Source of the DNA: Ranitomeya imitator
Taxonomy: Eukaryota
Direction: 5' to 3'
Assembly (NCBI RefSeq): GCF_032444005.1
Contig: NC_091282.1
Span: 303,180,001 to 303,244,000, forward strand
Length of the DNA: 64,000 bases
Under the pieces are notes generated by a model that searched no databases, was not told the origin of the DNA, and saw nothing but the letters and a program-made list of their open reading frames with translations. The position numbers and the translations under genes were made by a program. Positions 1-64,000 of the stretch are shown piece by piece. Every line of letters starts with the position of its first letter. Within the stretch, counting starts at the first letter, position 1.

Positions 1-240
1 AGGGTGACGATCGCTGAGCACAGGACACACAGGGTGACGATCGCTGAGCACAGGACACACAGGGTGACGATCGCTGAGCACAGTGCACACAGGGTGACGA
101 TCGCTGAGCACAGTGCACACAGGGTGACGATCGCTGAGCACAGTGCACACAGGGTGACGATCGCTGAGCACAGGACACACAGGGTGACGATCGCTGAGCA
201 CAGGACACACAGGGTGACGATCGCTGAGCACAGTGCACAC
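1..240. repeat. 30-bp minisatellite, 8 visible copies (two unit variants), in RAB36 intron
   Basis: AGGGTGACGATCGCTGAGCACAG(GA/TG)CACAC repeated head-to-tail from base 1. The 93-aa ORF at 4..285 is only this repeat translated. Confidence 0.95.
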
Positions 241-272
241 AGGACACACGGGCGGACGCCGCGGTTACCTAC

Positions 273-332
273 CTTGGGCATGTAGCAGATGAGCCTGTCT
301 CTGGGGACCGGGGACACCGGCTGGTTCTGCAT
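273..332 (-). CDS. RAB36: RAB36 first coding exon (MQNQPVSPVPRDRLICYMPK)
   Basis: ATG at 332-330, 20 codons, then phase-0 donor AAG|GTAGGT. The peptide resembles the RAB36 N-terminus as I recall it (PVSRDRVIASFPK). RAB36 is head-to-head with RSPH14 in human. Confidence 0.8.
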
Positions 333-415
333 GCTGGGCTGGCAGCTCCCTTCTGGCTCGGCCTCTGGGGACGCGGCGGGTTACGGTTCTGGGGTACCGG
401 ATTTGTCAGGGCAGC

Positions 416-429
416 GTTACCAAGACAAC
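416..429. promoter_or_regulatory. Second, imperfect X-box on the RAB36 side of the shared promoter
   Basis: GTTACCAAGACAAC, one mismatch to the RFX consensus. Confidence 0.4.
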
Positions 430-747
430 GGCTGGCAAGCTATGGGCGTGGTGTGAAGGTAACAGACGGCGTGGGGGAGGGACAGTAGAGTCGGTTATTG
501 GGCGGGGCTTACACACTAACTTTCTAGGACGGTTTTCCTCGGTGAGTATGACCGGACCGGCTGCCTCCTGTTTTATACACGTGCCGGTAAAAGTGCCAGA
601 CGTGTACAAGCACCGGGCGGTCCCATCACTGCGGTAATGAGAGAGGCGCATTTTCCTGTTTGCGCTTATTGCGTAGCTAGCAGAAGAGAATGCTCTACGC
701 TTACGTAAAGTAGTATTCTACACCGCGCACGCCGCGTTCGGCCCCTG

Positions 748-760
748 GTTGCCTGGTAAC
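748..760. promoter_or_regulatory. RFX X-box in the bidirectional RAB36/RSPH14 promoter
   Basis: GTTGCCTGGTAAC fits GTNRCC-N(0-3)-RGYAAC. It lies in a CpG-rich spacer upstream of a motile-cilium gene. Confidence 0.7.
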
Positions 761-827
761 CGTAGCACGCTGTCCTGTGTCAGGCTGCGGAGTGCGGGCA
801 GGTGCTGGGGTCGGACACAGCTGACGG

Positions 828-921
828 GTGAGCCCCTAACAGAGAGACTCGTACCCCGCCGTGTGCCCCCTGCAGGACGGGCAGCGCAGTGTCACCCAGT
901 AACCCCCTGCTTTTCCCCTAG
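828..921 (+). other. RSPH14: Probable 5'UTR intron of RSPH14
   Basis: Donor-like CGG|GTGAGC at 828 and acceptor CTTTTCCCCTAG| ending at 921, 18 nt before the ATG. No transcript evidence. Confidence 0.4.
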
Positions 922-939
922 GACACAGACGACTGTACA

Positions 940-1138
940 ATGGCTGCTGCCAGGAGCTCCCCCTACCTGCCCCCTAACATCGACCCCACTAAAGCAGCTG
1001 TTGCCTTTGGAGACAGGGCATTACCCAAGCTAAACGAGGAGCTGAGGGAGCCCGCCCTACTCACCAGGCAGCGGGCACTGATGGCGGTGTGTGACCTGCT
1101 GCACGATCCGGAGAACGTCTACCAGGCCGTACAACTGG
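940..1138 (+). CDS. RSPH14: Radial spoke head 14 homolog, first coding exon (199 nt, phase-1 end)
   Basis: MAAARSSPYLPPNIDPTKAAVAFGDRALPKLNEELREPALLTRQRALMAVCDLLHDPENVYQAVQLG resembles the RSPH14/RTDR1 N-terminus (RALPKL.EEL, TRQ.ALMA.CDL.HDPE). Donor CTGG|GTACGT. Confidence 0.93.
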
Positions 1139-1597
1139 GTACGTCGCGAGCTCACGTCTTCTAGGAGTTATTTGGGTAAAATGTGTCTGGGAGACAAAAA
1201 AAAATCTAATTCCACACGATAAATCCCTGGGATCTCCTTATGGCCTAGAATGTGCGCCCCCAAGAGATCACCATTCGTGGTCCGCGAACACGCGTCCATG
1301 GAGATGAACGGGGCCATTAGAGGTCTGCAGTGATTGCAGTCACATAACCCCTGCAGGCAATCACTGGTCCCCATGGTGACGTTTGTATGTCTGACGGGAC
1401 GGCCAAAGCCGATGATTGCTGGCAGCGGTCACGTAAGCGATAAGTGGGGCATGACCTCTGCAGAAGCAGCAGGGACCCCTCATGCACTGGAGCCGAGGGG
1501 TGCAGGCCAGGGTGAGGATTTCTGGATTTTAGTTCTTACATGCTCTATTCTTTGCCAACGCTTACAAATTGATGGAAAACCTCATTTTTGCACTTAA

Positions 1598-1914
1598 AGG
1601 GACACTGTCACCTGAATTTGGAGGGAACAATCTTCAGCCATGGAGGCGGGGTTTTCGGGTGTTAGATTCACCCTTTCCTTACCCGCTGGCTGCATGCTGG
1701 CTGCAATATTGGATTGAAGTTCATTCTCTGTCCTCCATAGTACACGCCTGTGCTGTGCAAGATTGCCTTGTGCAGGCATGTACTACGGAGGACAGAGAAT
1801 GAACTTCAATCCAATATTGCAGCCAGCAGGTAAGGAAAGGGTGAATCAAACACCCGAAAACCCCGCCTCCATGGCTGAAGATTGTTCCCTCCAAATTCAG
1901 GTGACAGAGTCCCT
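1598..1914. mobile_element. T2/Kolobok-type palindromic MITE
   Basis: TTAA at 1594-1597 and 1915-1918; termini AGGGAC...GTCCCT; long inverted arms. Confidence 0.85.
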
Positions 1915-3518
1915 TTAAATCTTTTGTTTTTGTTGTTGTCTTCTTTATATTTTTTCACAATATTTTGTCATGCATTTTAGTAATCTCTTTAGCAGACTTG
2001 AACCTGTGATTGCTACCCTGCCTTTAGAATACATTGCTATCCTGTAGTATTACAATATATTGCATAATTACTGGTCTTTTATGAAAGCCAGCCACTGGCC
2101 AGACATAGGGGCCTTCAATAGGCCTCCAGGTGCCATCACAACCCATTGGCATCCCGCAAGGGTGTTGTGGGGGGTCCGATGGACATCCAAATGCTTCCCC
2201 CGTTTCTAACCTCTTAAACCCCGCTGTCGCAATTGACTAGCTCCAATCATAGTACTCCTGAACCTGCTCTATATAGTTAGTGCATCTATCTGCCGCACCT
2301 ACTTACACAGTGCATGTCGCCAAAGGTCATTGTGCTGCTGGTACTTATCAATGTGTGTCTCATTTTTCAATATAATTTACAAAAGAAGATCTTACCAAGA
2401 CATTGTAGAGCTGGCGTTATAACCTCGGGGTCGGATTCTAACTTCCTTCCACCTGACAGTGTGACAGTATGCTGTGAGCTGCCATTCATGGTGTTGTAAT
2501 GTGGAGGGCACAATGGCAGTGCCCACTCCATCACTCGCTGGCTTTTTCGTGCATGGCCATAGACTGTGATGACACCAGTGCTGTCATGTCACCACCTGCA
2601 TGCTTCAGTCTGCGTTACCTGTCACATCACACATAATGCTATTACAGAGGCAGCTCCCCTCAAAAAATAAGTTCTTATGAGACTTTGTCAATGGAGAAAT
2701 TGAAAAGGTTACAGATCTTTGTACTTTTATTGTGCAAAAGATGTTTCTCAAGTTAGAATATTAAAGGGATTGTCCTGTCTAAGAAGCAATGTCTGCAGTC
2801 ACTCCAGTGTGCCGTCAGCCTCCTCCCTGAGCCTGCACCACAGCGCTCCTAGGGGCCGGGAGGACGGTAACATTTCTTCCTCTTGTAAAGTGTGGCACCC
2901 ATGAGCGTGACATGCTGACAGCAATAACATATTCTTCACTTCAACCAAAGGGTGGCGTGGACCTAGTACATTGCAGTCAGTCTATGTGACTGTGCCATGA
3001 TTCCCGACACTCCCGGTGTGGGTGGGTGGACACGTGCCGGCATGTATACCATTGTCATACTCATACCGGCTGCTCAATTCTCTTCTATTGAGAAAAGCTT
3101 TGAGACTAGTTGGCCCGTGACAGCAAGTGTGCAAATCGCCCTATTGCACGGGGCACACTCGGGAATCGTGACGGTGTGCGCACGGCAGACTTTGCTTTTT
3201 AGACAACAATCTTTCATTTGTTCCAGAAGTTTAATATTTTGTAACTGGGAAAATAAGCTCCGGAAAACTACGAGATGTGTGTCTTTCTAGCCCCAGTATA
3301 AAGCGTAGTTTCATCTCCCATTGAAGCCATTTTAATCCTCCTCCGTCATCCACATGGAGCCGCCATTAGCTGTCACCATTGAGCCGAGGCACAAGACATT
3401 TGTTCACAGTTCCAAGCAATCTACTTCTATAGTATAGACCCTGAACCCCAGCATTGCAGTATGGTGTGCTCGCTGTACTCGGCAGGGTCTCTCCGCGCTT
3501 CCATATATTGATTTCTAT

Positions 3519-3939
3519 GGCTACTTTCACACTAGCGTTGGTACGGGGCTGTCACCATGTGTCGGCCCGACGTACCGACGCAAACTGCGAAAAAAATGAA
3601 CAACGGGGGAGCGGATGCAGTTTTACAACGCATCCACTGCCCCATTGTAATGTCCGGGGAAGAGGGGGTGGAGTTTCGGCTGCGCATGCGCGGTCAGAAA
3701 TGGCGGACACGAAGCACAAAAAAAGTTACATGCAACGTTTTTTTGTGCCGACGGTCCGCCAAAATCATGACACATCCGTCGCACGACAGATGCGACGTGT
3801 GGCCATACGTCGCAATGCATCGGCTAATGCAAGTCTATGGAAAAAAAACACATCCTGCGGGCAACTTTGCAGGATGCGTTTTTTTCTCCAAAACGACGCA
3901 TTGTGACGTCTGTCACACAACGCTAGTGTAAAAGTAGCC
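3519..3939. mobile_element. Harbinger-type (Tourist-like) MITE
   Basis: Termini GGCTACTTTCACACTAGCGTTG / CAACGCTAGTGTAAAAGTAGCC, right flank TAA, internally palindromic. Confidence 0.75.
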
Positions 3940-4126
3940 TAAGCCAGCGCCGTCCAAATACCTTCTGATACCTATGACAGGGACTTTTTATTATGTGCTA
4001 AATAGCCTTCATACTTCTCTGCTTCCATCCACTAAACCGTTATATAGGTGGGATTTATCATTCTTATTGCACCACTGTTAGCTGCGCTTTGTGTGTTTGC
4101 ATTGGTTTTCTTTTCTGGATTATTTA

Positions 4127-4896
4127 TGATGTTGAGCGATACCGTCCGATACTTGAAAGTATCGGTATCGGATAGTATCGGCCGATACCCAAAAAGTATC
4201 GGATATCGCCGATACCGATATCCGATACCAATACAAGTCAATGGGACACCAAGTATCGGAAGGTATCCTGATGGTTCCCAGGGTCTGAAGGAGAGGAAAC
4301 TCTCCTTCAGGCCCTGGGATCCATATTAATGTGTAAAATAAAGAATTAAAATAAAAATATTGATATATTCACCTCTCCGGCGGCCCCTGGACATCACCGC
4401 GGGTAACCGGCAGGCTTCTTTGTTTAAAATGCGCGCGTTTAGGACCTGAGGAATGACGTCGCAGCTTCTGATTGGTCGGCGTGGCGGTCACATGGGCGGC
4501 ACGCGACCAATCAGAAGCCGCGACGTCATTCCTCAGGTCCTAAACGCGCTCATTCTAGGAATTTAGGACCTGAGGAATGACGTCGCGGCTTCTGATTGGT
4601 CGCGTGGCGGTCACATGGGTGGCACGCGACCAATCAGAAGCCGCGACGTCATTCCTCAGGTCCTAAACGCGCGCATTTTAAACAAAGAAGCCTGCCTGTT
4701 ACCCGCGGTGATGTCCAGGGGCCGCCGGAGAGGTGAATATATCAATATTTTTTATTTTAATTCTTTATTTTACACCTCACTATGGATCCGATACCGATAC
4801 CCGATACCACAAAAGTATTGGATCTTGGTATCGGAATTCCGATACGCAAGTATCGGCCGATACCCGATACTTGCGGTATCGGAATGCTCAACACTG
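4127..4896. mobile_element. Non-autonomous hAT-like element with GATACC/GTATCGG subterminal repeats
   Basis: TGTTGAGC...GCTCAACA termini, dense GATAC/GTATC motifs at both ends, inverted internal arms at about 4330-4790. No clear target-site duplication. Confidence 0.6.
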
Positions 4897-5105
4897 TTTA
4901 TGACATGTTTGCCCCAGTATTTAGCCTTTGTGCTCCTGGTCTGTCATTTTATCAACCTTTTTTAATACCTGTAAATTATTAAAGTTGAAATACCAGTCAG
5001 GCCGGGTGCACACAATCTGGAAGTGGCAGCGCTTTGGATGCGGCACATGTCCGCTGCGTCTAAAGCGCTGCTATCTATTTAACACAGGTAAATCTGCATG
5101 TGTTC

Positions 5106-6419
5106 TGTGAGACAGTGACCGGCGTTGTTGTGAGTGACCGGTATGTGTCGCAGACTAGGAGGTTCTCTGCACTGTAAGCCTGAAATGTTGTTCTGGGACC
5201 TGTAGTTCCATGAGCTTTGTTTAGCTTGTAAGGGGCTGGGCTTACAGTTTTGATGGGTCGTTCGTGAACGATCCGGTACAAAGAGTCGACTCCGTGCTGC
5301 GAACGATGGGAGCCGGCACCCCAGTGAGAGCCACCAAATTCTCTGAATGGCTCTCACTGGGCATAAAATTCTGGTGTTCGCCGGATGTAACTCCGCCCAC
5401 CTGACACAAACTACGCCCATTTATCAATTTAATTGGCTGCCCAAGTGAGCGGAGTTTCGGCCATTGGTGAGCGGAGTTTTGGCCACATTCACGTAATTTC
5501 ACAATATGTGAACACATATTTAAACGCATATTTAATAGGGATCCATTTAGGATCCAAAAGAGCCAGCTCTTCTTGGTGAGCGGAGCCAAAAGAGCCGGAT
5601 CACCAAAAAGAGTCGGACTGCCCACCACTAGCCTACAGGGTTGGTCGGAGAGCTGGGTGGGTCTGGCCAACCACCTACCTCCCATCAAGGAGTGTGTCTC
5701 AGATGATATCGTGAGACTGTGGTGTGATCACATGGTCTCTGTGTTGGAAGGTCCTGCAAGTGGAGACTTCCTGAAGAGCACATGGTGAGGCCATGTTCCA
5801 GGATGGTCTATGTTGGAAGCTCCTGTAAGTGGAGACTTCCTAAAGAGCACATGGTGAGGCCATGTTCCAGGATGGTCTGTGTTGGAAGCTCCTGTAAGTG
5901 GAGACTTCCTGAAGAGCACATGGTGAGGCCATGTTCCAGGATGGTCTCTGTGTTGGAAGGTCCTGCAAGTGGAGACTTCCTGAATAGCACATGCTGAGAC
6001 CATATATCTGCAGAGTCTGTGATGGCTAACTGCATTGGGGAAGCTACCGACCTTCTGGGGGTCTGGAACTGTCGAGTTTAACCTGTTGAGCAAGTGATCA
6101 TCCGGGACAGTGATCCCAGTAAGGCAGCTTCCCTGGAAGCCAGGACTGACAAGGAGTCAGCGTGTGGAGTGGAGCTCCTGGAAGGTAACCTCAGACAAGG
6201 GGGTTGCAAGTAGGCAGAAAGGTGTATCTGCTACATGGACAGACTGGTGTCTTATTATGTTTCGTGGATGTAACAGTACTTACTGTACTCTATCTGATTT
6301 ATGCTGCATTTAAATAAACCGGATGGTATGATTAAGTGAGAAACCGTTTCTGGGTGCATTAATCCCGTTGCCAAGCAAGTGTTCCGTTCCCCAACACACT
6401 CAAGGAGCGCTATCTCACA
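5106..6419 (+). mobile_element. Solo LTR with internal 69-bp tandem repeat
   Basis: TGTGAGA...TCTCACA ends, 4-bp target-site duplication GTTC (5102-5105, 6420-6423), AATAAA near 6313, about 4 copies of a 69-bp unit at 5729-5995. Confidence 0.8.
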
Positions 6420-7216
6420 GTTCACTGAAACATGCGGATTCACCACGTTCAATACATTCTATAGGTGAAATTGACATGCTGCGGTCTGGAAAGATGCGCC
6501 GCATGTCCGTCTCCGTAGGTGTCTCTGGACGTAAAGTGGACTTGGCATTTCTTGAAATCCCATCCACTATGCTGTAACATCTGGAAGCTGCGGGTTGGAC
6601 GCTGCACAAGTATGCAACGTCTGGATCGTGTGTACATACCCTTACAAGGTGGCGTAAAAGCTGGAGAACAATTTCCTGCCTCAAGTGTTGAATTGATACA
6701 TTTGGCAGAAATAAATGTAACAAAGCATTTAGCGAAATCTCTCCTACAGTATTATCACTCACAGATCAATGTTGGTGATAGATATTTCCGTAGTCCACAG
6801 GCCGTCCATATCATGCCTAGCGGTGCAGAAAGTCCACGAGGGACATGCTGCCAAGTGCGCCAGTTGTTTCCACTGCCCTGAATAGTGCAGTCTGAAATGC
6901 ACATGTGCCAGGCTTCAGCTCCGCAGCTTGATGTGTATGATGCCGGACGTCATCCACATCAGCCAAAGAGGCACAGGATTGTCAGGCTCAGATTAGACGA
7001 TGATGATGGTCAGGGCCTTTAGAGGGCACACAGAACTGTCACAGAAATATGCAAAGAGGAATCCTGATAACACACTCTCAATACCTTCCGCTAACTCAAT
7101 GTGGGAGTATGATTGCCTAAAAATTATACTTAAAATACTGATATCCTTGCTTTTCACCATGTGCAAAACAGAATTGCGAATTAACTAGTAACAGCCACAT
7201 GTGATTTTTGTTTCCA

Positions 7217-7230
7217 CCACTAGGTGGCGA
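7217..7230 (+). promoter_or_regulatory. Candidate CTCF site
   Basis: CCACTAGGTGGCGA fits CCASYAGRKGGCR, in a stretch where I recognise no transposon. Motif match only. Confidence 0.4.
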
Positions 7231-7819
7231 TGTTATGTGCACATTAATTTCCTAGAGCTTTTCCTTTATTGGGGATTCACAATGAAAACTGAAAATGCTC
7301 CAAACCTTTCCGTGTTCTACCTATGACCGCTTACATTGTTACGACCACAGTGCTATAGCTTTATTAAACATTTCTTTAGCCTAAGGTGTATCTCATTGCA
7401 GTAACAGGTAACCTGACGCTTGCTTATATATTGGATATTAGTATAGAAGATAACCTCTAAATGTATCTAACACCCCAAATGGTGAGAACAGAAAACTGTA
7501 AGAAATGTGCTGTTTGTACAATGTTTTCTATCCATATGGGCTGAGAGGGATGAAGTGGCCCACAGTGCACCTTAGGAATACGGAGCTTGCACTGGCACAG
7601 GTTTAACCTTTGATAAGGTTCATCCCCACCATGTGATGCCCATTGTTAAACAACCACCGACCTGACTTCAGATACATATTGAAAAATGACTAATTTATTG
7701 CTCAGTTTGCACAGGCTGCCATTGTTTTCAGCATGGCAAGTCCTGTTTACACAGAGCGATGCACTGCCAAGAACGGTGATCTTTTGTGCAGTACAAAAGA
7801 TAATTACAACCGACAAACA

Positions 7820-8530
7820 AGCATTTTGTCCCCCTGAGTCAATACTTTGTAGGACCACCTTTCACTGCATTTACTGCATTGGGGTATGGCTCCACCAGCT
7901 TTGTACATCCAGAGGGTGAAATGTTTGCCCGCTTTTTTTTTGCCACCCAACTCTACTTCACTGACATTGGATGGAGGCGTCTGTGAACAGCAATTTCCAT
8001 GTCTCGCCACAAATTCTCAATGGGATTTAGGTCTGGACTTTGACACATGAATATGCTTTGATCCAAACTATTCCATTTTAGCTCCGACAGTATGTTTAAG
8101 GTCAATGTCCTGCAGAAAGGTAAACTTAAGCCAGTCTCAGGTTTTTTGCAGCTTCTAACAGGTTTTCCTCCAGGATTGCTCTGTATTTAGCTCCATCCAT
8201 CGTCCCATCAACTCTGACTAGCTTTCCTGCCCCTGCTGTAGAGGAGCATAACCATGGCATAATGTTGCCACCACCATGTTGGATAGTGTGGATGGTGTTT
8301 TCAGGGTTATGTGTGGTGTTTGGATGCTGCCACACATAGAGTTTTGCACTTAGCCCAAAAGGTTCTACTTTGGTCTCATCTGACCAGAGTACTTTCTTCC
8401 ATATGCTAGCTGTGTCCCCTGCATGGCTTTTTGCATACTACAAACAGGACTTCTTATGGCTTGCATTCAAAAATGGCTTCCTTCTTGTAACTTCTCCATA
8501 ACTTCCAGATTTGTGGAGTATGCAACTAAG
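7820..8530 (-). mobile_element. Decayed Tc1 transposase fragment
   Basis: ORF 8126..8335 contains HGGGNIM.W.C...G.G.LVRVDGTMDGAKYRAILEENL. Confidence 0.7.
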
Positions 8531-9783
8531 GGTTCGCTAACACTAGCGTATAGCATCAATTGATTCCCTCATGCGAGAGAATTGTATACAAATGACCCTC
8601 GGCTCAAACTCTGCTGCAATCATGAGCTGAATGGAATCCAATTCTCTTGCATGCGACAATTGGATCACAAGAGCGGACAAGATGGAGAACTTAATTTTTC
8701 CATCTTCTATATTGTGTGAGTCGACCTATTTCGGATGACATCTGAGTGCAGTCCTATGTTTCACACACACCAATAGACTTGTATGGGTGTGAGCCGAGTC
8801 TCGCAGCCACTCACAGTTAGCATGAGAAAAAAAACACTACTCTCTCGAACATTGCGATAGACTGAAGGTGACTGCTAAAGCCAACAGTGCACTTACGAAC
8901 CTATTTTGTATATCATGAAGAGCCAAAGTTTAGCTCAACTGCCTAGTGGATAGCGCTGTAAGAGGCATCGTTCATAATGTTTTACAGTGTTCTTCGCTAC
9001 CTCTAGTTGCATAGAGGTAGTGTTACCGACAGGTTTCCCTTAAAAGCAGTGGGGATAATGTACAGTGGCTTATGAAAGTATTCACCCCCTTGGATGTTTA
9101 CCTATTTTGTTACATTATAACCTGTGTGATTCATTAGCGCTAAATGGTCTAAGTTGGTGAAGTGAAGTGAGAAAAATGTCGGAATTAATTATAGGATCAA
9201 ATAACTAAAAATTGTCAGATGCATATGTACTCACCCCTTTTGCGATGAAGCCCCTTTAAAATTTCTGGTGCGAGCAATTACCTTCATAAGTCACATGCTT
9301 AGTGACAAGGCGTCCCGTTGAGTGCAATCTAAGTGTCACATGGTCTGAAAGTAGATACACACCTTTTCTGAGAGGCCACAGAGGCTGCAACACCATTGAC
9401 CCCCTTCTTGACATTTGCAGTATATATACGGCACAGCTGACAGCTGACACCCGGCACTCAGTACCAGGAGTGGTGCCCGCACCACTCCCGAAACCTTAAC
9501 CCACTAAATGCTGCGATTGATATCGATCACAGCATTTAGCAGGCATGCAGAGGGAGGGAGCTCCCTCTGCTCTCCAGTCGGCGCCCCCTTGACGTCATCG
9601 TGAGGGGCCGATCATTGCCATGCCATGGTTACCTGAGGTCAGTGTAGCCCTGACAGCTTGTAAAGCATGGGAACGCTGCTGCATTCCAATGCTTTACAAT
9701 CGATCAGCCTGCAGAAGTAAAAGTCCCACAGTGGACAAATTTAAAAAGTGAACACAAATTGTAAAATTATATAAAAAAAAATC

Positions 9784-9840
<57 letters not shown>

Positions 9841-9843
<3 letters not shown>

Positions 9844-11492
9844 TTAGGGCCAGAAATATTTGGACAGTGACACAATTTTCGCGAGTTGGGCTCTGCATGC
9901 CACCACATTGGATTTGAAATGAAACCTCTACAACAGAATTCAAGTGCAGATTGTAACGTTTAATTTGAAGGGTTGAACAAAAATATCTGATAGAAAATGT
10001 AGGAATTGTACACATTTCTTTACAAACACTCCACATTTTAGGAGGTCAAAAGTAATTGGACAAATAAACATAACCCAAACAAAATATTTTTATTTTCAAT
10101 ATTTTGTTGCAAATCCTTTGGAGGCAATCACTGCCTTAAGTCTGGAACCCATGGACATCACCAAACGCTGGGTTTCCTCCTTCTTAATGCTTTGCCAGGC
10201 CTTTACAGCCGCAGCCTTCAGGTCTTGCTTGTTTGTGGGTCTTTCCGTCTTAAGTCTGGATTTGAGCAAGTGAAATGCATGCTCAATTGGGTTTAGATCT
10301 GGAGATTGGCTTGGCCTTTGCAGAATGTTCCACTTTTTGGCACTCATGAACTCCTGGGTAGCTTTGGATGTATGCTTGGGGTCATTGTCCATCTGTACTA
10401 TGAAGCGCCGTCCAATCAACTTTGCAGCATTTGGCTGAATCTGGGCTGAAAGTATATCCCGGTACACTTCAGAATTCATCCGGCTACTCTTGTCTGCTCT
10501 TATGTCATCAATAAACACAAGTGACCCAGTGCCATTGAAAGCCATGCATGCCCATGCCATCACGTTGCCTCCACCATGTTTTACAGAGGATGTGGTGTGC
10601 CTTGGATCATGTGCCGTTCCCTTTCTTCTCCAAACTTTTTTCTTCCCATCATTCTCGTACAGGTTGATCTTTGTCTCATCTGTCCATAGAATACTTTTCC
10701 AGAACTGAGCTGGCTTCTTGAGGTGTTTTTCTGCAAATTTAACTCTGGCCTGTCTATTTTTGGTATTGATGAATGGTTTGCATCTAGATGTGAACCCTTT
10801 GTATTTACTGTCATGGAGTCTTCTCTTTACTGCTGACTTAGAGACAGATACACCTACTTCACTGAGAGTGTTCTGGACTTCAGTTGATGTTGTGAACGGG
10901 TTCTTCTTCACCAAATTAAGTATGCGGCGATCATCCACCACTGTTGTCATCCGTGGACGCCCAGGCCTTTTTGATTTCCCAAGCTCACCAGTCAATTCCT
11001 TTTTTCTCAGAATGTACCCAACTGTTGATTTTGCTACTCCAAGCATGTCTGCTATCTCTCTGATGGATTTTTTCTTTTTTTTCAGCCTCAGGATGTTCTG
11101 CTTCACCTCAATTGAGAGTTCCTTTGACCGCATGTTGTCTGCTCACAGCAACAGCTTCCAAATGCAAAACCACACACCTGGAATCCACCCCTGACCTTTT
11201 AACTACTTCATTGATTACAGGTTAACGAGGGAGACGCCTTCAGAGTTAATTGCAGCCCTTAGAGTCCATTGTCCAATTACTTTTGGTCCCTTGAAAAAGA
11301 GGACGCTATGCATTACAGAGCTATGATTCCTAAACCCTTTCTCCGATTTGGATGTGGAAACTATCATATTGCAGCTGGGAGTGTGCACTTTCAGCCCATA
11401 TTATATATATAATTGTATTTCTGAACATGTTTTTGTAAACAGCTAAAATAACAAAACTTGTGTCACTGTCCAAATATTTCTGGCCCTAACTG
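9841..11492 (-). mobile_element. Full-length Tc1 transposon inserted in a (TA)n tract
   Basis: Terminal inverted repeats CAGTTAGGGCCAGAAATATTTGGACAGTGACAC on both ends, flanked by TA repeats. Confidence 0.95.
10096..11133 (-). CDS. Tc1 DD34E transposase, 345 aa, open frame
   Basis: HTH N-terminus, GRPR, WTDETK, MDNDPKH, SPDLNPIE. The usual W of WPSQSP is replaced by R. Confidence 0.93.
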   Translation of the reverse strand: MRSKELSIEVKQNILRLKKKKKSIREIADMLGVAKSTVGYILRKKELTGELGKSKRPGRPRMTTVVDDRRILNLVKKNPFTTSTEVQNTLSEVGVSVSKSAVKRRLHDSKYKGFTSRCKPFINTKNRQARVKFAEKHLKKPAQFWKSILWTDETKINLYENDGKKKVWRRKGTAHDPRHTTSSVKHGGGNVMAWACMAFNGTGSLVFIDDIRADKSSRMNSEVYRDILSAQIQPNAAKLIGRRFIVQMDNDPKHTSKATQEFMSAKKWNILQRPSQSPDLNPIEHAFHLLKSRLKTERPTNKQDLKAAAVKAWQSIKKEETQRLVMSMGSRLKAVIASKGFATKY

Positions 11493-11516
11493 TATATATA
11501 TATATATATATATACA

Positions 11517-11874
11517 CTAGATTGTGGCCCGATTCTAACGCATCGGGTATTCTAGAATATGCATGTCCCCGTAGTATATGGACAATGATGATTCCAGAAT
11601 TCGCGGCAGACTGTGCCCGTCGCTGATTGGTCGAGGCAACCTTTATGACATCATCATCGCCATGGCAACCATTATGACATCATCGTCGCTGTGCCCGTTG
11701 CTGATTGGTCGAGGCCTGGTGGCCTCGACCAATCAGAGACGCAGGATTTCTACGTTGACACCCTGCCCGTCGCTGATTGGTCGAGGCCGCCAGGCCTCGA
11801 CCAATCAAAAACGCGGGATTTCCAGGACAGACAGACAGACGGACGGAAAAACCCTTAGACAATTATATATATAG

Positions 11875-11875
<1 letters not shown>
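11517..11875 (-). mobile_element. Non-autonomous Helitron (short)
   Basis: On the minus strand: starts TCTATATAT, ends with hairpin CCCGAT...ATCGGG then CTAG|T. No target-site duplication. Confidence 0.75.
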
Positions 11876-11915
<40 letters not shown>

Positions 11916-11916
<1 letters not shown>

Positions 11917-13170
11917 TAGATGGTGGTCCGATTCTAACGCGTAGGGTATTCTAGAATATGTATGTATATAGCAGCCACATAGTATATAGCACAGGCCACG
12001 TAGTATATAGGAGCCATGTTAGCAGACAAATACGACGTGGCCTGTGCTATATACTATATGGCTGCTATATAAAAACATACATACATATTGTAGAATACCT
12101 GATGCGTTAATACAGGCCACGCAATATATAACAGTGGCCACGCAGTATATAACACAGCCCACGCAGTATATAGCAGCCACGCAGTATATGACACAGGCCA
12201 CGCAGTTATAACACTGACCACATAATATATAGCACAGCACACACAGTATATAGCACTGGCCACATAGTATATAGCAGCCACGCGGTATATTACACAGCCC
12301 ACGCAGTATATAACACTGGCCACGTAATATATAGCACAGCACACACAGTATATAACACTTGCCAGGTAGTATATAGCAGCCACATGGTGTATTACACAGC
12401 CCACGCAGTATATAACACTGGCCACATAATATATAACACTGCCCATGCAGTACATAACACAGCCCACATAGCATCTAACGCTGGCCAGGTAGTATATAGC
12501 AGCCACGCGGTATATTGCACAGCCCACGTAGTATATAGCAGTGTGGGCACCATATCCCTGTTAAAAAAAATAATTAAAATAATAAATAGTTATATACTCA
12601 CCTGCCGGGATCCAATCCAGCGAGTCTCTGGCGCAGGAGATGAGCGTGCGGCTGCCGCCATCTTCCGTTCCCAGGATGCATTGCGAAATTACCCACATGA
12701 CTTAGCGGTCTCGCGAGACCGCTAAGTCTTCTGGGTAATTTCGCAATGCATCTATGGGAACAGAAGATGGCGGCAGCCGTGTGCGGCTTGGCGGAATACG
12801 GAGGGTGAGGATAGCAGGTTTTTTGTTTTTTTTTTAAATTATTTTTAACATTACATTATTTTACTATTGATGCTGCATAGGCAGCATCAATAGTAAAAAC
12901 TTGGTCACACAGGGTTAATAGCGGCGGTAACGGAGTGCATTACCCGCGGCATAACCCTGTCCGTTACCGCTAACATTAACCCTGTGTTAGCGGTGACCGG
13001 AGGGGAGTATGCGGGCGCCGGGCACTGACTGCGGGGAGTAGGGAGGGACTAATCGGACTGTGCCCGTCGCTGTTTGGTCGTGGCAGCCATGACAGGCAGC
13101 TGGCGAAACCAATCAGCGACGCGGGATTTCCATTACGGAAGTTGAGGACAGAAAGACGGAAGTACCCCTT
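11916..13170 (-). mobile_element. Non-autonomous Helitron with internal about 24-bp tandem array; 5' end lost in gap
   Basis: Same 3' hairpin plus CTAG end and related 5' region as the short copy. CACGCAGTATATAACACAGCC-like repeats at about 11975-12540. Confidence 0.7.
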
Positions 13171-13326
13171 NNNNNNNNNNNNNNNNNNNNNNNNNNNNNN
13201 NNNNNNNNNNNNNNNNNNNNNNNNNNNNNNNNNNNNNNNNNNNNNNNNNNNNNNNNNNNNNNNNNNNNNNNNNNNNNNNNNNNNNNNNNNNNNNNNNNNN
13301 NNNNNNNNNNNNNNNNNNNNNNNNNN
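13171..13326. other. Assembly gap (N run)
   Basis: 156 N. Confidence 1.
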
Positions 13327-15118
13327 CATGGCGCTTTACATGTGAGGAGGGGTATACATAATAAAAACAAGTACAATAATCTTGAACAATACAAGTCATA
13401 ACTGGTACAGGAGGAGAGAGGACCCTGCCCGCGAAGGCTCACAATCTACAAGGGAAGGGTGAGGATACAGTAGGCGAGGGTAGAGCTGGTCATGCAGCAG
13501 TTTGGTCGATTGGTGGTTACTGCAGGTTGTAGGCTTGCCGGAAGAGGTGCGTCTTCAGGTTCTTTTTGAAGGTTTCGATGGTAGGCGAGAGTCTGATGTG
13601 TTGTGGTAGAGGGTTCTAGAGTAGGGGTGATACGCGAGAGAAATCTTGTATACGATTGTGGGAAGAGGAGACAAGAGGGGAGTAGAGAAGGAGATCTTGT
13701 GAGGATCGGAGGTTGCGTGTAGGTAAGTACCGGGAGACGAGGTCGCAGATGTATGGAGGAGACAGGTTGTGGATGGCTTTGTACGTCAAGGTTAGGGTTT
13801 TGTAGTGGAGTCTGTGGGCAATGGGGAGCCAGTGAAGGGATTGACAGAGGGGAGAGGCCGGGGAATAGCGGGGGGACAGGTGGATTAGTCGGGCAGCAGA
13901 GTTTAGAATAGATTGGAGGGGTGCGAGAGTGTTAGAGGGAAGGCCACAGAGCAGGAGATTGCAGTAGTCAAGGCGAGAGATGATGAGGGCATGGACTAGG
14001 GTTTTTGCAGATTCTTGGTTGAGGAATGTACGAATTCGTGAAATATTTTTGAGTTGAAGTCGGCAGGAAGTGGAAAGGGCTTGGATATGTGGTTTGAAGG
14101 AGAGATCAGCGTTAAGTATTACCCCGAGGCAGCGAGCTTGTGGGACCGGGGAGAGTGGGCAGCCATTTACTGTAATGGATAGGTTCGTTGGGGGGGTCGC
14201 GTGATATGGGGAAAGATGATGAATTCTGTTTTGTCCATGTTAAGTTTCAGAAATCTAGCGGAGAAGAAGGATGAAATAGTGGACAGACATTGAGGGATTT
14301 TGGTTAGTAGGGAGGTGATATCTGGTCCAGAGATGTAGATCTGTGTGTCATCAGCATAGAGGTGATACTGAAAGCCATGAGATTCTGTGAGCTGTCCCAG
14401 GCCAAAGGTGTAAATGGAGAAGAGCAGGGGCCTAAGGACTGAACCTTGTGGGACTCCGACAGATAGGGGGCGAGGTGAGGAGGTGGTGTGTGAGTGGGAG
14501 ACGCTGAATGTCCGGTCTGTTAGGTATGATGAGATCCTGGATAGGGCCAAGTCTGTGATGCCAAGGGATGAAAGGGTCTGTAATAATAGGGAATGGTCCA
14601 CTGTGTCAAAGGCAGCCGACAGGTCGAGGAGGAGGAGGATAGAGTAGTGTCGCTTGCTCTTGGCAGTTAAGAGGTCATTGGTGACCTTAGTTAGGGCAGT
14701 TTCAGTGGAGTGGTGTGACCGGAAGCCAGATTGTAGGTCGTCAAAGACGGAGCAAGAAGAGAGATGGGAGGACAGTTCAAGGTAGACGTGTTGTTCCAGT
14801 TTGGAGGCATAGGGGAGAAGTGATATAGGGCGGTAGCTAGATACAGAGGATGGGTCAAGAGAGGGCTTTTTGAGGATAGGTGTTATGGAGGCATGTTTAA
14901 AGCTTGAGGGGAAAACACCAGTTGTTAGTGATAGGTTGAAGAGATGGGTTAGGGTTGGGATGAAGACTGTGGTGAGGTTTGGGATGAGGTGGGATGGGAG
15001 CGGGTCAAGTGCACTGGTGGTGAGATGCAATCTTGAGAGTAGAGTGGAGAGTTGATCTTCTATAATGGTGGAGAAGTTGGTTTTGGAGGTGGAGGGCTGG
15101 GAAGTCGGGAGGTAGGGC
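13327..15118 (-). mobile_element. 5'-truncated L2/CR1-clade LINE
   Basis: ORF 14167..15030 has [28 protein letters not shown] and YADDTQIY. The 3' tail runs into the gap. 5' end approximate. Confidence 0.88.
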
Positions 15119-15126
15119 TCTGGGGG

Positions 15127-15183
<57 letters not shown>

Positions 15184-15916
15184 TGTAGTGTTTCCCTCAC
15201 TTCGTGTCTTGGGGGACACTCTCTTGGCACGGGAATAACGCATACAGGCACAGTTTTCTTACAAAAACACAGTCTCTTAGGTTTATTTCACAACACTATA
15301 AACCACATCCTCAGGAACTTGATAACAGCATGAACACCGACTGTACATATTCAGCTTTACCACAGTACCTCACTGACCCCGGTCGGCATAACACACGGAC
15401 CTCGTCCGTTACCTGTTGGCGACCTTCACAGTTTCCTGGACACCTCTTGGTGTCAGAGGTGTCCCATATACAATGTCTCTCTCTTTCTTTCTCTCTGACC
15501 CCGGTCAGTATAACACGGATCCCTTTTTGTTACCTATTGGTGCCGCACAGGTTCTCGGATACCTCTCTTCCTCAGAGGTATCCTTCAGACGTTCTCACTG
15601 ACCCCGGTCAGTATTACCCACAGTTATCAGACCGTTCCACACACTGGCATGTGCCAGGTCCAGAGCCCCGCCATGAGCTCTTCAGGGAGACGACACTCCC
15701 AACACATGGGCTCTCCAGGACCTTCCAGCACAGACCATTCAGGTCCACACTCAGAGACCATGTGACCAGACCTCAGTCACATTATATGGTTGGAACCACT
15801 CCCCTAGATGGGAGTGTGTGTGGCTAGTTTGACCCTCCCATCTCTCAGAACTAGCCCTGCCAGCCTCCCTAGTTAAACAACACAATTTACTTGTAGGACT
15901 ACAGGTCCCAGAACAT

Positions 15917-16770
15917 AAATAAACATACACCATATAAGGTACAAAAGGTGAAATGGTGCTATCAGAACGAACTACAGTATTCATATCCGTGCACCAGCCG
16001 GACTCTCCCTATCAGATATAGCACATATGAAAAAATGGAGAACGGTCCAGAAATATCAAAAATAACAATTTTATTGAATAAATAACAACTAATCAAAAGT
16101 ACAAAATACAAAATATAAAAGACTAGGATCGGGAAAAAGGGGGCCCGAAGTCCCGACCAAAAAGATGGAAAAAATAGCCTGTGTGTCTTTCCCATGCTGG
16201 CCAAGTGCCATACATAAATAAAGGAACCCTGAGTAATAAATCCGTTTGAGTCCAATGACTATTTACATCAGATATGTAGTGCGCACTACCTCCTGACTAC
16301 ACTCCGGTTCATGTATTATCACATTTGCTTACCCATGCTTCTGCCAGGTCGGGATCAATGCCCCCTGCCGCCACCGACGCGCGTTTCGCCTTCTTTGTCA
16401 AGGTGCGCGTCGGTGGCGGCAGGGGGCATTGATCCCGACCTGGCAGAAGCATGGGTAAGCAAATGTGATAATACATGAACCGGAGTGTAGTCAGGAGGTA
16501 GTGCGCACTACATATCTGATGTAAATAGTCATTGGACTCAAACGGATTTATTACTCAGGGTTCCTTTATTTATGTATGGCACTTAGCCTGTGTGTCTTTC
16601 CCATGCTGGCCATTTTTTCCATCTTTTTGGTCGGGACTTCGGGCCCCCTTTTTCCCGATCCTAGTCTTTTATATTTTGTATTTTGTACTTTTGATTAGTT
16701 GTTATTTATTCAATAAAATTGTTATTTTTGATATTTCTGGACCGTTCTCCATTTTTTCATATGTGCTATA
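15917..16770 (-). mobile_element. Penelope-like fold-back retroinsertion with 754-bp palindrome
   Basis: 13-14 bp target-site duplication (A)GGTCCCAGAACAT at 15904-15916 and 16771-16783. Inverted arms 16017-16382 and 16405-16770. Confidence 0.75.
16372..16405 (-). ncRNA. Minimal hammerhead-ribozyme-like motif (U3-A8 variant)
   Basis: CACC-UUGACAA-A-G(AAGG)C-GAAA-C-GCGC-GUC-GGUG: stem I CACC/GGUG, core with compensatory U3-A8, 1-bp stem II, palindromic stem III, GUC cleavage triplet. Confidence 0.55.
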
Positions 16771-17455
16771 GGTCCCAGAACATCCATACTTCAGGCTGAC
16801 AGTGCAGAGTGTCTTCCTCTGTGACACACATACCGGCTATTCACAATCATGCCGGACTTTGACTCATCACCACAGTTATATCTGCGATTGTCATGCATTC
16901 CTATGGCCTCAATACGCCTCCATGCGCACTCTGGGAAGCCCAGACGGCGCCTCCTACCTGTAACAGGGGTCACTACACCACAATATATATATAAATATAT
17001 ATATATATAGTACAGACCAAAAGTTTGGACACGCCTTCTCATTTAAAGATTTTTCTGTATTTTCATGACTATGAAAATTGTAAATTCACACTGAAGGAAT
17101 CAAAACTATGAATTAACACATGTGGAATTATATACTTAACAAAAAAGTGTGAAACATCTGAAATCAGGTCAATGCCACACAGAGTTCTAGCAGTAGACAC
17201 ATCTCTACAACTGTTAAGAGGAGACTTTGTTCAGCAGGCCTTCATGGTAAAATGGCTGCTAGGAAACCACTGCTAAGGACAGGTAACAAGCAGAAGAGAC
17301 TTGTTTGGGCTAAAGAACACAAGGAATGGACATTAGACCAGTGGAAATCTGTGCTTTAGTCTGATGAGTCCAAATTTGAGATATTTGGTTCCAACCACCG
17401 TGTCTTTGTGCGACGCAGAAAAGGTGAATGGATGGACCCTACATGCCTGGTTCCC

Positions 17456-20400
17456 TGTTATGAACAGGTAATTCAGCACCACAATGGACATTGAAGTTCA
17501 GAGCACACAAAGTGACCTGACATTTACCAAAAACATAGGACGAGCTCTGAGACGTGGAAACTCTGCTGACTGCAATCCCTAATCCTATCACACCACACTA
17601 GAGGTAGCCGTGGATTGCGCCTAACGCTCCCTATGCAACTCGGCACAGCCTGAGAAACTAACTAGCCCTGAAGATAGAAAAATAAGCCTACCTTGCCTCA
17701 GAGAAATTCCCTAAAGGAAAAGGCAGCCCCCACATATAATGACTGTGAGTAAAGATGAAATACAAACACAGAGATGAAATAGATTTAGCAAAGTGAGGCC
17801 CGACTTACTGAATAGACAGAGGATAGGAAAGATAGCTTTGCGGTCAACACAAAAACCTACAAACAACCACGCAGAGGGGCAAAAAGACCCTCCGCACCGA
17901 CTAACGGTACGGAGGTGCTCCCTCTGCGTCTCAGAGCTTCCAGCAAGCAAGAAAAACCAATATAGCAAGCTGGACAGAAAAAATAGCAAACAAAAAACAA
18001 CACAAGCAAAACTTAGCTTATGCAGGATAGACAGGCCACAGGAACGATCCAGGAGGAAGCAAGACCAATACTAGAACATTGACTGGAGGCCAGGATCAAA
18101 GCACCAGATGGAGTTAAATAGAGCAGCACCTAACGACTTAACCTCATCACCTGAAGAAGGAAACTCAGAAGCCGCAGTACCAATCTCATCCACAGGAGGG
18201 AGCTTGGCCACAGAATTCACAACAGTACCCCCCCCCCCCCTTGAGGAGGGGTCACCGAACCCTCACCAGAGCCCCCAGGCCGACCAGGATGAGCCACATG
18301 AAAGGCACGAACCAGATCGGCAGCATGGACATCAGAGGCAAAGACCCAGGAATTATCTTCCTGACCATAACCTTTCCACTTAACCAGATACTGGAGTTTC
18401 CGTCTCAAAACACGAGAATCCAAAATCTTCTCCACTATATACTCCAATTCCCCTTCAACCAAAACCGGAGCAGGAGGATCAATAGATGGAACCACAGGTG
18501 CCACGTATCTCCGCAACAATGACCTATGGAACACGTTATGGATGGAAAAAGAAGCTGGAAGAGTCAAACGAAAAGACACAGGATTAAGAACCTCAGAAAT
18601 CCTATATGGACCAATGAAAAGAGGCTTAAATTTAGGAGAGGAAACCTTCATAGGAATATAACGAGATGACAACCAAACCAAATCCCCCACACGAAGTCGG
18701 GGACCCACACAGCGCCTGCGGTTAGCGAAACGTTGAGCCTTCTCCTGGGACAAAGTCAGATTGTCCACTACATGAGTCCAAATCTGCTGCAACCTATCCA
18801 CCACAGTATCCACACCAGGACAGTCCGAAGACTCAACCTGCCCTGAAGAGAAACGAGGGTGGAACCCAGAATTGCAGAAAAACGGCGAAACCAAAGTAGC
18901 CGAGCTGGCCCGATTATTAAGGGCGAACTCAGCCAAAGGCAAAAAGGACACCCAATCATCCTGATCAGCAGAAACAAAACATCTCAGATATGTTTCCAAG
19001 GTCTGATTGGTTCGTTCAGTCTGGCCATTTGTCTGAGGATGGAAAGCCGAGGAAAAAGACAAATCAATGCCCATCCTAGCACAAAAGGCTCGCCAAAACC
19101 TCGAAACAAACTGGGAACCTCTGTCAGAAACGAAGTTCTCTGGAATGCTATGTAAACGAACCACATGCTGGAAAAACAACGGCACAAAATCAGAGGAGGA
19201 AGGCAATTTAGACAAGGGCACCAAATGGACCATCTTAGAGAAGCGATCACAAACCACCCAAATGACCGACATTCTTTGAGAGACGGGGAGATCCGAAATA
19301 AAATCCATAGAGATGTGTCCAAGGCCTCTTCGGGACCGGCAAGGGCAAAAGCAACCCACTGGCATGAGAACAACAGGGCTTAGCCTGAGCACAAATCCCA
19401 CAGGACTGCACAAAAGAATGCACATCCCGCGACAGAGACGGCCACCAAAAGGATCTAGCCACCAAATCTCTGGTACCAAAGATTCCAGGATGACCAGCCA
19501 ACACCGAACAATGAACCTCAGAGATAACTCTACTCGTCCATTTATCAGGGACAAACAGTTTCTCCGCTGGGCAACGGTCAGGTCTATTAGCCTGAAATTT
19601 TTGCACCACCCGCCGCAAATCAGGGGAGATGGCAGACAAAATTACCCCCTCTTTGAGAATACCCGCCGGCTCAGGCAAACCCGGGAAATCGGGCACAAAA
19701 CTCCTAGACAGGGCATCCGCCTTCACATTTTTAGAGCCCGGAAGGTACGAAACCACAAAGTCAAAACAGGAGAAAAACAGCGACCAACGAGCCTGTCTAG
19801 GATTCAACCGTTTGGCAGACTCGAGATAAGTCAAGTTTTTGTGATCAGTCAAGACCACCACGCGATGCTTAGCTCCTTCAAGCCAATGACGCCACTCCTC
19901 GAATGCCCACTTCATGGCTAGCAACTCTCGATTGCCAACATCATAATTTCGCTCAGCAGGCGAAAATTTCCTGGAAAAGAAGGCGCATGGTTTCATCACC
20001 GAGCAATCAGAACTTCGCTGCGACAAAACAGCCCCTGCTCCAATTTCGGAAGCATCAACCTCGACCTGGAACGGAAGCGAAACATCTGGTTGGCACAACA
20101 CAGGGGCAGAAGAAAAACGATTCTTCAACTCCTGAAATGCTTCCACAGCAGCAGAAGACCAATTGACCACATCAGCACCCTTCTTGGTTAAATCAGTCAA
20201 CGGTTTAGCAATGCTAGAAAAATTAGCGACGATAAAAATTAGCAAAGCCCAGGAACTTCTGCAGACTCTTCAGAGTTGTTGGCTGAGTCCAATCATAAAT
20301 AGCCTGATCTTTAACAGGGTCCATCTCGATAGTAGAAGGAGAAAAAATAAACCCCAAAAATGAAATCTTCTGAACACCAAAGAGACACTTTGACCCCTTC

Positions 20401-23185
20401 ACAAACAAAGAATTAGCACGCAGGACCTGGAACACCATTCTGACCTGCTTCACATGAGACTCCCAATCATCCGAGAAGACCAAAATATCATCCAAGTATA
20501 CAATCAGGAATTTATCCAGGTACTCTCGGAAGATGTCATGCATAAAGGACTGAAACACTGATGGAGCATTAGAAAGTCCGAATGGCATAACCAGGTACTC
20601 AAAATGGCCTTCGGGCGTATTAAATGCTGTTTTCCATTCATCGCCCCGTTTAATACGCACAAGAATATACGCACCACGAAGATCTATCTTGGTAAACCAA
20701 CTAGCCCCCTTAATCCGAGCAAACAAATCAGACAGCAGCGGCAAGGGGTACTGAAATTTGACCGTAATTTTATTTAGAAGGCGGTAATCAATACAAGGTC
20801 TCAGTGAACCATCCTTCTTGGCCACAAAAAAGAACCCCGCTCCCAATGGTGACGATGATGGGCGAATATGACCCTTCTCCAAAGACTCCTTCACGTAACT
20901 CCGCATAGCGGCGTGCTCAGGTACAGATAAATTAAACAGTCGACCCTTAGGAAACTTACTACCAGGAATCAAATCGATAGCACAATCACAATCCCTATGC
21001 GGAGGTAGGGCATTGGACTTGGGCTCATCGAATACATCCCGGTAATCAGACAAGAACTCTGGGACCTCAGAAGGGGTGGATGATGAGATAGACAGAAATG
21101 GAACATCACCATGTACCCCCTGACAGCCCCAGCTGGACACAGACATTGATTTCCAATCTAATACTGGGTTATGGACTTGTAGCCATGGCAACCCCAACAC
21201 GACCACATCATGCAAATTATGCAACACCAGAAAGCGAATATCCTCCTGGTGCGCAGGAGCCATGCACATGGTCAGCTGGGTCCAATACTGAGGCTTATTC
21301 TTGGCCAAAGGCGTAGCATCAATTCCTCTCAATGGAATAGGACACTGCAAGGGCTCCAAGACAAACCCACAGCGCCTAGCAAACTCCAAGTCCATCAAAT
21401 TCAGGGCAGCGCCTGAATCCACAAATGCCATGACAGAATAGGAAGACAAAGAGCAGATCAAAGTAACGGACAAAAGAAAGTTCGACTGTACCGTACCAAT
21501 GGTGGCAGACCTAGCGAACCGCTTAGTGTTCTTAGGACAATCGGAGATAGCATGAGTGGAATCACCACAGTAGAAACACAGCCCATTCTGACGTCTGTGT
21601 TCCTGCCTTTCAGCTCTGGTCAAAGTCCTATCGCACTGCATAGGCTCAGGTTCATGCTCAGATAATACCGCCAAATGGTGCACAGATTTACGCTCGCGCA
21701 AGCGTCGACCGATCTGAATGGCCAAAGACATAGACTCATTCAGACCAGCAGGCATAGGAAATCCCACCATGACATCCTTAAGGGCTTCAGAGAGACCCTT
21801 TCTGAAAATAGCTGCCAGCGCACATTCATTCCATTGAGTGAGCACGGACCACTTTCTAAACTTCTGACAATAAATCTCTATCTCATCCTGACCCTGACAC
21901 AGAGCCAGCAAATTTTTCTCTGCCTGATCCACTGAATTTGGTTCGTCGTACAGCAATCCGAGCGCCAGAAAAAACGCATCAATATTACATAATGCAGGAT
22001 CTCCTGGCGCAAGGGAAAATGCCCAGTCTTGAGGGTCGCCACGTAATAAAGAAATAATTATCTTAACTTGTTGAACTGGGTCACCAGAGGAGCGGGATTT
22101 CAAAGCCAGAAATAATTTACAATTATTTTTAAAATTCAAAAACTTAGCTCTATCTCCAGAAAATAACTCAGGAATAGGAATTTTAGGTTCTAACATAGGA
22201 TTCTGAACCACTAAATCTTGAATATTCTGTACATTTATAGCGAGATTATCCATCAAAGAGAACAGACCTTGAATGTCCATGTCCACACCTGTGTTCTGAA
22301 CCACCCTGATGTAAAGGGGAAAAGAAAGACAGAACACAGTGCAAAGAAAAAAAAATGGTCTCAGAACTTCTCTTTTCCCTCTATTGAGAAGCATTAGTAC
22401 TTTGGGCCTCCAGTACTGTTATGAACAGGTAATTCAGAACCACAATGGACATTGAAGTTCAGAGCACACAAAGTGACCTGACATTTACCAAAAACATAGG
22501 ACGAGCTCTGAGACGTGGAAACTCTGCTGACTGCAATCCCTAATCCTATCACACCACACTAGAGGTAGCCGTGGATTGCGCCTAACGCTCCCTATGCAAC
22601 TCGGCACAGCCTGAGAAACTAACTAGCCCTGAAGATAGAAAAATAAGCCTACCTTGCCTCAGAGAAATTCCCCAAAGGAAAAGGCAGCCCCCCACATATA
22701 ATGACTGTGAGTAAAGATGAAATACAAACACAGAGATGAAATAGATTTAGCAAAGTGAGGCCCGACTTACTGAATAGACCGAGGATAGGAAAGATAGCTT
22801 TGCGGTCAACACAAAAACCTACAAACAACCACGCAGAGGGGCAAAAAGACCCTCCGCACCGACTAACGGTACGGAGGTGCTCCCTCTGCGTCTCAGAGCT
22901 TCCAGCAAGCAAGAAAAACCACTATATCAAGCTGGACAGAAAAAATAGCAAACAAAAAACAACACAAGCAAAACTTAGCTTATGCAGGATAGACAGGCCA
23001 CAGGAACGATCCAGGAGGAAGCAAGACCAATACTAGAACATTGACTGGAGGCCAGGATCAAAGCACCAGGTGGAGTTAAATAGAGCAGCACCTAACGACT
23101 TACCCTCACACCTGAAGAAGGAAACTCAGAAGCTGCAGTACCACTCTCATCCACAGGAGGGAGCTTGGCCACAGAATTCACAACA
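17456..23185 (-). mobile_element. Full-length chromodomain Gypsy (Tf2/sushi-like) LTR retrotransposon
   Basis: 769-bp LTRs at 17456-18224 and 22417-23185 with about a dozen differences. GTTCCC duplicated at the target (4-6 bp depending on the end call). Poly-G tract beside the 3' LTR; TGGAGGCCC primer-binding-like site beside the 5' LTR. Confidence 0.95.
18217..22394 (-). pseudogene. Gypsy gag-pol with two frameshifts
   Basis: Zinc knuckle CFYCGDSTHAISDC, protease DSGA, RT YLDD, RNase H EVDAS/TDHKNL, integrase and chromodomain (VEKILDSR...YLVKWKGY), spread over ORFs 20223..22394, 19247..20245 and 18217..19554. Confidence 0.92.
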
Positions 23186-25013
23186 GTTCCCACCGTGAAG
23201 CATGGAGGAGGAGGTGTGATGGTGTGGGGGTGCTTTGCTGGTGACACTGTTGGGGATTTATTCAAAATTGAAGACCTACTGAACCAGCATGGCTACCACA
23301 GCATCTTGCAGCGGCATGCTATTCCAACCGTTTTGCGTTTAGTTGGACCATCATTTATTTTTCAACGGGACAATGAATGGGAATGGTCTTCCAACAATCT
23401 TGAAGGAGTTCCCAGAGATGCTTATCACTTAATAGCCCTTTTGCCTTCACTCTGCGGTCCAGCTCACCCCAAACCATCTCGATTGGGTTCAGGTCTGGTG
23501 ACTGTGGAGGCCATGTTATCTGGCGTAGCCCCCCTCTCCTTCTTGGTCGAATAGCCCTTACACAGCCTGGAGGCGTGTTTGGGGTCATTGTCCTGTGGAA
23601 AAATAAATGATGGTCCAACTAAACGCAAACCAGATGGAATAGCATGAGGCTGTGGTAGCCATGCTGGTTCAGTATGCCTTCAATTTTGAATAAATCCCCA
23701 ACAGTGTCACCAGCAAAGCACCCCCACACCATCACACCTCCTCCTCCATGCTTCACGGTGGGAACCAGGCATGTAGGGTCCATCCATTCACCTTTTCTGC
23801 GTCGCACAAAGACACGGTGGTTGGAACCAAATATCTCAACTTTGGACCCATCAGACCAAAGCACAGATTTCCACTGGTCTAATGTCCATTCCTTGTGTTC
23901 TTTAGCCCAAACAAGTCTCTTCTGCTTGTTGCCTGTGCTTTGCAGTGGTTTCCTAGCAGCTATTTTACCATGAAAGCCTGTTGCACAAAGTCTCCTCTTA
24001 TCAGTTGTTGTAGAGATGTGTCTGCTGCTAGAACTCTGTGTGGCATTGACCTGGTCTCTAATCTGAGCTGCTGTTAACCTGCGATTTCTCAGGCTGGTGA
24101 CTCCGATAAACTTATCCTCAGAAGCAGAGGTGACTCTTGGTCTTCCTTTCCTGGGGCGGTCCTCATGTGAGCCAGTTTCTTTGTAGCGCTTCATGGTTTT
24201 TGCCACTGCACTTGGGGACACTTTCAAAGTTTTCCCAATTTTTCGAACTGACTGACTTTCATTTCTTAAAGTAATGATTGATGGCCACTCGTTTTTCTTT
24301 ACTTAGCTGCTTTTTCTTGCCATAATAAAAATTCTAACAGTCTATTCAGTAGGACTATCAGCTGTGTATCCACCAGACTTCTGCACAACACAACTGATGG
24401 TCCCAACCCCATTTATAAGGCAAGAAATCCCACTTATTAAACCTGACAGGGCACACCTGTGAAGTGAAAACCATTCCCGGTGACTACCTCTTGAAGCTCA
24501 TCAAGAGAATGCCAAGAGTGTGCAAAGCAGTCATCAAAGCAAAAGGTGGCTACTTTGAAGAACCTAGAATATAAGACATAATTTCAGTTGTTTCACACTT
24601 TTTTGTTAAGTATATAATTCCACATGTGTTAATTCATAGTTTTGATGCCTGCAGTGTGAATCTACAATTTCCATAGTCATGAAAATACAGAAAAATGTTT
24701 AAATGAGAAGGTGTGTCCAAACTTTTGGTCTGTACTGTACACTCCCTGACAGAAGTTATGTTGCTTATCCATGTTATGTAAATAAAAGCTTATAACCTGA
24801 TGTTAAATTCATCCATTGGTTGTATAATTTATTCTTTTGAAAGCTGAAACACTCCGAAATATGGTTTAGGTTAAGAAAATAAATTGGCATCAGTGCAGAA
24901 ATATTGATCAGTTAATGGACAAAGAATGGTCAGATTTTGGCAAGGCAAAAGTTTTGTTGCCTGGTCATATAATGCACCTAATCCTAGTTTACATCCTCAC
25001 CTGTGCTCAGTAA

Positions 25014-25342
25014 GGCTACGTTAACACTAGCGTTGTGCGCCGCTGCGTCGGCGACGCGACGCACAACGCACCGAAAAACGCGTGCAAACGCACGCAAAAA
25101 CGCTGCGTTTTTCGACGCGTGCGTCGTTTTTTGACGAAAATCGGACGCAAGAAAAACGCAACTTGTTGCGTTTTCTTGGTCCGACGCTAGCGTAAAAAAA
25201 GACGCACGTGTCGGAAAACACAACAAGCAAAAACGCATGCGTCCCCCATGTTAAACATAGGGGCGCATGACGCGTGCGTCGCCGCTGCATCGCCCGACGC
25301 TAGCGCGACGCACACTAGCCGAACGCTAGTGTGAACGTAGCC
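25014..25342. mobile_element. Harbinger-type MITE
   Basis: GGCTACGTTAACACTAGCG / CGCTAGTGTGAACGTAGCC termini, TAA and TTA flanks, AAAAACGCA repeats. Confidence 0.8.
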
Positions 25343-26800
25343 TTAATGATCGGTTAATTACTGTGTGTGTATAAAAGAAACCCAGCACCCCAGACCTTCA
25401 CTTGAGCTGCAACTTGAGCTCCGACAATATGCCAAAAATCCACCCTGCGACCAAAGCCTGGATTATCAAAGGCTGAAGACCATATCCACTGCAGAGGTGG
25501 CTGGCACCTTTAATGTGTCTCCGCATCAAGAACAAAGAATTAAAAAAAAAGATTTGAAGAGACTGGAGATGTGTTTGACAAGCCCAGGTCTGGCAGACCC
25601 CGCAAGACAACTACTCAGGAGGAACGATTGTTGGTTAGAAAATCCAAAGCAAGCCCCTCTTCCACTGCAGCAGAGCTCCAACAGGCCTGGTCACCTCAAG
25701 TCCCTGTGTCAACTGGAACAGTTTGTAGGATTCTGTCTTGAAATGACCTCCATGGTTGAATCAGTGCCCAGAAGCCAGCACTAAACAAAAGGCAAATAAA
25801 AAACCGTGTGGCATTTGCAAAGTTCCACAGCCTGCTAAACAGGTGGATGCTGGATAAGTGGCAGAAGGTGGATTTCTCTGATGAATCTTCAGTAGAATTA
25901 CACCACAGCCGCCACAAATACTGCAGGAGACCTACTAGAGCCCGTATGGATCCAAAATACACTCAGAAAACAGTTAAATTTGGTGGTGGAAAGATCTTGG
26001 TCTGGGGTTACATTCAGTATGGGGGTGTGCAAAACATTTGCAAGGTGGAAGGCAATATCAATAGCCTAAAATATCAAGAACTATTAGCTACCTCTTATAT
26101 TCCAAATCATAAAAGGGTCAAATTCTGCAGCAGGATTGTGCTCCATCTCATACATCCATCTCTACAACAAAGTTCCTCCAGGCAAAAAAGATCAAGGTGC
26201 TCAAGGACTGGCCAGCCCAGTCACCAGATAGGCACATCATTGAGCATGTTTGTGGTAGGATGAAAGAGGAAGCTTGGAAGACAAAACCAAAGAATCTAGA
26301 TGAACTCTGGGAGGCATGTAAGACTGCATTATTTGCTATTTCTGATGACTTCATTAATAAATTGTATGAATCATTGTTGAATCGCATGGATGCAGTCCTT
26401 CAAGCTCATGGAACTCACACAAAATATTAAATATGACTCTAATAGCACCACAACTTCATTCTGTTGCAGAGTGCGTCTTCTTGCAGTCACCGCTGTACTC
26501 AGGAAAGCTTCAATCAGCAAGATATCTTGAGTAAACAGTATTTACTTCATACTGGATAAACATGAGATACAATTCAGTGTCACACAGTCCGTGCACTGAA
26601 GACAACACATTCATGAAGAAAAGCAAAACCGAAAGTAAGAAAACAACCAACCACTGAGAGCTTCCCTCCCCACATTACAGCAAGTATATGACTTTACACA
26701 CTATCGCCATCTGCTGTCTGGTTAGTATAAAGTCCTCCTTTCACTTATAATAAGTCCCAATCTGTTGCATATGCCAACACCCTTTCTCAACAGTAAGGAC

Positions 26801-29800
26801 TTATTCAATCAAACCCAACTTTTTTATTAGTCTCTGATGTTTATCAGCATTCAACGCCTTCGTGAAAATGTCTGCTGTCATTTCTTCAGTAGGACAGTAC
26901 TCTAACTTCAAGACTCCTTGTTCCTGATGATCTCTCAAGAAATGATATTTCACATCAATATGTTTGGTTCTTGGATTGACTCTTTCCATCTGAGCAAGAA
27001 CAAGACATCCTTGATTGTCCTCTTTTAGTTTTGTTGGTGCCAACTGTGGTTGTCCTAATTCTGTCAACAATTGTCTTAACCACAGTACTTCTTGACTCGC
27101 ATGTGCTGCGGCAACATATTCTGCTTCTGTTGAAGATAGTGTCACAATTGACTGTTTCTTACTTGTCCAACTTATTGGTCCACCTGAGAGGAAAAAAATA
27201 TGTCCACTGGTAGATCTTCTGTCAGTTGGATCTCCAGCCCAATCTGCATCAACATATCCTGTTAAAATGCAATCATCGCTTGTGGGTAATTTCAGCTTAA
27301 CATTGCTAGTTCCTTTCAAATAACGTATTACTCTCTTCACGGCATTCCAATCAGCTTTATTTGGTTTTGATACCTTTCTACTCAAGATTCCTACTGCTGC
27401 TGCGATGTCTGGTCTTGTAACGGTTGCTAGATACAGTAGTTTTCCTATTGCTGTTCTGTATTCTTCATTATTTGGTAGCATATTTTGTTCACTGTTCATC
27501 TCTTTGAGATACCGTATATACTCGAGTATAAGCCGAGATTTTCAGCCCATTTTTTTGGGCTGAAAGTCCCCCTCTCGGCTTATACTCGAGTCATATACCC
27601 GGGTGTCAGCAGGGGAGGGGGAGCGGGGGCTGTGTAGTCATACTTACCTGCTCCCAGCGCGGTCCCTGCAGTCCCTGGCTTCTCCGGCGCTGCAGATTCT
27701 TCCTGCACTGAGCGGTCACATGGCACCGCTCATTACAGAAATGAATAGGCAGCTCCACCCCCATAGGGGAGGAGCCGCATATTCATTGCTGTAAATGATT
27801 GGTGCCATGTGACCACTCAATTACAGGAAGAAGCTGCAGCGCCGGAGAAGCCAGGGACTGCAGGGACCGCGCCGCAGCAGGTAAGGGGAGCGCAGCGCTA
27901 TAATTACCTGCTCCTCGCTCCGGCTCCAGCGTCCTCTAGCAATGACGCTCAGGTTAGAGGGCGCTGTGACGTAGTCAGTGCGCGCCCTCTGCTGAGCGTC
28001 AGTGCTGGAGACGGAGCCGCAGAGGAGCAGGTAATTATTGAAAGCGCCGGCGTCCTGAGAAGAGAGGTGAGTATGTGATTTTTTTTTATGGCAGCACCAG
28101 CAGCATTCTAAGGAGCACCTATGGGGCCATAAAGGTGCAGAGCATATAAGGGGCACAGCATTATAAGGAGCACCTATGGGGCCATAAAGGTGCAGAGCAT
28201 ATATGGGGCACAGCATTATAAGGAGCACCTATGGGGCCATAAAGGTGCAGAGCATAAATGGGGCACAGCATTATAAGGAGCACCTATGGGGCCATAAAGG
28301 TGCAGAGCATATATGGGGCACAGCATTATAAGGAGCACCTATGGGGCCATAAAGGTGCAGAGCATATATGGGGCACAGCATTATAAGGAGCACCTATGGG
28401 GCCATAAAGGTGCAGAGCATATATGGGGCACAGCATTATAAGGAGCACCTATGGGGCCATAAAGGTGCAGAGCATATATGGGGCACAGCATTATAAGGAG
28501 CACCTATGGGGCCATAATCAAAGGTGCAGAGCATATATGGCACAGCATTATAAGGAGCATCTATGGGGCCATAATCAAAGGTGCAGAGCATATATGGCAC
28601 AGCATTATAAGGAGCATCTATGGGGCCATAATCAACGGTGCAGAGCATTCTATATAGCACAGTTGTATATGGAGCATCTATGGGGCAATAATGAACGGTA
28701 TGGAGCATCTATTTTTATTTTTGAAATTCACCGGTAAATGCTGCATTTTCTACCCTAGGCTTATACTCGAGTCAATAAGTTTTCCCAGTTCTTTGTGGCA
28801 AAATTAGGGGGGTCGGCTTATACTCGGGTCGGCTTATACTCGAGTATATACGGTAATTAGTTTCCATTGGAGACTTTACTGTTTTTGCATCTTTTAATCC
28901 AAATTTTTCTGTTATGTCTTGAATCATATGATTTTGATTCAGTAGGAAACTTCCATCTTCTCTTTCTACTTGTATTCCTAGATATTGTTTTACATTTCCC
29001 AAGTCTTTGATTTCGAAATGTCGCTTCAGGATTTTTAGAATGTTTTCGTTATCCCTTTCTTGTTCAAAATAAATCAAAATGTCGTCTACATATATGAGTA
29101 TGTAAATCCATCTATTAATCAGCCTTTTTGTGTATAAGCATGGATCAGCTTTGCTTCTTTGAAATTTTTCATTTGTAAGTACTTCCGTGATTTTGTCATT
29201 CCACGCTTTAGCTGCTTGCTTTAAACCATATATGCTTTTCTGTAGTTTACAAACTTTGGATTTCTTTCATCTTTCAATCCTGGAGATTGTTCCATATAAA
29301 TGTCTTCTGTTAAATCTCCATTCAGAAAAGCTGTCTTTACATCCAGATGTCTCAGTTGCATCTGTTTCATTGCTGCAACTGTAAGTAAAGTTCTTATTGT
29401 AGTGTGTTTGACAACTGGAGCAAATGTTTCATCATAGTCTTCTCCATATTTTTGAGAATACCCTTTAGCTACGAGTCTTGCTCGGTATCTTTCAGCTGTG
29501 CCATCTGTTTGGTATTTAACTTTAAAAATCCATTTACATCCTATGGTTTTTCTTCCTTCTGGTAAATCTGTCAGTGTCCATGTATTTGAATCTTGCATGG
29601 ATTTAATTTCTGTTTCTGTTGCTTCTATCCATTTATTAGCTTCTTCTACAGGCAGTTTAGATATTTCTTCCCAAGAAGTAGGCTCATAGATTTTTCTTGT
29701 GCTTGTATTGTATGAGAGACGTTTCGGTGGTTTTCCTTTGTTCTCTCTCATTGAACGTCTTGGTTCTGTGTCTGTTTGTAGTTGTGATTCTTCACTTTCA

Positions 29801-31998
29801 GTATTTTGTTCTTCATTAACTTCTACTTCTTTCTCATCAGATATTTCTTCAGTTGTGTCATTATTGGTTTTCTCATTTTTTGTTTCAACTGAAATCATAA
29901 TATCTTCATTCAAATCTTCAATGAATGTCACACTGTTACTCACCGTAACTCTGTCTGTTTTGGGATCTAGGATTCTGTATCCTTTGCAATTTTCACTATA
30001 TCCAACAAATATTCCTTCCATGGATCTGTTTTGAAGTTTGGAACGTTTTTCTGTTGGAATGAATATGAAAACTTTACATCCAAAAACTTTTAAATGATTG
30101 ACACTTGGTTTCATACCTTGCCACAGTTCATATGGAGTTTTCGTCAGTTTTCTGGAAAAAAGTCGGTTCTGTAGATAAGTAGCTATCATTGCTGCCTCAC
30201 CCCAATATTTCTCTGGTAGTTTGGAATCTGTCAGCATACATCTTATCATCTCTGTTAGAGTTCTGTTTTTCCTTTCTGCTACTCCATTTTATTCAGGTGT
30301 GTATGGAACCATTTTTTGGTGTTTTATCCCATTTTGTCTTAAGTAGTCTTCTATTCTGTGACCTGTAAATTCACCTCCATTATCACTTCTGATGACAATT
30401 GGCTTCCTTTGAAATTTGTTACTTGATCTTGTTACATAGTCTACAAGTTTATCAAAAACTTCACTTTTGTTCTTAATTAAGTATGTGACTGTGTATCTTG
30501 AGTAATCGTCTATAAAAGTCAACATGTATCTATTGCCTCCTGATGTAGTCACTTTCAAGGGTCCACATACGTCAGTATGCACCAAATCAAGTGGTCTTTC
30601 GCTTTTCATCTCACTTTCTTTTGGAATAGATATCCTTGTGGCTTTGGATTTTATACAACAATCACATCTTATGGTAATTGAGCAATCTGATATCTTTTGT
30701 CAATTCTTTTCTCTGTAGTTCCCTTATACTGTCAGGGTGTCTATGTCCTAGACGTCTATGCCACATGTGAATACAGTTTTTGTGATCATGTGTACATACC
30801 TTCATCTGTTCCTTTGGAGTGTCAAAATGATATAATTGTTCATCTGCCTTGACTTTGGTTATCACCTTGTTTCCTGCAATAATTGCACACTCATTGTCTT
30901 TGAATTTCACTGTAAGTCCTTTTGCTGTTAAACGTTTCACAGATAATAATCCGCCTTCCAATTTTGGAACATACAACACATCTTGTACAAGTATCTTTGA
31001 ATCTTGTCCGAACTTGTTTGAACAATTCAGCATACCTTGTCCGATACCTTCTGCGGTTATTTTGCTTCCATCTGCAAGATAAATGGCTTCTTTCTTATCT
31101 AAATCAAGATCAGTAAAGAAATTCTTGTCACTTGTCATATGACTCGTTGCTCCTGAATCAATAAACCAACCAAGTGATGATTTCTTGTCTGTTACTTTAA
31201 ATGTGCCATTCCAATTATTCTCACATGAATCGGAAATTGTGTTTTTTACTTTCTCTGTATGCTTTTTATGTTGTAATTTTTGTTGTTCTGCTTTCCATAT
31301 GGTACAGTCTTTCTTTAAATGACCTTTTTTCTTACATCTGTAGCATTCTCTTGTCTCTTTATTATAGGTTTTTTTTTTAATTCTGTAGCTTTAAGATCGT
31401 TTTCACTGTCCTTTTCAGTAGAATCATTTCTTTGTTCTTTTCTTCTCTGATATTCATCTATTAGTCTTGTTTTCACAAAATCTAATGTAATGTCAGTTTC
31501 TGGTCTTGTCTCAAGGGCATTTATCAAGGCTGTATACGAATCTGGTAAACTGCACAACAATATAGCTGCTACATGACTTTCTTTAATATCTTCACCAATA
31601 GATCTTAGCTGTGATATCACTTCCATCATTGAGAATATGTGCTTCTGCATATCGTCATTTGCACTCAATCTCATACTGTACAGCTTTCTTAATAAAAATA
31701 ACTTGTGATTCAAGCTAGGTCTTTCATACAGTTTTCTTAATGCTTCCCACATTCCCTTAGCTGTTTCTTCATTTCTTATATGTATTAATTGAGCATCATC
31801 CACTAATAAGCTAATGGTGGCTCTCGCTTGTATATCCTACTTATCCCATGTCTGATTATCTTGATCTGGTCTTGCTGTAACAATTACTTCCCATAGATCA
31901 TCCTTAGATAACAACATCTCTACTTTGAATTTCCATAACTGATAATTTTCACTATTCAGTTTAGCTACTGTAAATTTCAGTTCTGTGTTACTCATCAT
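26801..31998 (-). pseudogene. Copia gag-PR-IN-RT-RNaseH, disrupted
   Basis: Copia domain order (WFIDSGATSHM, LDLVHTDVCGP, IRSDNGGEF, RYRARLVAKGYSQ, LLIYVDD region, GYVDADWAG). In-frame TAG near 31838, several frame breaks, and a MITE at TNY^LKE. Confidence 0.9.
27512..28853 (+). mobile_element. Tc2-type non-autonomous element A with 55-bp minisatellite
   Basis: CCGTATATACTCGAGTATAAGCCGA terminal inverted repeats, TA target-site duplication; removal restores the Copia frame. Confidence 0.88.
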
Positions 31999-32955
31999 CT
32001 TTATATAGTCTTACTTGTTTAGAGAGTTGTACTGAAGATATTCTCCTGTATGTCCTGTGAATTCTCTGCAATTATTTCCAGCTCCTGGGATGGTAAATTC
32101 CTCTGTCACTCTGTATCTGGATTTAGTTCCTTCTGTTTACAGAGCTTATCTGTGTGCTCCGTTATCTGGGCTATAAACCAGGATCCTTCTGCCTGAGCTT
32201 GTAGTGCAGACCTGTAGTGTCTGGGGTGCCTGGGTTTATCTGGAGTTATCTGGGATGCCTGGGGTTATCTGGGGTGATCTGGGATGCCTGGGTTGATCTG
32301 GGGTTATCTGGGATGCCTGGGCCCATAACCTGTTGCAGAGTGCGTCTTCTTGCAGTCACCGCTGTACTTAGGAAAGCTTCAATCAGCAAGATATCTTGAG
32401 TAAACAGTATTTACTTCATACTGGATAAACATGAGATACAATTCAGTGTCACACAGTCCGTGCACTGAAGACAACACATTCATGAAGAAAAGCAAAACCG
32501 AAAGTAAGAAAACAACCAACCACTGAGAGCTTCCCTCCCCACATTACAGCAAGTATATGACTTTACACACTATCGCCATCTGCTGTCTGGTTAGTATAAA
32601 GTCCTCCTTTCACTTATAATAAGTCCCAATCTGTTGCATATGCCAACACATTCACCAATGTTATGCAACATATATTTGGATTTTAAGTTAATTTTTTGTT
32701 TGAATATCACATTACTTTCTGTGGGCGACACAACTTTTCTCTTGCCAAAATCTGACCATTCTGTGTCCATTAACTGATCAATATTTCTGCATTGATGTCA
32801 ATTTATTTTCTTAAAATAAACCACATTTCGGAGGGTTTCAGCTTTCAAAAGAATAATTTATACAACCAATGGATAAATTTAATGTCAGGTTATATACTTT
32901 TATTTACATAACATGGGTAAGCGACAAAACTTCTGTCAGGGAGTGTGTATATGTA

Positions 32956-34548
<1,593 letters not shown>

Positions 34549-34722
34549 TATATACTGTATATTGTACCTATAAATAAATATTTTTATGAAAATAAAAGAA
34601 AACAAAAAGAACCCCACATATTTGGTATCGCTGCATCTGGAACGACTCAACCTATAAAACTAGTTAACCCCTTTAATAAACACCATAGTAGGCAAAAAAC
34701 TACACTACAGCGTACTGGTCAC

Positions 34723-37102
34723 TAGTTTTGAGCCACCTCCCTAGTGTTCGGGTTTGGTTCGGTTCGTCGAACAGGGACGTGTTCGACGAACACCGTCAAA
34801 CCCCATTGAAACCAATGGCAGGCAAACACAAACACATACAAACACATAGAAAACACCTTAAAAGGTGTCCAAAAGCTGACAAACTGCTCAGAAGACACAA
34901 CAAACACATGGAAAAGTCACAACTACATATAGGAGTGAAAGGAGGAGGAGACACAGATATAGGCATGTTATGCCCTTCTAAAATCAAGAAAGGCTGGAGT
35001 AAAAATCTAAACACCCAGACGTCTTGACAAAAAAAAATAAAATAAATATCTTTAGGTAGAATGGCGGCGAGTCCATTCAGAACACTTTCCTTAGAAGACG
35101 TAATGGTACCCCCATTGGGAGTTGTGCCAAAAAACCCAATACATTCAGACTAATCCACCATTTGTCATATCCAAGGGGCAGGTCAGTAAACGACAACATC
35201 GACGTGGAACCAAGTACAGTACTATGTACTGTACCTCCTTTGACGAGGCAATCAGGCAGGTCAAGAAGTTGGTAAGGGGCACCCTAATGGCCAAAACAGA
35301 CATTGAGGGGGCGTTCCGGTTGCTACCTGTGCCTCCGAATAGTGTCCTCCCATTGGGCTGCTTCTGTGAAGGAGCATACTACATAGATAACTGTTTGCCC
35401 ATGGGGTGCTCCATATCCTGCTCACTATTTGAGGCATTTAGTTGCTTCCTCAAATGTGTTGTCATGGACGTTTGTAAGGCGGCACATATTATCCATTACC
35501 TCGACGACTTCTTATGCCTGGGCCCAAAAGATTCGCCACAGTGTGAAAACACGCGATAGTCCATCTGTGAGAAGGAGAGAACTGGAGGGAGAGTGGACAC
35601 CACAGAGCCGAGGGATTATATTGAGAAAGAAAGAATGCGGTGTAGCTTGCTTCATGGGTGGGGTTCTCTGCTGAGTAGCAGAAATTGCTACTAGGCCCAA
35701 AAGGATTTCCTGGGCCAGATGCCGTTAAAAAATAGTACTTAGGTAAACAGGCGGTATAGCTTGCATCATGGGTGGGGTACGCTGCTGAGTAGCACTAAAT
35801 TCTACTAGGCCCAAGAGGATTTCCTGGTCTAGATGCCGTTAAAAAATAGTACTTAGGTAAACAGGCGGTGTAGCTTGCTTCATGGGTGGGGTACGCTGCT
35901 GAGTAGCACTAAATTCTACTAGGCCCAAGAGGATTTCCTGGGCTACATGCCGTTAAAAATAGTACTTAGGTAAACAGGCGGTGGGTGGCTGGGCTACTCT
36001 GCTGACGTGCAGACACTGCTCCTAGGCCCTAAACTATCAACTGGATTAGATGCAGTGAAAATTGAGATACACAGGCGGTATAGTATTGCGCAAGTAGTGG
36101 AAGTATCATCAAGGCATCAGGAATTGTTTCACCTGTGCAACACTATGGAAATCATTAAAACCTGATCCATGGGGTCCGTGAGGACTGGAGTTTGGGAAAT
36201 ACTGATATAGTTGAACGTATCTTATACTGGTTTGCATCTTGCACAGCGATCATTAGATTTTACATTAATATCACATAAAAATGGGAGTGATTTGAACTTG
36301 TGTGGTTTGGGGTTTTCCTTTTCTTATTTTTAAAAACTTTTTTTAAAACCTTTTACTGTATTTAACTTGAAGCTGTGATCGTTTGACTATCAGACAATGC
36401 TACTAGCCCAAAAGGATTGGCTGAGCTAGATTACACCAAATGCTGTGACAAACTCTTGCACAGCACTGGCACAGACCTGCCTGGCAAACAGTGCTATGAA
36501 CTGCTGTAACATACACTGAAAAGGGCTGATATTATAACTAGTCCCGACTCCTCCCGACTCCCTAAACCTATCTCTCTGACAATTCCCTCCAAAAAAACGC
36601 TCTTAGTCTGTATAGTGCCCACAGCAGCAGCAGTGCCGTCTAACACTAAGCTGCAGCAGTGAGGAAATGGTGGCGACGGGGCAAATGGCTGGTTCTTATA
36701 GGGCAAGGACATGTGACATACACAGCCAATGACACATGCCCTTGCTTGTGTGCTTCACATGCACATTGCTTTGTGTGTGTGCACTGCCGATAGGCTGAGA
36801 GACTGCACCGCCCCACTGTAAATGCGGGAAAGAAAAAAAACATGGAGATCGGCGTTATTTCAGCAAAGATCTATCCCCCGCCCCCCCGCCAACTATACAC
36901 TGAAACAGTCTATTAACAATGATAAACAGTTTTAATGTGCAAATCAAGCTAGGCTTTTGGTGAACGAACAGTTATCGAACAGAAATTCGAACAGCCGAGT
37001 TTTAAGCAAATTGTTTGGGTTCGTCGAACGACTCGAACACCGCCCAAAACAGCTCGAATTTGAAATTGGTGAACAGTTCGACTCGAACACCGCTCATCTC
37101 TA
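34723..37102. mobile_element. Non-autonomous hAT element carrying a DIRS/Ngaro RT fragment and a 114-bp tandem repeat
   Basis: 8-bp target-site duplication CTGGTCAC (34715-34722, 37103-37110), TAGTTTTGAGC / GCTCATCTCTA termini, TTCG/CGAA subterminal repeats, about 3 x 114 bp at 35640-35985. Confidence 0.85.
35051..35559 (+). pseudogene. DIRS/Ngaro-type reverse transcriptase fragment
   Basis: GRMA..PF...PLGVVPKK/FRLIHHLSYP.G.SVND, then MAKTDIEGAFRLLP, LPMGCSISC and HYLDDFL. Confidence 0.8.
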
Positions 37103-37498
37103 CTGGTCACTTTAATGGCATTTTGCAATTTTCACTCAGCAACATCCAATGCTGCCTGTTTCTGGAAAACACCCATGGAGTCAATATCCTCAATACATCT
37201 GTAGATAAATTCCCAAAAGGGTATAATTTTAAGGGGGACTTTGCTCTTCTAGCACTTAGGGGCTCTGTATATGGAGTCCGCAAACTATTCTACTAAAATC
37301 TGCGCTCCAGAAAGCAAATAGCACTCCGTCCCTCCTGAGTCTCGCCATAAGTCTAAACAGTACTGTACAGCCACATAGTTCTACATAGCTACATTCAGCA
37401 GAAATTTTTGGGACAAGTTTATGTGCCATTGTTACTAATTTCTCAGTGTGAAAATGTAAAATCTGGGTCTAAAACAAAATTTTGGTGGTAAAAATGTA

Positions 37499-40495
37499 CC
37501 GTATAAACTCGAGTATAAGCCGAGATTTTCAGCCCATTTTTGGGGCTCAAAAGTGCCCCTCTCTGCTTATACTCGAGTCATTGTCCCAGGGGGTCGGTGG
37601 GGGAGGGGGAGTGGCAGCTGTCTAATCATACTTACTTGCTCCCGGTGTGTCTCTGCACGTTCCTGCTTCTCTGGTGCCCGCAGCTCTTCCTGTGTTCAGC
37701 AGTCACATGGTACCGCTCATTAAAGTAATGAATATGGACGCATATTCATCACTTTAATGAGCGGTACGATGTGACCGCTGAACACAGGAAGAGCTGTGGG
37801 TTCCGAAGATCACCTGTTAGTGAGAAGCTGCCAGGGACCGCGTCGGGAGCAGGTGAGTATAATGGGGACTGGAGGGTGAGTATTGCGCGATATTCACCTG
37901 TCCCACCGCTGGGTGTCGCTTTGTCTTCTGCGTCCTCTGCCTGTGATGTTCAGGTCAGATGACACGATTAGTGTGCGCGCCGCCCTCTGCCTGAACAGTG
38001 AGTGTGGAGGACGCGGAAGACACAGCGGCGCCCGGCGGTGGAACGTGGACAGGTGAATATCGCAAGTTCCGGGGCAAATTTTTTTATCTTAGCAGCCAAC
38101 TATGGGGCAAATATTTCTATGGAGCATCTTATGGGGCCATAATCAACATATGCAGCATTGTATGGGGCATATTATCTATGGAGCATTTTATGGGGCCATA
38201 TTCAACCTATGCAGCATTGTATGGGGCACATTATCTATGGAGCATCTTATGGGGCCATAATCAACCTATGCAGCATTGTATGGGGCACATTATCTGTGGA
38301 GCATCTTATGGGGCCATAATCAATCTATGCAGCATTGTATAGGGCACATTATTTATGGAGCATCTTATGGGGCCATAATCAACCTATGCAGCATTGTATG
38401 GGGCATATTTTCTATGAAGCATCTTATGGGGCCCATCATAAACTTTATGGATCATTTTATGGGGCATATTTTATTATGGAGCATCTTATGGGGCCATTGT
38501 GAACTGTATGGAGCATTATATGGGGCTCCTGATTCAATATGGTTATTCAAAAACACTTACCGTATATACTCGAGTATAAGCCGACCCGAGTATAAGCCGA
38601 CCCCCCTAATTTTGCCACAAAAAACTGGGAAAACTTATTGACTCGAGTATAAGCCTAGGGTGGAAATGCAGCAACTACCGGTGAATTTCAAAAATAAAAA
38701 TAGATCATTATTTCCCCATAGCTGTGCCATATAGTGCTCTACACCATTCATATTTCCCCATAGCTGTGCCCCATATAGTGCTCTGCACCGTTCACTGTGC
38801 CCCCTAGCTGTGCCATATACAGTGCTCTGCACCGTTCACTGTGCCCCATAGCTGTGCCATATACAGTGCTCTGCACCGTTCACTGTGCCCCATAGCTGTG
38901 CCATATACGGTGCTCTGCACCGTTCATTGTGCCCCCTAGCTGTGCCATATACGGTGCTCTGCACCGTTCACTGTGCCCCCTAGCTGTGCCTTATACGGTG
39001 CTCCGCACCGTTCACTGTGCCCCCTAGCTGTGCCTTATACGGTGCTCCGCACCGTTCACTGTGCCCCCTAGCTGTGCCATATAGTGCTCTGCACCGTTCA
39101 TTGTGCCCCCTAGCTGTGCCTTATACGGTGCTCTGCACCGTTCATTGTGCCCCCTAGCTGTGCCTTATACGGTGCTCTGCACCGTTCACTGTGCCCCCTA
39201 GCTGTGCCTTATACGGTGCTCTGCACCGTTCACTGTGCCCCCTAGCTGTGCCTTATACAGTGCTCTGCACCGTTCACTGTGCCCCCTAGCTGTGCCTTAT
39301 ACGGTGCTCTGCACCGTTCATTGTGCCCCCTAGCTGTGCCTTATACGGTGCTCTGCACCGTTCACTGTGCCCCCTAGCTGTGCCTTATACGGTGCTCTGC
39401 ACCGTTCACTGTGCCCCCTAGCTGTGCCTTATACGGTGCTCTGCACCGTTCACTGTGCCCCCTAGCTGTGCCATATACGGTGCTCTGCACCATTCATTGT
39501 GCCCCCTAGCTGTGCCTTATACGGTGCTCTGCACCGTTCATTGTGCCCCCTAGCTGTGCCTTATACGGTGCTCTGCACCGTTCATTGTGCCCCCTAGCTG
39601 TGCTTTATACGGTGCCCTGCACCGTTCACTGTGCCCCATAGATGCTCCACATTAATCTGTGCTGCCGCTGCTGCTGCTGCAATAAAAAAAAAAAACCACA
39701 TACTCACCTCCCTTGATTGCAGCTCCCGGCGTCTCGTTCCGGCGCCTCCATCTTCCCGGCGTCTCTGCTCTGACTGATCAGGCAGAGGGCGCCGCGCACA
39801 CTATATGCGTCATCGCGCCCTCTGCCCGATCAGTCAGAGAGCGCAGACGCCGGGAAGATGGAGGCGCCGGCCGGGAAGATGGATCGGCGCCCGGCGGCTG
39901 GAACGAGGACAGGTGAATATAACATACTCACCTAGTCCTGGCGATCCTCGCGCTGTCCCCTCCTGTCTTCGGCGCTGCAGCTTCTTTCTCTATCAGCGGT
40001 CACCGGCACCGCTGATTAGAGAAATGAATAAGCGGCTCCGCCCCTATGGGAGGTGGAGCCGCTTATTCATTTCTGTAATGAGCGGTCCCACGTGACCGCT
40101 GAAGAGAGGAAGAAGCTGCAGCGCCGAAGCCCGTGGGACGGCAGGGACAGCGCGAGGATCGCTGGGACTAGGTAAGTATACCTCAGCGCCCTCAGCCCCT
40201 CACCTGCCGACCCCACCGCTACCGTGACTCGAGTATAAGCCGAGGGGGGCACTTTCAGCCCTAAAATTTGGGCTGAAAATCTCGGCTTATACTCGAGTAT
40301 ATACGGTAACCTACTGATGTCTCAATTAATTTTAAATTTATTGGTATCTATTTTTATTCTTGAAATTTACCAGTAGCTGCTACATTTCCCACCCTAGGCT
40401 TATACTCGAGTCATTAAGTTTCCCGTTTTTTTTTTTGTGGCAAAATTAGGGTACTCGGCTTATACTCAGGTCGGCTTATACTCGAGTATATACGG
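37499..40495 (+). mobile_element. Tc2-type element B with 59-bp minisatellite, interrupted by element C
   Basis: CCGTATAAACTCGAG / CTCGAGTATATACGG termini with TA flanks. Confidence 0.85.
38560..40306 (-). mobile_element. Tc2-type element C (inverted, nested in B) with 44-bp minisatellite
   Basis: TA target-site duplication (38558-38559, 40307-40308), same terminal repeats, about 20 copies of CTAGCTGTGCCTTATACGGTGCTCTGCACCGTTCACTGTGCCCC. Confidence 0.88.
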
Positions 40496-42639
40496 TAATT
40501 ATTATTTTTTTCTTCACTGCCCAATAGTATAAAATTCTGTGATACATATGTGGTGTCAATATAATCACTGCACTCCTAGATGAATTTGAGAGGTGTAGTT
40601 TGTAAAATGGTGTCTCTTATGGGGGGGGGGGGGTTCTGCTTTTCTGGCATTTCAGGGGCTCTGCCAATGTGACATGGCACCCTCAAACCAGTGCAGCAAA
40701 ATGTGAACTCCAGTATGGCGCTTCTTTCCTTCTGAGCTTTGCATTGCGCCTCAAAAGTAGTTTTCAACCACATATGGGGTATTGGTGTACTCTTGAGAAA
40801 TTGCAAAACAAATTTGGAGTACATTTTCTCCTGTTACCCTTGTGAAAATAAAAAAATTGGGGCTAAAATAACATTTTTTATTTTCACGGCTCTACGTCAT
40901 ACACTTCCGTGAAGCCCCTGGAGGTTCAATGTGCTCACCACATATCTAGATACATTTCTTGAGGGATCTAGTTTCTAAAATGGTGTCACTTGTGGGGGGT
41001 TTCCACTGTTTAGGCACATCAGGATATGTCCAAATGTGACATTGTGTCTGCTAATTATTCCATCAAATTTTGCATTCAAAATAGCGCTCCTTCCCTTCTG
41101 AGCCCTGCTGTGTGCCTAAACATGGGGTATCGGCATGCTTAGGAGAAATTGCACAACAAATTTTTGGTCCATTGTTTCTGGTTACCCCTGTGAAAATAAG
41201 AAAATTTGAGTCTAAAGTAAAATTTTTGTGAAGAAAAGTTAAATGTAAATTTTTTTCTTTCCACATTCTACAAATTCCTGTGAAGCACCTGAAGGGTTAA
41301 TAAACTTTTTGAATGTGGTTTTGAGCCCCTTGAGGGGTGCAGTTTTTAAAATGGTGTCACTTTTGGGTATTTTCTGTCGTTGAGACCCCTCAAAGTGACT
41401 TCAAATATAAAGTGGTCCTTTTAAAAAATGTTTTTTGTAAATTTTGTTGAAAAAAAATAAAATAAATTGCTGGTCAACTTTTTACCCTTATAACTTCCTA
41501 ACAAAAAAAAAATCTGTTTAAAAAATTGGCCTCATGTAAAGTAGACATGTGGGAAATGTTATTTATTAACTATTTTGTGTGATTGAACTCTCTGATTTAA
41601 GGGCTTAAAAATTGCAACATTTTTGCCATATTTCCTTTCACAAATAAATGCAAGTCATATTGAAGAAATGTTACCACTATCGTGAAGTATAATATGTCTC
41701 AGAATCACTGGGATCTGTTGTAAAGTTCCACAGTTATGACCTCATAAAGTGACAGTGGTCAGAATTGTAAAAATTGGCCTGGTCACGAAGGTGAAAACAG
41801 GCTCAGGAAAGAAGGGATTAAGCGAGAGGCACCACTAACCAAACAACACTGTGAAGGCCAAGGAGATCTCCAGACAAGTCAGGGATAAAGTTGTTGAGAA
41901 GTACAAATTAGGATTGGGTTTAAAAAAAAAAATCCTATTCTCTGATAATCCCACGGAGCACATATTATCAAATGGAAAGAACATGGTACCACAACAAACC
42001 TGCCAAGAGAGGGCCGCCCATCTCATCGAGGGCATTAATCAGAGAGGCAGCACAGAGACCAAATGTAACCTTGAAGGAGCTGCAGAGTTCCCAAACAGAA
42101 GCTGGATTATCTGTCCTTGTAACCACAATAAGCTGTGTGCTCCATAGGTGTGTATCTTCCTATATAGCACGAGTACTCTGTATAGGGCATCTATGTCTAC
42201 GCTATGAAAAAGACAAGGCGGTTATAATTTTAGAGATCTGTCTTTTATAATTGCTGCCAAAGTATAAGGATACCTAATTCTAAGGTCAGAAATACCCCTA
42301 ATCAGAGTAGTAAGTCGTATCCTACATTTTGTAATGAGAAATCGTGTTATAACAGTACACGGATTAATATGTAGCTGTTTTCTGTTTTTGCTGCCTCATC
42401 TGTGAGCAGCCTGATGTAGACAAAGAGACCCTGAATCCAATGATGTGTCACTTAGATTACTGGATACACTGATTCTGACACAGAGTTGTTAGATTTAGCA
42501 ATGCAGCAGAGCTGAGATAGCGAACCCCACTCTCACCAGATTCTCTATGTAAATTGTCTATAGACAGTGAGCTGTTTATCACAGGAGGGGGGCGGAGTTA
42601 GACTAGCATGCACGCCCTGCTGTAGCTGGTGTAGTCCAG

Positions 42640-43700
42640 AAAGGCATGGACGTTCACAGAACACAACAATGGTGGATGATCGCAGAATCTTTTCCATAGT
42701 GAAGAAGAGCCCCTACATAACATCCACCCAAGTGAAGAATGGACCCCAGGAAGTGTTTTACTATCTAAGTCTAACATATAGAAAAAACTTCATGGGAGCA
42801 AATAGAGTTTTCACTGCAAAATGCAAACTATTAATCGGCCTTAAAAATAGAAAGAACAGATTAGACTTTGTTAAAAACATCTAAAGAAACCAGTCCAGTT
42901 CTGGAACAGCATTCTTTGGACAGATGAAACTAAGATACCAGAATGATTGGAAGAAGAAAGCATGGAAAAGGCTTGGAACGGCTCATGATGCAAAGGACAC
43001 CACATCCTCTGTAAACCATGGTGGAGGCAGTGTGATGGCTTGGGCATGCATGGCTGCCAGTGGCACTGGGTCACTAGTGTTTATTGATGATGTGACTGAA
43101 GACAGAAGAAGTAGGATGAATTCTGAAGTGTGTACAGGATGTTACTTTCTGCTCAGATTTAACCAAATGCAGCAAGTTTGATTGGACGGCGCTTCACAGG
43201 ACAGATGGAGAATGACCCAAAATATACTGTGAAAACAACCCAGGAGTTTTTTATGGAAATGAAGTGAAATATTCTGCAATGGCCGAGTCAGTCACCAGAT
43301 CTCAACCCCATCGAGCTGCATTTCACATACTCTAGATAAAACTTAAGGCAGAAAGACCCACAACCAAGCAAGAACTGAAGACAGCTGCAGTAAAGGCCCG
43401 ACAGACATCACAAAGGAGGAAACCCAGCGTTTGGTGACGGCCATGGCTTCCAGACTTCAGGCAGTCACTGTCTGCAAAGGATTCTTTACAGAGTATTAAA
43501 AATGAATATTTTATTTATGATATAGGCAATTGTCCAATTACTTTTGAGCCCCTGAAATGAGGAGGCTTTGTAGAAAAATGGTTACAATTCTTAAATGTTT
43601 CACAGGATATTTTTGTTCAACCCCTATAATTAAATCTGAAAGTCTACAATTTCTCAGCTGTTTCATTTTATATCAAACATAATAGCATGCAGAGCTGAAA
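42640..43700 (+). mobile_element. Decayed Tc1 fragment related to the 9841 element
   Basis: HGGGSVMAWACMAASGTGSLVFIDDV...SRMNSEV; many stops. Confidence 0.75.
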
Positions 43701-43904
43701 TCACAAAGCTTCGGTCACTGTACAAATATTCCTTTATCTAATTCTACTGTATGTGCACAAGTAATTGCTTGGTTTATCCTCCCGGCGTGCAATGCAGGCT
43801 GTCCGCTGCTGCCCGGTCACAGTTATGTGGCTACAGCTCTGACACCGTGACGTCAGCGCTGCAGCCTTGTGACTCCATCCCCAATGTATACATGCCATAT
43901 ATTC

Positions 43905-43995
43905 ACATGCTTGACAAAGGTCCTCTGACCGAAACGTTGCCGCAGGAGGCAGAATAAAATGTGAGCTGCTTTTTCACTATCTGGTGTGGCGCTGT
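43905..43995 (+). ncRNA. Penelope-like terminal remnant with hammerhead-like motif
   Basis: GC-UUGACAA-A-GGUC(CUCU)GACC-GAAA-CGUU-GC followed by AATAAA. Stem I is only 2 bp. Confidence 0.45.
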
Positions 43996-44409
43996 CCCTT
44001 TCTTCAATTTGGATCTATATATTCACATGCATCTGCGAGATGAGATATGGAAAGTTGTCAACTACTTTTTTTTTTTTTTTAAGGTGGTCGTACATCTGGG
44101 ATATCGGCTCATTTGGCTGTGCTCTTAACTCCTCCATATACAGTACCGTGCAACCATTTTAGCCCCTTCATGATCTTGCGATTGTCTGTTTTTGCATTTT
44201 CACTTCTTCCTCCCCTTGTTAAAAGAGCCATAACTTTTTTTTATTTTTCTATCCCCATAGCTGTTTGAGGGGTTGATTTTTTTTTTTTTGCGGGACAGGT
44301 GGTGCTTTTCAATGACACCATTGAATTTCTCATCTGATGCACTGGAAAGCTGGGAAAAAAATTCCAAGTGCATTAAAATTGTAAAAAACAAAAACAAAAG
44401 ATAACTCTA

Positions 44410-46005
44410 AATCAAGTCAATATTTGGTGTGACCACCCATTGCCTTCAAAACAGCATCAAGCACTTGAACGCATTTTTTTTTCTCTAAGGAACTTAGCAG
44501 AGAGATTGTTCCAAACATTTTGGAGAAATAACCACAGATCTGCTGCGATGTAGGTTTGCATTTCTGTCTCTTTGTTATTCCCACACAGACTCGATGATTT
44601 TGAGATCCAAGCTCTATAAGGGCCAAATCATCACTTACAGGACGTTCTTTTCTAAGCAGATTATAGTTCTTGGCATTGACATTGGTTGTATGTTTTGGGT
44701 TCTTGTTTTGTTGCAGACAAAATTTGGAGCTAATCAGAGGCCTCCCTGGTTTTATTCCACGATGGATAAGTCCTTGTATTTGCAAGTATTTCTCTGCATT
44801 GAGAACACCAACAAATTGGCAACATAGATGCAGTGGTCATAATACTTAGTGCAGCAGCAGAAAGACACATCACACTTACTTCCCTCTGATATCGCAAGAT
44901 GCCCAACAATGCCATTGGCTCAGAACTGTCAGCAACTAGTGGGGCCCCACTATACCCAATGTACTGTTCAGAGAAGCTTGGCCAGAAGTGATTTTCATGG
45001 AAGAATTGTTGCCCAAAACCATATATTTGACATAGAAGCAAGGCCAAGCTACTCAACTATTAAAGAAAACCTAACCGGGATACACAAAAATGGCAGCAGG
45101 TGCTCTGGAGTGATCAATATGTGAAATATTTGGCTGTCATAAAAGGCAGTTTGTTTGCTGCAGGGCTGGAGAGTGGTACAGTATTGAGTGTCTGCAGGCA
45201 ACAATGAAGCATGGTGGAGGTTTCTTGAACACTTGGCGCAGCATTTCAGCAAATGAAGTTGGGGATTTGGTCAAGATTAATGGTGTTCTCACTGCTGACA
45301 AACACAGGCAGATAATTACCCATCATGAAATACCACCAGTGAGGCGTCCGTCTGATTGGCTCAAAATGTATCTTGCCGCAGAACAACGACCCCAACATAG
45401 TCAATGTCATTAAGGATTATCTTCAGTGTAAAGAAGATCAAGGACTCGTATTTGTGCCTCACATCGGTGTCTTATGCTCTTGGCTAAGGTATCAGACCCA
45501 TGGTATATGTAGGGCAAGGTTACCTTTGCCAGACAGTATTAATGAGCGATGAAATATACTGTTTGTTGTATGATGTAACCTTGTTATATTGTATAATCTT
45601 CAATAAAATGAGCTTAAAAAAGGAGGAGTAGTCCTGGAAGTGATGGTATGGCCTCCACGGAACCCTGATCTCAACATCTGTCTGGGATTACATGAAGAGA
45701 CAGAAACATTTGCACAAGTCTACATCCAGAGAGAATCTGTGGTTAGTTCTCTGAGATGTTTGGAACAACCTCTCTGCCAAATTCCTTCAAAAACTGAATT
45801 GAAAAACTGAACAGAAGAATTGAAATTGTTTTGAAGGCAAAGGATGGTCACACGAAATATTGATGGGATTTAGATTTCTGTTTATTCATTCACTTTATTT
45901 TCATACATTAACAAAATGCAACTGATGAACACTTCTATTTTTGAAAGCTTTTTTACTTAACAGTATTTTTTCTACACATGCCTAAAAACTTTTGCACAGT
46001 AGTTG
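44410..46005. mobile_element. Decayed Tc1 remnants
   Basis: KHGGG..W..ISANEVGDLVKINGVL on plus; QQNKNPKH and VLDAVLKAMGGHTKY on minus; terminal-repeat-like CTTTTGCACAGTA near 45990. Confidence 0.6.
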
Positions 46006-47310
46006 CTTATATACATTCAACTCAGCTATGCCATCATTTTTAATAGGGAAGGGAATAAGACATTGTAAAACCTCACACGCATATACTATACAGTTGGCTT
46101 CTCCACTGAAATCTGTGGGTTCAGTTGACTTATATCTAATGCTGATGGTCACTTTACCAGAATACCAGTTTGTATTTTGACTCTTTTTTTTTTTTCCAAC
46201 AAACTTTATTGGGTTTTTAATTTTTTAACTGGGGAGGAAAGACTAGGAAGGGGAGGGGGGGATAAAGGGGAGGGGTACGAGTGTGGGGAAAAAGAAACCC
46301 CTATAGAAATAGGGGAACAGACAATCATACGATATTGTAAGAATTTACAAGATAGACGCATTATAAAAATATTACTTAGTAGAGTGATGAGTAAAATATA
46401 TGAGTAATGAATATTTGAAGACCGCATACTCTGACGATATATTGTAGCTGAGTAAACAAAGCCTAAAAGAGGTTTAACTAGTAAATATGATAACATAGGT
46501 AATGTCATAATACACATGTTAATATGGGTGGCACTAAAGCTATCCAGTAGAAAAGAACATCATACGAAGGCCTGTTGTCTCCAGGTCATCTTCAGATGAC
46601 CCTTGGACCTTGTGGGCTTAATGTTCGGTTCAGACACAGGCTGTGACGTGGACTAAACGTAAAGAGGTGAAATGACCCTCAGAGCTCTCAATTTGGTTTG
46701 GGTTTGGACGGAGGGTCAGAAGAAGGGAATCCGGGAGGGCCAATTCCCGCACAGTCAAGAAAGTCCGCCGCCCCATCCGGAGAAGTGAAGGTACGCCACT
46801 TTGCCGCAAAGTAAAATCTCAGACTGGAGAATTGGTGCCATATGTACTGTATTCCAGCCTGATGCAGTCTATAGGTGACGTGTTGGAATGATTTTCGTTT
46901 TTGTAGAGTCTCTTTGAATAGATCCCTGTAGAAGGTTAAGTGACCGTATGGGGAAGAGAGGAATCTTGATTCTCTTGCGATGTCAAGCAAAGAGTCTCTC
47001 AACCAGTTAGGGTATGTTCACACGTTCAGGATTTCCATCCTTTTTTTTTCCTGACTGAAACCGCAGGTCTCTGCAGAAAACGCAGGTGCGTTTTTTGGTG
47101 CGTTTTTGGTGCGTTTTTGGTGCGTTTTTTGGTGCGTTTTTTAGTGCGTTTTTTAGTGCGTTTTTTGATGCAGTTTTGTCTGCAGATTGTCTGTGTTTGA
47201 CAGAAATAAAGTTTACTGCAGTGGGGGGAAGAAAAAAAAAAAAAATGATGTCATTTCCTTGTCCAACCCTTTTCTTCTTCCATCCTCCATTTTGGAACTT
47301 ACACATCAAA

Positions 47311-49623
47311 ATGAGTGGACGTGCAGAGCGTCGTCCAGATGACAGCCCACGGATCCAGCTCCGCACGCCACACCGGATTGCGATCCTGGGGTTGATGCTT
47401 CTAATTTTGAATCGACATGCATGTCAGGTAAGCAGATGTCTGTTTGTTTTATATATTGGGTTATGGGTACTTGTCCACATTCTGGAAACGTTGTATGTTT
47501 GGCGCTGCGTGTGGCCGCAGCGCCAAACATGCAGCGTCCACATGTCAGCATACTGGAGGTGATGTCATGAAATCACGTGTCCACTGTGTGTCATCCGTCA
47601 GCCCTGCGACTCCGGACATGCTGCGCGTCTTTTATGATCACAGCATGTCTGTGTTCCTTGTTGTGAAACTGCGGCTCCGCAATGAATAAAACAGGGCCCT
47701 ATGCGTCGGGTGTGATGATGCTGGATTTGTACAATGAACACATCTGGCATCATTGCGTACTAGAATGGGGTGGGCCTTCCTGAATGTGGACACGTATCCT
47801 TACATAATCGACATTGTTTTCCTTGCATGTTTGATATATTTTTCTAATTGTTGTGTTTACGAAATATTTTTTTATTTTTCTATTTAGCGGCGGCAGAGAA
47901 GACGTGTGCAGAAACGATTGTGGGTGCACCCGCTTGTAGAAGACCGAACTGAGAAGGGGCACTTTCATGTGCTGTACAATGATTTGAGGAGGTAAGTAGA
48001 AATATATAGAATGACTAATTTACCTTTTTTGGCTAGCAATACTTGTGAAGTAACCCTTTTTTGTTGTTCTTTTGCAATTTTCAGATATCCTGAAAAATTT
48101 ATATCGTTTTGTCGGTTACCAATTATTGCCTTTGACAGACTGCTTACCATCCTGGCACTCCATTTAACACTGCAAGACACGGTAATGAGGAAGTCCATCT
48201 CTGCTGAAGAAAGGCTGCTCATCACCTTGCGGTAAGTAACAATTTTTGGGGGGAATGTTGTTAGGTCTGTATTTTACTTGTGTGTGTGTCCAGTATGTGT
48301 GATTAAACCCACCCAGTCCTCTTTTTGGACAGGGGGCACACATACACACACACACGTGAGATACGGGCGAGTGTTGCATGGTAAACCCCGGCTCTGCCGC
48401 CTGCACTCTGGAGCGGAGTGTGCACCCACATACCAATACATGGAGCCGCACGCTCCACAACGGAGTGCATGCAGCAGGTCCGGGGATTACCATGCAACAT
48501 TTGGTCATATCTCGCATGCGTGTGTGCACAAGTCCCATCAGGCCTTTTATTAATGTTTTTTACACCCTTTGTGTTGTGCTGGGTGTTAATGCCAGCATTA
48601 TTGAATGGTGCTGGACGCATATAATAGCGGCCTTAACTTGTGACATGTTGTAATTACCTTTTTGTGTGACATTTCTAATTTTCTTTTTTGTTTCTTTTCA
48701 GATTTTTGGCCACAGGAGAGAGCTATACATCCCTGCACCTCCAATTTAGAGTTGGTAAATCTACCATCTCTAACATTGTGAGGTGTACATGTACCGTCAT
48801 CTGGCAGAAGTTGCAGCCCATGGTGATGCCTTCCCCAACCGAGGAGACTTGGCTGCAGGTTGCAGCAGGCTTTCAGTCTGTGGCCAATTTCCCAAACTGC
48901 ATAGGTGCAGTCGATGGTAAACATGTTCGGGTTCAGCAGCCACCACGATCAGGATCACGCTTCTTTAATTATAAGAAGTATTTTTCAGTGGTCCTGATGG
49001 CGGTGGCTGATGCCCATTACAAATTTGTTGCCATTGACGTTGGTGCCTATGGTAGTACTGGGGATTCTCGGGTGTTGCGAACGTCACAGATTGGGATGCA
49101 AATTCTTCGAGATGGCGGCACGCTCCCAGCCCCACGACCTTTGCCGGGTTCCACACATCCAGTGCCGTTCGTGATGGTATCGGATGAGGCGTTTCCCTTA
49201 ACGACAACCCTGCTGCGCCCATACCCACGAAGGGGACTGGATGCCCGACGGAGGATTTTTAATTATCGGCTGAGTCGTGCACGCAGATATGTGGAATGCA
49301 CCTTTGGGATCATGACTAGTCAGTGGAGGATCTTTCACACTGCCATTCAGTTGGACACAGACACCGTTGATGCTGTGATAAAGGCTTGCTGTGTACTCCA
49401 CAACTATGCTCGTGAATACAACACTGACGTTGATGTGGAGTACCAGCAGCCAGTATTTAATCCAGTTGACAACGGGGGTCTGGGTAGGCCGTCCAACTCT
49501 GGTGTGCGTGTGAGAGAATCCTTCACTGACTACTTTATGAGTCCTGAAGGTGCCGTGCACTGGCAATACTCCTGTGCTGGTGTTGAGCAGCCTGACCAGC
49601 AGAGAAGGATGCATCTACACTGA
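47311..49623 (+). CDS. Harbinger DDE transposase, 4 exons, 429 aa
   Basis: Exons 47311-47427, 47888-47991, 48085-48231, 48702-49623; all GT-AG with consistent phases, total 1290 nt. Motifs LWVHP, ISAEERLLITLRFLATG, GAVDGKHV, GDSRV, SDEAFPL, RRYVECTFG. Exon 1 is the least certain. Confidence 0.9.
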
Positions 49624-50132
49624 CCCCCCCAGAAATGTTGCCGACATCGCTGATAACAGTTTTGACAACATCCCGAAGAATGAGAAACGCCAGCAACCAA
49701 CACAAAAGTTTGAAAAAAAAATTTTTTGTTTCATGTTACCAAAAAAACTGTGTTAAATAATTGATTGTAATATCAATAAAAAATCTATTTGGGTGTAATT
49801 ATTTTTTTTTTGTTTTTTTTGGCTACAAAAATTTTGGTGTTTTATGAAAATAATAGCAGTATGACGTATACAATTGTTAACACATCAACACATAAACCAC
49901 TAATTGATAGCCCATAAACCCAGGATAGCGGCCTTGACCGCATTGTAATAAAGAAGAGAATAGTATGTTTGAAATATAATATATTTAAAAGAACACAAAT
50001 TCTTTGCAATATTTACAAAAGATTTTTCAATTAGAAAAAACAAAAAAAAAGCCCCTTTCAAAGCCAACTGGCAACTGGAGCTAAAAAACAAACCAAAAAA
50101 AACTCGGTGCCACTGAAAATTTTTGCCCATGT

Positions 50133-53100
50133 TCAATTCAGAAAAGTATATTCTGGAGAATAGAGGAAATTTGATCCCTCTGATTGATATGGTGCTCCCC
50201 CCATATGCTGCGAACTTCCTCTATCTCCAGAAGTAACTTGGCTGTGGGCCAAATACTGGGGTCTGGTAGCTTGTGTTTCCGGTGTTCGGTGTCGGGGCCT
50301 GAAAAGTCCCAACACCCCCATCAGAACTTCATTGTATGGAGATATCGGAGCAGGGTCCTCCAGAGCAGTGAGGGACATCTGGACCATGGACATGAAAAGA
50401 GATTGTCTATCCGGTGGCAGGGAGCGTGTTTTTCTTGCCACAGTTAGTGCGAAGGAGTCGCAGTGGTCATCAGAACTAGATTTTTTTAATAGATCTAACG
50501 TGTCGCAAGCGATTTGGACAGTTTGGTCATCTTGGTTTTTCTTTGTTTTTTTTTTTTTTTTCTCTGCTGCCACCGGATAGACAGCTCTCTTCTCCACTCT
50601 CACAGCTTCTGCGGAATCAGATGCTTCAGCAGCTGCTGAACTAGATGTTGATGCAGCAGCTGCTGAAGTGGATGCTGATTCAGCAGAAGCTGTGGGAGTG
50701 GAGGTAGAGATGGTCCCTCCCACTCCAGAGGAACTGCCTGCTCCATCCTCTTTGTCGCTGTCCTCCAAATCAGCTACCGACATGTTTCCTTCCGTCCTGT
50801 TGGAGAAAAAAAAAACATCAATTTTTCGCACAACATATTATATTTAAATAATCATGTGGAGTGGATTTTAACTTACTTTCTCAATGTCCTACTGGACACA
50901 AGAAACTGCAGCTCTTCGCTAAATGGAAATTTACTTTTGCTCGGCGAAGAGCCACTCTTAGAACATTCGTTCAGGAACTTCGTGAAACGGTCTCTGATTG
51001 AGCGCCACCGTTTCCTCACATCGTTATCTACCAAAAAAAGGTTACAAAATACAACAACATTTTTTGTGAGATCTAAACAAATTATATTTTTAATATACTC
51101 AAGGTTTACTAAATAAATTTAATTAAAATTACCAATTTGCTGCTGTGTACTCCCTGGATACTTGTCCCAATCTGGGATAAGGTCTCGTACAATTTTGGTC
51201 CAGGCTAGTTCCCGGAAATATTTATCCTTGTAGGATTCATCGGCTGGGTCCCACAAGGCCGGATAATCCCGAACCTACAATAAATACAATAGTGTCATCT
51301 CATAATCTATAGCGCGACCAAGTAATGTTACACAATTGCTGGAAATATTTCAAAGTAACCCCTAATAACTGAACACAAGCACAAACTGAAAACACAAACA
51401 CCAATAAAAACGCTTGTGTGCAGTTGTTTTACCACTAGCTCTGTCGCCGTCAATCCTGAGTGGTTCGTGCGACAATCAACAACATTCATTAAAAAACACA
51501 CTATAAAGTGAAATAGTTAGGGTAGGGTTAGGGCTCATAACCCTAAGCACTCTACCCCAAAAGGGATCCTAAACATAACACAACCACAAAAGGGATCCTA
51601 ACCCTACAGGGATCCTAACCCTAACCCTACAGGGATCCTAACCNNNNNNNNNNNNNNNNNNNNNNNNNNNNNNNNNNNNNNNNNNNNNNNNNNNNNNNNN
51701 NNNNNNNNNNNNNNNNNNNNNNNNNNNNNNNNNNNNNNNNNNNNNNNNNNNNNNNNNNNNNNNNNNNNNNNNNNNNNNNNNNCTAACCCTACAGGGATCC
51801 TAACCCTAACCCTAACCCTACAGGGATCCTAACCCTAACCCTACAGGGATCCTAACCCTAACCCTAAAGGGATCCTAACCCTAACCCTAACCCTACAGGG
51901 ATCCTAACCCTAACCCTAAAGGGATCCTAACCCTAACCCTAAAGGGATCCTAACCCTAACCCTAACCCTACAGGGATCCTAACCCTAACCCTAAAGGGAT
52001 CCTAACCCTAACCCTAACCCTACAGGGATCCTAACCCTAACCCTAAAGGGATCCTAACCCTAACCCTACAGGGATCCTAACCCTAACCCTAAAGGGATCC
52101 TAACCCTAACCCTACAGGGATACTAACCCTAACCCTACAGGGATCCTAACCCTAACCCTAACCCTACAGGGATCCTAACCCTAACCCTACAGGGATCCTA
52201 ACCCTAACCCTACAGGGATCCTAACCCTAACCCTAAAGGGATCCTAACCCTACAGGGATCCTAACCCTAACGGGATCCTAACCCTAACCCTACAGGGATC
52301 CTAACCCTAACCCTACAGGGATCCTAACCCTAACCCTACAGGGATCCTAACCCTACCCCTAAAGCTATTGTAAGGTGGCATTAAGCACTGTTAGTAATGG
52401 CGAGGCGTCAATAAGACGCCGATCAATTATTAATCCTAATAAGGTTTACTATAATATATGTGGACCCCCCTAAAAAAAAAAAACGTGTTGGGGTCCCCCT
52501 ATATTTTTAGGCCAGAAAGGCTAAGCAGACAGCTGTGGGCCAATATTTGACGCCCGGGAAGGGGTTAAAATACCCATGGCTGTTCCCAGGCTATGAATAT
52601 AAGCCCACGGCTGTCTGCGTAGCCTTTCTGGCACTAAAATATAGGGGGCCCCGAAAAAAAAACGTGTTGGGGTCCCCCTATATTTTTAGGCCAGAAAGGC
52701 TACGCAGACAGCCGTGGGCTTATATTCATAGCCTAGGAAAGGGGCCATGGATATTTGCCCCCCCCTGGCTACAAATATAAGCCCGCAGCCGCCCCGGAAA
52801 AGGCGCATCAAAAAGATGCGCCAATTCCGGCACTTAGCCCCTCTCTTCCCACTCCCGTGTAGCGGTGGGATATGGGGTAATGAGGGGTTAATGCCACCTT
52901 GCTATTGTAAGGTGGCATTAAGCCCGGTTAATAATGGAGAGGCGTCAATGAGACGCCTATCCATTATTAAGCCAATGAAAGGGTTAAAAAAAAAAAACAC
53001 AAACACTAGAAAAAATATTTTAATGAAATAAAGACACACACTTTTTGACAATTCTTTTATTGCACGCTCAATCCATCCTGAAGACCCTCGACCTGAAAAA

Positions 53101-53841
53101 AAGGCAAAACAAAAAAACAAATTCATACTCCCTGGCCCTGTCCGCAGAAATCCATCGAGGGTCCCACGAAGATCTTCCATGGAGAACAGACACATCCAGA
53201 GATGTGTCTGCTCTCCACGGCTGCAGCAACACACTGACAGGAGCCATAGTTCCTGTCGGTGTGTCACTGCGCATGCGCGAGCGAGTTTACCGGCGGTCAT
53301 TGACCCCGGTACTCTCGCTTAACGGCAGTGCTGCGTGGGAAAGTTCAACGCAGCTGTACTGCCGTTAACCGAGACGCCGGCGCCATTGAGCTCCGGGACA
53401 GTACGCGATACACTGCTAGGAGCTTCGCTCCTGGCAGTGTATCACCGGAGAGCAGGAGATCGGCGTGGGACACTCGGTTATGGATTCTGCGGACAGGGAG
53501 TATGGATTTGCTTTATTATTTTGGGATTTTTTCATTGAGGATCGAGGGCTTCGCCTACAAGTGTGGTGTATGGTGAGTATATACTCTATGTTATGTGTTG
53601 TATGTACTGTACTGTGTGTCATGTTTGTGTATTGTGTGTTTGTGTTTGGTGTGAACTTTAGTATTGTGCTAAGTCGCCGGACACAGGGACAACTCTCCCA
53701 TCCTAAATACCGGATGGGAGTAGTAGTCCGATACGGCGACTTAGCACAATAGAGGCATATCGTCGCATGGGGACGGACACACAGACTTACCAAATCAATC
53801 AGACGCCCGACATCGATCCCCATGCGACGGTATGCCTCCAT
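50133..53841 (-). CDS. Harbinger Myb/SANT-like (MADF) DNA-binding protein, 4 exons, 335 aa
   Basis: Exons 53841-53791, 51274-51133, 51027-50877, 50796-50133; all GT-AG, total 1008 nt. Splices to MEAYRRMGIDVGRLIDLVRDYPALWDPADESYKDKYFRELAWTKI...DVRKRWRSIRDRF. Confidence 0.88.
51580..52363. repeat. Telomere-like array (CCCTAA)1-3 punctuated by CCCTA(C/A)AGGGATCCTAA
   Basis: Read directly; contains an N gap at 51644-51782, so the true length is unknown. Confidence 0.95.
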
Positions 53842-54607
53842 AGTGACAGTCTCTTCGTGATACAGTCGGGACCACACACGCCGCCCACGGACTTCCGCCC
53901 ACGCACTTCCGCCCGCTTCCCCGAACTTCCTGCAGCAGCGGTTCTGCACATCAAACCGCAGTAAAACACGCAGATATATTTTTGATCTGCGTGTTTTACT
54001 GCGATTTTGACCTCACAATGGAGGTCTATGGGTGCAGAACCGCTGCGGTTCAGGAAGAAGAATTGACATGCTCCTTCTTTTTTCCGGGAGCTATTCAGCG
54101 CGGCTTTTTTTTTACAATTTCCGGACCATGTGCACAGTGTGTCCTGTTTTCCATAGGGTACAGTGTACTGTACCCTGCATGGAAAACAGCTGCGGAACCG
54201 CAGCGGCAAAACCGCCGCGGTTCCGCGGTAAAAAACGCACTGTGTGAACATGGCCTTAGGATAAAATGAGATAATAACGTCTGCGGCTAAATTGTATTTT
54301 GACTCTTTAACCCTGGTAAGCTATGATTACATTAAAGTGGCTATCAATGTAAAGATTTGGCTACAATATCACAAGCATTACAATATTTTTACTCAGAAAG
54401 CTCATCAGGATTAGGGCATTCGGGAAAAAAAGTTTCCTATAATATGAAGAATATACAGTAGACCTGTAGTATAGGATTTAAAGGATAGGAGCTGTCATGC
54501 TTGAATTTATAGGTTGAATGGAGAAAGCTTTAATAACAAGGTTATAATTCTACAAGAGTAAGACATTATGGTCCTGTAATCTTTTATATCATCTCTTTAT
54601 GACACAG

Positions 54608-54710
54608 GTTTTATGGAAAGTCTGAAAGATCTGTTGTCTGATGAAGACTGCACAGTTCGACAGAAGACTACTGAGATTTTCTACATAATGGCTGGTCATA
54701 ATATTGGAAG
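54608..54710 (+). CDS. RSPH14: RSPH14 second coding exon (103 nt)
   Basis: Acceptor ACACAG| and donor GGAAG|GTTGGT. Phase joins the first exon: (G)FMESLKDLLSDEDCTVRQKTTEIFYIMAGHNIG(R), similar to human [34 protein letters not shown]. Too short for the ORF track. Confidence 0.92.
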
Positions 54711-54869
54711 GTTGGTGAGCTCTGATTGGAATTAAAATGAAGCTATCAGCTATTTCATGCAAGCCCAAACTATGAGCAGCAAGAAATCCAGATAGACACC
54801 CTCATTACAGAGATTTATATTATATTCTGACATGCTGCCGCATTGATCCTCATAGAAAACCTAGCTTAA

Positions 54870-55490
54870 AGGGAACCTGTCACCCCCAAAATCGAAGGTG
54901 AGCTAAGACCACCGGCATCAGGGGCTTATCTACAGCATTCTGTAATGCTGTAAGTAAGCCCCCAATGTATCCTGAAAGATGAGAAAAAGAAGTAAGATTA
55001 TACTCACCCAGGGGCGATACCGCTGCGGTCCGGTCCGATGGGAGTCGCGGTCCGGTCCAGCGCCTCCCATCTTCTTACGATGACGTCCTCTTCTTGTCTT
55101 CACGCTGCAGCTCCGGCGCAGGCGTACTTTGTCTGCCCTGTTGAGGGCAGAGCAAAGTACTGCAGTGCGCAGGCGCCGGGAAAGGTCAGAGAGGCCCAGC
55201 GCCTGCGCACTGCAGTACTTTGCTCAACAGGGCAGACAAAGTACGCCTGCGCCGGAGCTGCAGCGTGAAGACAAGAAGAGGACGTCATCCTATGAAGATG
55301 AGAGGCCCCAGACCGGACAGCGACACCCATCGGACCGGACCGCCCCCCCCAGGTGAGTATAATCTAACCTCTTTTTCTCGTCTTTCAGGATACATCGGGG
55401 GCTTATCTACAGCATTACAGAATGCTGTAGATAAGCCCCTGATGCCGGTGGGCTTAGCTCACCTTCGATTTTGGGGGCGACAGGTTCCCT
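54870..55490. mobile_element. T2/Kolobok-type palindromic MITE (621 bp)
   Basis: TTAA flanks, AGGGAACCTGTC / GACAGGTTCCCT termini, near-perfect fold-back. Confidence 0.88.
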
Positions 55491-56378
55491 TTAAACGGTT
55501 TGTCCACTACTTGGATAACCCCTTCTGAATCTTTATGTTCCCCTTCCAGTAAAATAATAACACTTATACTCGCCTCCGGGGCTGGTGCCATTCCAGAGTT
55601 TGCGCACTGGCTATCCGGAGGCTCGGGTAACATTATGTCACGTGATCACTGTGGCCAATTAGCACAGGCTTCACGCTCCCCTCCTTTGTTCAAATCAAGA
55701 CATATGGAAGAAGTGAGAGCAGCTGCTGCCCTCTCACTTTCTCTGGAGAAGTGATTATCCACAGGGACATAGTAATGTCACATAAGCCCTGGGAGAGCCA
55801 GTACTGACACCTCTAGTACAGCTCCGTCACATAAGAATTGAGCCTAAATGTTCTTATTTTACTGGGGGGGGGAACATAGGGATTCAGAATGGGTTGTCCG
55901 AGTAGTTGACAACAGGGTGGATTTGATTTAAATCTAACTGATTTAAATCACGATTTAAATCACAATTTAAATCACTAGTCAGTAAGGCTTGATTTAAATC
56001 AGTGATTTCAATCAAAGTTTCTACCTAAACTAGTTCTTGCTACTTTAACATGCAAGTAGATGAAGATTTTTAGAATCACTTTTTATATTACTTTTTTCTC
56101 CCCAGTTTAATGGGTTAATCATTCATATTTGGACACCACTGTTCTGTTGTACTTAGGAAGGAGAAAAATAATCCTGACCTTAATAACAATTTAAATAGAT
56201 TTATTCAACTGAAACAATAACAACATTACAGCATAAGTTATTTGCTTAAACAAACATCCATGTTTGTTAACTAATTTGGCTAAACAAAATATATATATAT
56301 ATTTTAAGAAACTTAGACTGTCAGCCCAGCCGACACATGAAAAACTTAAATACTACTGTCCCTGCTGTCCTCTGTAGC

Positions 56379-59300
56379 TCACTTGTCGTCATCTTCATCA
56401 TCATCTTCTTCTTTGTTTCTATTCATAATCTGGAAAAGAAAAACAAGCTTTCCTGCTTTATTGTGTCCCAACTGATTTCTCAATTTAGAATGAATGAGTC
56501 CAAAGGAAGAGAATATTCTTTCAACACCTGCAGAAGAAGCTACTGCTGTTAAAAGTGAAATCATTACTTGAACAGTCTCTAAATCCAAGCGCTTAAGTGA
56601 CTTCCACCAGTTTACTGGTGTGACCTTCCTTAAAATATCTTCAGCAAACATATATTTCTTGAATGGTTCCCCCTTAGCTCTGAAGTTTATTATAGTTGGC
56701 ATTAAAGATGGATGATTGCTGGATACCCATGTCATAACTAACTCCTCTTCCTCAGCACTTAGGATTTGACCCTGATATTGGATATTGACAATATTTGCCA
56801 AAAAATGAGCTGGAGTCAGTGCTTGTCCCATTCGTTTGTTTACTGCTTGTAATTTAATTCTGTCCATGTGTAGTTCTGTTTTTAAGTGTTCACTCAGTTC
56901 CTTCCAAATTTCAACAGCATCCGCAATAAAACAGCTATTTTTCTGTATTTTGTTTAAAGCTTGAGAGATGGGTTTCAGGAAGCTCAGCATATGTTCAACA
57001 TTTCTCTTAAGCCCAATGTTGAGGATTTTGGCCGTGACAGTGCCATCTATTTTATCTCGATTTTCTTCACAAAGTGTCATCAGAATAGGCCAGTTTTTGA
57101 TATACCGTATATACTCGAGTATAAGCCGAGATTTTCAGCCCATTTTTTGGGGCTGAAAGTCCCCCTCTCGGCTTATACTCGAGTCATATACCCGGGGGTC
57201 GGCAGGGGAGGGGCAGCGGGGGCTGTGTAGTTATACTTACCTGCTGCGGCGCGGTCCCTGCAGTCCCTGGCTTCCCCGGCGCTGCAGATTCTTCCTGTAC
57301 TGAGCGGTTACATGGCACCGCTCATTACAGAAATGAATAGGCGGCTCCACCTCCCATAGGGGAGGAGCCGCATATTCATTGCTGTAAATGATCGGTAACT
57401 GTGACCGCTCAATTACAGGAAGAAGCTGCAGCGCCGGGGAAGCAGGGACTGCAGGGACCGCGCCGCAGCAGGTGAGTATACGGGGATCGCAGCGCTGCGC
57501 TATATTTACCTGCTCCTCGCTCCGGTGCGGCTCCGTCTGCAGCGTCCTCTAGCTGTGACGCTCAGGTTAGAGGGCGCAGTGACGTAGTCAGTGCGCGCCC
57601 TCTGCTGAGCGTCAGTGCTGGAGACGGAGCCGCACGAGGAGCAGGTAAATATTGAAAGTGCCGGCGTCCTGAGCAAGAGAGGTGAGTATGTGATTTTTTT
57701 TTATTTATTGCAGCACCAGCAACATTCTATATGGCACAGCTTTATATGGAGCATCTATGGGGCCATAATGAACGGTGCACAGCATTCTATATGGGGCACA
57801 GCATTATATATGGAGCACCTATGGGGCCATAATCAACGGTGCAGAGCATTCTATATGGGGCACAGCATTATATATGGAGCACCTATGGGGCCATAATCAA
57901 CGGTGCAGAGCATTCTATATGGGGCACAGCTTTATAAGGAGCATCTATGGGGCCATAATCAATGGTGCAGAGCATTCTATATGGGGCACAGCTTTATAAG
58001 GAGCATCTATGGGGCCATAATCAACGGTGCAGAGCATTCTATATGGGGCACAGCTTTATAAGGAGCATCTATGGGGCCATAATCAGCGGTGCAGAGCATT
58101 CTATATGGGGCACAGCATTATATATGGAGCACCTATGGGGCCATAATCAACGGTGCAAAGCATTCTATATGGGGCACAGCATTATATATGGAGCACCTAT
58201 GGGGCCATAATCAACGGTGCAGAGCATTCTATATGGGGCACAGCTTTATAAGGAGCATCTATGGGGCCATAATCAACGGTGCAGAGCATTCTATATGGGG
58301 CACAGCATTATATATGGAGCACCTATGGGGCCATAAACAACGGTGCAGAGCATTCTATATGGGGCACAGCATTATATATGGAGCACCTATGGGGCCATAA
58401 TCAACGGTGCAGAGCATTATATATGGGGCACAGCTTTATAAGGAGCATCTATGGGGCCATAATCAACGGTGCAGAGCATTCTATATGGGGCACAGCTTTA
58501 TAAGGAGCATCTATGGGGCCATAATCAACGGTGCAGAGCAATATATATGGGGCACAGCTTTATAAGGAGCATCTATGGGGCCATAATCAACGGTGCAGAG
58601 CAATATATATATATGGCACAGCTTTCTATGGAGCATCTATGGGGCCATAATGAAAGGTATAGAGCATTCCATATGGCACAGCTTTATGTGGAGCATCTAT
58701 GGGGCCATAATGAACGGTGCAGAGCATTCTATATAGCACAGTTGTATATGGAGCATCTATGGGGCAATAATGAACGGTATGGAGCATCTATTTTTATTTT
58801 TGAAATTTACCAGTAGCTGTTGCATTTCCTACCCTAGGCTTATACTCGAGTCAATAAGTTTTCCCAGTTTTTTGTGGCAAAATTAGGGGGGTCGGCTTAT
58901 ACTCGGGTTGGCTTATACTCAAGTATATACGGTACTGCTCAAAACAGTCCACCACAGAGTTCCATCTAACATCTTGTGGGAGCGTTAGCTTGGTTCCACC
59001 CATCCTTCTCAGAGCTGCTGCAGCAAAATGATTATTACGGAAGTATTTAGCAATTTCAACAACATTAGCCTTTATTTCTGGAACACTTAAGTCTTTGGCT
59101 AAGAGGTGCAGCAAATGAGCACTGCAACCATATGTTATTAGCAGCTTTGTATTCCCTCCCTGCTCTTCTAAATCTCTTCTCATCTTGGATACGTTTGCAG
59201 CATTGTCAGTGACCAAACTGCGTACTAGACATTTGAATTTTTGTTCACATGTCGTTATAGCTTTTACTGCCACTTCTTGTAAGTATTCTGCTGTGTGTGC

Positions 59301-60259
59301 ATTTCCTGACGTATCAGTTGTTTGTGCAAGGAAGACTTTACCTTCTTCTGTTGTTATACAAGCACATACAATAGGATCATTGTGGACATTACTCCACCCA
59401 TCAATACTTAGGTTAACAATTTTACCCTCCAGAGCTGTTGCACATTGCTCCATTTCTCTGTCATACACTTGATCCAGCAGTTTCCCTGCAACATCAGCTC
59501 TGCTGGGTGGACTGTATCCTGGTCTCAGTGACTGAACCATATTAATGAAATGTGGGTTCTCAGTCAGACGGAAAGAAGAGTTCGTTGCATAAATAAACTG
59601 GGCAATTTTTTCATCAATCAACTCTTTTTCTAAGCTGCTAGTTCTTATCACAAACCTATCTATGGTGGTTCCAGGAGGTAAAGGTTTTTTCTTCCTTTTG
59701 GGTGATGGAGATATGTGGCTGTGGGTGTCTGATGATGATGCTGCTGCTAATGAAGCACTATCCTGGATGGATAACTCTGAAACTGTAGAACAGGATGATG
59801 GTGATCTTGGAGGTGGATAGTTTCCAGAATCTGTGAATTCCCCTAAACAAAAAAAGTCAATGCTGTTATTTTATTGTTTATACAATTTCTGCTTATTGTA
59901 CACAACAAATCACTGCCCCTGCCCCAAAAGGAATATTTGTTTTTCTTCATAACTGTACCAAATGACAGTAACATGCAGTAATAATAAGAAATATAATTTT
60001 TCTCACACATGACAGTTCAGTCTTTAGAAATAGGATTCAATAAAAATGTTTACCAACCTGAAGATCCTGCCTGTTCAGAAGTGTTTCTTTGGTCATCTTC
60101 ATCACCGCACTTCTCATGATGTTGCCTCATTCGCGCCACCAGGCCTTGCATCTCTTTGTTGCATCGTTTGCATTTTGCACGCATGCCTGCCTTACCGATA
60201 GGCGAAGGAGCTTCATTAAAATATTCCCAAACTGGGTCTCTTTTACGGCCTGCTGCCAT
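56379..60259 (-). pseudogene. hAT transposase (BED finger plus DDE), 611 aa once the MITE is removed
   Basis: Exon 60259-60058, then exon 59842-56379 interrupted at QY^IKNW. Motifs W..F...C..C...H...C, IDGW, VTDNAAN, CSAH, RWNS, SAGVERIFS. Confidence 0.9.
57105..58932 (+). mobile_element. Tc2-type element D with 62-64 bp minisatellite
   Basis: Same terminal repeats as A-C, TA target-site duplication, inserted in the hAT coding exon. Confidence 0.88.
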
Positions 60260-62289
60260 TATAAGGGAAGAATGTAATAAACCTCAGATCGTACACACAA
60301 ACAGATCCAGACTTGTCTGTCTGTGGCTATGCTGCAGTATTGTGCTCAAAGTTTCACTTTCATTTTCTTGTCTGCTTGCCCTTCCTCCTCCTCACACTTA
60401 GATTCACATTCTTCTTGTGTTGTGCAGATCTATTCCACTCCAAACAATCAGAAACATATTGTCTAACTTCTTGGACTTGGCACTGAAGGGGTTGATTCTG
60501 TATTCATAGGTTTGTAGAACAATAGGATTAAGGTCTTTTTCTCAACTCTGTTCATGTTGTAACATTTTTGCCGTGAAGAAGAGGCTGGGACCTCTGCGGA
60601 GTCAAATTCAGTTTTGAGAACTGCGTAAGTAAAGCGAGCGTCTGTGATAATATAGGAGAGAAACTGCCCACTAATCCTACAGAAACCTCTGGAAGAGCAT
60701 GGCATTGTGAATGTTACACATATACAGCCTTTATTCTACTGAGTTAAACAACTCAGCTTTATCTCATGATGGAAGAACCTTTGGACGGTAAAATATTTTC
60801 CTCAAAAAGCAGTTTATTGAAAAAAATCCGATTTAAATAAAAAAATCCGATTTAAATAAAAAAAATCATATTTTTTTTAATTTAAAAAAAAAAAAACATT
60901 GATTTTTATCCACCCTGGTTGACAACCCCTTTAAGCAGAAGCTGGGTATAGGGAGAAGAGTATACAGGATGGCTCCCTCCAGCATCTCCCTGTAAATCTT
61001 GGCTTTATTTCTGTAGGGAGAGAGCTGTCAATCAAGCTGAGTCAGGCGGAGAAGTGGTGGAGGAACCGCCCAGAGGACTCCTTCATTTGTGCTTGGCTCA
61101 TTTTTTCCAAGCTAGGTTTTTTTTGAAAACTCTGTAATGTCTCACAATAAAACATAGCTCTTTGTAGTAACGTGGCCTGTGTGGATGTTATGCTGCCCGT
61201 GGTTTAAGCAACCAGAAAAGTCTGACATGTTCTTTCCAAAGGTTATGGGAATGAAGAACATGTAGGCTGTGCATATGAATTTACTTTGATAGATACAAGC
61301 TCGGTGGCTTCCAGGATAGTCTCCTAAAGACTGAATGTTAACCCCTCTGTGACCTTGGACGTACTATCCCGTCGAGGTGCCCTGGGCCTATCTGACCCTT
61401 GACGGGATAGTACGTCCTGCCCTTTAATGCGATACCGCGACTTAAGTCGCGGTGATCGCATTAAAATTCCGACGCCATCTCACCTGGGGGGAGATGGCCT
61501 CGGCATCCAGGGCATTGTCGCCGCCCACCCGCCCTCTCGATCGCTGTGATTGGCTGTTCAATTCTGAACAGCCAATCACAGCCATTCTCATTGTTTCAGC
61601 CAATCGGAGCGGCTGAAACAATGAGGTCACAGGCTAGGATCGAGTACCGATGTACTCGATCCTAGGTCCGGTGCCTGGCAACGCCAGGCACCGGCAAGAA
61701 CACCCCGGATTGGCGCGATCGCCGATCGCGCCAATCGCAGGGCACCGCGCGATATTACCGCGCTGTGCCCTGCCGGAACCTGCGTGGATCGGTGCTCTAA
61801 TAGCACCGATCCTAGGATAGGACACAGTGCAGGCCCAGCAGGGCCTGCAGGAGCCGATTGGCACGATCGATGTCATCGTCGATCGCGCCAATCACAGGGC
61901 GCAGCGGCGATCACGCTGTGACCGCTCTGTGCCCTGCAGGTGACCTGGCTGTGACCTGCCTAGGATGGCGCGAACAGATCCGATCCTAGGCAGGTCACAG
62001 CCAGGTCACCAGGAAAGCTCTGATTGGTGGGATCGATGTTATGGTTGATCCCACCAATGACAGGTCACAGCAGCAGCATGACCGCTCTGTGACCTGTCTG
62101 TGTCACCTGCCTGACCTGTGTATGACCGCTCTGCAGGGTCCTCATTCTAGCTGAGGATTCCTACAGAGCGGTCATACTGCTGGATCTCCCTGCTGGATTT
62201 TGTGCCTGGATCTCCCTGCCGTGCTGGGTATTGTGGTGCCACAGCAGCCTGTAGCACCACAATCCCTGCTAAAGAAAGAAGACAACTAA

Positions 62290-63540
62290 ACGTAAGTTTT
62301 ATCCCTGATCCCTGCCCAATCCCCGTTCATCCACCCCAATCCCCGTTCATCCACCCCAATCCCCGTTCATCCACCCCAATCCCCCCTTCCCCCTCTTTTT
62401 ACCCCCTCCACCCCCATTTGTGCCGCCTCCGTGCGCACATTTTGTAGCCGCCGAGCGTTGATTGGTGACGCAGTTCACCGATCAACGCTCGCGCTCGCTT
62501 TTTTTCCCTCGCCCCCGTTGCGCCAACTCCGTACACACATTCCGCAGCCGCCAAAGTTTGATAAGTGACGCAGTTCACTTATCAGAGTTTGTGCCTGCCG
62601 TTTTCCTTTTTTTTTTTTTTCACCCCCCTTTTGCGCCACCTGACTACAACCGTACGTTTTGATCACTGATCCCTGCCCAATCCCCACTTCCACCCCCATC
62701 TCCCTTCCCCCTCTTTTTACCCCCCTTTGCACCTCCTTCCGTGCGCCCATTTAACAGCCGCCGAACGTTGATTGGTGACGTAGTTCACCGATCAACGCTC
62801 GCGCTCGCTTTTTTTGCCTCACCCCCGTTGCGCCAACTCCGTACACACATTCCGCAGCCGCCAAAGTTTGATAAGTGACGCAGTCCACTTATCAGAGTTT
62901 GTGCCTGCCGTTTTCCTTTTTTTTTTTTCACCCCCCTTTTGCGCCACCTGACTACAACCGTACGTTTTGATCACTGATCCCTGCCCAATCCCCACTTCCA
63001 CCCCCATCTCCCTTCCCCCTCTTTTTACCCCCCTTTGCACCTCCTTCCGTGCGCCCATTTAACAGCCGCCGAACGTTGATTGGTGACGCAGTTCACCGAT
63101 CAACGCTCGCGCTCGCTTTTTTTCCCTCACCCCCGTTGCGCCAACTCCGTACACACATTCCGCAGCCGCCAAAGTTTGATAAGTGACGCAGTTCACTTAT
63201 CAGAGTTTGTGCCTGCCGTTTTCCTTTTTTTTTTTTTTCACCCCCCTTTTGCGCCACCTGACTACAACCGTACGTTTTGATCACTGATCCCTGCCCAATC
63301 CCCACTTCCACCCCCATCTCCCTTCCCCCTCTTTTTACCCCCCTTTGCACCTCCTTCCGTGCGCCCATTTAACAGCCGCCGAGCGTTGATTGGTGACGCA
63401 GTTCACCGATCAACTCTCGCGCTCGCTTTTTTCCCTTCAGCCTTTTTGCGCAACCTCCGTACACACATCCCGCAGCCGCCAAACTTTGATAAGTGACGCA
63501 GTTCTCTTATCAGAGTTTGTGCCTGCCTTTTTTTTTTTTT
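62290..63540 (+). repeat. 309-bp tandem repeat, about 4 copies
   Basis: Unit recurs at about 62740, 63049 and 63358; near-identical ORFs 62475..62750 and 63093..63368 are 618 bp apart. Confidence 0.9.
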
Positions 63541-63663
63541 TTACAGGTTTTTCTTCTCCTTTTAGCATTTTCTTTTCAGATAAGTTTGCACAAATCACTA
63601 TCCCCCCACACATACACATACAGTTATCAATAAAGTGCACCCAATCACCATATTCACACAAAA

Positions 63664-64000
63664 ATGTCCCGCTCGTCCCGTTCGTCCCAACAGCGCTATT
63701 CATTGGAGGAGGCATATGCTTTCCTTGCCTCCGACACTGATAGCGAGGGAGAGGATCCCACTTTTCTTCACTTTTCTGATTCTTCATCCTCTTCCTCCTC
63801 CTCTTCCTCCTCGGGTCCTGCGGAACCACCACGCAGACGCCCCAGGACAGAAGATGAGGCAGCCCCCACCACTCCTGAACCAGCGCTCCCCACTGCGGAA
63901 CCCACATGGACCTCGCCCCCCGAAAATTACGAGCCACTGATTCCTGATTTTGTGGCAGAATCAGGAATCAAGTTTGACACCACGGGCCTCACAGAAACAG
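63664..64000 (+). CDS. piggyBac (PGBD4-like) transposase N-terminus, runs off the window
   Basis: MSRSSRSSQQRYSLEEAYAFLASDTDSEGEDPTF...WTSPPENYEPLIPDFVAESGI, open to the window end. The catalytic domain is not visible. Confidence 0.65.
   Translation, partial: MSRSSRSSQQRYSLEEAYAFLASDTDSEGEDPTFLHFSDSSSSSSSSSSSGPAEPPRRRPRTEDEAAPTTPEPALPTAEPTWTSPPENYEPLIPDFVAESGIKFDTTGLTET

Follow-up and report, generated by a model that had tools for sequence, protein, structure and literature searches.

A telomere-repeat-derived minisatellite as a probable passenger in the MADF gene of a Ranitomeya Harbinger transposon

In zebrafish Harbinger3_DR, a Harbinger element that has been tested experimentally, the Myb-like protein recognises a subterminal 9-bp motif (PMC9710019). 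The DTC84 MITE of clam carries an internal array with a palindrome at the unit junction, which has been proposed to be a hotspot of length change (PMC3879986), and the Tetris foldback element of Drosophila virilis also has an internal tandem array, the transposon being both vehicle and seed for tandem repeats (PMC4079207). In the review passages at hand, transposition of mobile elements is named as a possible origin of interstitial telomeric sequences, the evidence cited being that mobile elements and satellite DNA often lie beside them (PMC6410037, PMC9693754). The same kind of review passage lists for anurans many interstitial telomeric signals without chromosome fusion as their explanation. 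Our literature search returned reviews and analogies only and no description of a Harbinger, or of any other autonomous DNA transposon, with an array of telomere hexamers in its own gene; the genome paper on the dyeing poison frog does not mention Harbinger. Judged against the literature searched, in which tandem arrays inside DNA transposons are already well documented, what is new at the locus described here is a telomere-hexamer array in the own gene of an autonomous Harbinger. The locus lies in a 64,000-nucleotide stretch of the Ranitomeya imitator genome (contig NC_091282.1, positions 303,180,001 to 303,244,000), which was analysed as a whole and is called the window below.

The Harbinger element and its MADF gene

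Positions 47010-54255 of the window hold a complete PIF/Harbinger element of 7.2 kb with two intact genes arranged tail to tail. It shows what is expected of an autonomous PIF/Harbinger, namely a DDE_Tnp_4 gene, a second gene of the MADF type, short terminal inverted repeats with a TWA target-site duplication and multiple near-identical copies. Its parts, other than the array, are the following:

47007-47009, no strand: left target-site duplication TTA, directly flanking the left inverted end
47010-47023, plus strand: left terminal inverted repeat GGGTATGTTCACAC, 14 bp, found by pattern search
47085-47177, plus strand: subterminal 12-bp tandem repeat GGTGCGTTTTTT, about 8 copies, found with the repeat finder TRF
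47245-49623, plus strand: Harbinger transposase gene, open, exons 47245-47427, about 47885-47993, about 48085-48232 and 48701-49623
50133-53841, minus strand: MADF (Myb/SANT-like, ORF1) gene, exons 53841-53791, 51274-51133, 51027-50877 and 50796-50133
51275-53790, minus strand: first intron of the MADF gene, 2516 bp long with the 139 N counted in
52364-52986, no strand: complex block of duplications and palindromes in intron 1, directly next to the array, seen as direct repeats D6 and D8 and inverted repeats I3 and I5 and by self-BLAST
53094-53534, no strand: MITE-like segment in intron 1, with inverted repeats of 44 nt at its ends (inverted repeat I8; self-BLAST)
54242-54255, minus strand: right terminal inverted repeat GGCCATGTTCACAC, matching the left one at 12/14 positions, found by pattern search
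54256-54258, no strand: right target-site duplication TTA, directly after the right inverted end

The inverted-end pattern has four matches in the window against 0.13 expected, and the two exact ones bracket both genes. One further copy of GGTGCGTTTTTT was located by motif scan at the right end, at 54239 on the minus strand. The transposase matches the Pfam family DDE_Tnp_4 (PF13359) with E-values of 7e-32 for the window exon and 1.8e-31 for P0034, an annotated 451-aa protein to which exons 1 and 4 are 98.7-100% identical by tblastn; the span of the gene, 2379 bp, is also that found in annotated copies. No known RNA family was found by Rfam between 46500 and 54800.

The MADF gene has four exons, and every junction between them is GT-AG. 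Its spliced product is identical over 335/335 aa to the annotated R. imitator protein P0015 and matches the Pfam MADF model at 4.8e-16. Exon 1 was located at 53841-53791 through the N-termini of the R. imitator homologues, which start MEAYRRMGIDVGRLIDL. A start codon at 51489-51433, which would leave the array upstream of the gene, was considered and rejected, as the homologues place the exon 1 sequence at 53841-53791.

A compound telomere-hexamer array in intron 1

A head-to-tail array of telomere hexamers, 0.7-0.8 kb long and broken by a gap of 139 N, occupies positions 51539-52363 on the plus strand, within intron 1. It is laid out as follows:

51517-51533, plus strand: inverted telomeric patch TTAGGGTAGGGTTAGGG at the edge of the array
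51539-51643, plus strand: array left of the gap, with degenerate units at the edge and then units of 17 and 23 bp (direct-repeat family D3)
51644-51782, no strand: assembly gap of 139 N inside the array
51783-52363, plus strand: array on the right of the gap, comprising 24 units (17, 23 or 29 bp each) and showing a weak 75-bp higher-order period

The letters actually read amount to about 95 bp on the left and 581 bp on the right. The units follow the formula GGATCC-TAA-(CCCTAA)1-3-CCCTA[C/A]AG and are 17, 23 or 29 bp long, a typical one of about 23 bp being made of two to four telomeric hexamers and an 11-bp non-telomeric spacer. This spacer is found in every unit and bears, at the unit junction, the palindromes GGATCC and CCCTA[C/A]AGGG. 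When the right-hand 581 bp are split at GGATCC, the 23-bp class comprises 14 intact units and two more in a 46-bp piece with an internal GGATAC, next to five units of 29 bp and two of 17 bp. With TRF the array shows a period of 23 bp (23.7 copies, score 751) and, as a weak higher-order period, one of 75 bp (7.4 copies, score 822).

The array stands far above chance, the motif CCCTAACCCTAA with at most one mismatch having 51 matches, all within 51522-52362, against 0.3 expected, whereas hexamers outside the array occur at chance level (17 CCCTAA and 10 TTAGGG, with about 15 expected). Of the 581 bp on the right side, 66% consist of perfect telomeric runs of 12-22 nt. The longest such run in the array is 22 nt, and the motif count returned no perfect TTAGGG x3 there. 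With head-to-tail units in the range of about 10-100 bp, the array is a minisatellite or VNTR; it is not a short interstitial telomeric sequence of uninterrupted or nearly uninterrupted TTAGGG hexamers, given its 22-nt longest run and 11-bp spacers. The preliminary description had placed the array inside the Harbinger and in intron 1 of its MADF gene, and both placements hold, since it lies between the inverted ends, with exon 1 at 53841-53791, exon 2 beginning at 51274, GT-AG junctions and a product equal to P0015. The description was also right about a patch of opposite-orientation TTAGGG, which it placed at 51516. Its account of at least 0.7 kb of (CCCTAA)n punctuated by a GGATCC-containing unit stands as regards an excess far beyond chance, but the array is a compound minisatellite rather than plain (CCCTAA)n, and the length quoted includes the 139 N.

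Degenerate copies of the unit adjoin the inverted patch TTAGGGTAGGGTTAGGG, and their appearance fits what would be expected of the old edge of an array. A reading of the array as an independent, nested element whose inverted ends are telomere-like was rejected, as the patch scores 32 against the far end of the array and 30 against any internal unit. Self-BLAST detected no second copy of the element or of the array within the 64-kb window. The window is generally rich in minisatellites according to TRF. The compound unit was absent from metagenome contigs in exact-pattern scans, contigs in which frog DNA is not expected.

Because the gap lies inside the array and inside the intron, it has no bearing on the reading frame. 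It could nevertheless mark a false join of two molecules, either two copies of the family or one copy and another telomere-like array, as assemblers handle repeats of this type poorly and the size of the gap is an estimate. Sequence alone is no proof of continuity, and a join of two family copies would look identical. We regard such an artefact as very improbable. The same unit in the same orientation is found on both sides of the gap; the left flank leads to exons 2-4 and the right flank to exon 1 of one MADF gene, in the correct order and strand, and together they encode an annotated protein without a single difference; the left and right inverted ends correspond, as do the TTA copies beside them; and the total gene span falls inside the range of other copies. 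Moreover, on the right of the gap 581 bp of array run without a break into the intron, within the element, and the main conclusion would stand even if two family copies had been joined.

Length variation among copies and a model of spread

At 90% identity or more, the MADF protein belongs to a cluster of 33 members and the transposase to one of 43, drawn from R. imitator and R. variabilis, and several loci carry the gene pair at constant spacing. Related families occur in Phyllobates terribilis and Anomaloglossus baeobatrachus, whose transposases are 88% and 84% identical, respectively. The copies were compared through their annotated coding ranges, adjusted to the first Met, which gave the following MADF coding spans:

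P0001 copy: 3384 bp
P0013 copies, one protein at three places: 4411, 4281 and 3709 bp
P0015 copy: 4535 bp
P0026 copy: 4124 bp
335-aa MADF beside P0034: 3713 bp
P0003 copy: 4582 bp
Window copy: 3709 bp

Eight near-identical copies therefore have eight MADF coding spans, from 3384 to 4582 bp, and even the three places that encode the identical 329-aa P0013 protein differ from one another by 130-700 bp. The adjoining spacer and transposase gene are nearly constant in length: the stop-to-stop spacer measures 502-510 bp in the compared loci and the transposase span, where listed, 2350-2381 bp (2379-2381 bp in all except the copy at the P0003 locus). The third P0013 place has exactly the span of the window copy and may be the window locus itself.

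Since exons and introns 2-3 add up to no more than 1193 bp, intron 1 must be where the 1.2-kb range of spans arises. The annotated gene ranges suggest that the family carries a length-variable segment in this intron, and eight lengths are more readily accounted for by a variable-number repeat than by one or two insertions that some copies have and others lack. Going by gene length alone, the variable part of the other copies would be the telomere-like array. Provided that the other copies share the remaining 1668 bp of intron 1, their arrays would measure about 0.5-1.7 kb, and no near-identical copy would be short enough to lack one. A subfamily at 87% identity has a span of 3120 bp and one R. 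variabilis copy a span of 3144 bp, which would leave room for about 260-280 bp of array, or for no array at all should their introns be different. Equal length variation could also come from other insertions in intron 1.

Alternatively, the array may have been gained or expanded in the window copy after its insertion, the lengths of the other copies being due to nested MITEs or other minisatellites. This locus-specific event is compatible with the facts that the copies were compared by gene length, that intron 1 also holds the blocks at 52364-52986 and 53094-53534 and so accumulates insertions, and that minisatellites are common in the frog genome. We consider it unlikely, since most of the eight spans exceed that of the window copy, and identical proteins encoded by genes that differ by hundreds of base pairs point to a fast-changing repeat common to the copies. 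In addition, the degenerate edge units indicate an old array, yet the window copy is young, both of its ORFs being intact and its MADF protein identical to that of another copy.

Our preferred reading, which we hold to be probable though well short of certain, sees in the array a compound minisatellite that derives from telomere repeats, rides as a passenger in MADF intron 1 of an intact, multi-copy autonomous Harbinger and has been spread by transposition. Most likely, the array would have started in the intron of a master copy, either as a small microsatellite or as a short insertion of telomeric sequence; conjecturally, the origin event may have been a repair-associated telomeric insertion or the birth of a microsatellite, followed by duplication. 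The compound unit would then have grown by tandem duplication through slippage or unequal exchange, a mode of growth consistent with the 75-bp higher-order period and with the presence of degenerate units at one edge. An intronic array would be spliced out and leave the protein unharmed, and could hence be tolerated as a passenger. As it lies within the inverted ends of a complete element, the array would travel with it, so that cut-and-paste transposition would deliver a telomere-like block to every new site, where its length may drift independently copy by copy. Each new copy of the element thus probably plants a telomere-like block inside a chromosome. The array itself would have no function.

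Possible functions and comparison with known systems

TERRA is UUAGGG-repeat RNA transcribed from the C-rich telomeric strand, and YTAGGGTTR is the TRF-type consensus. Alternatively, the array might act as a functional module, being kept for recruitment of TRF1/TRF2 or heterochromatin, for a TERRA-like UUAGGG intronic RNA, or for binding of the MADF protein that would tune ORF1. Thirty-six YTAGGGTTR sites lie in the array against one in the rest of the window, so that binding of shelterin is conceivable from the motif content. The MADF gene is on the minus strand, the C-rich strand is consequently the template, and the pre-mRNA would be UUAGGG-rich, as the preliminary description had proposed, and of TERRA polarity. 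Presence of the array in all copies, if that is the case, would also be compatible with selection.

The remaining observations make this functional reading very improbable in our judgement, and they do not favour the shelterin recruitment and the autoregulation through a Myb-like protein that the preliminary description had raised as possibilities. The potential for G-quadruplexes that had been attributed to the pre-mRNA was not confirmed: the sense RNA of the array contains no canonical motif (four tracts of at least three G with loops of 1-7 nt), and none with loops of up to 12 nt. Only when loops of up to 15 nt are allowed do 13 G4-like motifs appear, and these need a 14-nt loop across the spacer. 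A G4-aware minimum-energy fold is likewise devoid of G4, and the RNA of the array is less stable in its fold than its shuffled counterparts (z = +3.0). Among Pfam models the MADF protein matches only MADF at E-values up to 1, the telomere-type Myb DNA-binding model being without a match, and no relative was found among PDB sequences at E up to 1. At the sequence level, then, it does not match telomere-binding Myb proteins of the TRF/telobox type. By analogy with Harbinger3_DR (PMC9710019), the subterminal repeats GGTGCGTTTTTT are the likely, putative targets of the MADF protein, and they are unrelated to TTAGGG and not telomere-like. Furthermore, the strong length variation among copies suggests that array size is not constrained, and passenger arrays are common in transposons. 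Slightly less probable still, and in our view highly improbable, is a selected cassette whose TRF-type sites and TERRA-polarity RNA would draw shelterin or heterochromatin, damp ORF1 or protect the element, and seed fragile or fusion-prone interstitial telomeric sites. If it were true, new interstitial telomeric sites would arise as a by-product and might be fragile or fusion-prone in poison-frog chromosomes.

The locus provides a concrete and apparently still mobile vehicle for telomeric repeats, an intact two-gene Harbinger with an intronic array, and makes the idea of transposon-borne telomeric repeats testable in the two chromosome-scale Ranitomeya assemblies. The scale is modest, as tens of copies with about 0.5-1.7 kb each would not alone explain large FISH blocks.

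Like the interstitial telomeric sequences of vertebrates, anurans included, the array places telomeric hexamers at a non-terminal site. It differs from them in not being made of pure hexamers, its longest run being 22 nt and each unit having an 11-bp spacer, and from the large FISH-visible blocks of frogs in its size of about 0.8 kb. Interstitial telomeric sequences of the heterochromatic type, for their part, form very large blocks in pericentromeric heterochromatin. The MADF pre-mRNA would resemble TERRA in polarity, as it would hold the G-rich strand; unlike those of TERRA, its repeats are intronic, interrupted every two to four hexamers and not subtelomeric. With DTC84 and the pearl-type MITEs of bivalves, and with Tetris, the frog element shares an array between the element ends, a junction palindrome and, judging from gene lengths, possibly a variable copy number. 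In contrast to these non-autonomous or foldback elements with non-telomeric units, the frog carrier is autonomous and intact, the array is intronic and the units are telomeric. Finally, like zebrafish Harbinger3_DR and rice Ping/Pong, the element combines a DDE_Tnp_4 transposase with a Myb/SANT/MADF ORF1, short inverted ends, a 3-bp TWA target-site duplication and repeats of a subterminal motif, whereas the frog ORF1 is set apart from both by a 2.5-kb first intron that holds a telomere-hexamer minisatellite together with other repeats.

Secondary structure and inverted repeats in the Harbinger genes

Folding of the start of the MADF pre-mRNA, transcribed from the minus-strand gene (ORF1) of the two-gene Harbinger element, predicts a long hairpin at 53735-53855 (minus strand; -64 kcal/mol, z = -8.1), and none of 200 shuffled sequences was equally stable. 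The start codon (ATG) and the greater part of exon 1 fall in one arm (53845-53817), the opposite arm (53773-53745) lies within intron 1, and the 5' splice site of intron 1 is close to the hairpin tip. The predicted structure could control the splicing or translation of ORF1, or provide input to a small-RNA pathway. In exon 4 of the same gene, a Ser/Ala-rich coding segment (50592-50703) doubles as an inverted repeat with 47-nt arms that are 79% complementary, and similar palindromes are found in introns of both Harbinger genes.

Palindromes similar to that of MADF exon 4
48345-48526, transposase intron
52532-52789, MADF intron 1
53290-53396, MADF intron 1
53662-53751, MADF intron 1

Also in MADF intron 1, the immediate neighbour of the telomere-like array is a complex block (52364-52986) carrying a 73-bp direct repeat, whose copies are 89% identical and 537 bp apart with nested inverted repeats between them. 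This block may be a composite MITE.

Tandem arrays and the second assembly gap

Tandem-repeat density is unusually high across the whole window. Three of the minisatellite arrays listed below are related to one another, and their units have the motifs ...TATGGGGCC/GCAGAGCAT... in common.

Tandem arrays in the window
12108-12537, 21-bp/102-bp array, ~600 bp from the gap at 13171-13326
28101-28691, related minisatellite, 55-64-bp unit
38101-38526, related minisatellite, 55-64-bp unit
57723-58778, related minisatellite, 55-64-bp unit
38714-39641, long array, 44-bp unit, 21 copies
62410-63542, long array, 310-bp unit, 3.7 copies

The array at 57723-58778 is flanked by two hAT-like ORFs, one with a hAT dimerisation domain (56379-57080) and one with a DUF659 (58851-59651), and may therefore be another transposon-borne array. 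The gap at 13171-13326 (156 N) is the second assembly gap in the window.

A Tourist-like MITE

At 25014-25342 we observed a Tourist-like MITE of 329 bp, flanked by TAA and TTA, in which GCGTTTTT-type motifs are abundant. It may be a non-autonomous relative, mobilised by the transposase of this Harbinger or a related one, and its termini, GGCTACGTTAACAC and GGCTACGTTCACAC, are similar to the ends of the Harbinger element.
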